From assembly GCF_056746865.1 (NCBI RefSeq), contig NZ_JBWKMP010000003.1: 64,000 bases of DNA; one strand, 5' to 3'. Made by a program: the position numbers and the translations under genes. Under the pieces are notes generated by a model, which was not told the origin of the DNA, ran no database searches, and was given only the letters and a program-made list of their open reading frames with translations. This document shows positions 1 through 64,000 of this stretch, piece after piece. Each line of letters opens with the position of its first letter. Position 1 is the first letter of the stretch. Origin of the DNA: a plasmid.

Positions 1-99
1 AAGATAGAAGCTCAATTACGAAAGGAGCAGCGTCAGTTGGTGGCGATGACTAACCAGCTATGGAACGCCGCTGTGAAAAAACGTGAGGCTTCCCTATGA
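1..99 (+). CDS. 3' end of an upstream ORF truncated by the window start
   Basis: Frame open from base 1 to TGA at 97-99; the stop overlaps the next ATG as ATGA. Sits in the slot P1 uses for lpa, but there is no motif evidence. Confidence 0.3.
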   Translation, partial: KIEAQLRKEQRQLVAMTNQLWNAAVKKREASL

Positions 100-1460
100 C
101 GTTAATTAACTGGGAAGCGCATCGAGCTAAGTTCCTGGAGTTAAGAGAAGAAACCGGGATCACCATAAAAGAATATTGCGAGCAGCATGACCTCAGCTTT
201 AACACCGCCAGAAAGCATCTCAATATGAAAAAAAATGAGGTTAAGGCGAAAGCTAAGGCTACCGGGAAAAGTACAAAACAGCGCGCAAAAAGCAGCGCCA
301 CCGGCTCAAAAAAAGAGCAAAAAAAGGCTAATAAAAGCACAGAATTTACAAAAACTGACAAATCGTTGGCTGGTGGACGGTTCCGCGCCATGCCGCAAAA
401 ACAAAATGCGGATCACAAAGAAAAGCCAAGTAATAACAACAAGATACACAAGGATGTGAAGGGATCATTTTGTGATGAAATGGGAGAAATGATCCCTAAA
501 AGCAGCGATAAAGCCCAACGAAACAAGGGATCATTGCAAATGATCCCTGATTCATCAGCTCAAAGCACCACTTTGCCTGCCACCAACGTCGCCCGTGAGA
601 TGATGAAGAACGGCGCGACTGAACATTTACGACTTGCGATACAGATGGCGCAGGAACGAGCAATTCAGTATCAGGCTATCGTTGACCAGGAAGCGGAGCG
701 ACTACAGGAAGAGATTGACGCCCTCGGTGATACACAGCCAGAGGGGATGCACCCAGGGCAGCGTCTTCTCGGACTGATCAGCGATGCGGCCTACTACATG
801 AATGACTTTATCACCAGGCTGGCAGCCATCTATCAGAACGAGCAGAAGCTACGCCAGGGGGATGAAAAACTTGCGCAGGGCGCGCGTCAGCAGGCATTCA
901 GGGAGGCTGAGGCCAGAGAAAAACTGGCGATTGCCCGCCTACAAGCCGAGCAGCGTGGCAAGGAGATTGAGTATCGCATTGGCGCTGACGCACGCGCCGC
1001 CAGGGTTATCGCCGCCGCTATACGTATGCGTGAGCGCGAGGAGCTGGATGATATAGGTGTTGCTGAATATATCGAGCGGCAGGGCGTCAGTGTCCCGGCT
1101 ATCCTGGCGGCACGAGCGGCAAAAGCGATCTCACTTCTGGAGCCTCCGGTTTCTGACGTTAACGATGTTGATGATGAGCAACTGGATAAAGAGGCGAAGC
1201 AGTTTGCCGAGCAACAAGCTGGACTCCCACAATGGCTTGCACAACGCCGGGCTGAAGTAGCGAAAATCGTTGATAGGCTTGGGATGGGGGATTACGACCG
1301 GAACGGAGAACGTAAAGCCGGTGAATTTGAGGCCAATGATGAAGACCTGAATATAGACCCTTCCGCGACGGCTGATATCTACGGTGATTATGACGCGGGG
1401 GATACCGGTTTTGATGCTGTAGATGACGAGATTGCGATAGACCAGCCGGAGGATGACTAA
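96..1460 (+). CDS. pacA: terminase small subunit (PacA-like)
   Basis: ATG at 96 with GTGAGG Shine-Dalgarno; N-terminal HTH-like segment; stop overlaps the start of the large-subunit gene (TAATG); contains the GATC-rich repeat cluster. Confidence 0.6.
   Translation: MTLINWEAHRAKFLELREETGITIKEYCEQHDLSFNTARKHLNMKKNEVKAKAKATGKSTKQRAKSSATGSKKEQKKANKSTEFTKTDKSLAGGRFRAMPQKQNADHKEKPSNNNKIHKDVKGSFCDEMGEMIPKSSDKAQRNKGSLQMIPDSSAQSTTLPATNVAREMMKNGATEHLRLAIQMAQERAIQYQAIVDQEAERLQEEIDALGDTQPEGMHPGQRLLGLISDAAYYMNDFITRLAAIYQNEQKLRQGDEKLAQGARQQAFREAEAREKLAIARLQAEQRGKEIEYRIGADARAARVIAAAIRMREREELDDIGVAEYIERQGVSVPAILAARAAKAISLLEPPVSDVNDVDDEQLDKEAKQFAEQQAGLPQWLAQRRAEVAKIVDRLGMGDYDRNGERKAGEFEANDEDLNIDPSATADIYGDYDAGDTGFDAVDDEIAIDQPEDD
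461..547. other. candidate pac site: four GATC-containing 9-mers in inverted pairs
   Basis: GGGATCATT at 461-469 and 527-535; AATGATCCC at 488-496 and 539-547; each carries a Dam site; lies in the 5' part of the small-terminase gene, as P1 pac does. Confidence 0.4.
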
Positions 1461-2968
1461 TGGCTGGTGGTCGTAAGATTAAGTGCGTCACCAGTGATCC
1501 ACGTTGGCGCGATATGGTTATCAGGTATCGATACAACTTTACCCAGGCGGTTGTCGATATTTTTGGGATGTTCCCCTCCCACCAGCAGCAGCAGATCATT
1601 CAGTCAGTGCAGGAGACGGGGAGCAGGACGACCGTTACGTCCGGACACGGAACGGGTAAGTCGTCCCTTACCGCGATGTTGCTACTAATTTTTATGATCC
1701 TGTTCCCCGACGCCCGCGTCATTATTGTTGCGAACAAAATAGGCCAGGTAAAAACAGGCGTATTCAAATACGTGAAACAGTTTTGGGCGAATGCTGTTAA
1801 GCGCCACGGCTGGTTACAGACCTATTTTGTCCTGTCTGACACCATGTTTTATGAGCGTTCCCGTAAAGGGATATGGGAAGTGCTCTGTAAAGGTTATCGA
1901 CTCGGTAACGAAGAGGCACTGGCGGGGGAGCACGCGGAGCATTTACTGCTAATCCTTGATGAAGCATCGGGCATATCCGATAAGGCGATTAACGTCATGA
2001 CGGGGGCGTTAACGCAGAAAGATAACCGTATGCTCATGCTTTCCCAGCCTACGCGTCCAAGCGGTTACTTTTATGAATCTCACCATTCAAGGGCAAAGGC
2101 AGAAGGCAATCCGGAAGGTGTCTGGACGGCAATAGTCCTTAACTCTGAAGAATCACCATTCGTTGAACCGAGCTTTATTCGTGAGAAATTGCTGGAGTAC
2201 GGCGGCAGGGATTCGCTGGAGTACATGGTTAAGGTGCTGGGCCAGTTCCCGCGTGCAATTAACGGGTATTTGCTTGGTCGTGATGAGTGCGACCGCGCCG
2301 CACGGCGTAAAGTGTTGCTGGAGAAAGATTGGGGCTGGGTAGCGACCGCTGACGTCGGTAATGGTCGCGATAAATCGGTGCTCAATATATGCAAAGTATC
2401 CGGTTATCGTGAGAAACGACGCGTTGTGAACTTTAAGATACTGGAGATGCCAGGCACTATGGACCCGTTGGCTTTTGCCGACTTTATCTATAACGAATGC
2501 ACTCCTGATAAATACCCGAACATCACCATTGCTGTGGATGCTGATGGCTTTGGTTCAGATACGTGTGCGCAGCTTGTCCGCCGTGGTGCTAATCCCGTTC
2601 GCATCCGTTGGGGTAAGCCTATGTTTGCGCTAAGAGACAGAGAACGCTTTGTCAATCAGCGTGCTTACGCCAATATTATGGCAGGGGATGCCATTAAATC
2701 CGGGCGTATGCGTATCGATAGTGACCCCAAAACCGCAGATCAGGCATCAAAAATCCCGTATATGCTTAACGAAGAAGGGAAGGTAGCGATGATGCGCAAG
2801 GAGCACATGCGGCAGAAGTTAAACATCAAGTCACCGGACAGATGGGATACCTACTGCTTCACTATGCTGGTGGATTACGTGCCTGCTAATGAAGACATTG
2901 GCGCAGAACTCGCAACATTCCGCGATCAGGTGTTGGCAGAAGTGGATATTCCTGATATTGACATTTAA
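1460..2968 (+). CDS. pacB: terminase large subunit (PacB-like)
   Basis: Walker A (TSGHGTGKSS) and Walker B (LLILDEASGI) motifs; 502 aa; translationally coupled to pacA. Confidence 0.75.
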   Translation: MAGGRKIKCVTSDPRWRDMVIRYRYNFTQAVVDIFGMFPSHQQQQIIQSVQETGSRTTVTSGHGTGKSSLTAMLLLIFMILFPDARVIIVANKIGQVKTGVFKYVKQFWANAVKRHGWLQTYFVLSDTMFYERSRKGIWEVLCKGYRLGNEEALAGEHAEHLLLILDEASGISDKAINVMTGALTQKDNRMLMLSQPTRPSGYFYESHHSRAKAEGNPEGVWTAIVLNSEESPFVEPSFIREKLLEYGGRDSLEYMVKVLGQFPRAINGYLLGRDECDRAARRKVLLEKDWGWVATADVGNGRDKSVLNICKVSGYREKRRVVNFKILEMPGTMDPLAFADFIYNECTPDKYPNITIAVDADGFGSDTCAQLVRRGANPVRIRWGKPMFALRDRERFVNQRAYANIMAGDAIKSGRMRIDSDPKTADQASKIPYMLNEEGKVAMMRKEHMRQKLNIKSPDRWDTYCFTMLVDYVPANEDIGAELATFRDQVLAEVDIPDIDI

Positions 2969-2969
2969 A

Positions 2970-2995
2970 AGCCCCGGCGATTCGGGGCTTGTGGG
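2970..2995. terminator. hairpin between convergent pacB and the leftward immunity-slot gene
   Basis: AAGCCCCG-gcgatt-CGGGGCTT stem-loop; a short T-run follows only in the minus-strand reading. Confidence 0.4.
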
Positions 2996-3005
2996 TGGCT
3001 TGCGA

Positions 3006-4043
3006 TTACCAGAGTTTTGCCGCGTACATCGTTTGTGTGAATGTGTACCCATAGCGTTCTTCAACGCTTTTACCGTATTTTTTCCTGGCTTCAGTAAGGC
3101 GGATGCCTGTCAGGTCATCGCCGGAGGCAATCATAACTTCCAGTAGTTCCAGGTCCATTTTATCCAGCCTTGCCATTGCATCTTTAGCCTCTTGAATTTT
3201 CCGGCTAACGATCTGGTGTATGGCTGGATCGGCTTCGGCCAGCATTTTATCTGATTTGTTTTTTAAACTCTGATTGCGGATATCAATGTTTCTCAGGATA
3301 TATGACTTCACGACGTAGCTTGGCTGCTGCTTTTCCAGATCACGAACCCGATAAAGGTCAAATTCGCCGAGAAGTCCGCACGGAAGCGGTTTAATGCCAG
3401 TGTAAATGGTAAGGGTGCGGCGCTCACCAACGTTGTTAACAACGGGAATCTCTGTGTTTGCTTTTTTTGCAAAGATCAGCGCACCGTGCGTACCCACTCT
3501 GAAGCGTGAAAGTCCATTGTTGCCCTCAATATTGGTGGTAATCACCACATCGGTATAACCTTCTTTTCTTGCGCGGTATACCTCGCCCTCACGTTCAGCG
3601 GCGAAGAATCTGCGTTCTTCTTCAAGCGCACCGACAACCTGTGAAAATATCCTGTTTTTCATGCTTTTCTTTATAGTTTTATCGTATTTTTTCAGCAGGT
3701 CTTCGCGCGTAAATGTTCTCGTTGTGGTTGCGCTTTGCATAACGATGTGCGTACTCTGATTAGTATCCTCAACAATGAATGGGATCGGTAAATAAACCGA
3801 CTCAACAATGTTTGAGGCTTTGTCATCATCCTTGCGACACAGATCAACAAAGGCTTTCCATTCGGCTATGCATTTTTCAGCTTCTTCTAATACAGCCGGA
3901 TCATGTGTTAATGCAACATGGCGAAATTCCTCGCCAACATAACTGGTATCATGGAAAACAGAGTTTGCGACCACCAGCTCTTTCCACCTTTCAGCGGTTT
4001 GCAGGAACCGTTTGTACTCATTCTCGATCGACTTCTTACTCAT
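3006..4043 (-). CDS. hypothetical protein in the c1 immunity-repressor slot
   Basis: Start taken at the internal ATG (plus 4041-4043) with AGGAA Shine-Dalgarno; operator-like motifs lie just upstream; position between pacB and rox/dre matches P1 c1; no recognised domain. Confidence 0.5.
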   Translation of the reverse strand: MSKKSIENEYKRFLQTAERWKELVVANSVFHDTSYVGEEFRHVALTHDPAVLEEAEKCIAEWKAFVDLCRKDDDKASNIVESVYLPIPFIVEDTNQSTHIVMQSATTTRTFTREDLLKKYDKTIKKSMKNRIFSQVVGALEEERRFFAAEREGEVYRARKEGYTDVVITTNIEGNNGLSRFRVGTHGALIFAKKANTEIPVVNNVGERRTLTIYTGIKPLPCGLLGEFDLYRVRDLEKQQPSYVVKSYILRNIDIRNQSLKNKSDKMLAEADPAIHQIVSRKIQEAKDAMARLDKMDLELLEVMIASGDDLTGIRLTEARKKYGKSVEERYGYTFTQTMYAAKLW

Positions 4044-4060
4044 TATTCCTACTCGATTTA

Positions 4061-4157
4061 GTTTTCTAACATAAAAGTCCTGTGACAAATTTATGCTGAA
4101 TAACAAGGTGAGTAAAGGATAAAACCGCTTTTTTTTGATTGTTCCTATTAGAAAATG
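4061..4157. promoter_or_regulatory. two operator-like motifs upstream of the immunity-slot gene
   Basis: GTTTTCTAACA at 4061-4071 and ATTAGAAAATG at 4147-4157; same motif family as the palindromes at 24565 and 35913. Confidence 0.4.
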
Positions 4158-4239
4158 TAACCAGGAGCGGCTACCGCATGGCTGACGGATTTGCGAAGTG
4201 ATCTGGTCGGTGTTTTTTTGGGAAAAAAGTTCCGATTTC

Positions 4240-4271
4240 TAACTTTAAATAATTGGCATTATTTAAAGTTA
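4240..4271. other. rox recombination site (Dre target)
   Basis: TAACTTTAAATAAT-TGGC-ATTATTTAAAGTTA: perfect 14-bp inverted arms around a 4-bp asymmetric spacer; its reverse complement matches the rox site as I recall it; 152 bp upstream of dre. Confidence 0.85.
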
Positions 4272-4423
4272 GGCTATAATCTCCAGTAAACAGGCAGTAT
4301 TGACAAGGATGAAAAATCATGCCTCGAATCAAAGGCTTGAATTTTGAAAATTAACTTATAACTACCCTGTCAGTTTTCTATTTTTCACGTAGCGTTATCT
4401 GTATATAGAGGTTTAATAGTTTC

Positions 4424-5452
4424 ATGGGTGAACTAGTTATCTCCGGCGGTTCTGGTGGTTTTCTGCGCGATATTGGCACCGAATACCAGGAAGCTGCAAA
4501 AAACTTTATGCAGTTCATGAACGACCAGGGAGCTTATGCTCCAAATACGCTTCGAGATCTCCGTCTGGTGTTTCATTCCTGGGCGCGGTGGTGTAATTCG
4601 CGCCAGCGCCCCTGGTTCCCGATTACGCCGGAAATGGCCCGCGAGTATCTTCTCCAGTTGCATGAGGCCGATCTGGCCTCGACCACCATTGATAAGCACT
4701 ATGCCATGCTTAACATGCTGCTTTCGCAATGTGGCCTCCCGCCGCTGTCGGACGATAAAAGTGTGTCTCTGGCCATGCGGCGCATCCGGCGCGAAGCGGC
4801 AACGGAAAAAGGCGAGCGAACAGGCCAGGCTATACCGTTGCGGTGGGATGATCTGAAATTGCTCGACGTGTTGCTGTCCCGTTCCGAGCGGCTGGTGGAC
4901 CTGCGCAATCGGGCGTTTCTCTTCGTGGCATACAATACCCTGATGCGTATGTCAGAAATCTCGCGCATCCGCGTCGGAGATCTGGACCAAACAGGTGACA
5001 CTGTAACGCTGCATATTTCACACACGAAGACCATCACGACCGCCGCCGGACTTGATAAGGTGCTTTCTCGTTACACTACCGCCGTACTGAACGACTGGCT
5101 GGAGGTGTCCGGACTTCGAGAACATCCGGACGCGGTGCTATTCCCGCCAATACACCGCAGTAATAAGGCCAGAATCACGACAACGCCCCTTACTGCACCT
5201 GCAATGGAGAAAATATTCAGCGATGCCTGGGGGTTGCTGAACAAACGAGATGCCACGCCGAACAAAGGAAGATACCGGACGTGGACAGGCCATAGTGCGC
5301 GTGTTGGTGCGGCAATTGATATGGCTGAGAAACAGGTGTCAATGGTCGAGATCATGCAGGAAGGTACATGGAAAAAGCCCGAAACACTTATGCGATATTT
5401 GCGCCGTAGCGGGGCATCCGTTGGTGCAAATAGTCGCCTGATGGACTCATAA
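4424..5452 (+). CDS. dre: Cre-family tyrosine recombinase Dre
   Basis: 342 aa, colinear with Cre from the N-terminus; RHR and catalytic-Tyr region present (TGHSARVGAA..LMRYLR); paired with the rox site. Confidence 0.85.
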   Translation: MGELVISGGSGGFLRDIGTEYQEAAKNFMQFMNDQGAYAPNTLRDLRLVFHSWARWCNSRQRPWFPITPEMAREYLLQLHEADLASTTIDKHYAMLNMLLSQCGLPPLSDDKSVSLAMRRIRREAATEKGERTGQAIPLRWDDLKLLDVLLSRSERLVDLRNRAFLFVAYNTLMRMSEISRIRVGDLDQTGDTVTLHISHTKTITTAAGLDKVLSRYTTAVLNDWLEVSGLREHPDAVLFPPIHRSNKARITTTPLTAPAMEKIFSDAWGLLNKRDATPNKGRYRTWTGHSARVGAAIDMAEKQVSMVEIMQEGTWKKPETLMRYLRRSGASVGANSRLMDS

Positions 5453-5498
5453 ATTAATTTTCTAACAACCTTTTTAGACAGTGCATTTTAATGTAAAG

Positions 5499-5527
5499 TA
5501 CCCTCGCCTATTGCGGAGGGTACTTTG
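5499..5527 (+). terminator. intrinsic terminator after dre
   Basis: GTACCCTCGCC-tatt-GCGGAGGGTAC hairpin followed by TTTG. Confidence 0.5.
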
Positions 5528-5629
5528 CACAATCGTATTACGGAATCAAAACGCTTCACTGTTGACGGTTACACCATAACCTTCACTGCGGGCGTTAAGC
5601 GCGACCAGGCGGTCGTGGTGTTCGGTGTT

Positions 5630-5869
5630 ATGACCGGACTTGATGCCGTTCCCGTATTTACCCTCGAAAAAAACTGGCGAAATCTGGAGGAAGCTGAACG
5701 CTACGTCCGGAAAGTAACCGTCATTGCTGCTGAAAAACTCCTGGCCCACTATCAGGAAAATTATCGCGCTATGACCGAGAAAATTAACCATGTTTTCACT
5801 CGCCCCACCAGCGGCTTCATTGCCCCTGATGCGAATGCCGGGCGCTATCCGGCAAGGGGGCGCAAATGA
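5630..5869 (+). CDS. hypothetical protein (start uncertain)
   Basis: The ORF track's TTG start at 5525 overlaps the dre terminator, so the first in-frame ATG at 5630 is used; stop overlaps the next gene. Confidence 0.3.
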   Translation: MTGLDAVPVFTLEKNWRNLEEAERYVRKVTVIAAEKLLAHYQENYRAMTEKINHVFTRPTSGFIAPDANAGRYPARGRK

Positions 5870-6354
5870 AAACTTACTACCCATCCCTGAACTGTTATCC
5901 AACCACTAATCCTGAGCTGTCAGGGAAACTTCTGTCCCTCCTGGCTGATAGTCCTGATGAATGGCATAAGCCTGGTGATATCAACACACAGTTCCCTGAG
6001 TACGGGTGTATCCGCACCCGAAATGAGCTGAAGAACCTCATTGCTCACGGTTTTGTCCGTCACCGTAGCGGGAAAGGCTATCAGTTGGCTATCCCACAAG
6101 GAGAGGCAAGAGAACTCTTTGGCTATCGAGAAAGCCAGACGCAAGCGCGGGTGATCGCAGAAATTATCCGTAATGGCAGCGTCTATGCCCGCAAATTCTG
6201 GCTGTCTGGCGGTGGTGATGCATCACAGTTCTTGCGTGCTGTGCGATCGCTGGAGGAACAAGGTGTTATCGAGAATACCTGCGTCTCCGTTCCGACCGCT
6301 CCGCATATCAAACGCCGGATTTATACATTTACCCGGAGAGCTAAAAAGCAATGA
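5866..6354 (+). CDS. hypothetical protein
   Basis: ATG with AAGGGGG Shine-Dalgarno; stop overlaps the dut ATG (ATGA). Confidence 0.5.
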   Translation: MKTYYPSLNCYPTTNPELSGKLLSLLADSPDEWHKPGDINTQFPEYGCIRTRNELKNLIAHGFVRHRSGKGYQLAIPQGEARELFGYRESQTQARVIAEIIRNGSVYARKFWLSGGGDASQFLRAVRSLEEQGVIENTCVSVPTAPHIKRRIYTFTRRAKKQ

Positions 6355-6845
6355 TTAACGTGAAAGTGAAACGCCTTCATCCGGCGGCAAAACTCCCCGT
6401 TTACGCCACCGCCGGATCGGCGGCGATGGATTTTGTTGCTGTTGAAATAACGCCGGGTATCGATAGCAACGGCGCTATTTCCTCAAGCTGGTGGGTGCAT
6501 ACCGGCCTCGCTATGGCGATCCCTCCTGGCTGGTGTCTGAAACTTTATCCTCGTTCCGGATTGGGCTGCAAAAAGCATACGCGCCTGGCTAACTGCGTAG
6601 GAATTATCGACTCCGATTATCGCGGTGAAATCAAAGCAAAACTGATTACAGATCCCGGTGGTGAAGGCGTTTGCCTCAAGCCAGGAATGGCGGTCATGCA
6701 AGGCATTTTTGAGCGTGTTGAACCGGTATCGCTGGTAGAAGTTGATGAACTCGATGAAACAGAGCGAGGTGCTGGTGGCTTTGGTAGCACATCGGAAGAC
6801 CGCATTGAAATCAAGCGTACACCGCTTCAGTACGCAAAGTTTTAA
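6351..6845 (+). CDS. dut: dUTP diphosphatase
   Basis: Trimeric dUTPase motifs: AGSAAMDF, YPRSGLG, GIIDSDYRGE, RGAGGFGSTS. Confidence 0.85.
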   Translation: MINVKVKRLHPAAKLPVYATAGSAAMDFVAVEITPGIDSNGAISSSWWVHTGLAMAIPPGWCLKLYPRSGLGCKKHTRLANCVGIIDSDYRGEIKAKLITDPGGEGVCLKPGMAVMQGIFERVEPVSLVEVDELDETERGAGGFGSTSEDRIEIKRTPLQYAKF

Positions 6846-6859
6846 GTAGAGGAAAGGCT

Positions 6860-7510
6860 ATGAATAACATGCCAACGAAAGAGCTTTTTAAGTTCCTTCC
6901 CAAATACAAAGCTCACAAAAACGTTAGTGCATCGAAAATTAAAAATGTTGTTATTTTCGGAGTAACTGATGCCCCACTTTGGGGCTGCATCGAACTCGTT
7001 GAACCAAAAGGGGCAACAGTTTGTGTTGACGCAATGTTTTTACAAAAACACCGACCAAAAACTGGCGGGTATCTGATCGTTTATGAAAACGGTTATCTGT
7101 TCTATGCCCCGGAGAAACCATTTGAGGAATGCTATGGCCTGGTTAACGACGCCTCCAAAAATGGAACCACGGTCATCATTACGGATGACAACGGCGTGAT
7201 GATTAATCTTACTGGGAGCGTAACTATTTCTGCTGGTGGCATCACCACCCAGCAAGAAGAAATCGACCTTGAAGCAGCCGACTTCTCTGATGCGCTAATG
7301 TGGTTGAAGGAAGGCAAGAAAGTTGCCCGACGCGAGTGGAAAGGCGAAAAGCAATTCTGCTGGTTAGTTCTCGCTGGAAGCGTCAATTTACACGGCATTC
7401 ACGTTCCTTATGGTGACCATTTTGTATTGAAAGATGCACAAAATATGGACAGCGTTTGGTTGCCGTCTGTGGATGATTTACTGGCCTGTGACTGGTTTGT
7501 TGTGGAGTGA
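6860..7510 (+). CDS. fusion protein: unknown N-terminal domain plus C-terminal DUF2829 (Tad2-like) domain
   Basis: C-terminal ~75 aa (FSDALMWLKEGKKVARREWKG...WLPSVDDLLACDWFVVE) matches the DUF2829 pattern as recalled; GAGGAAAGG Shine-Dalgarno. Confidence 0.55.
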   Translation: MNNMPTKELFKFLPKYKAHKNVSASKIKNVVIFGVTDAPLWGCIELVEPKGATVCVDAMFLQKHRPKTGGYLIVYENGYLFYAPEKPFEECYGLVNDASKNGTTVIITDDNGVMINLTGSVTISAGGITTQQEEIDLEAADFSDALMWLKEGKKVARREWKGEKQFCWLVLAGSVNLHGIHVPYGDHFVLKDAQNMDSVWLPSVDDLLACDWFVVE

Positions 7511-7516
7511 TTTAAC

Positions 7517-8323
7517 GTGGAAAATACCAAGAACATTCAATATCGCTTGCGTAACGGCCTGCTGGTGGATGTAAACGATGATATGTCCCTGCCCTTTGCC
7601 ACCATTGAGCGAACCATCCTTACATACCTGGGCTTAGACGAAGAGTTAGATAGTGAGAATGGCATTGCTATCTGGCGTGACGGAAAAACGGGAGTCAGAC
7701 GTTTTATTACGGCAAGAGGCATTCAGTGCACACAGGAAGAATTGTTTGAACTGGCGCAGTCTTATGGATGCATCGCGTTAGATCCCCTGTATGACCCAGC
7801 CATAGCACAACAACTCATTCGAGAGCTGTCGCTTTCGGTCACGCCAATAATCTTCCGCCAGGGAACCTTAACCGGCACATGGCGTGTAGAACGCATCTCT
7901 AAATATCAGCCATATAATATCCATTTGAACGGCACTATTACTGGTGTGGATCAACCAGTAGCAGGTGAAAACAAAGACCTGGAACTTGCAGTAATGATGG
8001 CAGCTTGTCGCGTGCTTGGCCTGGGCAAGCAGATGTTTATCCATTTCCCAAACGGCGCGGAAGGCGAAGTAGAGCTGATTTCCTGCGACTTTTCCTTAAC
8101 CTGGATGCTTGATGAATTCCTGGACAAAACAGTATTCCGTGCTGAAGAACTGGATATGTATGTCACCTCAAGTATTCCTAATGACGTGAAAGTTGAGGCC
8201 ATCGCTACAGCCAGGGCGAAATGCCGTGCGGCGATTGCAGAACAGGCCAAAGAAGAACAGTCCGATGAAGTCGCGGCAGATGTGGAGGCAGAGGTAGCGG
8301 AGGATGCTGATGCTGACGCCTAA
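7517..8323 (+). CDS. hypothetical protein with acidic C-terminal tail
   Basis: GTG start with GGAG Shine-Dalgarno; 268 aa; ends in an Asp/Glu/Ala-rich tail. Confidence 0.45.
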   Translation: MENTKNIQYRLRNGLLVDVNDDMSLPFATIERTILTYLGLDEELDSENGIAIWRDGKTGVRRFITARGIQCTQEELFELAQSYGCIALDPLYDPAIAQQLIRELSLSVTPIIFRQGTLTGTWRVERISKYQPYNIHLNGTITGVDQPVAGENKDLELAVMMAACRVLGLGKQMFIHFPNGAEGEVELISCDFSLTWMLDEFLDKTVFRAEELDMYVTSSIPNDVKVEAIATARAKCRAAIAEQAKEEQSDEVAADVEAEVAEDADADA

Positions 8324-9410
8324 AAACATCACCGAATTACCAGAGTGGAGAGAGCTGGTAAGCAAATATAGCCATGACTGGGCATTAGCAGCAGAAGAGT
8401 TGATGGGTGTTAAGTTAACCCACCAGCAAAAGCTAATTGTTGAGGCGATTCAACAAAAAGGTTCAGCAGTCAGCGTCACCACTCCTGAAGGGATAGGCCA
8501 AAAGACGGTTATCGCTATAATTAGTATTCTTTATACAATCCTGATGCCTGAGTCTAAAACGGTTATTGTTTCCCCAAAGTTCTATAATTGTCGCAGGCAA
8601 GTTATCCAATACATAAGTACGTATTGGGATAGAGTCAGTAACAGAATCCCATTGCTGGGAGAATATTTTAAAGTCGACGGAAACGGCATCAATCATCGTT
8701 ACCGGGAATATTGGGGCTGCGAAATTAAGCCATATCACCGAAATTATGAGGAAGGTTTCGGTGGATATTATGCTGAACATCTTTTAATCATTGTTACGGA
8801 GGCGGCTCTTGCTGGCGATCGGCTATTCAGCATGTTAAGAGCATCGTTAGTAAGTGACGATTCACGTATACTTTTAATGTCCGCTCCTTCAGAGGAGGAG
8901 CATGGACACTTTTACGATTCCCATCATGGTCGTGCAAAATCAGAAGAAAATCCATGTGGTATTTATACAGCCATCAAGCTGAACGCAGAAGATACCCCCA
9001 TTATTTCACAAGGTTATCTTGATAACATTGCAGAAATATATGGTGGTAAAAACAGCGATTACTACCGTCGCATGATTCTTGGTGAGTTTCCAGGTATTAG
9101 GGAGGCTGTTCTTGAATCAGATATGCCGAAAACAATGCGCTTTTCGATGCCTGATGGTAGTGAATGGATAATGCCATTACGAGTGATAGCCCGGCATCAT
9201 GCACAGCACCACGCCAAAAAACATGGCGTTACAACATTGGAGTGGTTGAAATCGCACACCATTCCACTCTTCACTGCAGATCACAATGCTATCGTTGAGT
9301 GGGCAAAAACAATTCCGTGGGAGAATGTCGCTGAATACGCCCACATGCTAAAACCGCCGAAAGACAGGCAAGAAATTAGCTGGCTGACAGCAGAAAAAAT
9401 CATTGAGTGA
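8304..9410 (+). CDS. terminase-large-subunit ATPase-domain paralog with degenerate Walker motifs
   Basis: Clear similarity to the 1460-2968 ATPase domain (THQQKLIVEAIQ.. vs SHQQQQIIQSVQ..; FYDSHHGRAKSEENP vs FYESHHSRAKAEGNP), but Walker A reads TTPEGIGQKT and Walker B IVTEAA; no nuclease-domain counterpart. Confidence 0.6.
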   Translation: MLMLTPKNITELPEWRELVSKYSHDWALAAEELMGVKLTHQQKLIVEAIQQKGSAVSVTTPEGIGQKTVIAIISILYTILMPESKTVIVSPKFYNCRRQVIQYISTYWDRVSNRIPLLGEYFKVDGNGINHRYREYWGCEIKPYHRNYEEGFGGYYAEHLLIIVTEAALAGDRLFSMLRASLVSDDSRILLMSAPSEEEHGHFYDSHHGRAKSEENPCGIYTAIKLNAEDTPIISQGYLDNIAEIYGGKNSDYYRRMILGEFPGIREAVLESDMPKTMRFSMPDGSEWIMPLRVIARHHAQHHAKKHGVTTLEWLKSHTIPLFTADHNAIVEWAKTIPWENVAEYAHMLKPPKDRQEISWLTAEKIIE

Positions 9411-9416
9411 TAGTAG

Positions 9417-9447
9417 GAAGCCCGCCTGGTTGAGCGGGCTTCTTTTC
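9417..9447 (+). terminator. intrinsic terminator after the rightward dut operon
   Basis: GAAGCCCGC-ctggttga-GCGGGCTTC hairpin followed by TTTTC. Confidence 0.5.
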
Positions 9448-9826
9448 AAATATTGGAACCATATAGTTCACGTAGTTTATCCGCTACTGAAGATACGGGG
9501 ATTTCACCAGTTGCAGCCCCCACCGCAAGTTCCACCAGCACGGGAGAATCATATACCTGTATACCGTTACGGCGTAGAAATAGCAGCGCACTGTTTAGCG
9601 CGGTACGCTTATTGGCATCATTGAATATATGCCCTCTCGCTGTAGCCACCAGGTAGGTGGCGGAGACTTCGAAAAGGTCGGTGATCTCTTCGTAGGCAAC
9701 TCTGGCCTGAACTCTCCCGATAATGGCCTCTGCCCTGCCCGGATCTGACATGCCAGGCAGGCCGCCGTAGCGGCTTATATTCGCATCATGAAGCGCAATA
9801 AGTTCTTCCGGTGATATATGCCTCAT
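9446..9826 (-). CDS. doc: Doc toxin (Fic/Doc family kinase)
   Basis: 126 aa; Fic motif HIFNDANKR; close match to P1 Doc as recalled; overlaps the phd stop. Confidence 0.9.
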
Positions 9827-10047
9827 TATCGGTTAACCAGTTCCTTGTTGGTGGAGTCCAGGGTGTCAAACAGGGATGCAAATTCAGCATCCAGCGCCGC
9901 TTTTTTGTAGGCTTCGAAAGTAGCCTTGCTGACAATTACTGCTGGCTCACGGCCTCTGCGGGTGATTTCAACCTCTTCCCCGGCTTCAACATTGTTGAGC
10001 ACTTCAGAAAGGTTGCCACGCGCGGTACGGAAGTTAATGGATTGCAT
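9826..10047 (-). CDS. phd: Phd antitoxin
   Basis: [32 protein letters not shown]...; start taken at the second ATG of the track ORF. Confidence 0.85.
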
Positions 10048-10119
10048 AAACACCTCGTGTACTCGTTATGTGTACACAATTATAAACTTCACAGGCATAA
10101 AGCACCAGCACTTTGCAGC

Positions 10120-10509
10120 TTAAATAACCGGACAATCATCAAATTCCCCACTTCGGGCATCATTGATGACATGAGTGATCACACCAAAAACAGCATTACT
10201 GCCCGTGTATCCATCGTCATCTACTGGTAACGCCTCTTTCTTCCCGGTGCTTAAGTCCTCCAGGTGCTGGCGCGGATACTTCCTGTATCTCTTTATGCGA
10301 TATTCACCCTCCATAGCGCACACAAGCAGAGAACCATCAACCGGAGTAAGCGAGGAATCAACCACCAGCAAAGCACCCTGCAATATTCCCTCACGGTGAT
10401 GGCTATCAGCTGCCCGCATGAAGTAGGTCGCTGAAGGATGTCTAATTATCTGCTGATCAAGAGAAATTCGGCTTTCAACATAATCCGCCGCAGGAGAAGG
10501 GAAGCCCAT
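10120..10509 (-). CDS. humD: UmuD'-like SOS mutagenesis protein HumD
   Basis: 129 aa; S24-peptidase/UmuD-like core (..RAADSH...LLVVDSS..RIKRY..); same neighbourhood as humD in P1. Confidence 0.75.
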   Translation of the reverse strand: MGFPSPAADYVESRISLDQQIIRHPSATYFMRAADSHHREGILQGALLVVDSSLTPVDGSLLVCAMEGEYRIKRYRKYPRQHLEDLSTGKKEALPVDDDGYTGSNAVFGVITHVINDARSGEFDDCPVI

Positions 10510-10632
10510 AGCGTTTTACCTCAATGATACTGTTTATTCATACAGTATACATTGAAAAGGCATAGTTTGTGAAAGCGGGGTTTGTAGGCGCGCCACGCTG
10601 GGGGCTAATCACATTTCTCCCCCATCTTGCCG

Positions 10633-10884
10633 TTATTTTTTTGGTGCATCCTCGTTCTGATACACCGGATCGCTCCCTTTTGGCAACTGGAGGCTTAACT
10701 GCCGATAGTGCCGTAACCGTTCCATGAAATAGGTGCGCAGATTCTCTGGTTGCTCGCGGGCTACCTGTTCAGCTATGACAGGTATGTTCAATCGCTCTTT
10801 GTACGCCACACCGCTGGCAGCCAGATCAACGTTAACCTTATCCCGTTCTTCCTGACTTTTAGCTGCAATATTCCAGTCGCTCAT
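10633..10884 (-). CDS. hot: DNA polymerase III theta-subunit homolog (Hot)
   Basis: [36 protein letters not shown] closely parallels the HolE theta sequence. Confidence 0.7.
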
Positions 10885-10886
10885 AT

Positions 10887-11153
10887 TTAAGGCTCACATT
10901 TCCAGATGGTATTCTGAACACCCGAACCGGGCGCAAGATTAGGGTTGGCGTTCGCGCTATGCTGATATACTGCTTTAGACTTCCCATATTGCTGACAGGC
11001 TTTATCTGCGGTTTTTTGCAGGCTATCCAGGCCATACCAACCATCTGACTGTATGCTTACCTTTTCACCGTCGTTGTATTGCACCATTGCACACCCAGAT
11101 ATAGCCAGTATCGCACCGACAATAACGCTTTTCCATAAAACTCTATGCAACAT
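10887..11153 (-). CDS. putative lipoprotein
   Basis: Signal peptide with lipobox (LAISGC); GAGGGGA Shine-Dalgarno; start at the ATG rather than the track's TTG. Confidence 0.45.
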
Positions 11154-11198
11154 ATACAAAAATCCCCTCTGTGAATTGAGGGGATTTTAGCATGGTGA

Positions 11199-11834
11199 TC
11201 AGATATCGGCCTTATTCGGAATTTTATCAGCCACCAGCGGCAATAAAGCCTTCGCCATTTCATGAACCAACATGGCATCAATGACGCCTAGCGTATGGCC
11301 CGGTTTAATGTTTAATGCCGCCTCAAGATGACTCCTTTCCAGGCCGCTTTTCTCGGCTTGTTTATGACGATCTGGTGTAATAACTTCGCCCAAAACGCGG
11401 CTAATTTTTTCTCGTAATTGCTGGGTGCCAGCACACTTGATCGCTGTATCGTGGAGACGGTTAACCAGTTCGCGATAAACATGCGGCTTAATGCGGATAC
11501 GTTCACCGGTGACGCCCTTTCCTGGCGCTGGCACCGAACTATCCGGATAGTTGCCAGCCTCGTAAGCTACCCGCAGCCAGTGCATGAATGTTTCAGTGGA
11601 CACACAACCACAGTCCACATCGATTTTTCCGCGTTGCTGTTCCAGCCACTGCTCAAAATTCAATCTACACGTATTACTTTCATGTTGCTCTTTTTGTCTC
11701 AAGGCCAGCATCTGCTGGGCTATTTCCAATACTTCATCTGCCGTATATCCAGCACCGTGACCATACATTTCGATACGGGAAATAATCTCTGATATACGCT
11801 CTTCAGTGATTCTGGTCATTTCTTTTTGCGCCAT
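11199..11834 (-). CDS. hypothetical protein
   Basis: 211 aa; C-terminal segment (HVYRELVNRLHD..GTQQLREK) is shared with the C-terminus of the DUF4406 protein at 23758-24369. Confidence 0.45.
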   Translation of the reverse strand: MAQKEMTRITEERISEIISRIEMYGHGAGYTADEVLEIAQQMLALRQKEQHESNTCRLNFEQWLEQQRGKIDVDCGCVSTETFMHWLRVAYEAGNYPDSSVPAPGKGVTGERIRIKPHVYRELVNRLHDTAIKCAGTQQLREKISRVLGEVITPDRHKQAEKSGLERSHLEAALNIKPGHTLGVIDAMLVHEMAKALLPLVADKIPNKADI

Positions 11835-12187
11835 TTCTTTTCACATTCCTTAGTCCATTTTTCAATGTTCATTTTGGCAATATCAGTCATTCCATCACCT
11901 AAGAAATACTTTTTCCGGTATGTCTTGCACTTAAACCACACTACAACAGCCACCAGCCAGAAAATAAAAGGCCATACAGCAATACCAACGACAGCCGCGA
12001 TAAAGCCCAATAGCCATAAATGAAGCTCTCCAACTTCTGTTTCCGGCAATATTCTTAAAGAATTAAACAGCAGGCTGAACGAATGGTCGTATGCATTGGC
12101 GGTATAAGACATGCAATCCATATAATTAAAGTCATAGCCTGCGGCTGCCGCCCATAATGGGCGGTCAAGAAAATGTTTTAGTGTCAT
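11816..12187 (-). CDS. putative membrane protein
   Basis: Two strongly hydrophobic segments (LWLLGFIAAVVGIAVWPFIFWLVAVVVWF); short overlap with the downstream gene. Confidence 0.4.
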   Translation of the reverse strand: MTLKHFLDRPLWAAAAGYDFNYMDCMSYTANAYDHSFSLLFNSLRILPETEVGELHLWLLGFIAAVVGIAVWPFIFWLVAVVVWFKCKTYRKKYFLGDGMTDIAKMNIEKWTKECEKKWRKKK

Positions 12188-12196
12188 TATATAAAT

Positions 12197-12490
12197 TTAA
12201 GGTTCAGACCAGTTATCTTCAATAGCAATGCTTAATCTTTGTAGCCATTCTGCTAATTTCAGCATTGCTTCTCTTTCGCTTAAACCACGAGGAAAATCAT
12301 CAAGCGAAATTGTTGGCTTGAATCCCCCGCAATTATCCATTTCAACTGTCAGATTTTGTTCCAGCACGGTATTTCTTACGCGGCTATTGTGCCGAAGCAA
12401 ATATACTGAGCGTGATTTATTGGTTTTGTGGTCTAGCTTATATTCGGTAAGTATCATCTGGCTTTTGCCATGATTATTACCTCTCCACAT
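12197..12490 (-). CDS. hypothetical protein
   Basis: Start at the internal ATG with GTGAGG Shine-Dalgarno; the upstream part of the track ORF is the alternate frame of a separate small ORF. Confidence 0.4.
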   Translation of the reverse strand: MWRGNNHGKSQMILTEYKLDHKTNKSRSVYLLRHNSRVRNTVLEQNLTVEMDNCGGFKPTISLDDFPRGLSEREAMLKLAEWLQRLSIAIEDNWSEP

Positions 12491-12497
12491 ACTTACC

Positions 12498-12620
12498 TCA
12501 CTTAATAAAACAACTCCATGCGTAGTTGATGATTTTTTCCCACGTAATATAAATCTGCACTCCGGCAGTAAAACCAAAGCCAACAATTGCTGAAAAAATC
12601 AAAACATTTACTTTTGACAT
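12498..12620 (-). CDS. small hydrophobic peptide (40 aa)
   Basis: MSKVNVLIFSAIVGFGFTAGVQIYITWEKIINYAWSCFIK; ORF found by eye, below the track's size cutoff. Confidence 0.25.
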   Translation of the reverse strand: MSKVNVLIFSAIVGFGFTAGVQIYITWEKIINYAWSCFIK

Positions 12621-12668
12621 TATAAATTTTCTCTCGGTGTCGTAGGTGATAGCACCATAATTGATAAT

Positions 12669-12902
12669 TTAGTGAGTTAGCAGTTCCATTTTTTTGATGA
12701 TTTCCGCATGAGCATCATCGTTATCAACACTTAGCTCGTTTAATGCTTCTCGCACTACATCAACTTCTTCAGGCTGAAAGAAGTCGTCGCGGTAATCACC
12801 AAATAGAACCGAAACCAGCCTGCCACCAGCAACATCAAGATTGGCGCTAACAGGTGGCTCTTTGCCATCCTCAAATTCGACTACAAAAGTTAATTTTCCC
12901 AT
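12669..12902 (-). CDS. hypothetical protein
   Basis: 77-aa acidic ORF in the operon frame chain. Confidence 0.4.
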   Translation of the reverse strand: MGKLTFVVEFEDGKEPPVSANLDVAGGRLVSVLFGDYRDDFFQPEEVDVVREALNELSVDNDDAHAEIIKKMELLTH

Positions 12903-12978
12903 CGTTACCCCCAGAAGATAAAAATAGCGGCAATCGCCATAGCTACGCCTACAATCGCAAATGCTTCAGGCCAGCTTA

Positions 12979-13239
12979 TTACCTCACCTCCAGTCTCCAT
13001 ACCGCCTGACCAATCCGGCTGGCATGGGTATCTTTGGATACTGTTCCATCTTTAGCCAGCTCCATAAGAATTTTGCGCAAATCTGCCGAACGCCATTCTT
13101 CATCAGGAAATTCCTTCTCCATTGCCAACCGCAGATTCCAGGTTGCTATCGTGAATGGATATTCCCCGCCGAGAGCTTTCTCTTGCAGGGCAGCACGGGA
13201 ACGTATCACCTGCAAAACCTTCTCTTTTACATCCATCAT
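12979..13239 (-). CDS. hypothetical protein
   Basis: Start at ATG with AGGAGG Shine-Dalgarno (MMDVKEKV..); overlaps the stop of the upstream gene. Confidence 0.35.
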   Translation of the reverse strand: MMDVKEKVLQVIRSRAALQEKALGGEYPFTIATWNLRLAMEKEFPDEEWRSADLRKILMELAKDGTVSKDTHASRIGQAVWRLEVR

Positions 13240-13934
13240 TTTGCCTCCTGCGGCGGTTCTGGTAGCGGCATCCAGTGTGATGGTATCCACGACGCACCAG
13301 GTATTACCCACCCATCATTAGCGTCAGGATGCCCCGGGATGTAAGTCGCCCATTTCATTCGCCAGTCACCTTTCCTGTCAAACTCCCTGGCAACAAGAAC
13401 GGCTGTTTTGGTATCCGGCATTCGCTCACTACAGCTTATCCAACTATCCGGAATTACCGGATAGTTGCCCGACAGCTTGTTCAACTTGTAAGTCTGGCTT
13501 ACAGGTTTGGCACCATGAAGCATGGCGTCGCTCCGCTCTATGCCATCCAGCGCGATTCGCAGTGCCTGAATTGTGGTAGAGCTATCGTTTGGGGCTATTC
13601 CATATCGCTCGAATACAGCTAAATGGTTGCGCATAATCTCAGGCGTAAGCTCTTTGTAAGCATAAGCAAGAGACTCTGATGCATTATCCGGCACAACCGA
13701 CGCAAGCGCGGCAGCATAAACAGGAATAACGTCCACTTGCTCTTTATTGCTTTCATCCGTTAAAGCCCAGAATAATTTCCCGGCCGGATGTTTGAAAATA
13801 TAAGCAATTGGTTCTGCTTCCAGCGATGCCAGAGCAATTTCATACGACCGTCGCTCAATATTGTCTCGCACGTCCAGGCTGCTGATACGCTCTTTGATTT
13901 CTTTAATCAGTTCTTTGTCGGTTAAAGTGGTCAT
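13236..13934 (-). CDS. DUF551-domain protein
   Basis: C-terminal segment (TAVLVAREFDRKGDW...WIPSHWMPLPEPP) matches the DUF551 signature as recalled. Confidence 0.5.
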   Translation of the reverse strand: MTTLTDKELIKEIKERISSLDVRDNIERRSYEIALASLEAEPIAYIFKHPAGKLFWALTDESNKEQVDVIPVYAAALASVVPDNASESLAYAYKELTPEIMRNHLAVFERYGIAPNDSSTTIQALRIALDGIERSDAMLHGAKPVSQTYKLNKLSGNYPVIPDSWISCSERMPDTKTAVLVAREFDRKGDWRMKWATYIPGHPDANDGWVIPGASWIPSHWMPLPEPPQEAK

Positions 13935-13944
13935 AAATTATGCC

Positions 13945-14181
13945 TCAGTTGTATCCGATTGGATTAACCGCAACAAGAACGCCATCCGCGAACAAATCTT
14001 TAATGAGGTGTTCGCTCGGCTCGCCTTTTTCGTACTCTTCAATAAGGTAAGTGTCTCCATCTTCATTGATATAAACAGGAAGGATGGAGCCGTTGATAAA
14101 GTAGGTTCCGTTGTTATCGAGGATTTTTGCCTCGGCGATTTGTTTTTTGGTAAAACGCTCTTCTTTTGTCAAAGTTGCCAT
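13945..14181 (-). CDS. hypothetical protein
   Basis: Start at the internal ATG (MATLTKEERF..). Confidence 0.35.
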   Translation of the reverse strand: MATLTKEERFTKKQIAEAKILDNNGTYFINGSILPVYINEDGDTYLIEEYEKGEPSEHLIKDLFADGVLVAVNPIGYN

Positions 14182-14182
14182 A

Positions 14183-14401
14183 TCAGCTTTCCTTATATGG
14201 GTTGATTTTGTTGTGCAATGTGTTGAACGACGCCCATACCACGTCGTTATACAATTCAATAACTGGCTCAATTATTTTCCCGATTCCCCATACCAGAATT
14301 AACGGGGATATCGGTATCATCAACACGATAAACAGAATGAGAAACAGAAATTCTGTTATTCGGCTTCTTTGCGGATATTCTTTTCTGAATAATGTTGGCA
14401 C
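14183..14401 (-). CDS. small membrane protein
   Basis: GTG start after AAGGAGAG; hydrophobic core ITEFLFLILFIVLMIPISPLILVWGIG. Confidence 0.35.
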   Translation of the reverse strand: MPTLFRKEYPQRSRITEFLFLILFIVLMIPISPLILVWGIGKIIEPVIELYNDVVWASFNTLHNKINPYKES

Positions 14402-14402
14402 A

Positions 14403-14624
14403 TCACTCTCCTTTGCCCGCAGCTTTCGCCTGCTCTTTAGCAAGTCGCTCCGCTTCTCTGAAATCCCAATCCACTCGATGTGCGATATCAATTGCAGAAC
14501 GCACGGTTCGTTCAATTAGCGTATCCAGGTTATCAATTGTCATTGCCATATCTGGATTTCGAGATAAAATCTCCGCCCTCTGAATCTGCCAGTTGTTACA
14601 GGTTTCAAGTAATGAGTTAGCCAT
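14403..14624 (-). CDS. hypothetical protein
   Basis: ATG preceded by AAGGAGA (MANSLLETCNNWQ..). Confidence 0.4.
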   Translation of the reverse strand: MANSLLETCNNWQIQRAEILSRNPDMAMTIDNLDTLIERTVRSAIDIAHRVDWDFREAERLAKEQAKAAGKGE

Positions 14625-14625
14625 A

Positions 14626-14814
14626 TCACTCTCCTTTAGTGCGCAAGTGGTTTTTCCAGCGGTTTTGCGCCGCGCTGGGCTTTTTGCAAAAACCACAATC
14701 CATCATCCCGTAATATTTCATCAACCCCATCCGTCGGTTGCTGAGTCTCACCCACTGCCAGACGCCAGGAGCGTTTCTACGAACTAACAGAATCTTTGCT
14801 TTACGGTTTTTCAT
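14626..14814 (-). CDS. small basic protein (MKNRKAK family, copy 1)
   Basis: 62 aa, Lys/Arg-rich, with CGFC; start overlaps the stop of copy 2 (ATGA). Confidence 0.4.
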   Translation of the reverse strand: MKNRKAKILLVRRNAPGVWQWVRLSNRRMGLMKYYGMMDCGFCKKPSAAQNRWKNHLRTKGE

Positions 14815-14987
14815 CTTACAGCGTACCCTTTCTTCCGCCTGTTCTGTGACGCAGTAGGCTTACGCTTTGCGGCAAAAGCCACCTGACCAAATGGATGGAG
14901 TACCGCTATCTTATGGTTGCTAATAACCAGCTCCACCACACGCACAGGTCGCTGTAAAAAAAGTCGTTTTGCCTTACGGTTTTTCAT
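14811..14987 (-). CDS. small basic protein (MKNRKAK family, copy 2)
   Basis: 58 aa (MKNRKAKRLFLQRPVRV..); AGGAGAG Shine-Dalgarno; found by eye, below the track cutoff. Confidence 0.35.
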   Translation of the reverse strand: MKNRKAKRLFLQRPVRVVELVISNHKIAVLHPFGQVAFAAKRKPTASQNRRKKGYAVR

Positions 14988-15079
14988 CGCTTTGCTCTCC
15001 TGCGTCTCTTTGCTGCTCGTCGTGCCGCTGCAATACCGGTATGGCGGCGCTTTGGTGCCGGGATGATGTTGTCAGCCAT
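14984..15079 (-). CDS. tiny Arg-rich ORF (31 aa)
   Basis: MADNIIPAPKRRHTGIAAARRAAKRRRRAKR; stop overlaps the next ATG; no clear Shine-Dalgarno. Confidence 0.2.
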   Translation of the reverse strand: MADNIIPAPKRRHTGIAAARRAAKRRRRAKR

Positions 15080-15159
15080 CAGGACATACGGCTTTGCAAT
15101 TAGCGCAGAAGCCCAAAAACGAGTCGGGTACGGTAACAAGCCGATACATGCCACACGCA

Positions 15160-15912
15160 TTACTCACCTCCTTTGATGCGAATGCCTGCGGCGCGGATTG
15201 CAGCGATGACTTCAGAAACTTTGTATGCCATTACCGTTTGGTAATCATCGTGAAAATCTGTTCGATGAAGCATGCTGCTACGTTCCGGGAGCGATATTTC
15301 CCGAGCATCCAGTTCCTTAACGCGTTCCTCCAGTTCGTAGACCCTGCATTGTTCTCTATCATCAATCAGATATACCCCAAGACATTCGCTTTCTACCCAA
15401 CCGCCAAAATCATGATCGTAACGCTCACATGAAAACTCACCGTCACCGTCCTTTGTTGGAATGGTGTAACTATCTAATGGGCCACCATATGTCGGCACAT
15501 TTCCCAATGTTGGATGCTCAATCCACATGAAAAATGCACGTCCGGTTATTGGGCAAATATCTGGCCGCCATTGGTTACGAACAGCCTTGGTTTCGGATAA
15601 TTCTTCAGCGTGTTGTTTTACTTCCTCAAGCTCAACTCTCAGCTTCCCTACCGTTAGCGCAATATCCTCGTTCTCCTGATCGCGGCGTTTTATGTATTGC
15701 TGGTTTCTTTCCCGTTCATCCAGCAGCGCCAGCACGGTTTCTGGTCCGGTCAGAAATTTGAAGGCGTTGAGCGCATCAATATCCACACCGTAATCTTTAA
15801 GTTCCTGTTCACTTAACAAATCATCATCAGCTGGCAACATTAACAGGCGTTCCATTGCTGGAATTGCACGTTCCGCCGCCTCACGCAGTGCCTGGTAATT
15901 AATTTCGCTCAC
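15160..15912 (-). CDS. Ea22-like family protein
   Basis: Contains [35 protein letters not shown] and the C-terminal [10 protein letters not shown] typical of Ea22-like prophage proteins; GTG start overlaps the upstream stop. Confidence 0.6.
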   Translation of the reverse strand: MSEINYQALREAAERAIPAMERLLMLPADDDLLSEQELKDYGVDIDALNAFKFLTGPETVLALLDERERNQQYIKRRDQENEDIALTVGKLRVELEEVKQHAEELSETKAVRNQWRPDICPITGRAFFMWIEHPTLGNVPTYGGPLDSYTIPTKDGDGEFSCERYDHDFGGWVESECLGVYLIDDREQCRVYELEERVKELDAREISLPERSSMLHRTDFHDDYQTVMAYKVSEVIAAIRAAGIRIKGGE

Positions 15913-16571
15913 TGGTTGCCTCCTTTGCGAAGCTGGGCAGCAAAGTCAACTAACCACTCAGTCATTTCAACCTTCCCTACCAGGTCGGAACCAGGGTGCA
16001 TACAGCAATCACTCTGCGCCGCTTTGAAATCCTTACACTCATATTCTTTGGCCACCAGATTTTTTGCAGCTTCTATAGCAGCATCCACCCCCTGCGCCCG
16101 CACTTCAGCCAGAAAAGCATCGGTAGCTGGAGTTTCGCTGTGGTGTAGGGCATCGTTGATAATCATTGCAGCAACACCAGCCTGCCCTGCATCCGTGACC
16201 GACACATGCTCAAGAGTTACGGCCATTGCGTGTTTCAGCCCAGCGTTCTCTGCCACCAGCGCAGCGATATTAGTCTCAAGCTCTGAAATTCGGCACGTGG
16301 CATCAATATTTGTGTCCTCCAAGCACTTAATTTCACCAAGCAGCTCCAGTGCAACCTTTGGGTTGAACGCGGCAACATGACGAGCGTTGTTCTCTGCATT
16401 TTTCTGTCCATCAAAGCCGGTCCATTTGATAACGTCTTCACATCGTTCATCACCGGGCGTGTGCACCGCATAAGTACCAGTATCCGTCGAAATAAATGCG
16501 ACCCATTCGTCTGGTGTTGCCTTTTCTGCCGCCTCACGCAGTACCTGATAGTCAATTGTCATTCTCGCCAT
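15909..16571 (-). CDS. accessory protein, [13 protein letters not shown] / QLRKGGNQ paralog family
   Basis: Shares the TDAFLAE(V/I)RA motif and C-terminal QLRKGGNQ with 21036-21803, 22951-23454 and 17200-17439. Confidence 0.5.
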   Translation of the reverse strand: MARMTIDYQVLREAAEKATPDEWVAFISTDTGTYAVHTPGDERCEDVIKWTGFDGQKNAENNARHVAAFNPKVALELLGEIKCLEDTNIDATCRISELETNIAALVAENAGLKHAMAVTLEHVSVTDAGQAGVAAMIINDALHHSETPATDAFLAEVRAQGVDAAIEAAKNLVAKEYECKDFKAAQSDCCMHPGSDLVGKVEMTEWLVDFAAQLRKGGNQ

Positions 16572-17203
16572 CCTTCACAGTTGTAATCACTACAGCCTTC
16601 AAAATCATATGGGCTGTACTGCCAGGTTATTTTTCCGCAATGCGGACAATTCCAACGCACCTTCCCGCTTCGCGACTTCTTTCTTCTGTTCTGCTCTTTC
16701 AACCAGTCAGGCATGATCAAACCTGCGCCCTGAACCATTGTTCTGCGGTTAAAGTTATTGATATTGAACGTCCGGCGCTTTGCTGCATCAGCAATGGAAA
16801 ATGGCAACCAAACTATTCCTGGTTCGTTTTTGTTGGCGACGCTAAAGATGGTCGCTTTACTGAAGTCATCTGTTGGCAATCCACCGTGTTGAAGCCAGTA
16901 AACATCGTTGCCGTTCCAGCTACCTTTTTTGTAGGCCACATACGCAGTGCAATCTGACTCAATCAGGCTTTCTGTAGGGATGTACTGGCAATCAACGTGC
17001 CACACAGCCATTGCATCCACGCTATCAGCGCAAACAGGCTGATCGATATCTCGCCCACAATTCCAGGCTTTTTGGGCTTCTTCCAGCGTGTAAACATGAG
17101 CGCGATCGATATCAGAGCTATAACCATTGCCGTTATGGCAATGGAATGAGGCGTTATTACCCACAGTTTCACGCAAGCACATCATGTAAAAACGGTTACT
17201 CAC
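16559..17203 (-). CDS. zinc-ribbon protein
   Basis: GTG start overlapping the upstream stop after AAGGAGG; C-terminal CPHCG...CEGW zinc ribbon. Confidence 0.45.
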   Translation of the reverse strand: MSNRFYMMCLRETVGNNASFHCHNGNGYSSDIDRAHVYTLEEAQKAWNCGRDIDQPVCADSVDAMAVWHVDCQYIPTESLIESDCTAYVAYKKGSWNGNDVYWLQHGGLPTDDFSKATIFSVANKNEPGIVWLPFSIADAAKRRTFNINNFNRRTMVQGAGLIMPDWLKEQNRRKKSRSGKVRWNCPHCGKITWQYSPYDFEGCSDYNCEGWRE

Positions 17204-17439
17204 TGGTTGCCTCCTTGGCGGAGTTGCGCTGCGATGCATGAAAAAAAAGACTCCCGAGTGTGACAGTTAAGAGCTGGTGCGAACGCCGCGTTAAGAACGG
17301 CGGCATCACAGCCGTCATCAATATAGAGCGCAATTTTTTTCTCCAGGCGCGCTTTGGCTTCCTGCAACTGCATACCCCGGCACGCACGCGGGATATAATC
17401 AGCAATTTGAGCGATAGCTTTTTCGTTCTGTTTAAACAT
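17200..17439 (-). CDS. small protein with C-terminal AAQLRQGGNQ
   Basis: 79 aa; its conserved C-terminal codons double as the Shine-Dalgarno for the next gene. Confidence 0.45.
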   Translation of the reverse strand: MFKQNEKAIAQIADYIPRACRGMQLQEAKARLEKKIALYIDDGCDAAVLNAAFAPALNCHTRESFFSCIAAQLRQGGNQ

Positions 17440-17635
17440 GCTTCACCTCGATAGGCTTGATGGTGTCTAACAGCAGTCGGCGGCGCGTATTTTCTGCAAA
17501 ATGGCGGCGTCCAGTTTCTTTGTGGTAAAACTCGTTTTTGCCGACGACCCACATCCGCTCTGTTTGGTGCAGTTTTTTTACCTTCGGGCCATCTTTGGTG
17601 ATCACGGTACCGGTATGGGTTTTTACGATTGTCAT
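17432..17635 (-). CDS. hypothetical protein
   Basis: 67-aa basic ORF within the operon chain. Confidence 0.35.
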   Translation of the reverse strand: MTIVKTHTGTVITKDGPKVKKLHQTERMWVVGKNEFYHKETGRRHFAENTRRRLLLDTIKPIEVKHV

Positions 17636-17718
17636 GCCACTACCTATTCGAACAGATGAACGAGACAGGCCGATGCTCGTCCACCTGAAAAACTGACGAT
17701 TTGATGCATACTCACGGT

Positions 17719-18447
17719 TTATTCCTGAATGCGCTTAAACTCGATTACCCACACCCAGGGATTAGCGTTCCAGCTTTCTTCACCATAGATGGATTCCCAC
17801 AGGCGCTGGAACGCAACCTTGGCCATTGCGAAATCCCCCTTGGGAGTAAGGAATGTTCCCGGGTGATCAGGAAGCAAACTTCCAGCAGGCGGAACGCCCT
17901 CAGCCCTTGCATCGCATTCGCTGATATCGTTCAACCGTTCAACGCGCACGTTGGTAATTTCCAACAGAATGCGTGATGCCCATCGCGGCATGTGAATTGA
18001 TGGACGCCACCCACCATCAAACTTTTCATTCACAGTGTGAGGTTTCCAGTCGGCATCATCGGGTATCGACCATAAGCCGTAATCACCAGGTTTTTGCTCG
18101 CAACTGGCCCGATAAATCCTTGCTGCGTTCTTCTCATCGCCACGACAAAGGTTGTCGTTCCAGTCCACACTGCAACCATCCTCATTGCCTAATATCGCCC
18201 ATGTTTCACGAACCCAAATTCGATCGCCGACGATACCAAATGGGCAATTGAAAACACTGCTTACACCATCAGCCCCGTACCACTGAAAACCTGCACCAAT
18301 TTTTCTAACCATCACTGGTGCTTCTGGACCAACTTCCGCAGGCTGATTTTTCATTATCCGCCGCGTCTGCGTTTTCCTTCCTTCGAGGATGGCCCGGACC
18401 ATCTCATCGTTAAAAATCATCCCGCGTTCTTTCATTTTTTGATCCAC
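17719..18447 (-). CDS. ASCH-domain-like protein
   Basis: N-terminal FNDEMVRAILEGRKTQTRR and C-terminal WVWVIEFKRI resemble YqfB-type ASCH proteins. Confidence 0.45.
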   Translation of the reverse strand: MDQKMKERGMIFNDEMVRAILEGRKTQTRRIMKNQPAEVGPEAPVMVRKIGAGFQWYGADGVSSVFNCPFGIVGDRIWVRETWAILGNEDGCSVDWNDNLCRGDEKNAARIYRASCEQKPGDYGLWSIPDDADWKPHTVNEKFDGGWRPSIHMPRWASRILLEITNVRVERLNDISECDARAEGVPPAGSLLPDHPGTFLTPKGDFAMAKVAFQRLWESIYGEESWNANPWVWVIEFKRIQE

Positions 18448-18451
18448 TCCA

Positions 18452-19447
18452 TCAGTTATTGAACGTGATCACTCCGCGCTCGATGGCGAAGTCGAAAAGC
18501 TGGTTGGCGGCTACGTAAAGGCGTATGCCATGTGCTTTTTCCCATGCCCGGACATCGTTTTCTGCGCTTCTGGCGCATTCATCGCAAAGAGGAACGGCCC
18601 AGCGATCGTGTTCGTTTAACGAGCGGGCGCGGTACATGAACGGGTGATTAACTTTGCCTCCGCATCCGATGCACGGACGAGAAATCACAAACCGGAGATA
18701 AGCCGGGCTTTTACCGAGAACCGCTTTTGGTCGGCGCATATACAGCAGGCCGGAATCCTCATCTACAGACAGGTTGACGATCTGCTCTGCGGTTATGTCC
18801 ACCAGCTCACGGGTGCTGTGCTCCCAGGTGATATCCGATTCTTTCAGTGTGCCGGTAGGGATTTCCTGTTTTGGCTGACAAAATGCAATGCGACCGGCTT
18901 CATCTGGCAGCTCGTCTTTCAGATTCCGGCGAATGGCCCAAAAAGTGAGTTCAACCATGCTCAGATCGCGTTCTGGCGGTAGTTTTAACTCGCTCGCAGC
19001 CCAGTTCATAACCCAGTTGGCACGATTCAGGGATAACTGGTCATCCAGCTTGCCGTACCCCTTCATCATGTATTCCGCATCATGCTTCCAGCACAGGCGA
19101 ACGGCAGAGCCGTTATAGAAATGAGTGGTTAGCTGGTGGCTGCAATCGCGCTTATCGTGCGCCTGGCAATCGTGGATATTGGAACTTACCCAATGAACAA
19201 GCGAATCTTCACCGCCTAATGCGTTAAATACGCGCTCGCTTTGAAAAAATGCTTTCAGAGACTGGTTGGCAACCAGCGAATAGTTCAGATCCACTACGCC
19301 ATCTGGCGTGTTTTCAGCCTGTTCGCGCGGAAGTGGAGAGATAATGAAACGGCGACCTGCGCCAATGTAGTTGCTGGTGGGCTTGTCTACCGGAAAGACA
19401 GCCACACCAGCTCCGTTTACGAAATGAGGTGTGATTATTGCACTCAT
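18452..19447 (-). CDS. DUF968-like protein with a C-terminal Ref/HNH-like Cys-His cluster
   Basis: RPCIGCGG..H....VPLCDEC at the C-terminus, similar in pattern to the ref-like gene at 24641. Confidence 0.45.
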   Translation of the reverse strand: MSAIITPHFVNGAGVAVFPVDKPTSNYIGAGRRFIISPLPREQAENTPDGVVDLNYSLVANQSLKAFFQSERVFNALGGEDSLVHWVSSNIHDCQAHDKRDCSHQLTTHFYNGSAVRLCWKHDAEYMMKGYGKLDDQLSLNRANWVMNWAASELKLPPERDLSMVELTFWAIRRNLKDELPDEAGRIAFCQPKQEIPTGTLKESDITWEHSTRELVDITAEQIVNLSVDEDSGLLYMRRPKAVLGKSPAYLRFVISRPCIGCGGKVNHPFMYRARSLNEHDRWAVPLCDECARSAENDVRAWEKAHGIRLYVAANQLFDFAIERGVITFNN

Positions 19448-19490
19448 AATGTATACCGACTCTGTTTTGTTCCGAGCGGTAAAATAATAT

Positions 19491-19520
19491 GTTAGAAAAT
19501 TAAAATCAATATTCTAACAC
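19491..19520. promoter_or_regulatory. operator-like imperfect palindrome (internal promoter region)
   Basis: GTTAGAAAAT..ATTCTAACAC between the phosphatase gene and the DUF968-like gene. Confidence 0.4.
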
Positions 19521-19551
19521 GGTTTTGAGTGCATAAACGATGTGTTCAGGA

Positions 19552-20238
19552 TTACGGCTGGCCTCCCTTCACCTGCTTTAGCGTCAGATTTCCGCAAAAA
19601 ACCGCGCCAGTGTCTATGTAGTGCTGGTTCCAGAAAGATTTCGGGCTGTTTACTGGCGTATGCCCGAAAATAAAGCTATCTGCACCAGTGATCATTCCAC
19701 CAACACCATCAACCGCGTCATAAAATCGCTCACGCCGCCAGGTAACATTGAGATCGCTAACAGGTTTACCAAACTGGTATTCGTTATCAGGATAGTCGGC
19801 ATGGGCTATAACGATAGTTTCATGCCCGGTGTTCAACTCAATGATATAGGGTAAACGTCTTACCAGCTCCACCAGCGCCCTGGCTAATATTTCCCGATCA
19901 GCGTCCAGCATGAAGAACCATTGGCCGCCATTCATTAGCCAGTTATTCACGTTGCCTGCGGGGCTTAACGCATCGATCATTAATCGCTCGTGGTTTCCCA
20001 TAACCGACCGAAACCAGGGCATCTGCAATAGCTCCAAGCATTCAACATTTTCGGTGCCGCGATCGATAAGGTCGCCAACCGATATCAGTAAATCCTGTGT
20101 CGGGTCAAAGTCCACACGATGAAGTTCAGACATCAATCTGGTGTAGCAACCATGCAGATCACCAACAACCCATATGTTTCTGTAGCCTGAACCATCAATA
20201 CGGCCATATAAATTCACTTCATGCAGCGCCTGGGTCAT
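19552..20238 (-). CDS. Ser/Thr protein phosphatase (lambda PP / NinI-like)
   Basis: Metallophosphoesterase motifs GDLHG, GDLIDRG, GNHE; start at the internal ATG. Confidence 0.75.
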
Positions 20239-20546
20239 GCGGCAACCTTCTCCCGCAGCCAGATACAAACCGGGCCATCTTCAGTGTCATGAATAGAGCC
20301 AACAAACCATCCTTCGCCCTCTGGTCGCTCTGGTTCCCAGGCGGCAATATCGGGACCATCTGCGTCCAGATTAAAATGATCTTCATCCATACTGCGAATA
20401 GTCCACTGAAGATTATTATCCTTCATCCAGGCGTCAAATTCCTCAGTGGATATATATTCACGACCTGCGCAAAACTTTTCATATTCCGGATGTGTCCAGC
20501 AGCCATATTCATCACGTTCTACCGGCATTTCTTTAATGATGCTCAC
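20235..20546 (-). CDS. hypothetical protein
   Basis: 103 aa; start and stop overlap the neighbouring genes. Confidence 0.4.
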
Positions 20547-20767
20547 TCTTCATCCTCCAAGTCGGCAACGGCCTCCATCACATCAGAACCGCGAATAACC
20601 TCAAAAGCACGGCAGGCCATTTCAAACACCTGTTGTTCTTGCGGATGCGGTGACTCCCAATACTTAAAACCAGGTCGATGCTCGTAACCCAACATGGAAT
20701 AAAAATCGCCAGCAAGTTCAATCGCTGCATCAACAAGTTCGCGATTTGTCATCGTCTGTTCTGTCAT
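20543..20767 (-). CDS. hypothetical protein
   Basis: 74-aa acidic ORF in the operon chain. Confidence 0.4.
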   Translation of the reverse strand: MTEQTMTNRELVDAAIELAGDFYSMLGYEHRPGFKYWESPHPQEQQVFEMACRAFEVIRGSDVMEAVADLEDEE

Positions 20768-21039
20768 TTTGTTTTCTCCTGTCTGAACATCACTATCATC
20801 AGGTCGCCTTTTGTCGCTATCCTGGCTGTTGTACCTGGTTCAATGCGGCTAAGCTCAAATGCGTCATAGAACGCTTCTAATGCCTTCTGGCGTAGTTCCT
20901 GTTTGCGCCGTTTTTTCCACTGTTTTAGGAAAATGGAACCCAGCCATCGCCATGTACGGGACATGATGTAAAGCCAACCGAGAAGTGCCAGACCGGTATT
21001 TAGGAGCGTATCGATCGTTATTGTCGTGTCGATATTCAC
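20764..21039 (-). CDS. small membrane protein
   Basis: GTG start overlapping the upstream stop after the conserved AAGGAGG; one hydrophobic helix. Confidence 0.4.
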   Translation of the reverse strand: MNIDTTITIDTLLNTGLALLGWLYIMSRTWRWLGSIFLKQWKKRRKQELRQKALEAFYDAFELSRIEPGTTARIATKGDLMIVMFRQEKTK

Positions 21040-21803
21040 TGGCTGCCTCCTTTGCGAAGCTGGTCGGCGAACAAACGTACACTAGACGCTTCACTGCGTA
21101 GAAACTTAACGGCATAATCAAAACCACCTCGTTCTGCGTCGTCTGCTCCGTTGTCGAGGTTATCTGCGTACATCTCTACCCCCTGCGCACGTACTTCAGC
21201 CAGGAAAGCATCGGTGGCTGGGGTATCAACACGGATACTGTCGCGCAAGATGAAAAATGCATTGAGCATTCCAGTCTCTGGCACTTCATCCTGATGCTTC
21301 TCATACGCATCAAGAGCCTTCATCATCTCAGCTCCGAATGGTTGAGGGTGCACAGACTTCAGCTCCGCATTCTCCGCCGCCAGCACCGCGCGTTCGCTCT
21401 CCAGTTCTGTAATGCGCCGTCTTGCAGCATCCAGTTCAATCGACAATTTTCCCAACTGCTCTTTATGCTTCTTGTATTCCTGATATGCGTGCCAAGACTG
21501 ACCTTTGCGCACACTATCCGTGATATCAGTAATCTGTTCTGGTGTTAGCGTGGTCAGTGGCTGTGCTGGGAAAATCAGCACTTTCCCAGCATCCCAATCA
21601 AAACCCACCTGAATTGACTGAACCTCAACTGATGGTGTTGAACCGATGCGACCAGGCGAATGAACAACGATCGTTACATCCATATCGCGACGATGGCTGT
21701 GGTTGTTGGACAAAATACGATTCACCAACTCCGAGAATTTGGAAAATTTCATGCTGATTCCCTTTGCTCTTCCTGGATAATGTTGTTGCAATCTTTCACG
21801 CAC
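21036..21803 (-). CDS. accessory protein, [13 protein letters not shown] / QLRKGGSQ paralog family
   Basis: 255 aa; motif shared with 15909-16571. Confidence 0.5.
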
Positions 21804-22072
21804 TCGTTGCAGATGAAAACGTTGTCCCCGGCAATTAACTTTTTAACGGTGTGCTGGGATTTGTTGCAGAAGCTGCAATAAAGCGTTGGACTGGCTGATA
21901 TGGATGGTGCGCCAGATGTCAGCCGCGCGATGTCGTTCTTGCGACGCAATATCACACGGCTGCACTCGACCAGCATCTCCGGGGATATATCCTCCTCCGT
22001 GGCGAGCGCCTCCAGACGTTCGAGCAAGCGAAATACTTTTTCCTGGGTGATTGCAGAATGCGATGTGGTCAT
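21749..22072 (-). CDS. ClpX N-terminal zinc-binding-domain-like protein
   Basis: [36 protein letters not shown] closely mirrors the ClpX C4 zinc-binding domain; AAGGAGAG Shine-Dalgarno; no AAA+ module. Confidence 0.5.
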
Positions 22073-22073
22073 C

Positions 22074-22724
22074 TCACTCTCCTTTGATGCGAATGCCAGC
22101 GGCACGGGAGTCATTCCATCGCTTTACTTCTTCACGAATTACGTCAATGCATTCTTTCGAATCCATTAGGTAATCTTCATCAAAAAGCCTTTCCTGTTCG
22201 TTTTCTATCGCAACAATGATTGCTTCAACTAACTTTTGTGCCTGAGAACCACTTTCTAACTCTGCAATGCGCTTCTCTGCGGCTTCCAGCTTCTCGCGCA
22301 TATCGTCAACGTACTCGACCAGAGATCCGCCAGCAGGAATTTCGCACTCCTCGACCAGTTGGAAGTAGATATCAGCTGCGGCCCGTGTGTTGCTATGCCT
22401 AGCGTCGCCCATCTCACCTTCACGAAGAGCATCGCGTTCGGCGGTAAGATTGGCTATTTTGCTGTCTTTGCCTTCAAGCTCAACGCGCAGCTTCCCTACC
22501 GTTAGCGCAATATCCTCGTTCTCCTGGTCGCGGCGTTTTATGTATTGCTGGTTTCTTTCCCGTTCATCCAGCAGCGCCAGCACAATGTGTGGCGTTATCA
22601 AGGACTCAAATTCGGCAACAGCTTGCTCACCTCGCTTGTAATTCTTAATCCCACCTAAATCTTTCGCGTTCTGTGCCGCCTCACGCAGCGCCAGTGTGTC
22701 GATGTCGATGTCGATGTTGCTCAT
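22074..22724 (-). CDS. Ea22-like family protein
   Basis: Shares the [35 protein letters not shown] block and C-terminal AAGIRIKGE with 15160-15912. Confidence 0.55.
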
Positions 22725-22954
22725 TGTGCCTCCTCGATTTCGTCCCATTCCACCCAGGCATTCTCTCCATCAGCATCGATTTCACCTTTGTGACCGCATT
22801 TGGAACAAACGGCCTCATCACCCGCCCACAAAGAATCTTTGGTTACCGACCATCCTGTTACCCTGGCTTTGCCGTGCTGGCACCTAGGGCAATCATCAAG
22901 CCATTCGACTTCGACCGTTGAAGGACCAAATCCATGTTCAGTTCGGATGCTCAT
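22721..22954 (-). CDS. zinc-ribbon protein
   Basis: CPRCQHG...CSKCGH; AAGGAG Shine-Dalgarno; overlaps the upstream stop. Confidence 0.45.
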   Translation of the reverse strand: MSIRTEHGFGPSTVEVEWLDDCPRCQHGKARVTGWSVTKDSLWAGDEAVCSKCGHKGEIDADGENAWVEWDEIEEAQ

Positions 22955-23454
22955 GACTGAACTCCTTTGCGAATCTGTTCCGCCCATTCTTCAAGGGATT
23001 TCTCCGCATATTCACCGGACAGGCCATCAATCGGATGCGGTTCATTAGCCAACTCTTCTTTCGCTGACAAAATCATGCGTGTAACGTCGAAAACTTCACG
23101 CAAAGACTTATTGATAAATCCGTGATTGAACGCAGCAGCAAGACGGCTTGCGGTGTAGTTAATCCCCTCGTTGCGTGCCTCCGCACGTATTTCAGCCAGG
23201 AAAGCGTCGGTGGCTGACATATTTCCTGTTGCCTTCATGGCCTTCAAAATAACCAGAACGCCATCTTGCCCAACCAACTCGGAGATAATCTCAGTGTTGT
23301 CGCCAACAACCTCACAGAATGCCTGAACAGCTTTACGAGCAAGTGCATTCTCCGCCGCCAGCGCCGCGCGCTCTTTCTCAAGTCGGGAAATTTCCGTTAC
23401 ATACTCAGCGTTACGCTCTGCCAGTTGTGCGGGCGTTAAACCTTCAGACTTCAT
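22951..23454 (-). CDS. accessory protein, TDAFLAEIRA paralog family
   Basis: 167 aa; motif family as 15909-16571. Confidence 0.45.
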   Translation of the reverse strand: MKSEGLTPAQLAERNAEYVTEISRLEKERAALAAENALARKAVQAFCEVVGDNTEIISELVGQDGVLVILKAMKATGNMSATDAFLAEIRAEARNEGINYTASRLAAAFNHGFINKSLREVFDVTRMILSAKEELANEPHPIDGLSGEYAEKSLEEWAEQIRKGVQS

Positions 23455-23728
23455 GCACTCTCCTTTCGAAATAAACGTACTGATTAATCATGCCCAGGGG
23501 CATTTCGAACTTTTCTGCGATCTCACGGCGGGGAACGCCACACTGATGAAGCTGCCGCGCCAGCTCTATATCGCTCTGCCGGTATTTGGCTGACTGGTGA
23601 AAGTCACCTTTCAGAATCATGCTGATCCGCAATTGCCGCGCTTTAGTCCTGACAGCACCACCGGTACGCCCGATCAGTCTCCCAATACCCTCGACTGTCA
23701 TAGTCCCGGCGCACTGGCGGAGTATCAT
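23444..23728 (-). CDS. putative DNA-binding protein
   Basis: Two helix-turn-helix-like repeats (GRLIGRTGGAVRTKARQL and GVPRREIAEKFEMP). Confidence 0.35.
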   Translation of the reverse strand: MILRQCAGTMTVEGIGRLIGRTGGAVRTKARQLRISMILKGDFHQSAKYRQSDIELARQLHQCGVPRREIAEKFEMPLGMINQYVYFERRVHEV

Positions 23729-23757
23729 GATTTCTGCCCTTCCCCATCCCCGCCAGC

Positions 23758-24369
23758 TCACGCAGAACTCCTTCTAACCAAAAGAACGCCATCTTCAGAA
23801 ACAACGTTGCAGGACTTCAGGTAATTCATTGCCTCTTTCGGTAATGGATTCTTTGGATCGGCGCTTGCCAGGGATTTCGATAACCTCATGATAAATTTGA
23901 TCATTACCTTCTGACGGAGCTTGTGCTCATGGGATGCAGACAGGTAATAGGAAATGGTATGGGCTAAACGCTCACGAAGCTGTTCTGTGCCGTGATATAC
24001 AGCAGCGATATCACGCAGTGCATTGACCAGTTCCCGGTAAATATGCGGAGCAACCTGGCATTCAATGTTGGTTGGTGACTCATAAATTACATTCAGCCCC
24101 AGCTTTTGAGCCAGCTCGTGCTCTGCACGAGCGCCAACTGATTCCTCCCACCCCTTGAGCAAATAGACCGCATTAGCCGAACGCACCATTGCAAGGCAAA
24201 TATCCATGTATTCGCTCTGGCAGAGGCCAGCAGGTAACAGCGCCGGATTCAGAACAATATGCCCTACCTCCATCAGCTCTTTTGCTTTCGAAAAAAACGC
24301 TGTGCGGTTGTAGTCGGGATAACCAGTCATCGGACCCGCGATGTAAATTTTCATAATGCGTTTTGACAT
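23758..24369 (-). CDS. DUF4406 (nucleoside 2-deoxyribosyltransferase-like) protein
   Basis: MKIYIAGPMTGYPDYN N-terminal signature; start at the internal ATG. Confidence 0.55.
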   Translation of the reverse strand: MSKRIMKIYIAGPMTGYPDYNRTAFFSKAKELMEVGHIVLNPALLPAGLCQSEYMDICLAMVRSANAVYLLKGWEESVGARAEHELAQKLGLNVIYESPTNIECQVAPHIYRELVNALRDIAAVYHGTEQLRERLAHTISYYLSASHEHKLRQKVMIKFIMRLSKSLASADPKNPLPKEAMNYLKSCNVVSEDGVLLVRRSSA

Positions 24370-24521
24370 CAAAGTTTCCCCAGGAACGTTACGCAAAAGT
24401 TAATGAGAGCAAAGAGTTCAATGCCCAGCTCAAACAACGCCAGGACAGTGAAAAACAGGGCATATAGCAACCCAATTTCTGTACCGGATTGCTGGTGGAT
24501 TGCACTTATTGCGACAAGCAT
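24369..24521 (-). CDS. small hydrophobic peptide, first gene of the leftward operon
   Basis: 50 aa; GGAGG Shine-Dalgarno; stop overlaps the DUF4406 ATG (TGATG). Confidence 0.3.
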   Translation of the reverse strand: MLVAISAIHQQSGTEIGLLYALFFTVLALFELGIELFALINFCVTFLGKL

Positions 24522-24564
24522 CATGACCTCCTGATATAGCGTCTGAAAAAAGTATCTTCATTTT

Positions 24565-24596
24565 GTGTTAGAAAATCAATTTTGATTTTCTAACAC
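24565..24596. promoter_or_regulatory. palindromic operator in the divergent promoter region
   Basis: GTGTTAGAAAATCAA-tt-TTGATTTTCTAACAC; 15-bp arms, perfect apart from the centre. Confidence 0.55.
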
Positions 24597-24640
24597 TTTT
24601 GATCAACCATAGCGGCGATGTAGACAAACCGGGTATTTCT

Positions 24641-25216
24641 ATGAAGCAAAGCTATTGGGAGAAACAGACACAAAAAGCCCTGCAAAAACTGGCTGATCCG
24701 AAATGGCGGGAGGAACAAAGGGCAAAGCGTCTTCAGCAAGCTCAACGCCAGCAGCAGCGTGCGCGAGAAAAAGCCGCATCGCCTGAATATCGGCAAAAGA
24801 AAATTGAAAAAGCGAAGCAATATGAACAGCGAAGAAAAGAGAAGGCCGCTTCTGCTCCTGTCAAAAAAACTCGCGCGTCACGCGGCCTGAAAGGCAGAAC
24901 ACTCACAGCAGATGAGCGCCGGATACAAACTGCCATCGGTGCTCTCCCCTGCATTGCCTGCCATATGCACGGACAGCATAGCCCTGTGGTATCCCTGCAC
25001 CACATCTTCGGGAGAACAGCAGAAAACGCGCATAAATACGTCCTCCCTTTGTGTAAATGGCACCATCAACACGCAGCGCCAGCAGAGATCCGCGAGCAAT
25101 ACCCCTGGTTGGTTCCTGTTCATGCTGATGGAAAAATAGGCGGCAAAGCAGATTTCAGGCGGCACAATGCTGATGAAATGACGTTGTATCAGATGGTGAC
25201 TGAATTAATAAATTAA
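24641..25216 (+). CDS. ref: Ref-like HNH endonuclease (recombination enhancement function)
   Basis: Highly charged, basic N-terminal region followed by a Cys/His HNH-like core (CIACHMHG...LPLCKWHH); start at ATG 24641, not the track's TTG. Confidence 0.5.
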   Translation: MKQSYWEKQTQKALQKLADPKWREEQRAKRLQQAQRQQQRAREKAASPEYRQKKIEKAKQYEQRRKEKAASAPVKKTRASRGLKGRTLTADERRIQTAIGALPCIACHMHGQHSPVVSLHHIFGRTAENAHKYVLPLCKWHHQHAAPAEIREQYPWLVPVHADGKIGGKADFRRHNADEMTLYQMVTELIN

Positions 25217-25547
25217 TTTTCTAACATTTTAAGTTGAATTGTGAAATTCGCCGTTGTACATTCACAACCGATTGGTACACCGGTCAACTTTTTGAGACAA
25301 ACCGTTTGGTTTTTCGTATGATTGCCGCCGCCATACCAATGGCGGTGCAATATAGGTGGCTGAAAAGCCCCCGTTGACTCACGGTGTTCCAACCTTTATT
25401 GCGCCGCCACCAGACCGTGGAACAGTCGATGGCGGCTCCGAAAGCAAGGAGTCACTACACTATGAACAGCTACTGTCTTTTCCCATCACTCGTTATCCGC
25501 CACTCACGCGATAATCTGCATTCTTTACTCGCGCTGGGGGTGTCAAA

Positions 25548-25715
25548 ATGACCGTTCGCTATCTCAACTTTCAAATCCAGAACATCACTGGCGGTTGCTA
25601 TGACTGGTTTGTCACTCTCGGAAAAGAAGTGATCACCGGGAAGCTGGATGAAGTGAAAGCTAAAGCAATGGCCTACGCCTGCAAGCAAGCCCAAAAGAAG
25701 AAAAGAAAAGCATAA
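25548..25715 (+). CDS. small ORF (55 aa) with Lys-rich tail
   Basis: GGGGGTG Shine-Dalgarno; found by eye. Confidence 0.25.
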   Translation: MTVRYLNFQIQNITGGCYDWFVTLGKEVITGKLDEVKAKAMAYACKQAQKKKRKA

Positions 25716-25818
25716 GAAAACACACAGTTGCGCCCTGGCATTATCGTGGGGTATATTTCTACGGCACCTTAGAAAAACGGGTGCCGGGATTGGAACCCCG
25801 GATAATGTCAAAGGCGAC

Positions 25819-25846
25819 ACAGACGCCGAACGCGTCTTTTTTTGTG
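25819..25846 (+). terminator. hairpin with T-run between target site 1 and the c4-like RNA
   Basis: AGACGC-cgaac-GCGTCT followed by TTTTTTGTG; short stem. Confidence 0.35.
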
Positions 25847-25892
25847 TCATGCCATCGCACAGCCATACTTAGCGTTTAGCTCAGAGATCAAT

Positions 25893-25972
25893 GGTAGTGC
25901 TGGCTGGGCTGCCGAAAGGCAGGCCGGTTCCCTTTGACGCCGGTAGTTCCAACCCAGTCAGTGCTACCGCCA
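25893..25972 (+). ncRNA. c4-like antisense regulatory RNA (immI-type)
   Basis: About 80 nt; acceptor-like stem GGTAGTGC / GTGCTACC followed by G-CCA; internal GNRA hairpin CTGCC-gaaa-GGCAG; single-stranded CCCTTTGAC and GTTCCAACC complementary to sites at 25787-25814 and 25975-26020. Confidence 0.4.
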
Positions 25973-26028
25973 TTGAGATTGGAACCTCACGCGGTAGCTC
26001 CTTAACTTAGTCAAAGGAGGCTGCCAAT

Positions 26029-26244
26029 ATGGCTACTATCCCTACCCCAACTCATTCTGAATTTATCTGGCGTTTCTATTCCTGCCAAAAACACCTTTAT
26101 ATCTGCGTAATGGCTGCTACCGAAGCAGAGGCGCGCTCATACCTTCCCGAAGAACCCTGCATTTTTGCTGCTCGCTTCACTCTTGATGCGATGGAGATCC
26201 TCAATTACTGGAATCTGCCAATGAACTGCGTGGAGGTGCACTGA
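26029..26244 (+). CDS. Icd-like small protein, translationally coupled to ant
   Basis: 71 aa; AAGGAGG Shine-Dalgarno lies inside the predicted antisense target; stop overlaps the ant ATG. Confidence 0.45.
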   Translation: MATIPTPTHSEFIWRFYSCQKHLYICVMAATEAEARSYLPEEPCIFAARFTLDAMEILNYWNLPMNCVEVH

Positions 26245-27185
26245 TGAATCTGTCCATCTCTCAAAAAGCGACAATGACCAGCATTGAGATCGCGGAACTG
26301 GTAGGAAGTCGCCCAGATAGTGTGAAGAGAACTATCGAAACACTGGCTAAAAAGAGTGTGATTCAATTTCCACAATCTGTGGAAATTGAAAATAAACAAT
26401 CAGTTGGCCCTCGTCGATTTTCCAAGGCTTACATCTTTGAAGGCGAACAAGGAAAACGAGACAGCATCATTGTCGTCGCGCAGCTCTCTCCGGAATTTAC
26501 CGCCCGGCTGGTGGACCGCTGGCGCGAACTGGAGAATGCCCGGGTACAGTTAAAATCCAAAGCCGAAATCCTGGCCGAAATGGCGCAAATGCATCTTGAG
26601 CATGAACGCCGGATCAACGCCGTTAATGCCCAGGTAGCCGAAGTATCGGCACAAGTGTCCAGGGTCACCGAAACACTTGAGCAGATCAAGAAAGGCAATA
26701 TTCCAGAAGGCTACATTGGCTATCGCCAGTTGGCGGCAAAATGCGGCCTGACTGAAGCCAAATGCCGCAACCTGGTCAACGCTTACCGGATACCCACTGA
26801 TACGCATGAGTTTTTAACTCCCGACGGTTTGCTTGCGCGACGCTCCATTGTGGCCCTGGCCCCCTTCCGGAAAGCCTTTAAGCAGGTTATGTCGGAGGCA
26901 GAACCACGTAACAAACGCTGGTATCATCCCAGGATGGGGCTATTTCAGGCCATTCACCATCCTGTGCCTGAAAGTCCAAAGGCAAACCTGTCGTTGCATA
27001 CCGCCAGAGAGAAGATTAAAACAGGGTATGCAACCGTATGCCGTCGAGCATCCTGGCCTGAAAGTGTCTGGGTATGGCCCGAAAGAGGCTCACGGAAAAA
27101 CTGGCGCACCATTCGCGACGGCAAGATCTGTGCGATTGATTTACAGCCAGAAGATGTAGCAGCGACCGACTGGATTGTTAGTTAA
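26244..27185 (+). CDS. antirepressor-like protein (Rha-type N-terminal domain)
   Basis: N-terminal TSIEIAELVGSRPDSVKRTIETL resembles the Rha / phage-antirepressor N-domain; occupies the ant position. Confidence 0.55.
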   Translation: MNLSISQKATMTSIEIAELVGSRPDSVKRTIETLAKKSVIQFPQSVEIENKQSVGPRRFSKAYIFEGEQGKRDSIIVVAQLSPEFTARLVDRWRELENARVQLKSKAEILAEMAQMHLEHERRINAVNAQVAEVSAQVSRVTETLEQIKKGNIPEGYIGYRQLAAKCGLTEAKCRNLVNAYRIPTDTHEFLTPDGLLARRSIVALAPFRKAFKQVMSEAEPRNKRWYHPRMGLFQAIHHPVPESPKANLSLHTAREKIKTGYATVCRRASWPESVWVWPERGSRKNWRTIRDGKICAIDLQPEDVAATDWIVS

Positions 27186-27191
27186 TAGATT

Positions 27192-27215
27192 TGCCCCGGT
27201 CATGCCGGGGCTTTA
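27192..27215 (+). terminator. intrinsic terminator after ant
   Basis: GCCCCGG-tcat-GCCGGGGC followed by TTTAAC. Confidence 0.45.
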
Positions 27216-27223
27216 ACTACTAA

Positions 27224-27562
27224 GTGACCGGACACAGCAAAATGTATGCCACGAAAAAAATTGATTTCACTTATTCTTCCGCCACAATTGAGCGGCGCTT
27301 CACCCTCATTAGAGAGTTGGAACTGTCAAAAGTCTGGTATCAAATTCTACTGGATGAAGAGTTCTCACTGATGATAATGGCTGAAAAAGAAGCAATGCCG
27401 AATGACCGGCATAAAGTCATTGCCAGCCTTGACCTGGTGACAAACAGATACTGGGAGACAGAGGAACTGCGTGAAGCGGGAGTAATTCGTGACCTGATGG
27501 AGAGTTCCGTTCCCCGCCGCTATCGTGCGGGAAACGAAATCTCCGTGATTAAAGGGGCTTAA
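27224..27562 (+). CDS. hypothetical protein (start uncertain)
   Basis: 112-aa track ORF; the true start may be the ATG at 27242. Confidence 0.35.
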   Translation: MTGHSKMYATKKIDFTYSSATIERRFTLIRELELSKVWYQILLDEEFSLMIMAEKEAMPNDRHKVIASLDLVTNRYWETEELREAGVIRDLMESSVPRRYRAGNEISVIKGA

Positions 27563-27951
27563 AGCTCACCAGCACGCTGTTTTTCAAGCGTAGATTTAAC
27601 ATTGGGCGCTTTCCCTTTAAAAGAATGGAAAGTGCCACATTTTTCTGTTTTAACCTCGCGCAGAGCTTCGCCATCGGCGTTCTGCCATTGATGAGATAAC
27701 GTCATATCACCGCGAGAAGGAACATCCAGCGAGTACAACGTGTAAGTTCCCCCCATCTCGGCATACTCCTGGAACACATAGCTCATTACGTCAGATTCAG
27801 TTTTCCGGTGCGCGTTATCGACCTTATTCCCATTCAGAAATATGGCGTTCGGATAGATTTTTATATCAAACCTACCGCACTTCACTTGTAAATTCCCGGC
27901 GTGAGCGATCAAAGGGAAAGCTGCCAATAAAGCAATAGCTAATCTTTTCAA
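27559..27951 (-). CDS. secreted protein
   Basis: N-terminal signal peptide MKRLAIALLAAFPLIAHA. Confidence 0.5.
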   Translation of the reverse strand: MKRLAIALLAAFPLIAHAGNLQVKCGRFDIKIYPNAIFLNGNKVDNAHRKTESDVMSYVFQEYAEMGGTYTLYSLDVPSRGDMTLSHQWQNADGEALREVKTEKCGTFHSFKGKAPNVKSTLEKQRAGEL

Positions 27952-27971
27952 TTCTGCCTCCGCTGCGTAAC

Positions 27972-28592
27972 TTATTGCCCGTATTGTTTACACCATTGCT
28001 CTGCCATTTGTGGGGCTAAAGGCCCAGCCACTGCGCTGTATTCTGCTGTTTTGCTTTGCACGCATGAGGCAGATGGTTTTTTATTGCGCTGTTCCTTGAG
28101 TTGTTTTTCATAGGCAACGATGGCATCGAAACCAGCTACATCTTCCTCCCTCATGAACCCTTTCTTGATCAGAAACTGCTGACCTTCCGGCACCAATGCT
28201 AGAGCATACAACGGCTGCAACAGCTCCCCCAATCCTTCCCGGCTATAAACTTGAAACTGCATCCAGCTTTTACTTAACGCTGTCATAGTGTCTTTGGTGG
28301 AATAGCCAGCCTTGCGTATAGCCTTGTCTAATCGATCTGCTGAATACGCAAACAAACAGAAATCGCCCTTTCCTGTAAACCCCGGTTCAACCGGTTGCAA
28401 CGTGATATTTTCTTTTTCGCAAAAGTCTATAAATTCATCAGGTCTATCGGTTTTATAGTCCCGCAATACCTTCAGTCCAGCCTCATACTTTGCAGGTAAC
28501 GCGCCTGCATAGGCAGCATTAAGAGAAACTCCCCCCAATATAACCGCGAGCACTGCTCCCAAAACCCTTAACTTCACAAAACCATCCTTCAT
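27972..28592 (-). CDS. secreted protein
   Basis: Start at the internal ATG; signal peptide MKDGFVKLRVLGAVLAVILGGVSLNAAYA. Confidence 0.5.
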   Translation of the reverse strand: MKDGFVKLRVLGAVLAVILGGVSLNAAYAGALPAKYEAGLKVLRDYKTDRPDEFIDFCEKENITLQPVEPGFTGKGDFCLFAYSADRLDKAIRKAGYSTKDTMTALSKSWMQFQVYSREGLGELLQPLYALALVPEGQQFLIKKGFMREEDVAGFDAIVAYEKQLKEQRNKKPSASCVQSKTAEYSAVAGPLAPQMAEQWCKQYGQ

Positions 28593-28802
28593 GTAAACAA
28601 ACTGAAGTTTTATGTTACAAAAGCAAACATCTACGCCAAAATGACTTAGGCCAAATTCAGCGCGAATAAAAAAATCAAAAAAATTGTTGACACTATTCTG
28701 GAAATCACAATCTGGACAAAATCCATTGCGCAAACGGCTCCCGTTGAAGGTTCTTTTGACGACTAACTTTCAGCCGATGCGCGGTAGGGAGTCATAACGC
28801 CA

Positions 28803-28832
28803 AAGCAGGCCGCCATGTGCGGCCTTTTTTTG
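28803..28832 (+). terminator. intrinsic terminator with no upstream plus-strand ORF
   Basis: AGGCCGC-catgt-GCGGCCT followed by TTTTTTTGTG. Confidence 0.5.
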
Positions 28833-28857
28833 TGCCTGCTATCGTGGAGTAAAAGCC

Positions 28858-29511
28858 ATGCAAAAGATCGCAATATTCAGTCTTTCTACTAACAAGCCGC
28901 TGATGGCTACGGCAGTCCTGAAAGACGGCGCGCTTGTAATTGACAAAGTAAAGCCGCTCCCTGCATCTGCTATTGAACAAAAACGAAAAATTCCACCAGC
29001 AATTGCCGAGCTGCGTAAAAGTGAATTTAAGGTGCTGGTTGACGAAATCACGCCAACCATTTCAGCCGGTACAGGTGCCAGCCAGGTAACATTAAAAACA
29101 CGGCACGCCGACGGCAGAGCAGCGATCATTGTCGGCATGGAGAGATACCGGGAGCTGAAACTACAAAGGCTGCTATCCCTGCCTGACAAGAACAAAGGGG
29201 CATTTGAGATCCCCGACTCTATCGTCGATACCGAATACAACGGCAACGGTGAAGAGGTTTATCGAGTTAACTGGCAAGATATCCGACCAGAGCACATCCT
29301 GATGATTCTGTGCTGCTATGCAACGGTATACCACAATGTTGCCAGCGCGGATTACCTGAAACAAATGACAGGAGCGGTAGAGAAAGAAAACAAAGCAGGG
29401 ATAATGGCCTCGTTCCTGTCCATTATCAGCGATCAAAAAGCTAAAGCAGGAAATACCCAACCAAAATCGCTGGCCGGGCAAGTAATTGATGAAGATACGG
29501 TGATACTTTAA
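28858..29511 (+). CDS. hypothetical protein
   Basis: 217 aa; ATG with upstream GGAG. Confidence 0.5.
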   Translation: MQKIAIFSLSTNKPLMATAVLKDGALVIDKVKPLPASAIEQKRKIPPAIAELRKSEFKVLVDEITPTISAGTGASQVTLKTRHADGRAAIIVGMERYRELKLQRLLSLPDKNKGAFEIPDSIVDTEYNGNGEEVYRVNWQDIRPEHILMILCCYATVYHNVASADYLKQMTGAVEKENKAGIMASFLSIISDQKAKAGNTQPKSLAGQVIDEDTVIL

Positions 29512-29842
29512 TCAACTCAGTAGCTTTGTTAACTCCCTTAATACCAGGTAGAAGAGTAACAAAAATACTAACGCCAGTATTTGCGTGGTCAACGAGGCGT
29601 TCATAAACAGAACAATTAGCTTTAACAATTCGAGAATAACGTCCATGTCATTCACACTATTTAATTTTTAATCTACAGCCAGCAAACAATGAAGCTGGCC
29701 CCCGCATAAAGATTAATGAAAGTCACTTGTCACCAGTGAGGGGATTTATGAACCACATCCCCCTGAACTGGTGGACTGTCTGTTTCTCGCATTTCACACC
29801 CTGCATACAGTTCCCCCCAGGTTATGACTGTGAGGAACTGTT

Positions 29843-30172
29843 ATGAGTTACAGCAGGCTCGACGATCGATGCATTGAAGACGATGTGCTGCGCGCACTAT
29901 TCCATCAGGAGATGATCAAGCGGGTATCGGAGTACCACTCCGATAATTTCCAGTACACGATAAAAATTGATGAGGTTTATCGCTCAGACCTGGCGGCCTA
30001 TCGCGCCTATGGCAACGCTGATTTGCGCTGGGTATTTCGCGTGCTGGTGGGCCATGAGTCAGAAATGGAAGAAATGCCGGTCGGGACAACGTTAACTCTT
30101 CCTGACGCAGCATGGCTAAGAAACAAGATTCGCGATTACGCTGGCTCGGCACCGGAGATAGAAAATGCCTGA
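29843..30172 (+). CDS. hypothetical protein
   Basis: 109 aa; stop overlaps the next ATG. Confidence 0.45.
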   Translation: MSYSRLDDRCIEDDVLRALFHQEMIKRVSEYHSDNFQYTIKIDEVYRSDLAAYRAYGNADLRWVFRVLVGHESEMEEMPVGTTLTLPDAAWLRNKIRDYAGSAPEIENA

Positions 30173-31361
30173 CTTCCTGAAAAATCAGGACGGGCGATAT
30201 ATCACTGACGGCCTGTCCTCTAAGGATTTCACACGCGTATTTGAACTCATCAGGAAAGAGCAAAACCGCAAACGCCGCCAGGCGAACAGGACACTCACGC
30301 CGGGCAGGCTTAGGAATAAATCAGCCGAAGACATTCTTAAGCTGGGGAAAAAGAAAGGCGGCACGTTCTTTACGCGTGACGATCTGAAAGGCTTCGAAAA
30401 GCTGCGAAGCAAAGCACGCGAAAAATATGACAGCAAGACGGCTGGCATTACATACGCACAACTGGTAGCGTCCAGCCAGGCTATCGATATTAAGCGAGCA
30501 AATAACGCCGTAGACGACGGTTCTGGTATCAAAAGAGCTACGCCCGTATCTCTTCGTCACAATGTGATTAATATCCGCGTGGAAGCGTCCGATATATCCG
30601 TTCACCAGCACCACATTGTCCGGGTACGTTTTGAAGAATGGGATCAGATGGTCGATGACATCGCAGAAGACGATAAATCAGCCCTGAAAGTCACAAAATC
30701 ACTGTGTGCCGGGCGAGTGTCTTTCGACTGTGACTGCGGTCGCCATCAATACTGGTATCGCTACATCGCCACTGCGGGTAACTTTGCCCTGGCCCCGCCA
30801 AAAGAATACGCCTATCCAAAAGTTCGCAACCCTAAGCTGCAAGGCGTCGCCTGTAAACATGTGATCCACTCAATGACACGACTACAGTCTGCCAGTTGGC
30901 AGATGAGTATTGCTCGTGCGCTACAAAAGGCTGCAACGCAAATTGCATTTGGTGACGATCGCCGCCGTACAACCAAACACTTCTCAAAAGAAGACGAGAA
31001 GGAGTTTAATCGCAATCGTAGCAGTAAAACGAACGTTGAAGCCGCCAAACGCGAATGGAGGCTCTATCAGAAGCGCCAGGCAGCTTTAAGTACAAAACTG
31101 GCGAAGGACAACGGCAAGATCGACAAGCTACGTGACCAACTGACCAGGGCCAGAAAGTTGTCAGACGCACAGAAAAAACGAGCGGCAGCAAAAGAAGCGG
31201 CCTTGCAACGTGAGAAACAGAAAAACAAGGAGCTTCAGCAACGCCTTGCCGATCAGTTCGCACTGAAGAAGCAGGCGTTCATTGATGCGCTGGTCATGGC
31301 AGGAACGTCACCTGGGCAAGCTGAAAAAATGTTTATGGAGTACGTGAAGAAAGGTTCTTGA
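30165..31361 (+). CDS. SWIM-zinc-finger-like protein with basic coiled-coil C-terminus
   Basis: CDCGRHQYW...CKHVIH fits the CxCx(n)CxH pattern; C-terminal ~120 aa Lys/Arg/Gln-rich. Confidence 0.45.
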   Translation: MPDFLKNQDGRYITDGLSSKDFTRVFELIRKEQNRKRRQANRTLTPGRLRNKSAEDILKLGKKKGGTFFTRDDLKGFEKLRSKAREKYDSKTAGITYAQLVASSQAIDIKRANNAVDDGSGIKRATPVSLRHNVINIRVEASDISVHQHHIVRVRFEEWDQMVDDIAEDDKSALKVTKSLCAGRVSFDCDCGRHQYWYRYIATAGNFALAPPKEYAYPKVRNPKLQGVACKHVIHSMTRLQSASWQMSIARALQKAATQIAFGDDRRRTTKHFSKEDEKEFNRNRSSKTNVEAAKREWRLYQKRQAALSTKLAKDNGKIDKLRDQLTRARKLSDAQKKRAAAKEAALQREKQKNKELQQRLADQFALKKQAFIDALVMAGTSPGQAEKMFMEYVKKGS

Positions 31362-31395
31362 TTGACAACAAAGGCGGTCATACAGACCGCCGAAC

Positions 31396-31776
31396 TCATA
31401 CACCAACCAGGCTTTCAAGAGGAATGCCAAACTGGGAATGTAAACGACGAATCATAGGTAACGTTAAATTTCGTGTTCCATTTAGCACTTCGTAAACACG
31501 ATTTGACTTACCAATCGCCGGTTCCAGATCCTTCACGGTCAGCCCTTGCTGTTCCATACGGAATTTAATGGCCTCAATAGGTGATGGTGGCTCAATTGGG
31601 TAATGTTTTTTCTCGTACTCCTCAATGAGAAGACACATGACCTCAAAGAAATCACCTTCCGGGGTGTTCATTTCCGGTTCGTTATCGAACATCGGTTCGA
31701 CCGCACGCAGTGCGGCCTCATAATCTTGTTCTGTACGGATAGGTTTAATGTTCATTAATTCCAAAGGAAAGCCCAC
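31396..31776 (-). CDS. HigA/YgjM-like HTH protein (extra antitoxin-like regulator)
   Basis: MNIKPIRTEQDYEAALRAVE.. N-domain plus C-terminal HTH (GKSNRVYEVLNGTRNLTL). Confidence 0.5.
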   Translation of the reverse strand: MGFPLELMNIKPIRTEQDYEAALRAVEPMFDNEPEMNTPEGDFFEVMCLLIEEYEKKHYPIEPPSPIEAIKFRMEQQGLTVKDLEPAIGKSNRVYEVLNGTRNLTLPMIRRLHSQFGIPLESLVGV

Positions 31777-31805
31777 TTGTTAAGTGGGCTTTTTGTATGT
31801 GTTTA
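31777..31805. terminator. bidirectional-looking hairpin
   Basis: AAAGCCCACTT-gtta-AAGTGGGCTTTTT. Confidence 0.35.
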
Positions 31806-31811
31806 ACTATA

Positions 31812-32150
31812 TCAGGCTGCTTTTTTATTCAGGTTCCGCTGAGAAATAAATTTTTCAGCAGTATTGATACGACTTAACTCTTCCTGAACGCGCATATCAT
31901 TTTCGACTTCCCACAGGTCTACTGCGGTCTGAAGATTAATCCAAAAATCTACAGAAGTATCGAATGCTTTTGCCAGGCGATATGCCATATCCATCGTTAG
32001 CTTACGATTGTTATTAACAAGAGCACTTACGGTGTTACGATGAACATGAAGTATTTCTGCTAACTCGTTGATCTTAAGCTCTAACGGCTCCAGGTATTCG
32101 TACAGCAGGATATCACCTACAGTCGTCGGTTTTCTGGTTGCCTGTTTCAT
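31812..32150 (-). CDS. higA: HigA antitoxin (HTH_XRE)
   Basis: TVGDILLYEYLEPLELKINELA...DFWINLQTAVDLWEVEN follows the HigA pattern; immediately downstream of higB. Confidence 0.7.
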   Translation of the reverse strand: MKQATRKPTTVGDILLYEYLEPLELKINELAEILHVHRNTVSALVNNNRKLTMDMAYRLAKAFDTSVDFWINLQTAVDLWEVENDMRVQEELSRINTAEKFISQRNLNKKAA

Positions 32151-32221
32151 TTTTTGCCCTTACTAGCGTGCGTATTAAGTGGACTCTGGTCAGTACCTGG
32201 CCCATCCGCCGGGTATTTGTT

Positions 32222-32524
32222 TTAGTATTTGTGAGGGTCGAGATACAAGTCCTCGGCCTTTCCGTTAACCCACTTAAAAATTAACCTGTATTGCTTATTC
32301 ACCCTTATTGATGAATAGCCGTTTAGCTTCCCTGACAATTCCTCATACCGATTACCTGGTGGTGATCTCAAGTCCTTCCAAGTAGTTGCAGCATTGATAA
32401 TATCCAGCTTCCGCAACAATGTAATCTGAATATCAGAAGGTATCTTTTTGTGTGGTATTGAAAATTCAAAAAAATCATCAAGCCACTCATCCCTGAAATT
32501 CTTTATGTTAATCTTTTTGCTCAT
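32222..32524 (-). CDS. higB: HigB toxin (RelE/ParE superfamily)
   Basis: 100 aa; C-terminal RVNKQYRLIFKWVNGKAEDLYLDPHKY matches the HigB pattern. Confidence 0.7.
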   Translation of the reverse strand: MSKKINIKNFRDEWLDDFFEFSIPHKKIPSDIQITLLRKLDIINAATTWKDLRSPPGNRYEELSGKLNGYSSIRVNKQYRLIFKWVNGKAEDLYLDPHKY

Positions 32525-32687
32525 CGATCATTTTATCCTCCATGATTATTAATGAATGTCATAATGATAGCGCACTGTTGCACCGTGCGCAAGTGCATAT
32601 TGTAACAATTCCCCTCCTCCATCCAAAATCACAATCTCCCGAAAATCTTCCTTTCGATACCTGATAAATCGACCTTTGAGGACGCTT

Positions 32688-33482
32688 ATGGGCCGTTTTG
32701 ATGAATGGCTTGCTGATGATGCAAGCCTGATGAGAAAGGGAACAGAACATGACAGCACGCAGAGAGAAGAGACAACGACGGTTGAAGCGAATGAAGGAAG
32801 CACAACGGAAAATGGGAAGGTCAGTACAGGGCCATTCAGTATTCTGGAAGAACACGCTGCCACCGAAGCAGATAGCCGCCATGATAATTGGCCTGATAAT
32901 GCTGGTGACTCTGTTACGGAAGTGATTGAACCTGACATCGCCCCCCTACCGGCATCGCTCGCTAACAGAGAACCAAACCAGCAGCTTAAAACCCGATATA
33001 ACGGACACAAAGCGTTCAACGACCAGATCCGCGCCGATTGGATGCTCATTATTGAATCAAGCCCTGACGCATTCGAGGCGCTTTTATATCGCCCGGCTGA
33101 TGGCACCTATGGCGTCGTAAACGATGAAACAGGTGAAGAGTCATTCACGCAACTGGACAACAACCAGCGTGAGCTTACCTATCTGGAACCGGAAATCGTA
33201 TACGTCCTGGACAACCCGGACGGAAGGGATTCGTTTCATGCCATTGATGCCGATGGAGAACAGGATGGTCTTGCTGATGAAGTGCTAATCCTGCGTATTG
33301 CTGCAAACAACGTACCTGTTGGTTCAATCCTGGAATGGAACGAAGAAATGGCGAATGGCCTCGCCCGCCGCTGGTGGTACGTGCACCGAATCTTCAGCTA
33401 CGGAACACAACACGTCGGCTCCCTTTATTACTGCATCCCGGCCAGGAACTTTGATACCACTCAAAACGGAGTGATCGAATGA
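32688..33482 (+). CDS. hypothetical protein (virion module)
   Basis: Start at ATG 32688 rather than the track's alternative start; first gene of a four-gene overlapping chain. Confidence 0.4.
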   Translation: MGRFDEWLADDASLMRKGTEHDSTQREETTTVEANEGSTTENGKVSTGPFSILEEHAATEADSRHDNWPDNAGDSVTEVIEPDIAPLPASLANREPNQQLKTRYNGHKAFNDQIRADWMLIIESSPDAFEALLYRPADGTYGVVNDETGEESFTQLDNNQRELTYLEPEIVYVLDNPDGRDSFHAIDADGEQDGLADEVLILRIAANNVPVGSILEWNEEMANGLARRWWYVHRIFSYGTQHVGSLYYCIPARNFDTTQNGVIE

Positions 33483-34246
33483 CATCCAACAAAACTCTCC
33501 TGTCCCGCATTGGCGAGTGGCAGACAACGCGTACTGGAAAATTCCAGACAACTGGTCTGGAAAGAGTGGATAACGCTTTTGCTACGCTAATCAGTGACAT
33601 TTTTTCTGACGTAACGCTGGTGGAACCAGCAAAAGAAGAAAGGCGCTTTGCATCATTCCTGAGTCGCCCACCAGCGGAGCGTGTTTATGTTGCCCGTTTT
33701 GATAACGCGGTCGAGTTCCTTAAAGCGGTTCGCCGTGCTAATGCCGGGCAAGGGAGAAAGCCAGAGAATCCGAACATTAATCGCGATGCGCTCCCTCTGA
33801 TTAATATCTCGCGCTCAATGGATATCAGCTATATCAACAATGACCAGCAGATAGACCGCAAAAGCTGTGATCACTTCTGCGAACCTGGCAGCGGTATGCC
33901 TTTAGTAGCCCTGGAATACACCCAGGCAAATCTGACGTATGACGTTACATTAATGGCGACGGATAAGGCGACCATGAGTCTGATGTGTAATTCGCTAGGA
34001 GCACGTCTTCGCTTGATGGCAGGAACGCAGTTTGAAGCAACAACCCCGCTGGTACGAGTACCCGTCCCGCTAATTTGCGCGATTCAGGATGCTAAAGACA
34101 TCAGTTTTACTGATGTTTCAGCCCCAATTGGGGAAGAGCGTATTTATGCTGCACAAACGGCAATTAGTGTTATAGCAGACGTGATCACCGCCTGGGAGCT
34201 GGACGCGAAACGAATTATTACTGAAACCTCTCTGAGAATGGGGTAA
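33479..34246 (+). CDS. hypothetical protein (virion module)
   Basis: ATGA overlap with the upstream stop; 255 aa. Confidence 0.45.
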   Translation: MTSNKTLLSRIGEWQTTRTGKFQTTGLERVDNAFATLISDIFSDVTLVEPAKEERRFASFLSRPPAERVYVARFDNAVEFLKAVRRANAGQGRKPENPNINRDALPLINISRSMDISYINNDQQIDRKSCDHFCEPGSGMPLVALEYTQANLTYDVTLMATDKATMSLMCNSLGARLRLMAGTQFEATTPLVRVPVPLICAIQDAKDISFTDVSAPIGEERIYAAQTAISVIADVITAWELDAKRIITETSLRMG

Positions 34247-34249
34247 GCC

Positions 34250-35230
34250 ATGTCCCAGGAGCTACAGCAATACTTTCTACAGTCCGTTACCATCAACGGA
34301 AACAAAGTACCCAGGGAGTGGATATTCACTGCCGTATATGTGGAAAAGGCAAACCTGCGTGCACCATTGCTGAAACTGGAAATTCACGACATTACCGGCA
34401 CCATAATTGATGACTGGAAAACAAAATACGGCGCAGCACTGGTTGCAGAGATGGGAGATCCACAAGGCAATTCAGGCACGTTTAAAACAACTTTTTTCGT
34501 AACATCTGCGGTGCTGGCTGGTGATGTCATCACGGTCATTGCAGTCAGTGAAGACGTTCGGATATTTAAGATCCCCGCCATACGGGCTAACCTGCATACA
34601 AATAAAACGCCTGATACCATTTTCAAGACGTATACCGGTACACTGAAAATCGCCTCCAGCGCATTGAAACGAAGCTGTACGTACCATCTTTCCGCCGGGG
34701 AAAAACCCTCCAAAATGCTATCTGAAATGGCCCGCGATAAAGGCGCTTTATGCTGGGCCTGCCGTGGTCAGTTTAACTTTTATACATTAGCTGACCTTAT
34801 GAAAGCCAAACCATCATTCACCTATGAAGGGAACAACCCCAGGGCGGAATACACGATTTCAAAAATGAGGCTTATACAGCAAGAGTATGCCGTTACGGCA
34901 AATACTCAGTATCGATTTACCGGCTATTCAATGACTGAAGGCTATGTCGAATATGGCGATAGCTCACTTCCAATACGCTATATATCCGATCCGGATATGG
35001 AAACTCTGCGCAATATGCAATTGTCGCTCGTACCCAAAATGGATATTGAGGTCGCGGGTAATCCCGACATCACGCCGGGAATGGTTATTGAGATCCTCGT
35101 GTATCGTTACGACCAGGAAAATAAGCTGGACGAATCGTTGCCTCGTAAGCTGTTGGTGAAAAACGTAGCCCATTTTGAGGACCGGATCGGCTATACAACA
35201 CGAATGATATTAGGAGTACCCAACCAGTGA
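34250..35230 (+). CDS. hypothetical protein (virion module)
   Basis: 326 aa; tightly packed with its neighbours. Confidence 0.45.
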   Translation: MSQELQQYFLQSVTINGNKVPREWIFTAVYVEKANLRAPLLKLEIHDITGTIIDDWKTKYGAALVAEMGDPQGNSGTFKTTFFVTSAVLAGDVITVIAVSEDVRIFKIPAIRANLHTNKTPDTIFKTYTGTLKIASSALKRSCTYHLSAGEKPSKMLSEMARDKGALCWACRGQFNFYTLADLMKAKPSFTYEGNNPRAEYTISKMRLIQQEYAVTANTQYRFTGYSMTEGYVEYGDSSLPIRYISDPDMETLRNMQLSLVPKMDIEVAGNPDITPGMVIEILVYRYDQENKLDESLPRKLLVKNVAHFEDRIGYTTRMILGVPNQ

Positions 35231-35904
35231 AACGCAGAGCGCAAATCGTAGGGACCAAACACCCTGCCGGACTTATGCGAGCGCAGGTCCGCATACTGCC
35301 TGACTGGAACGGTGTACCGGATGAAGACCTCCCATGGGCAGAGTATCAAATGCCTATCGGTAACGCCTTTACACCTACAGTCAGCGGCGATTTAGTCTGG
35401 GTCGAATTTCCTTATCTGGATGCTAAAGGCAGGATAGACACGCGCCGACCTTTAATCGTTGGCGCGGCGCAGGATGCCCCAGGAGGCGTACCAAATGTGC
35501 CTCCGGAAGCCTCCGGACAAGGAAACGGATGGTCGCCAGAAGAAGTTGATGGTGCTCCTGCCCGCCCCCAGTTTTCGGCGACTGAAGATTTTGTTATTCA
35601 CCGAAACAATATCCTTGAGGTCAGAACGGCTGGCGGTGGCTATGAAATAGCAAACACCGCCGCAGGATCAAGGATAGGGATGAACGAATCCGGCCAGATT
35701 TACATAATCGGCCCGGCGAATATAGTGCTTAATGCTGGAGGTGAGGTTAACGTCAAATCAAGCAGCAAAACCAATGTATCCTCAGATGGAGACGTTAATG
35801 TAAAAGGCAGCAATGTAACCGTCGCCGCTGATGGTGATATAGCCCTGAAAGCTGGTGGCGCGCTAAAAGCAACAGCGAGCAATTTCTCCTTTGTGAAGGG
35901 ATAG
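35227..35904 (+). CDS. putative baseplate spike (gpV-like)
   Basis: GTG start overlapping the upstream stop; C-terminal beta-helix-like repeats (NVKSSSKTNVSSDGDVNVKGSNVTVAADGDIALKAGGALKA). Confidence 0.35.
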   Translation: MKRRAQIVGTKHPAGLMRAQVRILPDWNGVPDEDLPWAEYQMPIGNAFTPTVSGDLVWVEFPYLDAKGRIDTRRPLIVGAAQDAPGGVPNVPPEASGQGNGWSPEEVDGAPARPQFSATEDFVIHRNNILEVRTAGGGYEIANTAAGSRIGMNESGQIYIIGPANIVLNAGGEVNVKSSSKTNVSSDGDVNVKGSNVTVAADGDIALKAGGALKATASNFSFVKG

Positions 35905-35912
35905 CAAAATGC

Positions 35913-35956
35913 AAAACTGTGTTAGATAATTGAGTTTTATTTTCTAACACAGTTTT
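35913..35956. promoter_or_regulatory. palindromic operator upstream of rdgC
   Basis: AAAACTGTGTTAGA ... TCTAACACAGTTTT: perfect 14-bp arms with GTTAGA / TCTAAC cores. Confidence 0.5.
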
Positions 35957-35963
35957 GCGAAAC

Positions 35964-36869
35964 ATGAGATTAGTCGCCTTTAAAAACATATACGTCTATC
36001 GCCTTGCCCGCGAAATTAAACTGGACTCAACCACCGTTAGTGATGCCTTAAGCCAATTCACATTCACTCCATGCGCATCACAAGAAATGGCAAAAGTCGG
36101 ATGGGTGCCGGTTCTGGCTGACAACCTGATCCATGAATACCACGGTTTTCTACTTCTCCAGCAACAGCGAGAAATTAAGCTCCTGCCCTCTCATGTCATT
36201 AAGGAGGAAGTGCAGAAAAAAGTGGAAAAGCTCGAAAATGAGCAATCTCGTAAGCTGAAGAAGTCGGAAAAAAACACCCTGAAGGATGAAGTTCTCCACT
36301 CTTTGTTGCCTCGCGCATTCACTCGCAAATCATTGTCGCGAATCCTTATTGATCGCGACAACTATCTGGTCTTCGTAGAAGCTTCCAGCGCCAGAAAAGC
36401 AGAAGAAATGCTGGCGCTCTTACGTAAATCACTTGGCAGCCTGCCAGTGATTCCATTCACGCCGATAGAACCGCTCGAAATGACTATGACCGAATGGTTC
36501 AAGTCAACATTTCCTCAAGGCTTTAAAGCAGGCGAAGAAGCCATATTGAAATCTCTGTTCGATGACGGCGGCGCAGTTCGTTGCAAGAAAGTAGACCTAC
36601 AGTCAGAGGAAATAATGACTCATATTGAAGCCGGAAAAGTTGCAACAACAGTTGCAATCAACTGGCAGGACCGCGCGACCTTCAGGTTAAACGATGACAT
36701 GAGCATCAAAGCACTGACGTTTTGCGATGATCTCTATGACCAGAACGATGACATCGACCGTGAAGATGTTGCCCAGCGATTTGATGCTGACTTCATTCTG
36801 TTCACAAGCGAATTATCCGCGATGTTTAGCTCGCTGGTGGAGGCCATTGGCGGTGAAGCAGAGCATTAA
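35964..36869 (+). CDS. rdgC: recombination-associated protein RdgC
   Basis: Colinear with E. coli RdgC throughout (KEEVQKKVEKLENEQSRKLKKSEKNTLKDEVLHSLLPRAF...); ATG at 35964. Confidence 0.85.
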   Translation: MRLVAFKNIYVYRLAREIKLDSTTVSDALSQFTFTPCASQEMAKVGWVPVLADNLIHEYHGFLLLQQQREIKLLPSHVIKEEVQKKVEKLENEQSRKLKKSEKNTLKDEVLHSLLPRAFTRKSLSRILIDRDNYLVFVEASSARKAEEMLALLRKSLGSLPVIPFTPIEPLEMTMTEWFKSTFPQGFKAGEEAILKSLFDDGGAVRCKKVDLQSEEIMTHIEAGKVATTVAINWQDRATFRLNDDMSIKALTFCDDLYDQNDDIDREDVAQRFDADFILFTSELSAMFSSLVEAIGGEAEH

Positions 36870-36885
36870 TAACCGACCGCTGGCG

Positions 36886-37533
36886 GTGAGTCTTTGTGAT
36901 TATACAGGGAATATGGTTTCCCCCTGGCTGGAACACGGCATTGATGCAGTCATTGTCGATCCGCAACACCAGGAGTCCGGCAGCCAATTGATGGAGTCAG
37001 GTGCTGTACTCACACGTATCAGCGCAATTATTGACAGTGATGAGGTCTACAATTTCCTTCGGAAAAATTTGCACAGAGTTGTATTTTTAGCCGGTTTCCC
37101 TCCATGTACTGACCTGGCTGTATCTGGCGCACGCTGGTTCGCAGATAAAGCAAAAAAAGATCCGGTTTTCCAGTTCAAAGCAATGCAGGTTGTCTGGCAG
37201 TGTTACGACATTGCAAAGATGATTGGTTGCCCGTACATGATTGAAAACCCGGTCAGCCAAATATCGACATTCTGGCGTAAACCTGATCACATATTCCATC
37301 CTTATCACTTCACTGCATATTGCAAGGAAGACAATTACACCAAAAAAACATGCCTGTGGAGCGGACAAGGATTCATCATGCCAACTCCGCGAATCGACAA
37401 GTCGTTAGGTGATCCAGATAACCGAATACACAAGGCACCGCCAGGGCCTGAAAGAGCGAATTTTCGTAGCGCGACACCTTACGGTTTTGCAAGAGCTGTA
37501 TTTGAAGCAAATAAGGAGGGAATCCGTGGCTGA
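36886..37533 (+). CDS. DNA cytosine-5 methyltransferase-like protein (start uncertain)
   Basis: PC-type motif GFPPC and ENP(V) motif; GTG at 36886 chosen as the first start after the rdgC stop; overlaps the dam start by 8 nt. Confidence 0.45.
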   Translation: MSLCDYTGNMVSPWLEHGIDAVIVDPQHQESGSQLMESGAVLTRISAIIDSDEVYNFLRKNLHRVVFLAGFPPCTDLAVSGARWFADKAKKDPVFQFKAMQVVWQCYDIAKMIGCPYMIENPVSQISTFWRKPDHIFHPYHFTAYCKEDNYTKKTCLWSGQGFIMPTPRIDKSLGDPDNRIHKAPPGPERANFRSATPYGFARAVFEANKEGIRG

Positions 37534-38285
37534 TATTGGTGCTAAATTTATTTCTTATAGCGACAATCATCGTCCTGCGGCGGAAGCCACTATCAGCCAT
37601 ATGCGACGTATTCGCTCGGAGGACGAATTTGATCGCCCAGTCTTTAAGTGGGTCGGCGGCAAATTTTCTGCACTGCCCATTATCTTCGAACACCTGCCCC
37701 ACGGAAAACGGTTGATAGAACCTTTCGTTGGAGGTGGCGCTGTTTTCACTAATGCCGGATTTAAAAGCAACCTGCTGAACGATATCAATAATGACCTGAT
37801 TAACTTCTATCAGACATTGCAGCGTGAAGGGCATTCTCTTATCACACTGGCATATCGTTTTTTTCAGGATTACAACTCTGCTGATGCATTTTTGAATGTT
37901 CGCAATGCATTCAACAATGGTGCTTATGATTCCCTTCACCATGCAGCGGCGTTCCTGTATCTCAATCGTCATTGTTTTAATGGCGTCACTCGCTATAACC
38001 GTAAAGGAGAGTTCAACGTCGGATATGGAAAGCAGAAATCACCCCACTTCCCTCTCGCGGAAATGGAGGCGTTCCTGGCTGACGATATTTCAAAGTATTC
38101 GGAATTTGTGTCCGGCGATTTTGCTGGTGTAATTGAGGCTGCCGGGAATGATGATGTGATTTTCTGCGATCCCCCCTATGAACCATTGCCTGACACTACC
38201 GGATTTACAAATTACTCAGGGCATAGCTTTAGGTTTGAAGATCAACAACGGCTGGTGTCACTGCTGGTGGATGCTGGATTTGCCC

Positions 38286-39191
38286 CTATATTTCCAGACA
38301 CCTGTTATCACTTAACCCATTACTGGCCCGCTGCCGTAGATATTCCCGTGGCGAGCGATAACCCAGTGCACTATGCGGATGCCATTCGTTATAATGCTCG
38401 AACGCCTCTGCAAGGTTCTTTGCTGCCGTTAACCCGTCTGGTTTAGGCATGATACTGATGTAGTCACGCTTTATCGTTTTCACGAAGCTCTCTGCTATGC
38501 CGTTACTCTCCGGACTCCGCACCGCCGTGTTCTTCGGTTCAAGCCCCAACATCCGGGCAAACTGCCGTGTTTCATTAGCCCGGTAGCATGAACCATTATC
38601 CGTCAGCCACTCTACTGGAGACGCCGGAAGCTCGTTGCCGAAGCGGCGTTCCACCGCTCCCAGCATTACGTCCTGTACTGTTTCACTGTCGAAGCCGCCC
38701 GTAGTGACTGCCCAGTGCAGTGCCTCACGGTCACAGCAGTCCAGCGCGAACGTGACTCGCAGTTTTTCTCCGTTATCACAGCGGAACTCGAACCCGTCAG
38801 AGCACCATCGTTGATTGCTTTCTTTCACGGCCACTTTGCCAGTATGTGCCCGTTTCGATGGCGGTACAGCGGTTTTTCGCTCAAGCAACAGCGCATTCTG
38901 GCGCATGATCCGGTAAACACGTTTGGCATTGATCGCAGGCATACCATCAAGTTCGGCCTGTCTGCGAAGCAGCGCCCATACCCGACGATAACCATACGTG
39001 GGCAGCTCTCCGATAACATGGTGTATACGGAGAAGCACATCCGTATCATCTGAGTGACGGCTGCGGCGACCATCTTTCCAGTCATCGGTTCGTCTGAGAA
39101 TGACGTGCAACTGCGCACGCGACACCCGGAGACAACGGCTGACTAAGCTTACTCCCCATCCCCGGGCAATAAGGGCGCGTGCGCTATCCAC
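38286..39191 (-). CDS. insD: IS2 transposase InsD (orfB)
   Basis: 301 aa, very close to IS2 InsD as recalled ([38 protein letters not shown]..). Confidence 0.9.
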
Positions 39192-39514
39192 TTTTTTGCA
39201 CGCCCGTATTCAACGGCTTCTTTAAGGAGTTCATTTTCCATCGTTTTTTTGCCGAGCAGGCGCTGGAGTTCTTTAATCTGCTTCATGGCAGCAGCAAGTT
39301 CAGAGGCAGGAACGACCTGCTCTCCTGCGGCCACAGCAGTAAGACTTCCCTCCTGGTATTGCTTGCGCCAGAGAAATAACTGGCTGGCTGCCACACCGTG
39401 TTGCCGGGCAACAAGGGAGACCGTCATTCCCGGTTCAAAACTCTGCTGAACAATAGCGATCTTTTCCTGTGTAGTACGCCGTCTGCGTTTCTCCGGTCCT
39501 AAGACATCAATCAT
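39149..39514 (-). CDS. insC: IS2 InsC (orfA)
   Basis: [26 protein letters not shown]..; start at the internal ATG of the track ORF. Confidence 0.85.
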
Positions 39515-39780
39515 CTGCTCTCCAATGACTAGTCTAAAAACTAGTATTAAGACTATCACTTATTTAAGTGATATTGGTTGTCTGGAGATTCAGGGGGCCA
39601 GTCTAGATGCCCACAGACGCGGAGCGAAAATTGTGATAACAAACAGTGGTGCGCCTAACATTCGCGAACTTTACGTTGGCAATGGCTTCAAGGTGTATCC
39701 TATGCCATCCCGTCGCTCTGTATCCTGTAAAGCATCAACGCGAATGATAGCTAACGACATTATAGCCACACTTAATTAAG

Positions 39781-39808
39781 AAAAGCCCCATATGGGGCTT
39801 TTATAACA
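39781..39808 (+). terminator. intrinsic terminator after the dam 3' fragment
   Basis: AAAAGCCCCA-tat-GGGGCTTTT. Confidence 0.5.
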
Positions 39809-39836
39809 TCAAACAAGCACCGTTACGGTACACTAA

Positions 39837-39903
39837 CAACACCATTCTGGTACTAAAAAGGAATCAAAGTAGCCTCAAAATAACACATGGACCCAAAACG
39901 GTG
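39837..39903. repeat. repeat block flanking the ParA/ParG-like operon (left copy)
   Basis: CAACACCATTCTGGTACTAAAAAG and AGCCTCAAA..CAAAACGGTG recur at 40993-41055. Confidence 0.45.
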
Positions 39904-39914
39904 TCATTCCGGCG

Positions 39915-40202
39915 TCATTTTGTATCCTCAGACTCTGCAAGCATGAGGATAGCATGGCGGATCATATTCAATTTGCTGCGATTATGCTTTTTGCTTAACG
40001 CATCAAGTACCTGGTACTCGTATTCATTGAAGCCAACACGAATGGATTTAAAATCACGTGGGGCGTCCTTATCGAGCACTTTGTTGTCTTCTGGTTGCTC
40101 ACCCGGCACCAAATCAGCTTTGCTGGCAAAAGCCTCAATTCGGCGTTCAAGATCGAGGTCTTTTACTTCGGGGGCTTTTACCGATTTACGAGGCTTAATC
40201 AC
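39915..40202 (-). CDS. ParG-like small partition protein
   Basis: 95 aa, directly downstream of and overlapping the ParA-like ATPase gene. Confidence 0.45.
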   Translation of the reverse strand: MIKPRKSVKAPEVKDLDLERRIEAFASKADLVPGEQPEDNKVLDKDAPRDFKSIRVGFNEYEYQVLDALSKKHNRSKLNMIRHAILMLAESEDTK

Positions 40203-40836
40203 TTAATAACTCCTTAACCAACATCTGGATTTCACCTTTAGCTTTCCCGTTGTCCATCTCAACAACGCCCTTCCCTTCAGCCATACAATCGCGGTAAACC
40301 TTGCGATCGCGAATGATGGTTTTCAGCAACTTCAGTTGCGGATATTCAGCCAGGTACTCTTTGGCCTCATTGGCTTCATTCACAACCGGATTGGATGGGG
40401 CCATTGTTAAAACTGCGCACGCCTTAATGCTAGGATTAGGCATCAGATCCAAAGCCTCTTCAAAGACTTCAACAAAATGCGCCAGCGTGTCTAAATCTGG
40501 CTGAGATGGCCTGAATGGAACAAGCAAAACATCCGCCGCAGTAATACCGGTGCGCATCTCTTTGCTATCACGACCAGCGGTATCAACAACCACAAATTCA
40601 TAACGCTTGTCCAGATCAAGAAGTGTTTCACGAATATTCCCAAACTTCTGGACGCAATGAATTACTGGAGAAACCTCTGCCGCATTACGGTCCGATGCCC
40701 AACGGGCAGATGTTCCTTGCTTATCTGCATCAAGTAGAACTACGTCCTTATTTGCGCGGGCAAGCTCCGCACAAATGTTTACGCTGGTGGTTGATTTGCC
40801 ACAGCCACCTTTTTGGCTGGCTACCAATATAATCAT
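40195..40836 (-). CDS. ParA/ParF-type partition ATPase
   Basis: Deviant Walker A SQKGGCGKSTT; 213 aa, small-ParA size. Confidence 0.7.
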   Translation of the reverse strand: MIILVASQKGGCGKSTTSVNICAELARANKDVVLLDADKQGTSARWASDRNAAEVSPVIHCVQKFGNIRETLLDLDKRYEFVVVDTAGRDSKEMRTGITAADVLLVPFRPSQPDLDTLAHFVEVFEEALDLMPNPSIKACAVLTMAPSNPVVNEANEAKEYLAEYPQLKLLKTIIRDRKVYRDCMAEGKGVVEMDNGKAKGEIQMLVKELLSD

Positions 40837-40992
40837 ATCCGTCCCTCGGTGTTATTTTGGTATCAAAATGGCTCCAAACAGAAGCCTTATTGATGCGGTT
40901 TTGGCTCTATAGTGGAGTCACTATGCTTTGCAAAAGTATAACACTAAACACTCGAAATTTGCCCTCTGTTGCATCCTGTTTAACACGAAGTC

Positions 40993-41055
40993 AGCCTCAA
41001 AGTGGAACCAGACACAAAACAGCACCACAACAACACCGTTTTGGTACTAAAAGAG
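40993..41055. repeat. repeat block flanking the ParA/ParG-like operon (right copy)
   Basis: AGCCTCAAAGTGGAACCAGACACAAAACAGCACC and CAACACCGTTTTGGTACTAAAAG; related to 39837-39903. Confidence 0.45.
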
Positions 41056-41121
41056 CACCAAATTAGAACCATAACAGTATAAAAAAGGCTGCAAATTGCA
41101 GCCTTTGAAGATGTAGATTTG

Positions 41122-41487
41122 TTAATCAGGGAGTGAGTTTGCCAAATTCTGTGCAGAGCGGCTTTTCGAAACGCCAGGTTTTTTAACATCCGCTGAGGCT
41201 GAGGGGTTTCCTTCAGGGTTTTCCCGAACTTCAGGCGAAATTTCAAGAAATGAAACCAGCATTTTTCTGATCACTTCAGGGCTATTATCACCGGATAAAA
41301 GCGATGCCAACATGGGAGGTAATCTGCTATCAACCTCGCCAAGAGCGATACCTGCAAGCATCGCTGTGCGCGCCATATCATTGCGATCTCTTAATGGATG
41401 GCCCTCAAGTTTTGCATCAGCATATTGCTCACTGGCGTTAAGACCAGGACGAAGATAAAACAATACTTTTCGACGTTCCTGAGACAT
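41122..41487 (-). CDS. parR: ParR-like centromere-binding protein
   Basis: RRKVLFYLRP...RNDMARTAMLAGIAL parallels R1 ParR; immediately downstream of parM. Confidence 0.6.
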   Translation of the reverse strand: MSQERRKVLFYLRPGLNASEQYADAKLEGHPLRDRNDMARTAMLAGIALGEVDSRLPPMLASLLSGDNSPEVIRKMLVSFLEISPEVRENPEGNPSASADVKKPGVSKSRSAQNLANSLPD

Positions 41488-41497
41488 GGCAACCTCA

Positions 41498-42454
41498 TCA
41501 ACCGATAGATTTTAGACCATAGACAAGAGCAAGTTGTGGATCATCAGCAACGAAAAACCTATCGTCACGAATGTTTACCTGCTCACGGATAGCATCAGCA
41601 ACAAGCGGCGCGCCGCCACCAATGACCATAACATGCGTGTATCCTTTGAAATCACTGATCACATCCAGTACGCGTGTACGGAGTCGTTCTATGCTTGACG
41701 AAATGGCTTTCTTAACATCATCAATAGCAGACGGATCGTTAATATTGTCGGTCAAATAATCCTCATCATCACGATTAATGATTAATTGATCGACATTATA
41801 ATTAGAGGTTTCGGTATTCGCTTTTGCAAGTGCCTGTCTGACCTCTTTAGTTACCAGCGAAACGCCGAGATTAGAATCGCCAAATACGCGAGAAACGGCG
41901 GTCATTTGCCCGGCGACCATCGACACATCCAGAGTAGTCCCACCAAGATCAACAATAAGCACAGAATGCGCTGGCACAAGGCTGTCGCACAGACCGATCC
42001 CTGCGGGTATTGACTCCGGGCGCACAGTCACTTTTTTGATAGTAAAAACCTGACCTTTGTTAAGGGTGACTGGTCGCATCAGGCTGGCCTTTTTCCGCTC
42101 AATATTTTTCATGTTGTATTGTGCGTCGTCGTCATAAAACTCTGCCAGTGGCAACGTGACAACTATTTCCACTTCTTGAGGCTCAATGCCACTTGTAAGC
42201 AGGGCATGATGAACAGCAAGCACATTAAGCGGGCTGTATTGCCATTCAACGTTATTCGTCGGCAGCACATCCGGCGAGATCAAGTCATATGAATATTTTT
42301 CGTCATCAATGATGTAGTTAAACGGCTTTCCTGCGCCAAATGTGGCGGACCATCCACGTTTAAAACTGTTCGGACAGATATGGGTTCGAGTTTCCCCGTC
42401 TTGTTCCCACAGCATTTTGATATTGGTAGAACCATCGTCGATAAAAATGCGCAT
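41498..42454 (-). CDS. parM: ParM (StbA) actin-like partition ATPase
   Basis: MRIFIDDGSTNIK..HICPNSFKR..AVHHALLTSG..IVDLGGTTLD..YTHVMVIGGGA is colinear with R1 ParM; start at the second ATG. Confidence 0.85.
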   Translation of the reverse strand: MRIFIDDGSTNIKMLWEQDGETRTHICPNSFKRGWSATFGAGKPFNYIIDDEKYSYDLISPDVLPTNNVEWQYSPLNVLAVHHALLTSGIEPQEVEIVVTLPLAEFYDDDAQYNMKNIERKKASLMRPVTLNKGQVFTIKKVTVRPESIPAGIGLCDSLVPAHSVLIVDLGGTTLDVSMVAGQMTAVSRVFGDSNLGVSLVTKEVRQALAKANTETSNYNVDQLIINRDDEDYLTDNINDPSAIDDVKKAISSSIERLRTRVLDVISDFKGYTHVMVIGGGAPLVADAIREQVNIRDDRFFVADDPQLALVYGLKSIG

Positions 42455-42555
42455 CATATTGCTCCACTTCTGAGACACATTTGAGAAAGAATTGAATTTT
42501 ATATGAGAAAACAAAATAAGACCAGAAGTTAGATAGCGTAAAAAGCATCAAACAA

Positions 42556-42644
42556 GAGACGTAAGAGAGACGCAAAAGAGACTTAGATGATACATGATGT
42601 ACCCACGATACCCGTTTGAGACAAATCAGAGACAAATGTGAGAA
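42556..42644. repeat. parC-like centromere iterons
   Basis: GAGAC / GAGAA cores at 42556, 42567, 42578 and 42618, 42629, 42640 with 11-bp phasing; two triplets flank a ~35-bp core upstream of parM. Confidence 0.5.
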
Positions 42645-42706
42645 GTAAGAAATCTGAAGAGTGAAAATCACAAAGTGGAGAAGATTTAAGAAAAAGGAGG
42701 TGTTAG

Positions 42707-42991
42707 ATGAGTGCAATAGCGACCAGTGACACAGTTTGTTCTGGTCATGGAGGATTCCCTCCGCGACCTGTAGCAGAAACAGTTTCCTGGTTTACCGTAA
42801 ATGGAAAGCCAGTGGTTGTAGATGGGGGAGCGTTCCCCAGCCATACAGACGGAAATAGCGCGCACCCCGGATCAGCCGTATCGACGCGCTCATGGTTTGC
42901 AATAGGCGGGAAAGGAGTTGTTTGTGTGGGAGATCCCCTTTCTTGTGGCTCAGTCATCGCCAATGGTGAGGCAATTTTTCAGGTGTCATAA
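42707..42991 (+). CDS. PAAR-domain spike-tip protein
   Basis: 94 aa; PAAR-like pattern (CSGHGGFPP...VNGKPVVVDG...GDPLSCGS); strong AAAAAGGAGG Shine-Dalgarno. Confidence 0.55.
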   Translation: MSAIATSDTVCSGHGGFPPRPVAETVSWFTVNGKPVVVDGGAFPSHTDGNSAHPGSAVSTRSWFAIGGKGVVCVGDPLSCGSVIANGEAIFQVS

Positions 42992-43785
42992 TGCTTGATT
43001 CAATCGCTGAAGTTAATGCATTCAAAATTCTAAATGCATCAGGCACAACTACGCCTGCATCTATCACGCTAAGTAAAACAGCGTCATCCAATGCCAGTTC
43101 TCTGGAAGAGAATATCCAGGCTCTTATCCTGAAGGATAAAGCATACCCGGCGTCGGTGGTTTCATGGGTCAATCAGCTTTCTGTCTTTTCAGAACAACTG
43201 AAAACTGTCAGTGCAGAAGCAACCAATTTAGCCGACTCGCTGTCTCCGTATACTTCGCCAACTGAATTACTTCAGATGAAAATTGGCTGGGAATGTTACG
43301 TCAAAGGTAATGAGTTATCTCCTGCGCCAGAATTTGCTCTCGTAACAGTTATGGGAGATACCCTGCATCCGCAATCGCTTATTGACGCGTTGGCAGCATT
43401 TGAACTGGTGCCAATCACTTCAGCCATGACCGCTATAAATGCAAAAGTTCAGGCGTCAAGCGGGGAGGCTTCAGGCAACGGAAGTTCCACCGGAACAACA
43501 CAGCAACCAGCACTAACAGAAGAAGAGATCAAAGCACTAAAAGACGCTGTGGAAGCAGCAACAGAACAAATAAATGCAATAAACAACACGAGCAGTAGTC
43601 TCTCAACACTTGTACAGCAAGTTAAGGACTCTACCGGAAAAGCCAAACAGGGACTGGAGAATGCTGTAGCTATTACGTTAACCGGTTCTCTACTGGGCGA
43701 TGAAGTAATGAGTCCGGCAATCAGTTTGATCATGCCACAAGGTGTGATCGATGCGCTCCAAAACAACACTAAAAAGGAACCATAA
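42991..43785 (+). CDS. hypothetical protein
   Basis: 264 aa; ATG overlaps the PAAR stop. Confidence 0.45.
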   Translation: MLDSIAEVNAFKILNASGTTTPASITLSKTASSNASSLEENIQALILKDKAYPASVVSWVNQLSVFSEQLKTVSAEATNLADSLSPYTSPTELLQMKIGWECYVKGNELSPAPEFALVTVMGDTLHPQSLIDALAAFELVPITSAMTAINAKVQASSGEASGNGSSTGTTQQPALTEEEIKALKDAVEAATEQINAINNTSSSLSTLVQQVKDSTGKAKQGLENAVAITLTGSLLGDEVMSPAISLIMPQGVIDALQNNTKKEP

Positions 43786-43855
43786 CCACACCATTTAAGC
43801 CCATAAATGGTTACAAATTGGTACACATATCACACCAACAAAAAATCTGAAGAGG

Positions 43856-44314
43856 ATGGTTTTGAAAAAGATAATTTTGATAGTAGTTGCGCTTTTAGCC
43901 ATTTATGGAATTTACCGTACTACGGCGGCAGTTATCGATCACATCAGGTATATCCGTTCCCTGGAAGACTCAAAATCACAACTTGAAAGCGAGAACAACA
44001 CGCTTTCTACCGCATTGCAGTTAAGTGAAAAATCGCGATCTGCCATGATGGCTGAAAACGAAAGAATTAAAACACTGGAGAAGGAGTACCAGCGCAAAAC
44101 AGCAGAACTGAATACCAGCCTGATCAAACAACGGGAGGAAAGCCAGAATGAAATCAATCGTCTTGAAACTGCGTTACGCAATGCCGGGGTTAATGATGTG
44201 CGTGTGCCTGATGACGTTATCAGGATGCAGCGGGAACGGGCAAAAGAAATCAATCAGCGTGCCAATGCAAATTACCGTAGAAGCCACCAGCAAACCGCAG
44301 GGAAATCTGATTGA
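43856..44314 (+). CDS. Rz-like inner-membrane spanin candidate
   Basis: N-terminal transmembrane helix followed by coiled-coil-rich sequence. Confidence 0.45.
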   Translation: MVLKKIILIVVALLAIYGIYRTTAAVIDHIRYIRSLEDSKSQLESENNTLSTALQLSEKSRSAMMAENERIKTLEKEYQRKTAELNTSLIKQREESQNEINRLETALRNAGVNDVRVPDDVIRMQRERAKEINQRANANYRRSHQQTAGKSD

Positions 44315-44528
44315 TTATACCCCTTGCATAGTGCCAGAGGACACGCCTGTGCTGTTAAACAAGTATCCGGCATACACTGAACAGTTATTCAGCACTATCG
44401 ATGAATGCAACCAACGAAACGCACTGAATAACCAAAGGAATAGGGAGATTTGGGAAGGGAAGGGGGTTAAGGCTCCTGAAGCCAGATGTCCTGGCTGTCA
44501 GCTTCTTCGAAACCGTGACAGACGTTAA
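44148..44528 (+). CDS. Rz1-like outer-membrane lipoprotein spanin candidate
   Basis: Starts inside the Rz-like gene in another frame; lipobox LSGC. Caveat: its 3' end overlaps a convergent ORF by about 60 bp. Confidence 0.35.
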   Translation: MKSIVLKLRYAMPGLMMCVCLMTLSGCSGNGQKKSISVPMQITVEATSKPQGNLIDYTPCIVPEDTPVLLNKYPAYTEQLFSTIDECNQRNALNNQRNREIWEGKGVKAPEARCPGCQLLRNRDRR

Positions 44529-44949
44529 AGTCACTCAAGCGATACTGGCGCTGACGGCCTCTATTTCGCTCATGCCAATGCATATATCCACCAGCAAATG
44601 CCAGCGGACAATCGCTATAGTCGATGTAGCCAATACCATTACCCAAACGCGCTTCGCGCGCCCCGGCTTTCCAGGACAGCAGAAAAGAGTCACGATCTGC
44701 CAGCATGACTACAAAATCATCCAGATCGCCTATGCAGTGAAGAATGCCTGCCTTGCATAACTGTTTGAGTGCCTTGGACTGACTCAGGATGTCTTCACCG
44801 TAATACTGAAAACAATCATCAACAATAGCGGGATAGCCAGCGGGTGGATTCAGGCTGGTTGGTATAGCTGACGCGATAGCCAGCATTAAACGATATTGTG
44901 TTTTCGATGGGTTCGCGTGACTCATGTTTCCTCTACTCACTGTCTCCAT
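44467..44949 (-). CDS. hypothetical protein
   Basis: 160-aa ORF, second gene of a leftward pair. Confidence 0.4.
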   Translation of the reverse strand: METVSRGNMSHANPSKTQYRLMLAIASAIPTSLNPPAGYPAIVDDCFQYYGEDILSQSKALKQLCKAGILHCIGDLDDFVVMLADRDSFLLSWKAGAREARLGNGIGYIDYSDCPLAFAGGYMHWHERNRGRQRQYRLSDFNVCHGFEEADSQDIWLQEP

Positions 44950-45329
44950 GCATTTTTCAGCTCCGGAATATCAGCCATTTCAACCAGCTTCCGAAGCCCC
45001 GCGCTGACCTTCCCATTACCAACCGCAGCAAGCCAATCCCTTACTGACTTCGGCATATAAAGAGTGGTCGTTACAGGATCTTCCACTCTTACAGGCGTGC
45101 CAATTTGAGGCCACTTAACAGATGCCAAAACGTCAGAAGGCGGGGTAAGCGCGGGAACATTAAGAATAGCCTTTCCTGAATGGAGAATCACGATTCGTTC
45201 AGCCAGGGAAAGAATGTCTCTTTCAGTAAGGATTGATGACAGTTGAGCTTCTACAAGGCATCTGCTGCTTGTATTCAGAGAATGGCTTTTAGCACCATTT
45301 TTGTATGAAACGAAGATCTTGTACGCCAT
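44937..45329 (-). CDS. hypothetical protein
   Basis: 130 aa; ATG at plus 45327-45329; operator-like motifs lie immediately upstream. Confidence 0.45.
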   Translation of the reverse strand: MAYKIFVSYKNGAKSHSLNTSSRCLVEAQLSSILTERDILSLAERIVILHSGKAILNVPALTPPSDVLASVKWPQIGTPVRVEDPVTTTLYMPKSVRDWLAAVGNGKVSAGLRKLVEMADIPELKNAWRQ

Positions 45330-45330
45330 T

Positions 45331-45411
45331 TGTTCTAATGTTTTATGTTAGAAAATTAAGATTAAACCATACTAACACAAGATTGTTAACGAAAATTATT
45401 TTTCTAATGCT
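45331..45411. promoter_or_regulatory. divergent control region with three operator-like motifs
   Basis: TGTTCTAATG (45331), GTTAGAAAATT (45347), TTTTCTAATGC (45401); TTGACT -35-like hexamer at 45412. Confidence 0.4.
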
Positions 45412-45488
45412 ATTGACTAAATAACAAAGTGAGTATTGTCACCTCGTCAAAAGAATCTTCACGCCGCGCCCGAATTTAGGGTTTAACC

Positions 45489-47186
45489 GTGAACAAGAAC
45501 ATTGAGCCAGCTCGTAAGCGCGAGCGCGAGATTATGAATCGGGCGGCAAGCGTCATGGCTATGACCGTCGATCCAACCACTGATGCTGCCGGTAACATGA
45601 TTACCGACAACGAAGTGATGATGGCTAACCTGGAAAAAGCTATCCAGAAAGAGCCAATGTTTGAAGGCGTTGGACCAGAAGCAGCTCGCCAGATCATTGG
45701 TAGCTGGGCCATGTCTATTCATGAATACAAACGCCAGCATGGGCATTATCCGGCAAGCGATGTATTAGCCAACGCCCATGTAGCACTTGAGCGCCTGATG
45801 ATGGAGTCCGCTAAAGAGACGCATGAAGGCGCTGGCAAAGCCATGTTTGAATCAGTAGCCAAGGACATGCGCACCTCCGATGGTGTAATGAAGGTTGCAC
45901 AATATGCCGCACTGATCCTGCCTGCTTCTCTCGGCGCAGCCACCAGCGACGCATGTACGTTTATCCCTTGTGATCGTGATGAAACCAATATTTACGAGCT
46001 GACCAACGTTGCTGGTACAAAATTCGGTACATTCGAGCAGGGCGATGAACTGAACATGCAGTCTGCTGGCGTGTATTCGCAGATGAAACGCCTGTACATC
46101 CTGACCGAAAAAGGCGATGGCAGCAAAACCACCTTCCAGTTTGATATCCAGAACTTCGAAGGCCAGGCCTGCCCGCTGCGCCAGGGCTACAACAAACTGC
46201 TGATTAACCGCAAACCGTCCAAAGTAGATGATGGTGACGGCAACCTGTATTTCAACGACAAAGACGTCAACGGCAACTCTTTCTCTGCTACAGCAAAAGT
46301 TAAATACGATACCGGCGTTATCGATATCACCTTTAATGAAGCACCAGCAGAAGGCACAGAAATCGCTGTTCAGGTTGAAATCAACATTGAACGCAATCCG
46401 AGCCTGATACCAGTCATTAACCAGTCCATGCGCAATTACGCCCTGCGCCCGTCGCAGTACGTGATCGCATCCGAACATACGGTTATGACAGCATCTGACC
46501 TGAGCCGTGAACACGGACTCGAACTGGCAGCATTGCAATTCTCCGCAATGCGCAACTGGATTTCCCACGAAATCGATATGATGCGCCTGCGCACTCTGGT
46601 ATTCCACACAGTTTACGGTCGTGAATTTGATGTGGCACTGCCAGAAGCGCAGAACTACGAATCGTGGGTTGGTTTAATTCGCCATGTAGTGAACGCGCTG
46701 TCACAGGACATGGCTGACCGCACCCTGACTACCGGTATCCGTGGTGGCTTTGCTGGTGGCGATGCTGCTAACTTCCTGCGTTCCTTACCGCCGCAGCACT
46801 TCCAGTTGGCACCGGGCTATGTACAGTCGCCGTACATTCAATACATCGGCACCCTGTTTGGTTCCATTCGTATCTACGAAGTGCCGAAGCCTATCTGCAA
46901 ACAATTCCAGGAACATGGCTACGACTTTGGCCTGGACGACATCTACTTCTATGGTCGTGGCGAAGGCATTGGTAAAGCTGGCCTGGTCGCTGGTGATGCT
47001 GTGCCTGCTATTCCGTATGTCCACGAAACAAATCCAGCCCTGGTAAACCGCACCACTCTTTGGGGTACAGCAATCAACGATGTGCATCCGCGCAACGGTG
47101 AGAACTATTTCACTCGCCTTCGCCTGACACGTTCGAAAGAAGGTGCGATTGACATGTTGAGCGGGCAAATCAACGAAAAAAAGTAG
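45489..47186 (+). CDS. putative major head protein
   Basis: 565 aa; GTG start; first gene of the late structural block. Size and position fit P1 gp23, but no motif evidence. Confidence 0.4.
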   Translation: MNKNIEPARKREREIMNRAASVMAMTVDPTTDAAGNMITDNEVMMANLEKAIQKEPMFEGVGPEAARQIIGSWAMSIHEYKRQHGHYPASDVLANAHVALERLMMESAKETHEGAGKAMFESVAKDMRTSDGVMKVAQYAALILPASLGAATSDACTFIPCDRDETNIYELTNVAGTKFGTFEQGDELNMQSAGVYSQMKRLYILTEKGDGSKTTFQFDIQNFEGQACPLRQGYNKLLINRKPSKVDDGDGNLYFNDKDVNGNSFSATAKVKYDTGVIDITFNEAPAEGTEIAVQVEINIERNPSLIPVINQSMRNYALRPSQYVIASEHTVMTASDLSREHGLELAALQFSAMRNWISHEIDMMRLRTLVFHTVYGREFDVALPEAQNYESWVGLIRHVVNALSQDMADRTLTTGIRGGFAGGDAANFLRSLPPQHFQLAPGYVQSPYIQYIGTLFGSIRIYEVPKPICKQFQEHGYDFGLDDIYFYGRGEGIGKAGLVAGDAVPAIPYVHETNPALVNRTTLWGTAINDVHPRNGENYFTRLRLTRSKEGAIDMLSGQINEKK

Positions 47187-47315
47187 CAGTGGCGAACGTG
47201 TCAGTTTCACCAACGGCAATTGAAGTAAACGAAGGTGAAACTATCGCCGCAAGCACTTCAAAGACACGAAAAACACCCAAAAAGAAGTAAGACAAGCCCC
47301 TGAATAGGGGGCTAT

Positions 47316-47606
47316 ATGGAGGAAAAAATGGCTGATATTCAGGTAACTATTACCCCACCAAATGCGACAGATAAAACTTTCACTGTCGAATCCGATCATC
47401 CGGAAATTGTGAGTGTTGATGGAACCACATGCACCGCAGTATCTGCTGGTACTGCGGTACTAACCATCAAAACTACAGATGGAAATAAAACCGCAACATG
47501 CACTGTAACGGTTAATGAAGCCGCAGTAAGTGTCAACTCTGTCAGCGTTGATCCGTCAACCAAAGAAGTGACGGTAGGTGACAGCTTCACGGTCGGCGAA
47601 GCCTGA
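47316..47606 (+). CDS. Big_2 (bacterial Ig-like) domain protein
   Basis: TFTVESDHPEIVSVDGTTCTAVSAGTAVLTIKTTDGNKTATCTVTV matches the Big_2 pattern. Confidence 0.55.
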   Translation: MEEKMADIQVTITPPNATDKTFTVESDHPEIVSVDGTTCTAVSAGTAVLTIKTTDGNKTATCTVTVNEAAVSVNSVSVDPSTKEVTVGDSFTVGEA

Positions 47607-47609
47607 TAA

Positions 47610-47640
47610 AAGCCTCCCCATGCAAATGGGGAGGCTTCTC
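47610..47640 (+). terminator. hairpin after the Big_2 gene
   Basis: AGCCTCCCCA-tgcaaa-TGGGGAGGCTT followed by CTCTC. Confidence 0.4.
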
Positions 47641-47671
47641 TCATCCGCTCGATAAAGAGGAAAAGAGCAGC

Positions 47672-49327
47672 ATGAATAAAATTGGTTTTTCTGTTGGTCA
47701 GGCGGCGGGCGTTGCGGTAGCGGACGTAAATGCCGATGCTATTCTGTCCAACACATCTGGCGGTGCTTCCGTCTTTGCCGGGCTGGTGATTTCCCGCAGA
47801 GGAGCACCAGGCAAGGTTTTGCAGGTTACAGCAGCCAACTATCAGAGCGTGTTAGGTTCACCTCTTCACCCGCGCACCGGGGCCGCATTTGAACCATATC
47901 GCCACGTTGAACGCGCAGTAAAAGGCGGCACCGGTTATGTGGTTCGCGTATGCGCAAAAGACATGAAAGTACCGGGCATTGCCGTTTCTGTTCAGGCCAG
48001 GTCGAAAAGCACCAAGTCAGCAAAAACTCTGCAAATTGCTCCGACCGAAGCAACGGTAAATATCGGCGATACACTGACCGTTCGTGCCGTTTCTGGAGCC
48101 ACTTCTCCGGTAACTTTCGCTGCAAGCGAAACACCTGAAATTTCCGGCAGTGAACTGGCTATTTTCTACATAAAGGACGGTGATGCTTCGACAAACCGCA
48201 CGTTATCACTGACCCGTGAGGACGAAGAAAATGACCTGTTCACTCTGGAACTGAAAGAGACACAGACCGATGGTTCTGTAGAAACTTTGGAAAGCTACCA
48301 GGTTTCTTTCGATCCGGATGCAACGAACGATATGGGCCAGCCAGCATGGATTCCTGCGTTGTTAGAAAGTCAGTCCTCCAGGCTTGGAGCTGTACTGGCT
48401 GATGGTGCCGAAGACTCCGCTCACTTGCTGACTTTCGAAGATGTAGCGTTTGAAGGCGGTACAGATGGCGATCTGTCCTCAATTGACGCTGATGATTATC
48501 TGAAAGCGTTAGAGGTTCTCGAAGCGTCAGAAGTTAATTATACCGCACTGCTTTCTATGGGCTGCTACGACGCATCCGTGCTGGCAAAAATTAATTCGCT
48601 GGCAGAAGACGTTCGCGTGGATATGTTCTACGACCTGAAATGTGCTCAGACTGGTGATAACGCTATCGCGGAAGCTAAATCACATGGTTTCGGCAAATCC
48701 CACCAGGCTGCACGTTATCACTTCCCGTACTCATGCCGTGACACTTTCAGCGGTATGAATGTGGTTTACGGAATCAGTTGTGATGCGTTCGTGGCAAAAG
48801 CGAAAGGCGTTGCGCTTGTGTCTGATGTAGGCGGCTGGCATTACGCCCCGGCTGGTCTGTCTCGCGCAATCATTGATCGCCAGAACATCACCAGACTCTC
48901 CGGAATTGGCACAATCGATCGTGAAGCGTATGTGACCGCTCGTATTAACCCTGTAAGCGTTGCAGCGGATGGTTCTGTCTACATCGACGACTCCCTGACG
49001 ACATACAGCAAAAATAACTATCTGCGATTCCAGCACGTTTCATCACTGATGAATGCAATTGCCCGCAATTTCTATGAAGTTGCTCAGGCAATCAAGCATG
49101 AACCTGATGGCGTTACGCAGGAAAGTCTGACTAACGCACTGACAGATCTTCTGGACCGTTTTTATGCGGCTGGTGCGCTGGTTACACCACGCGATGAATC
49201 TCAAGGTTCTGACCCTTATGTGGTCAAGGTAACTCAAAAAGACATCGACTTGTGGGAAGTGGAATGGTCCGTGTGCCCAACAGGCACTGCCCGTCGAATC
49301 CTCGGCAAACCAATCCTGATGCGTTGA
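47672..49327 (+). CDS. putative contractile tail sheath protein
   Basis: 551 aa; N-terminal region has sheath-like character; sits beside tube candidates. Confidence 0.45.
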   Translation: MNKIGFSVGQAAGVAVADVNADAILSNTSGGASVFAGLVISRRGAPGKVLQVTAANYQSVLGSPLHPRTGAAFEPYRHVERAVKGGTGYVVRVCAKDMKVPGIAVSVQARSKSTKSAKTLQIAPTEATVNIGDTLTVRAVSGATSPVTFAASETPEISGSELAIFYIKDGDASTNRTLSLTREDEENDLFTLELKETQTDGSVETLESYQVSFDPDATNDMGQPAWIPALLESQSSRLGAVLADGAEDSAHLLTFEDVAFEGGTDGDLSSIDADDYLKALEVLEASEVNYTALLSMGCYDASVLAKINSLAEDVRVDMFYDLKCAQTGDNAIAEAKSHGFGKSHQAARYHFPYSCRDTFSGMNVVYGISCDAFVAKAKGVALVSDVGGWHYAPAGLSRAIIDRQNITRLSGIGTIDREAYVTARINPVSVAADGSVYIDDSLTTYSKNNYLRFQHVSSLMNAIARNFYEVAQAIKHEPDGVTQESLTNALTDLLDRFYAAGALVTPRDESQGSDPYVVKVTQKDIDLWEVEWSVCPTGTARRILGKPILMR

Positions 49328-49370
49328 TTTATCTTCCCCGCTGAAACGCGGGGATGAATGAGGTTTCCTA

Positions 49371-50117
49371 ATGAAAAACTATTCTGTTGTTGATCCATTC
49401 ATGCGCGCGCTATTTGCAGGCAAAACAGCCGATAACGCAGATACAGCCATACTGGAAAGCGCCAAAGATTCTGGTTGTTTTGAAAGTGGCGATAACGCCA
49501 TCCTGGAAAGTGCCAAGAATGGAACCGATGGCGCGGATATCGAAGCCGCAATGATGGAAGCGGTGGAATCCCGTGCACAAAGTGACATCCGCAGTCTGGC
49601 AGCTTCAATGCTGGCGAGCTGGGTAGAAGATGGCGACCCTGAAGCGGATTCATTTGATGCGCTGGCAATCACAATGGCTGGCCTGGCCGACATTGACGAA
49701 GACACAGAACTGACCGACGAACAGGTTGACGCATATAACGACGCACTCGCGGCGTTGGCTAACGCGGCTGTGGCCCTGGGCGCTGATCAGGACGACGTCA
49801 CCGAGATGATCGATGACGAAGATGACGCGGCAGCAGAACGCGTATTTGACGCACTGTCAGAAAGCGATAGCGAAATGATGGAAGAAGCCATTGCGATTTA
49901 CACCGTTGCTGGTGGCAATGCCGCAATGCTCGAAGCTGTCAGCAAAAAAGTCGTTCGTGATGGCAAGGTTACTATCATCCGCAAACGCCCGCGCCCGCGT
50001 CGCATGACGTCCTTACAAAAGCAGGCGCTGAAAAAAGCTCGCCTTAAGGCGCATACGTCGATAGCTAACACTCGCCGCCGCAAGTCTATCCGCATTCGCA
50101 AAAAACGCGGTCTGTAA
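49371..50117 (+). CDS. acidic protein with basic C-terminal tail
   Basis: Asp/Glu/Ala-rich body ending in RKRPRPRR..RRRKSIRIRKKRGL. Confidence 0.4.
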   Translation: MKNYSVVDPFMRALFAGKTADNADTAILESAKDSGCFESGDNAILESAKNGTDGADIEAAMMEAVESRAQSDIRSLAASMLASWVEDGDPEADSFDALAITMAGLADIDEDTELTDEQVDAYNDALAALANAAVALGADQDDVTEMIDDEDDAAAERVFDALSESDSEMMEEAIAIYTVAGGNAAMLEAVSKKVVRDGKVTIIRKRPRPRRMTSLQKQALKKARLKAHTSIANTRRRKSIRIRKKRGL

Positions 50118-50135
50118 TGATGTAAGCCACCTGTA

Positions 50136-50753
50136 ATGGTGGCCTGTTTGGGAGAAATAGCAGTGATTTGCGGCGCTAACGTTGCGGACGGAATCAGTCC
50201 GCTAATGAAAGCATACATCATATCAAGCGAGGATATGGTCATCGGATATATCGGCGAAGGTTCCTCTGCCGAATTAACGTCTCTGTGGCAGTCGCCATTT
50301 GAAGATAAAGCGATGGGCAGCATGTTAGGCGCTATTAGCGAGGCGGCATCATCTCTTGCAGGCATCGTGCAGACATCATCAGGGTACACGAGTAAAAGCC
50401 GGTTCAACTCCACCCTCGTGTGGGAAGGGCAACAACCGCCGGAATTTACCCTTGTACTGGATTTTTTAGCGATGTCCAACGCCAAAACGGAAGTGAATGA
50501 CGCCATCACGACGTTGCTGAAAATGGCATCGCCAGAACTAAACGACATTACGCCTTTTGGTCGAGTCCCGGAGGCCGTAACGATAAATATCGGCAGGAAC
50601 GTGATGTTAACGAACGTTGTGATCAAAAGCGTCAGCTATCAGCTTGACGCCCCGCGCACATCGGAAGGCTATTTCACCCACAACACGGTCACTCTGCAAT
50701 GCAGTGGTAACACATCTATTAACCGCAGCAATATCTCATCTGTTTTTGTTTAG
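50136..50753 (+). CDS. putative tail tube protein (start uncertain)
   Basis: About 200 aa; a GTG at 50163 with GGAGA Shine-Dalgarno is an alternative start. Confidence 0.3.
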   Translation: MVACLGEIAVICGANVADGISPLMKAYIISSEDMVIGYIGEGSSAELTSLWQSPFEDKAMGSMLGAISEAASSLAGIVQTSSGYTSKSRFNSTLVWEGQQPPEFTLVLDFLAMSNAKTEVNDAITTLLKMASPELNDITPFGRVPEAVTINIGRNVMLTNVVIKSVSYQLDAPRTSEGYFTHNTVTLQCSGNTSINRSNISSVFV

Positions 50754-50761
50754 GAGTAATT

Positions 50762-51253
50762 ATGGCCGGTTTTTCAAACACAAAAGCCGATCTCGCCTTC
50801 CTGAAAGCCAGATTCAACAAGAACCTGGCAGCAGGCGAAAAATTAATTGGCACTGAATATTGGATGACCATTAAGGGATACGAAAATCTGTCAGTGCTGA
50901 TCCGCACCGCGCAGTTACCGGAAATGACGCGTGAAGACGTAGAAGATTACGCTCCAGGCGGTATGAAGTTCAACCAACACGGCCCGCTGCGTAACTCAGG
51001 TGAATTTCAGGTTACCTGTGCGGAGACGATTGAAGGTGTTGTACTCGCTGCCGTCAAAGAGATGGTTTATCAGAAGAAATATCTGGATATCTCTTTCCAG
51101 GCTGCCGCTGAATCTAACAGCGGTGACAGCAAAGGTCTGTCACGTACTTACTCACACTGCAAAGTGTATTCCGATGCCGTTGATTTCTCATCAGAAGATG
51201 TAACGGCGGTTGTCAGACCGACCCTGCGTATTGTGTACAACTGGGTTGAGTAA
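50762..51253 (+). CDS. hypothetical structural protein
   Basis: 163 aa; AGGAG-like Shine-Dalgarno. Confidence 0.4.
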   Translation: MAGFSNTKADLAFLKARFNKNLAAGEKLIGTEYWMTIKGYENLSVLIRTAQLPEMTREDVEDYAPGGMKFNQHGPLRNSGEFQVTCAETIEGVVLAAVKEMVYQKKYLDISFQAAAESNSGDSKGLSRTYSHCKVYSDAVDFSSEDVTAVVRPTLRIVYNWVE

Positions 51254-51304
51254 TACCGATCCCGCTCAAAAGAGCGGGATTATCCCCCTCCGTCCGGAGT
51301 ATTT

Positions 51305-51856
51305 ATGACACCTTCTGAACTATTAGAAAGCGTTAAAGCGCGATTCAATCCTCTTCTTGTACGGGAAGAGGAAACACTGAAAGCATTCCTGCTCAAAGCG
51401 TTGACTACTTACCAGGACAGGGCAGGCGTAGTTAAGGCGTTAAAGCTGGAGAAATCAGACGGCACGGCGATCCCTGTTCCGGATGATTATCTGTCTCTGG
51501 TCCACGTCACTGACCACAACGGGCTTCTGGTTTACGCCGACGAGATTGCCGGTTTTGTCGAACTTGAGCTTACCGGTTCTGAACGCTGGCCTTTCAAGAT
51601 GCAATACCTTGTAAATCTCCGCGATCGCAACCTGGATGAGTGGCAAGTGCCACCTGCGATTATCGGAATGCTTGAGGAATATCTTGAAGCACTTATCAAT
51701 GTCCGCAACGTTGCCCGCCAGCGAAGGGCGTCAATTGATGGCAAGTTTGATTACTCCGATCTTCCTGATGAGGCGACGCTCTACGCGCGTGTTCAGGAGA
51801 TAGAAGAAAAAATGGCAGCCAACCGGGCCATTATCCCTGGTGCTACCATTTTTTAA
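51305..51856 (+). CDS. hypothetical structural protein
   Basis: 183-aa ORF in the structural block. Confidence 0.4.
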   Translation: MTPSELLESVKARFNPLLVREEETLKAFLLKALTTYQDRAGVVKALKLEKSDGTAIPVPDDYLSLVHVTDHNGLLVYADEIAGFVELELTGSERWPFKMQYLVNLRDRNLDEWQVPPAIIGMLEEYLEALINVRNVARQRRASIDGKFDYSDLPDEATLYARVQEIEEKMAANRAIIPGATIF

Positions 51857-51869
51857 CACGGAGGGCTAC

Positions 51870-52577
51870 GTGAGTATTTTTAGTGCTACAACGCAAACGC
51901 TAGCCAGTGCGGTATCGTTTAGCGCGAAATCGTTCACCAGCAACCTTATCAGCGACATTCTGGATAGAGCGGTGTCTGGCAGTGGCGTTAGTGGGAGCTA
52001 CGGCAATGACATCGCTTACGGAAAGAACGTAGTTGCTACGGCTATGCGTATCCGCTATGCCCAGGGCTGGCAGTGGACGGTAGACGTAGACGGATTAAGC
52101 GGCTTTGATATGTTCGTTAAGGACATCACTTACAGTAGCGGGAATATTGAAACAGAAAGCAAAATCATTGGTAGCGTCGAGTTCAATAAGCCAACGCACG
52201 TAACCGCCGGGCCGGTAACAATGACGGTCAGAGACACAGAAGACGGCAAAATAATGAATTGGTTCAAAGAGCGCCGCGCTCGTGTAACCAATAGCGATGG
52301 TACGCTAAACCTGCCGCCAGATTATCTCATGAATATCAGGCTATACCGCGTTACACAGGAAGGCGGGAAAGAGCTGGAAGAGGAAATGCGTGTATTTCCG
52401 ACTCAGATAGGAGAGATCAGCCGCTCACGTGATCAGGTGTCCGAATTCTTGTCCTATCCGATCACGTTCCAGCGATACACATCTGCCGGTTCCGGCCTGT
52501 CCGCATTAGTCAATGGAGCTGCTGGTTTAGCAACAAGCGCACTTAAAAGCGCCGCCAGCAACGTGATCAAGTTTTGA
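51870..52577 (+). CDS. hypothetical structural protein
   Basis: GTG start after GGAGGG. Confidence 0.35.
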   Translation: MSIFSATTQTLASAVSFSAKSFTSNLISDILDRAVSGSGVSGSYGNDIAYGKNVVATAMRIRYAQGWQWTVDVDGLSGFDMFVKDITYSSGNIETESKIIGSVEFNKPTHVTAGPVTMTVRDTEDGKIMNWFKERRARVTNSDGTLNLPPDYLMNIRLYRVTQEGGKELEEEMRVFPTQIGEISRSRDQVSEFLSYPITFQRYTSAGSGLSALVNGAAGLATSALKSAASNVIKF

Positions 52578-52619
52578 AATGCAATATTAAAGTGCGAGAA
52601 GGTGGGGAAGGGGCAAACT

Positions 52620-52910
52620 TGAGGGCAATATCTACACCTGCTGTTTACGTCAATGATGGCATTTTTTACACATCACAACAAAATCAACGCGTTACAACCA
52701 TAAAACATTCAACAGTAGTGCGATAAAAATAGCTATAGCATACGATGCCATCTGAGGGTGATTTTTACACATTCCTTATTAATCAATAAATTACAAATAA
52801 TGTTAGCCGTTAAAGATCCAACCAACTAACTAATGATGTAAGAATTGCCCTCAATCTCCCATCTTTAAGGGCAAATCCTACACCTACAGAGAGGTGTAGA
52901 AATTGCCCTT
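52620..52910. repeat. incA-like iteron cluster downstream of repA
   Basis: About five ~21-bp copies in both orientations, for example TTGAGGGCAATATCTACACCT (52620) and TAAGGGCAAATCCTACACCT (52868). Confidence 0.5.
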
Positions 52911-53664
52911 AAGACTGCTGATAGGTGAATTTTATTTTTGTAACTCTGCCACCTTCTGTAACCTCTGAGAAAACTATTTTCATTTTTGTGTTTTTTTCGA
53001 TTTCAGCTACAGCTTTTGCCAGAAAGCTTCTCTTAAATTCGGCGTACCGTTGATAGCTTTTGGGAAGACCATAACGCTCCCGCATCCATTCAACGCCAAG
53101 TATAGCGAAGCCGCTCCCATCATCCTTTCTATACTGGCATAAGGACTCATAAAGCCGCATAGAATAAGGGTTTGTCAGGCGAGACACTTCAGTAAAATTC
53201 AGCCTCGTGAACCTCTTATCAAGCAGAGTAAAAAACGGCATGAGATATGGATTCAGATGAATAATGTAAGTCCCCCGGCGTGGTGAGTAAGCCTCCTTAA
53301 TCATCCAGGGATAAGACTCATAACTGTCTTCTGATTCGGTTGATTCATCAGGGTTATATATCGTGACTTTCTTCTCACTAAGTCCGGAGATAGCTTTACG
53401 AATATCCTTGCTGGCTTCAGCAGAGGGCAAATTATACATCTCTGCATATTCGTTGACCGTCAACTCACAGGCACCTGAACCAAGAACGCCATCCTTAGAA
53501 GCATAGCGAAGTCTTCCCACCACAATAAACAACAGTCGCTTTTGGTCGCGTGTCAGGTGATAAGCCGCCTCTGTGATCTCATTGGCCTGCGCCAAGCTAC
53601 GGCTAATTGGTGTCGCTGATTCAATCAGACTGACGGCTTTTGCCGTTAATTCCGCTCTGTTCAT
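52909..53664 (-). CDS. repA: RepA-type plasmid replication initiator (start uncertain)
   Basis: Call is contextual: no sequence motif was checked; sits between two iteron clusters with a DnaA box and AT-rich tract upstream. About 250 aa from ATG 53664. Confidence 0.55.
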   Translation of the reverse strand: MNRAELTAKAVSLIESATPISRSLAQANEITEAAYHLTRDQKRLLFIVVGRLRYASKDGVLGSGACELTVNEYAEMYNLPSAEASKDIRKAISGLSEKKVTIYNPDESTESEDSYESYPWMIKEAYSPRRGTYIIHLNPYLMPFFTLLDKRFTRLNFTEVSRLTNPYSMRLYESLCQYRKDDGSGFAILGVEWMRERYGLPKSYQRYAEFKRSFLAKAVAEIEKNTKMKIVFSEVTEGGRVTKIKFTYQQS

Positions 53665-53688
53665 AACCCTGTGTGATCCTTCAAATGG

Positions 53689-53807
53689 TGAGGGCAATTT
53701 TTACATCACTTTGAGGGCAATTACTACACCTTTTGAGGGCAAATCTTACACCTGCTGAGGGCAAATCTTACACCTCAATAGCTTAATTGAGGGCAAATCT
53801 TACACCT
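53689..53807. repeat. origin iterons (incC-like): five direct ~21-bp repeats
   Basis: TGAGGGCAA(A/T)T(C/T)TTACACCT at about 53689, 53711, 53733, 53755 and 53787. Confidence 0.55.
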
Positions 53808-53839
53808 TGGTCCTCTACAAGCCCCGCCACCCCTGGCCT

Positions 53840-53960
53840 CCGCGATGCCTAAAAAGGATCTAAAAAGGATTAAAAAGAGAAAAAGGTTTATAAAAATACT
53901 CTGTGGATATGTGAATTGCGTCACTTAAGGTGTAAAAATCACCCTCAATAGTTGCTGTTC
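53840..53960. other. AT-rich region with DnaA-box-like site and one inverted iteron
   Basis: AAAAAGGAT repeats; TGTGGATAT at 53902-53910 (reverse complement ATATCCACA); inverted iteron near 53929; GATC sites. Confidence 0.4.
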
Positions 53961-54050
53961 GATCGACAAAGATCCTTATTCAATACTCCCACAAATCACA
54001 CACTCCCTATCCTCTGAAAAACTAACTGAACCTAGCTTTCGGAGGAATCC

Positions 54051-54875
54051 TTGAACATTCCCAAATTCCCATTGCCTTCACAGCCTGAAATAGAAATTCA
54101 GTTTCATGCACCTACTGTGAAAGATGCCCTGAAATATTCAGACATCAATCCGGCAGAAGACGAGGCAACCACAACAGAATACCTCAATGCTATGCAAGAC
54201 GGCGAAATTAACGACAGCTCAAACTGGACAGTTCAGGATCGCAGAACCGCGCTTTGGTGGATCTTTGTTAATTCCAGGCCTGATGCCGTCATGACTTACT
54301 CATACGAGTGTGGTCACTGTGGAAACGTTCATCACGCAGATATTAACCTTTCAGACCTTGCCGAAACGGTAGAAATCCTGACTGTCCCGCCGTTTATTAA
54401 AACTATGGTCCCTATAAACGGAGTACCAACCGAGTGGACGCTTAAACCACTAACAGGGAAAGGAGCTGAATTGCTTGAGCGTATGCGCGCCACTTTGCCT
54501 GATATGAAAACTCCAGAGTACAGTGCTGAGGTTGCTCGTCTCCGCATAGCTGAGTTGGCCTTGTGTACATCTCTGAACGACGATCCAGAAGACTTCACAC
54601 AAGCTGCAAACAGACGATTCGATATCATTGAAAACATGGCTCTGGAAACCGAGTTTACCCCTCTGGTAGCTCGCATTCAGCTCATGCAGAAAGACCTTCG
54701 CCACGGCTTAAAAATGGCTATTGAACGAGGCACAAGCCGCCTGATCCTACCGCCACAACGCTGCAAAAACGCTAAGGAGGGTGCAGACGTGACTACCACG
54801 CTGTACGCCCCATTTCTCAATAGAGAGTTTATCCCATCAATTAGATCTGAATGGATGGCTAACCATTATCAATAA
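54051..54875 (+). CDS. hypothetical protein
   Basis: 274 aa; TTG start after GGAGG; contains CGHCG. Confidence 0.35.
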   Translation: MNIPKFPLPSQPEIEIQFHAPTVKDALKYSDINPAEDEATTTEYLNAMQDGEINDSSNWTVQDRRTALWWIFVNSRPDAVMTYSYECGHCGNVHHADINLSDLAETVEILTVPPFIKTMVPINGVPTEWTLKPLTGKGAELLERMRATLPDMKTPEYSAEVARLRIAELALCTSLNDDPEDFTQAANRRFDIIENMALETEFTPLVARIQLMQKDLRHGLKMAIERGTSRLILPPQRCKNAKEGADVTTTLYAPFLNREFIPSIRSEWMANHYQ

Positions 54876-54926
54876 CCTGACGTTATACGGCTACCAGCCA
54901 GTTAGTGACGTTGAACAATTACCGCA

Positions 54927-57900
54927 GTGGCGGGCACTCCATATGGAAAAAGCACTGGAAGAGAAATACAAAGCCCACGCCAAAAAAACAGGGTGATCAC
55001 CGCCGATGTAAGTGAGGTTATTTTGAACGATAAAAAAGACCGAATAGCGATAATCGACGCAATACAAACGGCAAACGCGAAAGAGCTAGCTGCGCTTTCA
55101 GAAATAAAAAAAGCACTTGAGTCTTACGGACGCAATCCTGATACCAGCGACGCACCACAAGGACGCGTAAGTCGTCGCCTGGCCCGAACAGGGAAAGCAG
55201 GGGCGCAACGCAACAGTTTCACACAGGGGCCGTATAAAGACCGGCTCCCTACCAGGAAACAGAGATTACGTATAAACAACACTAGCGAGATAGATAATCC
55301 GCAAAAAGCAGCAGCAGATCACCGCACCGCTCATTCGGAATCAAAAACAGCACCGCTGGCTGAAGGCAAAGCCACGAAGTCATCACCTGAGCGCATTCAA
55401 TCGCTCACTCCTGACATTCAGCCTGCAAGGCAAGAACAACCAGTTAGAGAAAACCAGAGCATCGCTGGTGCACCGTTACGGGATAGCAACGGACGATTTG
55501 CCTCTCAGAAAAAAAACGAGGATCTCGCACGCCAGAATGAGCTACGCGCACAGGCAAAACTACAGGTTGGGTTCCTGCGAAAACTCGGTTCCATTATGGG
55601 GGTTGATGGTTCAGGGAAAGCCGACGATGGAGCTGTAACCGATGCTGCCGGGGTAGGGGCTGGTGGTCCACTATGGATGGCAGCACGGGGCGTATTTGAT
55701 ATCAGCCGCGAGATTACTGGTAAGGCTAAATCATTGAAAGAATGGATAGATAATGGCAACGACAAGGCGGCTGGCGCACCGGTGGTCGCAAAAGCCCCCG
55801 CCATTACTTACCCGGCACCTGACAATGAAAGGAAGACTCCAGATAACGCGCCCGGTTCAGCAAAGGCATTTACTGAAGCCGTTAAAGAAAAATCTGTGCG
55901 TGCGATCGAAGAACAAACGAAAGTTCTTCAACGCAACGACAGCCAGATAATTGATGAGCTGGAAACTGTATCCGAAGAGATCCGGAAGCTAAGAAAGTCC
56001 CAGGAGAGTGGGCTAAAACTGAGCGACCTCCTCGGCGGTGGCAGATTACGCACCAAAATATCCCCTACACGCGGTCGTAGCAGTGCACGTGGTGGCAACA
56101 CGGGCCGCACTGGAGACAGTAAAGAAAACAAGGGCAAGAAGGGAAAAAACACCAGCAAACCTACTGAGACGGGCAGGAGTCAGGAAGGCAAAGAGGGGAA
56201 AAAAAATCAGCCAGGCAAAAACAACAGTGCGGGCGAGGAAAAAAATCGGACAAAAAATGCTGGTGGGAACGAGGGTAGTACCTCACCAAAATCATCGGGT
56301 GATAAATCTTCAGTTAAAACCAGAGCAGGTAAGGTCACTGAAGAAAGTGTAGCCAAAACGGCGACTGGTGGAGCGGCAGGGAAAGACGCTGGTAAAGCGG
56401 CAACTTCCGCTGGGGAAAGCCTTACCAGGAAAGAGGCGGGTAAGGTTGCCGTTGCCACTGGTGAAAACATCGCGAAAAAAGAAGCTGGAAAAGTGGCTCT
56501 CAAAGCTGCCGGAGGTGTTGCCGCAAGGGCCGGATTCAGGGCGATTCCAGTCATCGGCCAGGTGGCTATGGTTGGTTATGATGCCGTAGACGGCTACAGC
56601 GACACAGAAGCGCAGAGGGCGACTTATAACCTGAAGGAAGGGCAGGACGTTACAACACAGCAAAAGAGCGCCTACGCCGCTGCTAACGTCCTGGATATGG
56701 GCGGTCTGGTGACGGGAGCGGCTAACCTCATTGGCGAGGGGATGTCCGCGCTAGGCTTTGAAGGTGTCGGACAAAAACTTCAGAGTCTTGATACCAGCAA
56801 TATCGCTCGCGGCATAAATAGTTCTATCGACGCGTCGAAGAACGCATTCAGCAGCCTAAAAGAATCGTTCTCATCAAGCAGCGAAGGCACTGCGCAGGTT
56901 AAGAAAGCCGTTGAAGATGGCACCAAGCAAACGGTAGCCGCAATTAATGATCTGGCCCGACAGCTACAGGGCGGGCGCAGAGGTGAGGATGGCGTGGGTG
57001 AACACGGCTACAAATCGCCAGACGAATTTAAAGCGCCTGAAAAAAATACAATAACGGCTGATCTGAATATAGGCGGAAGCAACGCCAAGAACAGGAATTA
57101 CCGGAATAACAACCTGGGGAACCTGGTTTTTGCAAATCAGGAGGGGGCGGTACTGGAAGCGCCGAACGCGAAAGGCGAACAGCGTTTTGCGCGGTTTAAT
57201 ACGCCCGAAGAAGGGATTCGGGCATTGGCAAACCAGGTATCGAGTTATTACAACGGTACAAGTGCTGCCGCCGGGTATCAGAAGCTGCAAACAGTATCCA
57301 GCATCATTTCAAAATGGGCACCACCAACAGAGAACAACACCAATCAGTACATTGAAAACGTCAGCAAATATCTCGGGGTATCCCCCAACGATAAAATAGA
57401 CGTTAGCAACCCTGAAGTTATGACGCACCTTGTTCGCGCCATTGCGACGAAGGAGGGGGGTAACCCGGCGGTTAACAACAATTTCATCAAAACAGCTCTT
57501 GGTTCATTCAACGCTAAAACTGGGCGTTGGGAAGGGCAATTCAATGATGAAACGCTGGAACACATTAATAAAATCCAGAAGGAAAAGGGCGGTCCTCTAA
57601 TCGCTCGCAACTCCCAATATAGTGTCGGTAGCAAAGTCAAATACGCCAACGGCTCATCTTCTGCTATTCCTGCGTCAAGCGTAGCCCAGGCTGTAATGCC
57701 TAGCCCTACTGACGTGGTTCAACACGCACAGGCAGCTAAAAAACCGAAGGCAGCTCAACAGGAAAATGCCCAAGCGATCAGCCACGCGAAAGCTAGTGGC
57801 AATTCTTCCGCCGCAGCCGGATTGACGGAGCGGTTAATGAGTGCAGACGGTGTTGGGGGCGTCATCGCCGGGATAGTTGGGGGAGATCCCAATATGGGGC

Positions 57901-58790
57901 TAAATCTCGGCCCTGTCAGTTCTCCGGAAGAGATGTCCTCGTTAGCAGCAAAAGCCAAGCAATTGGATAAGTTTCTTGTTGAAAAAATATCCAGAGCAAC
58001 GGGCAAAAACTTTAGTTTCCAGAAGGCGGAACAGATCGCCGATATCACTACGGCTATACAGCAAAAGCGCAACGTTAACCGCGATACAGAAACCATTGGC
58101 CTGCTTCCGGAGAGTCCGGCAACCATCAGCGAGAAGCGTGCCACATCGACACCGGCGGGTGTGCAGATGTACGACAACGGCTACAAGGTGGTTGAAGGTG
58201 AGGACAGGGGCTTCTTTGGCTCGCTATTTGATTCAACTGTGTCAGGGCTTAACCAGGTAGGCTCCGCCGTCCTCCCCGCCGTTGGAGATAACCTCTCGCG
58301 ACTTGTGGGCGGTATTGATAGCACCGGAATGTTAAATGACTTTGTATTGCAGTCCTCTGGACAGAATACCGATGTTGCTCGCGCTATTAGTCCGTTAACA
58401 AGGAGTGTTGGCGGTTGGCTGAATGGTGGCATACAGAAAACGGCGGATACGATCAGGGACACAACTGGCGCAATCAATCAAAGCCTGTTTGCTTCGGGCG
58501 TGGCTGCTAAAGAACCGTTCCTTGCAATGCCTCCGCAGCTACCAATCGTCACGGACCTCGCACGAAGCGGAATAAGGCAGATGCTAACAACAGATACCGC
58601 AAATAACGATCCGGCTATGTTGAAAGCACTGGAGAACGTTTATTCCGTTCTTAAAGAGATTCTTGGCGTAAGCAAAGACAACCGCAAAGGCGATCAGGAC
58701 AAAGTTGTGAACACATCACAACCACAACCTCGTCAGCGTGCCAGCACGACTATCAATGACCCATCTCTTGACAAATTACTGGAGGATTAA
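54927..58790 (+). CDS. large virion-associated protein (tape-measure or injected-protein candidate; start uncertain)
   Basis: 1287 aa; central Gly/Lys-rich low-complexity tract; conserved-looking block NLGNLVFANQEGAVLEAPNAKGEQRFARFNTPEEGIRALANQV; no in-frame ATG near the 5' end. Confidence 0.45.
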   Translation: MAGTPYGKSTGREIQSPRQKNRVITADVSEVILNDKKDRIAIIDAIQTANAKELAALSEIKKALESYGRNPDTSDAPQGRVSRRLARTGKAGAQRNSFTQGPYKDRLPTRKQRLRINNTSEIDNPQKAAADHRTAHSESKTAPLAEGKATKSSPERIQSLTPDIQPARQEQPVRENQSIAGAPLRDSNGRFASQKKNEDLARQNELRAQAKLQVGFLRKLGSIMGVDGSGKADDGAVTDAAGVGAGGPLWMAARGVFDISREITGKAKSLKEWIDNGNDKAAGAPVVAKAPAITYPAPDNERKTPDNAPGSAKAFTEAVKEKSVRAIEEQTKVLQRNDSQIIDELETVSEEIRKLRKSQESGLKLSDLLGGGRLRTKISPTRGRSSARGGNTGRTGDSKENKGKKGKNTSKPTETGRSQEGKEGKKNQPGKNNSAGEEKNRTKNAGGNEGSTSPKSSGDKSSVKTRAGKVTEESVAKTATGGAAGKDAGKAATSAGESLTRKEAGKVAVATGENIAKKEAGKVALKAAGGVAARAGFRAIPVIGQVAMVGYDAVDGYSDTEAQRATYNLKEGQDVTTQQKSAYAAANVLDMGGLVTGAANLIGEGMSALGFEGVGQKLQSLDTSNIARGINSSIDASKNAFSSLKESFSSSSEGTAQVKKAVEDGTKQTVAAINDLARQLQGGRRGEDGVGEHGYKSPDEFKAPEKNTITADLNIGGSNAKNRNYRNNNLGNLVFANQEGAVLEAPNAKGEQRFARFNTPEEGIRALANQVSSYYNGTSAAAGYQKLQTVSSIISKWAPPTENNTNQYIENVSKYLGVSPNDKIDVSNPEVMTHLVRAIATKEGGNPAVNNNFIKTALGSFNAKTGRWEGQFNDETLEHINKIQKEKGGPLIARNSQYSVGSKVKYANGSSSAIPASSVAQAVMPSPTDVVQHAQAAKKPKAAQQENAQAISHAKASGNSSAAAGLTERLMSADGVGGVIAGIVGGDPNMGLNLGPVSSPEEMSSLAAKAKQLDKFLVEKISRATGKNFSFQKAEQIADITTAIQQKRNVNRDTETIGLLPESPATISEKRATSTPAGVQMYDNGYKVVEGEDRGFFGSLFDSTVSGLNQVGSAVLPAVGDNLSRLVGGIDSTGMLNDFVLQSSGQNTDVARAISPLTRSVGGWLNGGIQKTADTIRDTTGAINQSLFASGVAAKEPFLAMPPQLPIVTDLARSGIRQMLTTDTANNDPAMLKALENVYSVLKEILGVSKDNRKGDQDKVVNTSQPQPRQRASTTINDPSLDKLLED

Positions 58791-58795
58791 GACCG

Positions 58796-59170
58796 ATGCT
58801 TTATGAGATTGATGCCCGCCTTCAGACAAACGAGAGCGGGGTGGTGATCGCTGAAGGCGACACAAACGCCTGGATAGCCCGACTCGATGAATGGCTACGG
58901 ACACCAAATGGCAGCGTTTACGGATTTCCGTCATGGGGGAATCCGATGGAGGAGTTCAAACACGAACCCTTCGGTTCTGATACGTCACACATTGTTGAAG
59001 TGGCGATTGAAGCGCGAATGATGACGAAGCTACAGCAGGACTTACCAGGGCTTGGACTCCAGGCGATCCGCTGCGCGACTGTCTCTGAAGACCAGTTACT
59101 AATTAGCTTCCAGGCAAAAGGAGGCACCGTGAATGTTGTTATGCAGAAAGATAGCGGAGATACAGCGTGA
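58796..59170 (+). CDS. putative baseplate protein (gpW/gp25-like by position)
   Basis: 124 aa; stop overlaps the next gene. Confidence 0.3.
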   Translation: MLYEIDARLQTNESGVVIAEGDTNAWIARLDEWLRTPNGSVYGFPSWGNPMEEFKHEPFGSDTSHIVEVAIEARMMTKLQQDLPGLGLQAIRCATVSEDQLLISFQAKGGTVNVVMQKDSGDTA

Positions 59171-60597
59171 GTATTACCGAATTACTGGACAAGTTTAATG
59201 CCAAGCTGAACGAAAACCCCTGGTGGGCGCGATTTGTAAACAGCCAGTTTATTCAAATGCAGTCCGTTTTGGGCGCGCAGATTGTTTATATTGCGCGTAC
59301 ATTTGCAAGCCGTGCACTTACAGAAGGATTCATTTCCACCGCGACGCGTAGAGCAAGTATTCTCGCGGCAGCGGAAGACCGTGGCTATGTCGGTCGTTTG
59401 GTCGATGCGTCATACGGCACTGTTTCCATCACCAACAAAACCGACAGGGATATTACTCTACCCGGAGGGGCTGAATTACTGACAAGTGACCAGACACCAA
59501 TTGCAACCAGCAGTAGTGTTGTTATCCCTGCTGGTGAAACAGTACCCGGCATAGAAGTAAAACAGCATGAAGCAGTCAGCGTAACGTTCGACGTGGTGCA
59601 AGAAACACCATTCTTGACGCTGTTACTTTCCCGTGAGTTAACAGCAGAAGTCGCCAGCCTGGAAGTTGTCGTGATAACTAATGGTGTCGAGGAAAAATGG
59701 ACACATAACCCCCTGTTCCGCATGTCCAGGGATAACAGTAAACATTATGTGTTGGTTTATAAGCCGACAGAACAGATCGGCGTGCGCTTCGGTGATGGAT
59801 CAATGGGGATGATGCCAGCGGCAGGGAGTCAGGTACGCATTGATATTATGGCAAGCCTCGGTGATTACACGCTGGCTGAAGGCCAGAAACTTGAACCAGC
59901 AGGGAACATCTCCGGGTATGTCGAATCACTGGAAGTAAAAACCGATTCGATCATTTCTGGCGGTGGTGGCATGGAAACTACCGAGGAAACCCGAAACAGG
60001 GCGCAGTATTATGTGGCCTACGATGAGCAGGTTGTTTGGGGCGGTGATTACCGCCAGTTCATTCAGAACGTGGTCAGTGGCACGTCATGGCTTAACGTGT
60101 GGGGGGAGGCGCTACAGGAGAAAATCACGGGCTTTGATGTGCGTAATATCAACAAAATTTTCTTTTGTGGGCACAAGCCCGGCGTAACACAGGAAGCTCT
60201 GAAAACAGAGATATTATCAGCCCTTGAGAGTATCCCTAATGAGCTGAATAAGAAGTTCGAATACGTCGCCACCAATGAACAGCCGTTCAACATCAAATTT
60301 ACCGGTATCGTAAAAAAGAGTGTGCTGGTGGATGACGCGCTAACTGCAATTAAAGCGGCACTGGAGGAGAACTTCGGTAAAGACTCCATGTCATTTAGCC
60401 AGCTATTGCAGAGTGATGACGATTCACAGCAATGTTATGCACAGGTCAAAGTAAAAGATATCTGGCGAGTAATCGAATCGCTGGATATGTTCCTGTCTTA
60501 TGACGTGGCTACGCAGAACATGAAAGAAGCTGTGTACTTTAATGATTTTGTTTATCTGGACGTGGAATCATCAACGTTCAGCATAACCTATCCGTAA
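59167..60597 (+). CDS. putative baseplate J-like protein
   Basis: 476 aa; GTG start overlapping the upstream stop; placement between W-like and tail-fibre genes. Confidence 0.35.
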   Translation: MSITELLDKFNAKLNENPWWARFVNSQFIQMQSVLGAQIVYIARTFASRALTEGFISTATRRASILAAAEDRGYVGRLVDASYGTVSITNKTDRDITLPGGAELLTSDQTPIATSSSVVIPAGETVPGIEVKQHEAVSVTFDVVQETPFLTLLLSRELTAEVASLEVVVITNGVEEKWTHNPLFRMSRDNSKHYVLVYKPTEQIGVRFGDGSMGMMPAAGSQVRIDIMASLGDYTLAEGQKLEPAGNISGYVESLEVKTDSIISGGGGMETTEETRNRAQYYVAYDEQVVWGGDYRQFIQNVVSGTSWLNVWGEALQEKITGFDVRNINKIFFCGHKPGVTQEALKTEILSALESIPNELNKKFEYVATNEQPFNIKFTGIVKKSVLVDDALTAIKAALEENFGKDSMSFSQLLQSDDDSQQCYAQVKVKDIWRVIESLDMFLSYDVATQNMKEAVYFNDFVYLDVESSTFSITYP

Positions 60598-60606
60598 GAG
60601 GTCACA

Positions 60607-61449
60607 ATGCAGAATAACTGGCTAAAAGAGCGTCTGACGCAATTTAAACAGGATTCTAAATTGTGGGCCGCCTTTGTTGATACGATTCAGGACGTGTGGA
60701 ATGAATCGGTTGAACCTATTCTCACGCGAATAAGCAACCGTAAATCGTTTTTCACAATGGCAAGGGAGGATATGGACACTCGCATTGCTGAATATGGTCG
60801 TTTCTTTGTTATCACAGAAACGGACAAAACACGCAGGCCAATGCTATTAGCTCAACGACTGGATGAGGTGCACTTCAAAGGAACAGTAAGGCCGATAGAG
60901 CAAACGTTCTGGCGTGAATTTGGCACAATCCCCGTCTCATGGGAACCTTTGTATGCGCCTGTCGATACAGAAAAACATCCCTATGGTTCATTCTTCGCGA
61001 CCGCAAATGAAATACCGACCGCTCAGGCACAATATGGTGAGTTTTTCCTGACATCCAGAGGGCTGGTTGTCGTCAACCAAAATAAGCTGTATCGAGCTTA
61101 TGATAGCGATGACCGAGACGTTGCTGTACAGAAGCTACTTGCTGATTTTGATACGGTTATAGCGCCGCTATTGCCATTGCATATCGTGTTTGATGGTGTT
61201 TCTTTCCAGTTAAGCGCAACATTGCCGGAAATGGCGGAGATCCTGAATTGCTTATCTGCGGAAGTGTCCTTTATTGAGGGGGTGTACACGACGCAAGAGA
61301 TGGTCGATGAGCTATCTATTAGCGATACGATCATTCAAATAGGCGGCATCCAGTTCGCAGGAAGGCCAGACCGGACGACGGAAAGAGTGCTTCATCTCGA
61401 TGAACTCCCGCTCGACGCCTGGGCGCTGGATTATAATTTTGCACCTTAG
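60607..61449 (+). CDS. putative tail protein
   Basis: 280-aa ORF. Confidence 0.35.
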   Translation: MQNNWLKERLTQFKQDSKLWAAFVDTIQDVWNESVEPILTRISNRKSFFTMAREDMDTRIAEYGRFFVITETDKTRRPMLLAQRLDEVHFKGTVRPIEQTFWREFGTIPVSWEPLYAPVDTEKHPYGSFFATANEIPTAQAQYGEFFLTSRGLVVVNQNKLYRAYDSDDRDVAVQKLLADFDTVIAPLLPLHIVFDGVSFQLSATLPEMAEILNCLSAEVSFIEGVYTTQEMVDELSISDTIIQIGGIQFAGRPDRTTERVLHLDELPLDAWALDYNFAP

Positions 61450-61565
61450 CAAACCAGGCCCCGCCAACCTGGGTGGGGCCATTTCTCAAAACAAAAGACC
61501 ACTGGAAATCACAAACTGAACATACTGCCCTTCGATTTATTGCTTGTTAAAGGGGCTATGTTCGT

Positions 61566-62012
61566 ATGGCTGAAACTTTAAAATCCCAAAGCGATTCCAG
61601 TATTTACAAGGCGCAACTCCTTTCTTACTACTACTCTCGCCGTGCAGAGTCTGCAATCGGCAGAGGTGAGCGTTTTGTTATGACAAAGGCTTATTGGTGC
61701 AAGTCCGATCTTGTGACGGTAAATAGTGCTGGTGGCTGGACTATTTCTGATATTCCGCTCGACTTCAAGTTAAGTGATGCACAGCATTTTGCTGAATCCA
61801 ATCTCATTCTTTCCAGCCTCGATGGTGTCATTACGATTAATGCCGCTTTTCCACAAGAAACGATGCCGGACGATACACCTTACGATTTCAATACGCTGGT
61901 TCTCGTAGATGCAGAGGATCAGGCTTTTGGGGTTGTTTGTACTCAACAGGACACCTTATTCAAAGGTAAGCGATACAGCTTGCTCATGACCATTGAACAG
62001 GTCGAGGGATAA
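61566..62012 (+). CDS. hypothetical protein
   Basis: 148-aa ORF immediately before the tail-fibre gene. Confidence 0.4.
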   Translation: MAETLKSQSDSSIYKAQLLSYYYSRRAESAIGRGERFVMTKAYWCKSDLVTVNSAGGWTISDIPLDFKLSDAQHFAESNLILSSLDGVITINAAFPQETMPDDTPYDFNTLVLVDAEDQAFGVVCTQQDTLFKGKRYSLLMTIEQVEG

Positions 62013-62014
62013 TT

Positions 62015-64000
62015 ATGTGCGCAGATAAAGTAAAGAACATTGTCACCTTATCTTCGGACATTTCCGCTCCACTAATTGCAGACATGCAATACTTTGAGCT
62101 GTATAGCACCGAAGCTCTAAACAGGAAGATGAAAAATATCGTTCTGCCCGGTGTGTACTGTGGGTTTGAACCGGTGCCAGGGGATGGCCTGTTTGTGCGG
62201 ATTACATCCGAGAAAACAGAGGGAAGAGGGGCGGCTTCAGTTGACGTGGGTAAATGTCAGATATCCGTGCAGCAAGTCAGTGATGTTGTTGTTCCTGTAG
62301 AAGCAGGTGTAACGACAATCATCGTTCTTGAAGCTAATTACGAACATGGAGTGAAAACCAGCCAGGTAGATAGTTCATCGGATATTAGCGCAGCGAGAAT
62401 TATAGCTCTCGTTGATGAGGGCATAGCATCTAACCAGATTGAGCTATGCCGAGTGATCGTGCCTGACAATGCTCAAGCCGTTACCGCAGATATGATTAGC
62501 ACTAAATATCGCGCTAATCGTGCTGTAGGTGTTGAGTTCTCCAGTGCTTTGGATAGTGACGAAGAATATAAAGCTGCAACCCCCCTTGCTATCAGCACGT
62601 TAAATAAACTTAAAGCTCCGGTTGATAGCCCGGAATTTATAGGTATCCCTACATCTCCAACTCCGGAACAAGGTACAAACAGTACACAAATCGCAAACGC
62701 TGCCTTTGTTCAGGCCGCTATAACCGCACTTATTGATGGTTCTCCTTCAGCGTTGGATACGCTGAAAAAAATTGCAGATGCAATAAACAATGATCCCCAG
62801 TTTAGCCAGACGATTAATGATGCTTTAGCTCTTAAAGCGCCGTTATTAAGCCCGGCATTTACGGGGGTTCCAACAGCTCCTACGGCGTCACAAGGTACGA
62901 ACAACACTCAGATTGCAACAACCGCTTATGTTCGTGCCGCTATTTCTGCATTGGTCGGCTCATCACCAGAAGCTCTTGATACTCTTAATGAGCTTGCTGC
63001 GGCGCTGGGCAATGACCCGAACTTTGCGACTACAATGACAAATGCCCTGGCAGGTAAGCAGCCTCTCGACGCAACCTTAACCGCGCTCGCTGGCCTGGCG
63101 ACGGGGGCAAATAAATTACCGTACTTTACCGGAACAGACACTGTAGCCCAGACTGATTTAACGTCAGTCGGTCGCGATATTCTTGCTAAAACAAGCACAC
63201 TGGCTGTTATCCAATACCTTGGTTTAAGAGAACTCGGAACCAGCGGAGAAAAGCTCCCCCTGTTGAGCACAGCTAATACCTGGAGTGCACGCCAGACTTT
63301 CAGCGCGGGGATCACTGGTACGCTGACCGGGAACGCCGATACTGCGACGAAATTAAAAACAGCCAGAAAGATTAACGGTGTGGCATTTGATGGGTCGGCA
63401 GATATTACTCTGACCCCTGAAGATCTTGGCTTAACGGATATTGCTTCTCAAGCTGGTAACGCAGTTCAGCGTTCTGGCGACACAATGGGGGGGCAGCTAA
63501 AAATTGGCACAATAAATGCCCTTCGAATATTTAACCAGGACTTTGGCCTTATCTTCAGGAGATCCGAGGAATATCTTCATCTTATCCCGACAAATGAAGG
63601 GGAGGGTGAAAATGGTGACATCGGGCCATTAAGACCATTTTCTATAAACTTAAGAACTGGGTTGGTGTCCATCGGTAACGGCGTAAAAGTTGGCGGTGGT
63701 ATTACTGGTAATTTGACGGGAAACGCAGATACTGCCACAAAGCTCAAGACAGCTCGAACGATCGGCGGAGTGTCATTTGATGGCAGCGCCAATATCGACC
63801 TGCCTGGCGTGAATAAAACAGGTAATCAGAGCACTACCGGCAATGCTGCAACCGCAACGAAACTTCAGACGGCACGCACAATCGGCGGAGTGTCATTTGA
63901 TGGCAGCGCCAATATCGACCTGCCTGGCGTGAATAAAACAGGTAATCAGAGCACTACCGGCAATGCTGCAACCGCAACGAAACTTCAGACGGCACGCACA
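62015..64000 (+). CDS. tail fibre protein (3'-truncated by window end)
   Basis: ATG with GAGGG Shine-Dalgarno; open for 662 codons to the window edge; repeated tail-fibre motifs (SPxFTGxPTAPTAxQGTNNTQIA, GxLTGNADTATKLKTAR..GVxFDGSA). Confidence 0.7.
   Translation, partial: MCADKVKNIVTLSSDISAPLIADMQYFELYSTEALNRKMKNIVLPGVYCGFEPVPGDGLFVRITSEKTEGRGAASVDVGKCQISVQQVSDVVVPVEAGVTTIIVLEANYEHGVKTSQVDSSSDISAARIIALVDEGIASNQIELCRVIVPDNAQAVTADMISTKYRANRAVGVEFSSALDSDEEYKAATPLAISTLNKLKAPVDSPEFIGIPTSPTPEQGTNSTQIANAAFVQAAITALIDGSPSALDTLKKIADAINNDPQFSQTINDALALKAPLLSPAFTGVPTAPTASQGTNNTQIATTAYVRAAISALVGSSPEALDTLNELAAALGNDPNFATTMTNALAGKQPLDATLTALAGLATGANKLPYFTGTDTVAQTDLTSVGRDILAKTSTLAVIQYLGLRELGTSGEKLPLLSTANTWSARQTFSAGITGTLTGNADTATKLKTARKINGVAFDGSADITLTPEDLGLTDIASQAGNAVQRSGDTMGGQLKIGTINALRIFNQDFGLIFRRSEEYLHLIPTNEGEGENGDIGPLRPFSINLRTGLVSIGNGVKVGGGITGNLTGNADTATKLKTARTIGGVSFDGSANIDLPGVNKTGNQSTTGNAATATKLQTARTIGGVSFDGSANIDLPGVNKTGNQSTTGNAATATKLQTART
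63761..64000 (+). repeat. 120-bp tandem repeat within the tail-fibre gene
   Basis: 63761-63880 is repeated identically at 63881-64000 (ATCGGCGGAGTGTCATTTGATGGCAGCGCC...), encoding a 40-aa unit. Confidence 0.8.

Follow-up and report, generated by a model that had tools for sequence, protein, structure and literature searches.

Results

The fibre gene and its neighbourhood

The window (the whole stretch of plasmid DNA that was analysed, 64,000 nucleotides) ends inside a large gene whose frame is open from position 61997 to the edge, with an ATG at 62015. The gene, the one directly upstream, and the features of its constant part are as follows.

61566–62012, plus strand: homologue of P1 gene R (PHROG 2032, E 1.4e-69), directly upstream of the fibre gene
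62015–64000, plus strand: S-like tail-fibre gene, first 662 codons, cut by the window edge
62627–63070, plus strand: older, diverged tandem duplication of 222 nt (74 aa) in the constant part, equivalent to P1 b1/b2
63208–63238, plus strand: cixR-type Cin recombination site, TTATCCAATACCTTGGTTTAAGAGAACTCGG, at the boundary of the constant and variable parts

The original prediction had called this a tail-fibre gene, and rightly so: by homology it is the counterpart of gene S of P1 and of the long tail fibre gene of D6, carried on a D6-like E. coli phage-plasmid of ∼90 kb. The open reading frame matches the tail-fibre family PHROG 454, shares 82–83% nucleotide identity with S of P1 and P7 over window positions 62669–63411 and 75% with D6 over 61504–63381, and encodes an N-terminal constant part homologous to P1 Sc, as is characteristic of protein S of the P1/D6 type. 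The gene order sit, pmgA, bplA, gene 16, R, S, and U (chaperone) was matched in the window, P1, D6, and the nearest plasmids, the window's open reading frames in that order being 54927–58790, 58796–59170, 59167–60597, 60607–61449, and 61566–62012, followed by the fibre gene. Gene R has the same position in P1 and D6, and the identical gene in relatives belongs to Pfam family Phage_P1_tail_fiber_R; the relatives' neighbourhood also contains Phage_P1_Gp16 and Caudo_TAP, the latter being the chaperone gene directly after the fibre gene. Upstream of R, no match to the P1 late promoter (LPs) was found, and the region resembles D6. Minus-strand open reading frames overlapping the repeat array described below (e.g., 63577–63792) were taken as chance occurrences, the plus-strand gene being well supported.

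The constant part carries a second likeness to P1, in which the intragenic repeated elements a0, a1, b1, and b2 have been annotated; b1 and b2, of ∼222 nt, lie at the homologous place. The two halves in the window (62627–62848 and 62849–63070) agree at 43 of 74 amino acids and 132 of 222 nucleotides, and in the protein this region gives a weak match to Phage_fiber_2 together with a match to a collar fibre in the PDB.

The cixR-type site is identical to the annotated cixR of both P1 and D6. Both of these phages possess Cin, an invertible C segment, and the alternative genes Sv' and U'; the window's nearest relatives have instead a single fixed distal part. A search of the window and of 13.7 kb of the nearest relative gave no second cix site with six or fewer mismatches. 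The region beyond the window edge was assessed in the nearest relatives only (L001–L006), where neither inverted fibre genes nor a second cix site were present and the genes run in the order S, chaperone gene, lydA; the sole trace of cin there is an 87-nt stretch with 80% identity to part of the D6 cin gene. Inverted fibre genes are kept in L009 and L019.

An exact, in-frame 120-nt duplication

Downstream of cixR, the gene is built from copies of a 40-codon unit and from non-repeat sequence.

63329–63448, plus strand: unit 0, an isolated diverged copy of the 40-aa unit, GNADTATKLKTARKINGVAFDGSADITLTPEDLGLTDIAS, with its motif at aa 439 (repeat family D2)
63449–63718, plus strand: 90-aa non-repeat domain between unit 0 and the array, the spacing from unit 0 to unit 1 being 130 aa
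63719–63838, plus strand: unit 1 (K'), with a distinct 42-nt head and a body identical to that of unit 2
63839–63958, plus strand: unit 2 (K), GNAATATKLQTARTIGGVSFDGSANIDLPGVNKTGNQSTT
63959–64000, plus strand: first 42 nt of unit 3, matching the head of unit 2 exactly and cut by the window edge
63761–64000, plus strand: exact period-120 stretch in the register of the original prediction, 240 nt, reaching the window edge

Two perfect 40-codon units had been predicted at the edge, and direct comparison bore this out, 63761–63880 and 63881–64000 being identical at 120 of 120 positions. When the window was shuffled five times, the best unit match reached only 50–52 of 120 positions. Tandem Repeats Finder reports a single array (63747–64000, period 120, 2.1 copies), and neither strand of the window holds a further full copy of the unit. 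Codon 583, counted from the ATG at 62015, begins at position 63761, and the units follow each other head to tail with a period that is a multiple of three (120 nt, 40 codons), leaving the duplication in frame; the register of the units in the protein is shifted by 42 nt from that used above. A degenerate copy had also been proposed to precede the pair. The periodicity does continue ∼45 nt upstream (63716–63760), but what lies beyond is the unrelated 90-aa domain. There is in addition a remote partial copy 390 nt upstream (63303–63393 versus 63693–63783, 74% identical).

The units have the 40-residue consensus GNAATATxLxTARxIGGVSFDGSANIxLPGVNxxGNQxTS. Units 1 and 2 are identical at 105 of 120 positions, and their 15 differences fall at third codon positions in 13 cases; unit 0 shares 52–62% nucleotide identity with the other units. 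The 90-aa domain is weakly similar to tail fibre S of Mu (PDB 5yvq), and it is missing in L009, where units directly follow unit 0.

Because the window ends inside the array, of which it contains the first 2.35 units, both the number of copies in its array and the remainder of the gene were inferred from relatives. The nearest complete relatives have five array units in a full gene of 1,169 codons. Their protein consists of a 443-aa P1 Sc-like N-terminus, one unit, 90 aa, five units, 94 aa, three units, and a 187-aa Gp53-like tip. Unit 3, whole in L001, differs from unit 2 by 1 nt, and the K unit is present zero to three times among relatives.

The unit as a protein module

The unit was found in 4,912 protein cluster representatives (E ≤ 1e-3) and in 92 phage records. 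It is shared, often in tandem and bracketing inserts, by P1-like E. coli phage-plasmids, P7 (Sv'), RCS47, SSU5, 9g, and Goslar (as a "tail fiber repeat protein"), and it occurs, often in tandem runs around inserted domains, in distal fibres of Acinetobacter T4-like phages and in cyanophage fibres; all of these differ from the window's gene in their N-terminal anchors, tips, and unit numbers, and none is the same gene. P1 S has one unit, at aa 491, as compared to the 1 + 5 + 3 of the window-type gene. For D6, a motif search found no unit in the expressed S, and tblastn located remote copies, at 40% identity, where the invertible segment has the gene annotated S'.

No Pfam or NCBIfam model covers the unit, and 32 three-unit segments searched against Pfam gave matches at chance level. 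The sole match to PF03406 (Phage_fiber_2), at aa 174–198, lies outside the 40-aa units, and its score of 17.4 bits is below the gathering cut-off of 22. Searched against PDB sequences, neither the whole protein, nor the array together with the 94-aa domain, nor a profile of 32 sequences gave a significant match to the unit. One marginal match (E 0.11–0.13) was to the C-terminal spike of the Dec protein of phage L (6e3c), with which the unit has in common the core motif A-x-TA-x-KL-x-TAR-x-I...FDGSAN (E about 0.1). The authors of that structure modelled the spike region as a trimeric three-stranded beta-helix on T4 gp34 (template 4UXE); unlike the unit array, Dec has no tandem repeat, and the model is a low-resolution homology model. 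An AlphaFold monomer predicted from the single sequence was of low confidence (pLDDT 45), and one predicted with an alignment (pLDDT 67, pTM 0.27) had one beta-hairpin per unit in an otherwise extended chain; a Foldseek search of the PDB with the AlphaFold monomer model gave no match. A full-text literature search with unit peptide strings returned nothing relevant, and the literature on D6-like and P1-like plasmids discusses divergence of the tail-fibre operon and loss of the C segment with nothing on the 120-bp repeat.

Copy number and rearrangement among relatives

The window's fibre sequence is closely matched in other plasmids. NZ_LR890273.1 and NZ_JBTZPF010000006.1 differ from it by one synonymous change (62728) over 1,986 nt, and the nearest sequences (L001, L002, L016, L017, and L024) differ from it by 1–5 nt. 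No record in the phage, plasmid, or E. coli genome collections matched it at 100% identity. The exact period-120 stretch is 248–354 nt long in the nearest relatives; by allele, its length rises from 179 nt in the four-unit drafts to 299 nt in L001, 354 nt in L024, and 474 nt in L022.

The original prediction named an assembly artefact as what would undo it. The duplication could then be a spurious extra copy, or the end of a contig circling an unresolved repeat loop, in a true gene with one K unit. The repeat does fall exactly at the window edge, and related draft contigs and partial proteins often stop inside the array, at aa 582–689, showing that assemblers do fail there. However, assemblers usually collapse tandem repeats and seldom expand them, the duplication is in frame and extends a conserved protein repeat, and the 662-aa partial product is absent from the records as a contig-end gene. 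Moreover, at least two identical or near-identical K units are present in L001–L006 (complete or RefSeq "complete genome" records) and in L024 (an ENA metagenome scaffold), and the two or three K units of L001, L002, L003, and L024 carry lineage-specific SNPs: G at unit position 102 in all three K-type bodies of L024, A at position 87 in both K units of L003. A spurious duplication is thus very improbable; assembly errors at this locus would more likely take the form of lost copies and of contigs that stop in the array. That neighbouring copies within a lineage have private SNPs in common fits concerted evolution.

A comparison of copy number had been proposed as a check, and its outcome depends on the kind of record. 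The three-unit allele is a MEGAHIT k119 short-read metagenome contig that equals L001 minus a clean 240 nt, and the four-unit alleles, from NCBI draft contigs, match the window exactly apart from 120 nt (assemblies behind the draft and metagenome alleles: L015, ERZ19697101; L016, GCA_013355905.1; L017, GCA_053309115.1). The five-unit span was found in 7 of 7 close relatives in the complete-genome collection. The three- and four-unit alleles, the commonest variants, may therefore be assembly collapses, and a census of 120 homologues that had looked like a clean ladder of two to six units was downgraded accordingly. Such records would suit an array that is real but stable at five units, with most public copy-number "polymorphism" produced by short-read collapse at a locus that is not actively varying; the exact period-120 stretch (299–354 nt) exceeds usual k-mer and read lengths, and the partial proteins ending within the array point the same way.

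Collapse cannot, however, produce all that was observed. In L022, a six-unit allele, K' is followed by three identical K units, and L023 has six units, with copies distinguishable by SNPs, as compared to five in L004. L006 has the unit order K/I/K/I. The gene of L007, from the complete plasmid pMUB-MIN14-1, is the L001 gene minus 882 nt, in frame and with one other mismatch, and its breakpoint lies in a 14-nt identity between unit 1 of the first array and unit 1 of the second. In complete P1-like plasmids the first array has two (L020), three (L019 and L021), or four (L018) units, and L018, L020, and L021 share the same N-terminal length (∼620 aa). Inserted domains of 94, 216, and 237 aa were always flanked by units in the 120 homologues, and more distant proteins have many unrelated inserts set between units. 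We thus regard the six-unit, rearranged, and deleted alleles as real and a stable five-unit array as the less probable account, and the original suggestion that recombination between units alters the length of the protein is backed by these alleles. The receptor-binding tip was the same across the copy-number alleles compared.

Discussion

We consider it very probable that the 120-bp repeats are genuine in-frame structural modules of 40 residues in the distal, variable half of a P1 S-type fibre of a D6-like E. coli phage-plasmid, and that recombination takes place at these units. The array lies between two non-repeat domains of ∼90 aa each, 3' of an intact cixR, and relatives differ by whole units or by modules bracketed by units, with breakpoints within unit homology. 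The identity of adjacent copies would stem from recent unequal crossover, replication slippage, or gene conversion between neighbours, and every unit would add a fixed segment to a trimeric fibre shaft. The conserved units could also act as joints, providing the homology by which fibre genes swap domains and receptor-binding tips, and such exchange would be a more plausible route to a new host range than a change in copy number. Effects of unit number on fibre length and on host range are putative.

A less eventful account is that the duplication is a recent neutral event in a tolerant spacer, adsorption and host range being indifferent to the number of units. The same N-terminus and tip are found with arrays of anything from two to six units, and we saw no link between unit number and host. 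Set against this is the strong conservation of the unit's protein sequence over thousands of fibre proteins, which, with the excess of third-position differences between units 1 and 2, points to purifying selection. This conservation indicates that the units are structural; it is no argument that their number matters. Neutrality of the copy number is thus a possibility to be taken seriously, although we think it the less probable outcome.

The opposite view makes the array a contingency locus of the VNTR type, at which frequent copy-number switching in lysogens would give fibres of varied reach and partly replace the lost Cin switch. Exact repeats of this kind are long enough for both RecA-dependent events and slippage, copy-number differences do occur on otherwise identical sequence, and the nearest relatives keep cixR with no second cix site and only the cin-like remnant. 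However, assembly collapse is most likely for precisely the variants on identical backgrounds, and the receptor-binding tip is unchanged; from the sequences compared, frequent switching appears improbable. A broader conjecture, on which we would place equally little weight, is that with the Cin switch lost the identical 120-bp units supply both a fast recombinational length switch and universal joints for distal modules, the unit being a widespread, uncharacterised fibre fold. If so, the virions of one lysogen population would carry fibres able to reach through different thicknesses of O-antigen or capsule.

Recombination at units, our preferred reading, has a precedent in the T-even phages. 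In the account of T-even adhesins given in PMC3157838 (citing Tetart et al. 1996, 1998), adhesin genes exchange parts at conserved motifs, and the phages gain a wider host range through small duplications in gp37. As that account describes gp37/gp38, recombination at conserved motifs within the fibre genes duplicates or swaps small domains, and this is where the likeness to the window's gene lies. The T4 duplication treated there (PMC3157838) differs in affecting a domain of the receptor-binding adhesin, with a demonstrated effect on host range, whereas the repeat described here is in a shaft-like region and known from sequence.

In adenovirus, the number of short repeats in the trimeric fibre shaft sets the length of the fibre and varies by serotype. 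The adenovirus shaft, with its 15-residue triple beta-spiral repeats, is unrelated to the window's array in sequence and fold, and it belongs to a eukaryotic virus.

Two practical consequences follow. Since short-read assemblies break at the array or may collapse it, draft genomes are an unreliable source for the lengths and "alleles" of the fibre gene, and plasmid contigs frequently stop at this point. Because the unit occurs in thousands of fibre proteins with neither a curated family nor an experimental structure, a structure of the trimer would be useful for annotating many phage fibre genes, and, as the units mark natural junctions of domain swaps, it would also help in the engineering of fibres. 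We see in this array a routine case of tail fibres being built and diversified from repeated modules, and a well-delimited example of it in the clinically common D6/P1-like phage-plasmids of E. coli; variation in the number of such blocks among relatives is an ordinary way in which phage fibres evolve.

Results

Positions 63761-63880 and 63881-64000 are identical at 120 of 120 positions, and Tandem Repeats Finder reported one array only (63747-64000, period 120, 2.1 copies), bearing out the original prediction of a perfect 120-bp tandem duplication at the window edge. When the unit was scanned over the whole window, copies were found solely at 63719 (105/120) and 63839 (120/120); in shuffled windows (n = 5), the best match was at most 52/120. 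The exact period-120 stretch covers at least 240 nt, up to the edge. The related degenerate copy said to precede the duplication was recovered only in part: periodicity persists for ∼45 nt (63716-63760), with mismatches mainly at third codon positions, and 390 nt upstream there is a remote partial copy (63303-63393, 74% against 63693-63783), but beyond the ∼45 nt the period-120 signal ends at an unrelated 90-aa domain.

The duplication is in frame with an ORF (preceding stop at 61996, ATG at 62015, open through the window edge) that is homologous to gene S of bacteriophage P1 and to the long tail fibre of phage D6. Nucleotide identity is 75% to D6 over 61504-63381 and 82-83% to P1/P7 S over 62669-63411, and the genes 5′ of the ORF (sit, pmgA, bplA, gene 16, and R) follow the P1/D6 order. 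In the nearest relatives, the full-length protein matches PHROG tail-fibre families and has a Pfam Gp53-like_C domain at its C-terminus; the gene is followed by one for tail-fibre assembly (Caudo_TAP). The repeat is real, and its location and assignment to a tail-fibre gene were right.

Over its full length the window aligns collinearly with NZ_LR890273.1, a 92.8-kb plasmid of E. coli, at 99.3-99.7% identity; this D6-like phage-plasmid has RepB, ParM, pacase, portal, DarA, and toxin-antitoxin genes. Because the fibre-gene part inside the window (1,986 nt) has one synonymous difference from NZ_LR890273.1 and NZ_JBTZPF010000006.1, both were used to read the gene beyond the edge, which for the window itself is inference rather than observation.

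Elsewhere, mosaic accessory regions are replaced or strongly diverged relative to NZ_LR890273.1 (8294-9368, 10615-13928, 14400-17198, and 31755-32626), and a 1.33-kb insertion, absent from that plasmid, with minus-strand IS2-like InsC/InsD ORFs (∼38274-39606) breaks a Dam-like DNA adenine methylase ORF (37409-38446). Just upstream of repB (∼52909-53664, minus strand), a 22-bp unit, TGAGGGCAAATCTTACACCTTT, occurs in 3.9 tandem copies (53689-53775), probably the plasmid's iterons. Rfam matches above the gathering score are to isrK (25764-25842, 61 bits) and C4 antisense RNA (25887-25974, 77 bits), the P1/P7 immI-type immunity RNA, beside icd-like and ant-like genes (a relative's annotation).

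In the relatives the fibre gene encodes 1,169 aa, arranged as follows.

Features of the fibre gene (coordinates from the window; otherwise from the relatives)
N-terminal part, 438 aa (relatives), containing an older diverged 74-aa tandem duplication
62627-62848 and 62849-63070: this diverged 222-nt (74-aa) duplication, in the constant part; halves identical at 43 of 74 aa; corresponds to the annotated repeated elements b1/b2 of P1
63208-63238: intact cixR (Cin recombination site), identical to that of P1 and D6
63329-63448: isolated unit
63449-63718: 90-aa domain
63719-63838: unit 1 of array 1
63839-63958: unit 2
Window edge: unit 3, first 42 nt only
Array 1 (relatives): five tandem 40-aa units, following the 90-aa domain
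94-aa domain (relatives), after the five-unit array
Array 2 (relatives): three further units, after the 94-aa domain
Tip (relatives): C-terminal 187 aa, after array 2

Units 1 and 2 (types K′ and K) differ at 15 positions, all within the first 42 nt of the unit and 13 of them third codon positions. In L001, a relative from the complete-genome collection, units 2 and 3 are one base apart, with period 120 holding exactly for 299 nt. Since the window's stretch of at least 240 nt exceeds the 179 nt of four-unit alleles, its array would be of the five-unit type or longer, if the remaining gene resembles the relatives.

A spurious duplication is an unlikely origin of the repeat, because near-identical K units, two or three per gene, are carried by L001, L002, and L003 (complete-genome collection) and L024 (a metagenome scaffold), each with its own SNP pattern; L004-L006 also have this five-unit array, its copies being more diverged. 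Public data show the reverse problem. The 90%-identity protein cluster of the five-unit fibre has 172 members and is represented by a 689-aa fragment, and seven among 15 listed members (P0273, P0277, P0279-P0281, P0283, and P0284) are partial proteins ending inside the array, at aa 582, 591, 592, 597, 624, 632, and 689, on contigs that, with one exception, are about plasmid-sized (∼90 kb). The array is therefore a point where short-read assemblies break, and they may collapse it as well. Two other proteins (P0276 and P0278; 400 aa, ending ...TSTLAVIQ) come from draft contigs that stop exactly at the cix site, as would be expected if C-segment inversion persists in these plasmids and both orientations were present in the culture.

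Among 120 homologues, 92 have an N-terminus >95% and a tip >85% identical to those of L001; they differ by number of K units, and their lengths form 40-aa-step ladders (1049, 1089, 1129, 1209; 835, 875, 915). Inserted domains of 94, 216, or 237 aa have units on both sides in every case. Not every step of these ladders is secure. The traced three-unit allele (a MEGAHIT k119 metagenome contig) is L001 minus a clean 240 nt, and the traced four-unit alleles (NCBI draft contigs) are the window sequence minus 120 nt, each otherwise identical; such alleles on identical backgrounds came only from the short-read metagenome contig and draft assemblies, whereas the five-unit span is present in all seven close relatives from the complete-genome collection, so these alleles may be assembly collapses.

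Other alleles show variation of a kind that collapse could not produce. Six units are present in L022, where K′ is followed by three identical K copies, and in L023, where SNPs tell the copies apart (L004 has five); the order in L006 is K′/I/K/I. All three K-type bodies of L024 share G at unit position 102, and a private A at position 87 marks the two K units of L003; such sharing is the hallmark of gene conversion, or of a duplication that followed the mutation. The L007 gene (complete plasmid pMUB-MIN14-1) equals that of L001 except for a precise 882-nt loss, in frame, that fuses unit 1 of array 1 to unit 1 of array 2 inside a 14-nt identity, and one further mismatch in 2,628 nt; the same 875-aa product recurs in further sources. 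Among complete P1-like plasmids of equal N-terminal length (∼620 aa), the first array has four, three, or two units, and another plasmid has three; P1 itself has one.

When the five-unit segment was run with HMMER against 1.84 billion cluster representatives, 4,912 proteins, from widely differing phages, matched at E ≤ 1e-3, of which 2,426 also reached E ≤ 1e-10. Diverse three-unit runs (alignment A1; proteins P0121-P0269) give the consensus GNAATATxLxTARxIGGVSFDGSANIxLPGVNxxGNQxTS. Residues that never vary in any of the units are L, R, I, G, F, G, I, L, G, V, G, Q, and T. By tblastn, the unit occurs in 92 phage records, including Goslar ("tail fiber repeat protein"), P7 Sv′, RCS47, SSU5, 9g, Acinetobacter T4-like distal fibres, and cyanophages, and in more distant proteins two units flank many unrelated inserts. 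Neither Pfam nor NCBIfam has a model for the unit, and no solved structure matched it significantly; the sole match, marginal at E ∼0.1, was the C-terminus of phage L Dec protein, a region that its authors modelled, with T4 gp34 as template, as a three-stranded trimeric beta-helix (PMC6449081). AlphaFold monomer models, in which each unit forms one beta-hairpin, had low confidence and gave no Foldseek match. From context and the weak Dec lead, the units may form a trimeric shaft segment.

Discussion

The array lies ∼480 nt downstream of cixR; in P1 and D6, this part of S is variable and can be inverted. In the nearest relatives, we found no second cix site and no inverted Sv′/U′ genes (the alternative fibre genes of the C segment), and of the invertase gene cin only an 87-nt stretch, 80% identical to part of D6 cin (L001 ∼6880-6965). 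The Cin inversion switch therefore appears to have been lost in them and the fibre gene fixed in one orientation; C-segment loss has been described in P1-like plasmids (PMC6906374).

The best-supported reading is that the units are both structural modules and recombining joints. As shaft modules they would be under purifying selection, and adjacent identical copies would come from slippage, conversion, or unequal crossover. When units recombine, module number would change and whole unit-bracketed domains would be lost or gained, and the units could serve as homologous joints for swapping distal parts among fibre genes. The scheme agrees with T-even adhesin genes, in which conserved motifs are the sites of exchange and host range can be expanded by small duplications (PMC3157838, citing Tetart et al. 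1996, 1998). Because the tip domain is the same across copy-number alleles, it is speculative that copy number by itself would alter host range. We found no paper on this 40-aa/120-bp tail-fibre repeat. In practice, it is chiefly a lesson on how far assemblies can be trusted. Phage fibre genes were already well known to contain modular repeats, of which the array is a new instance.
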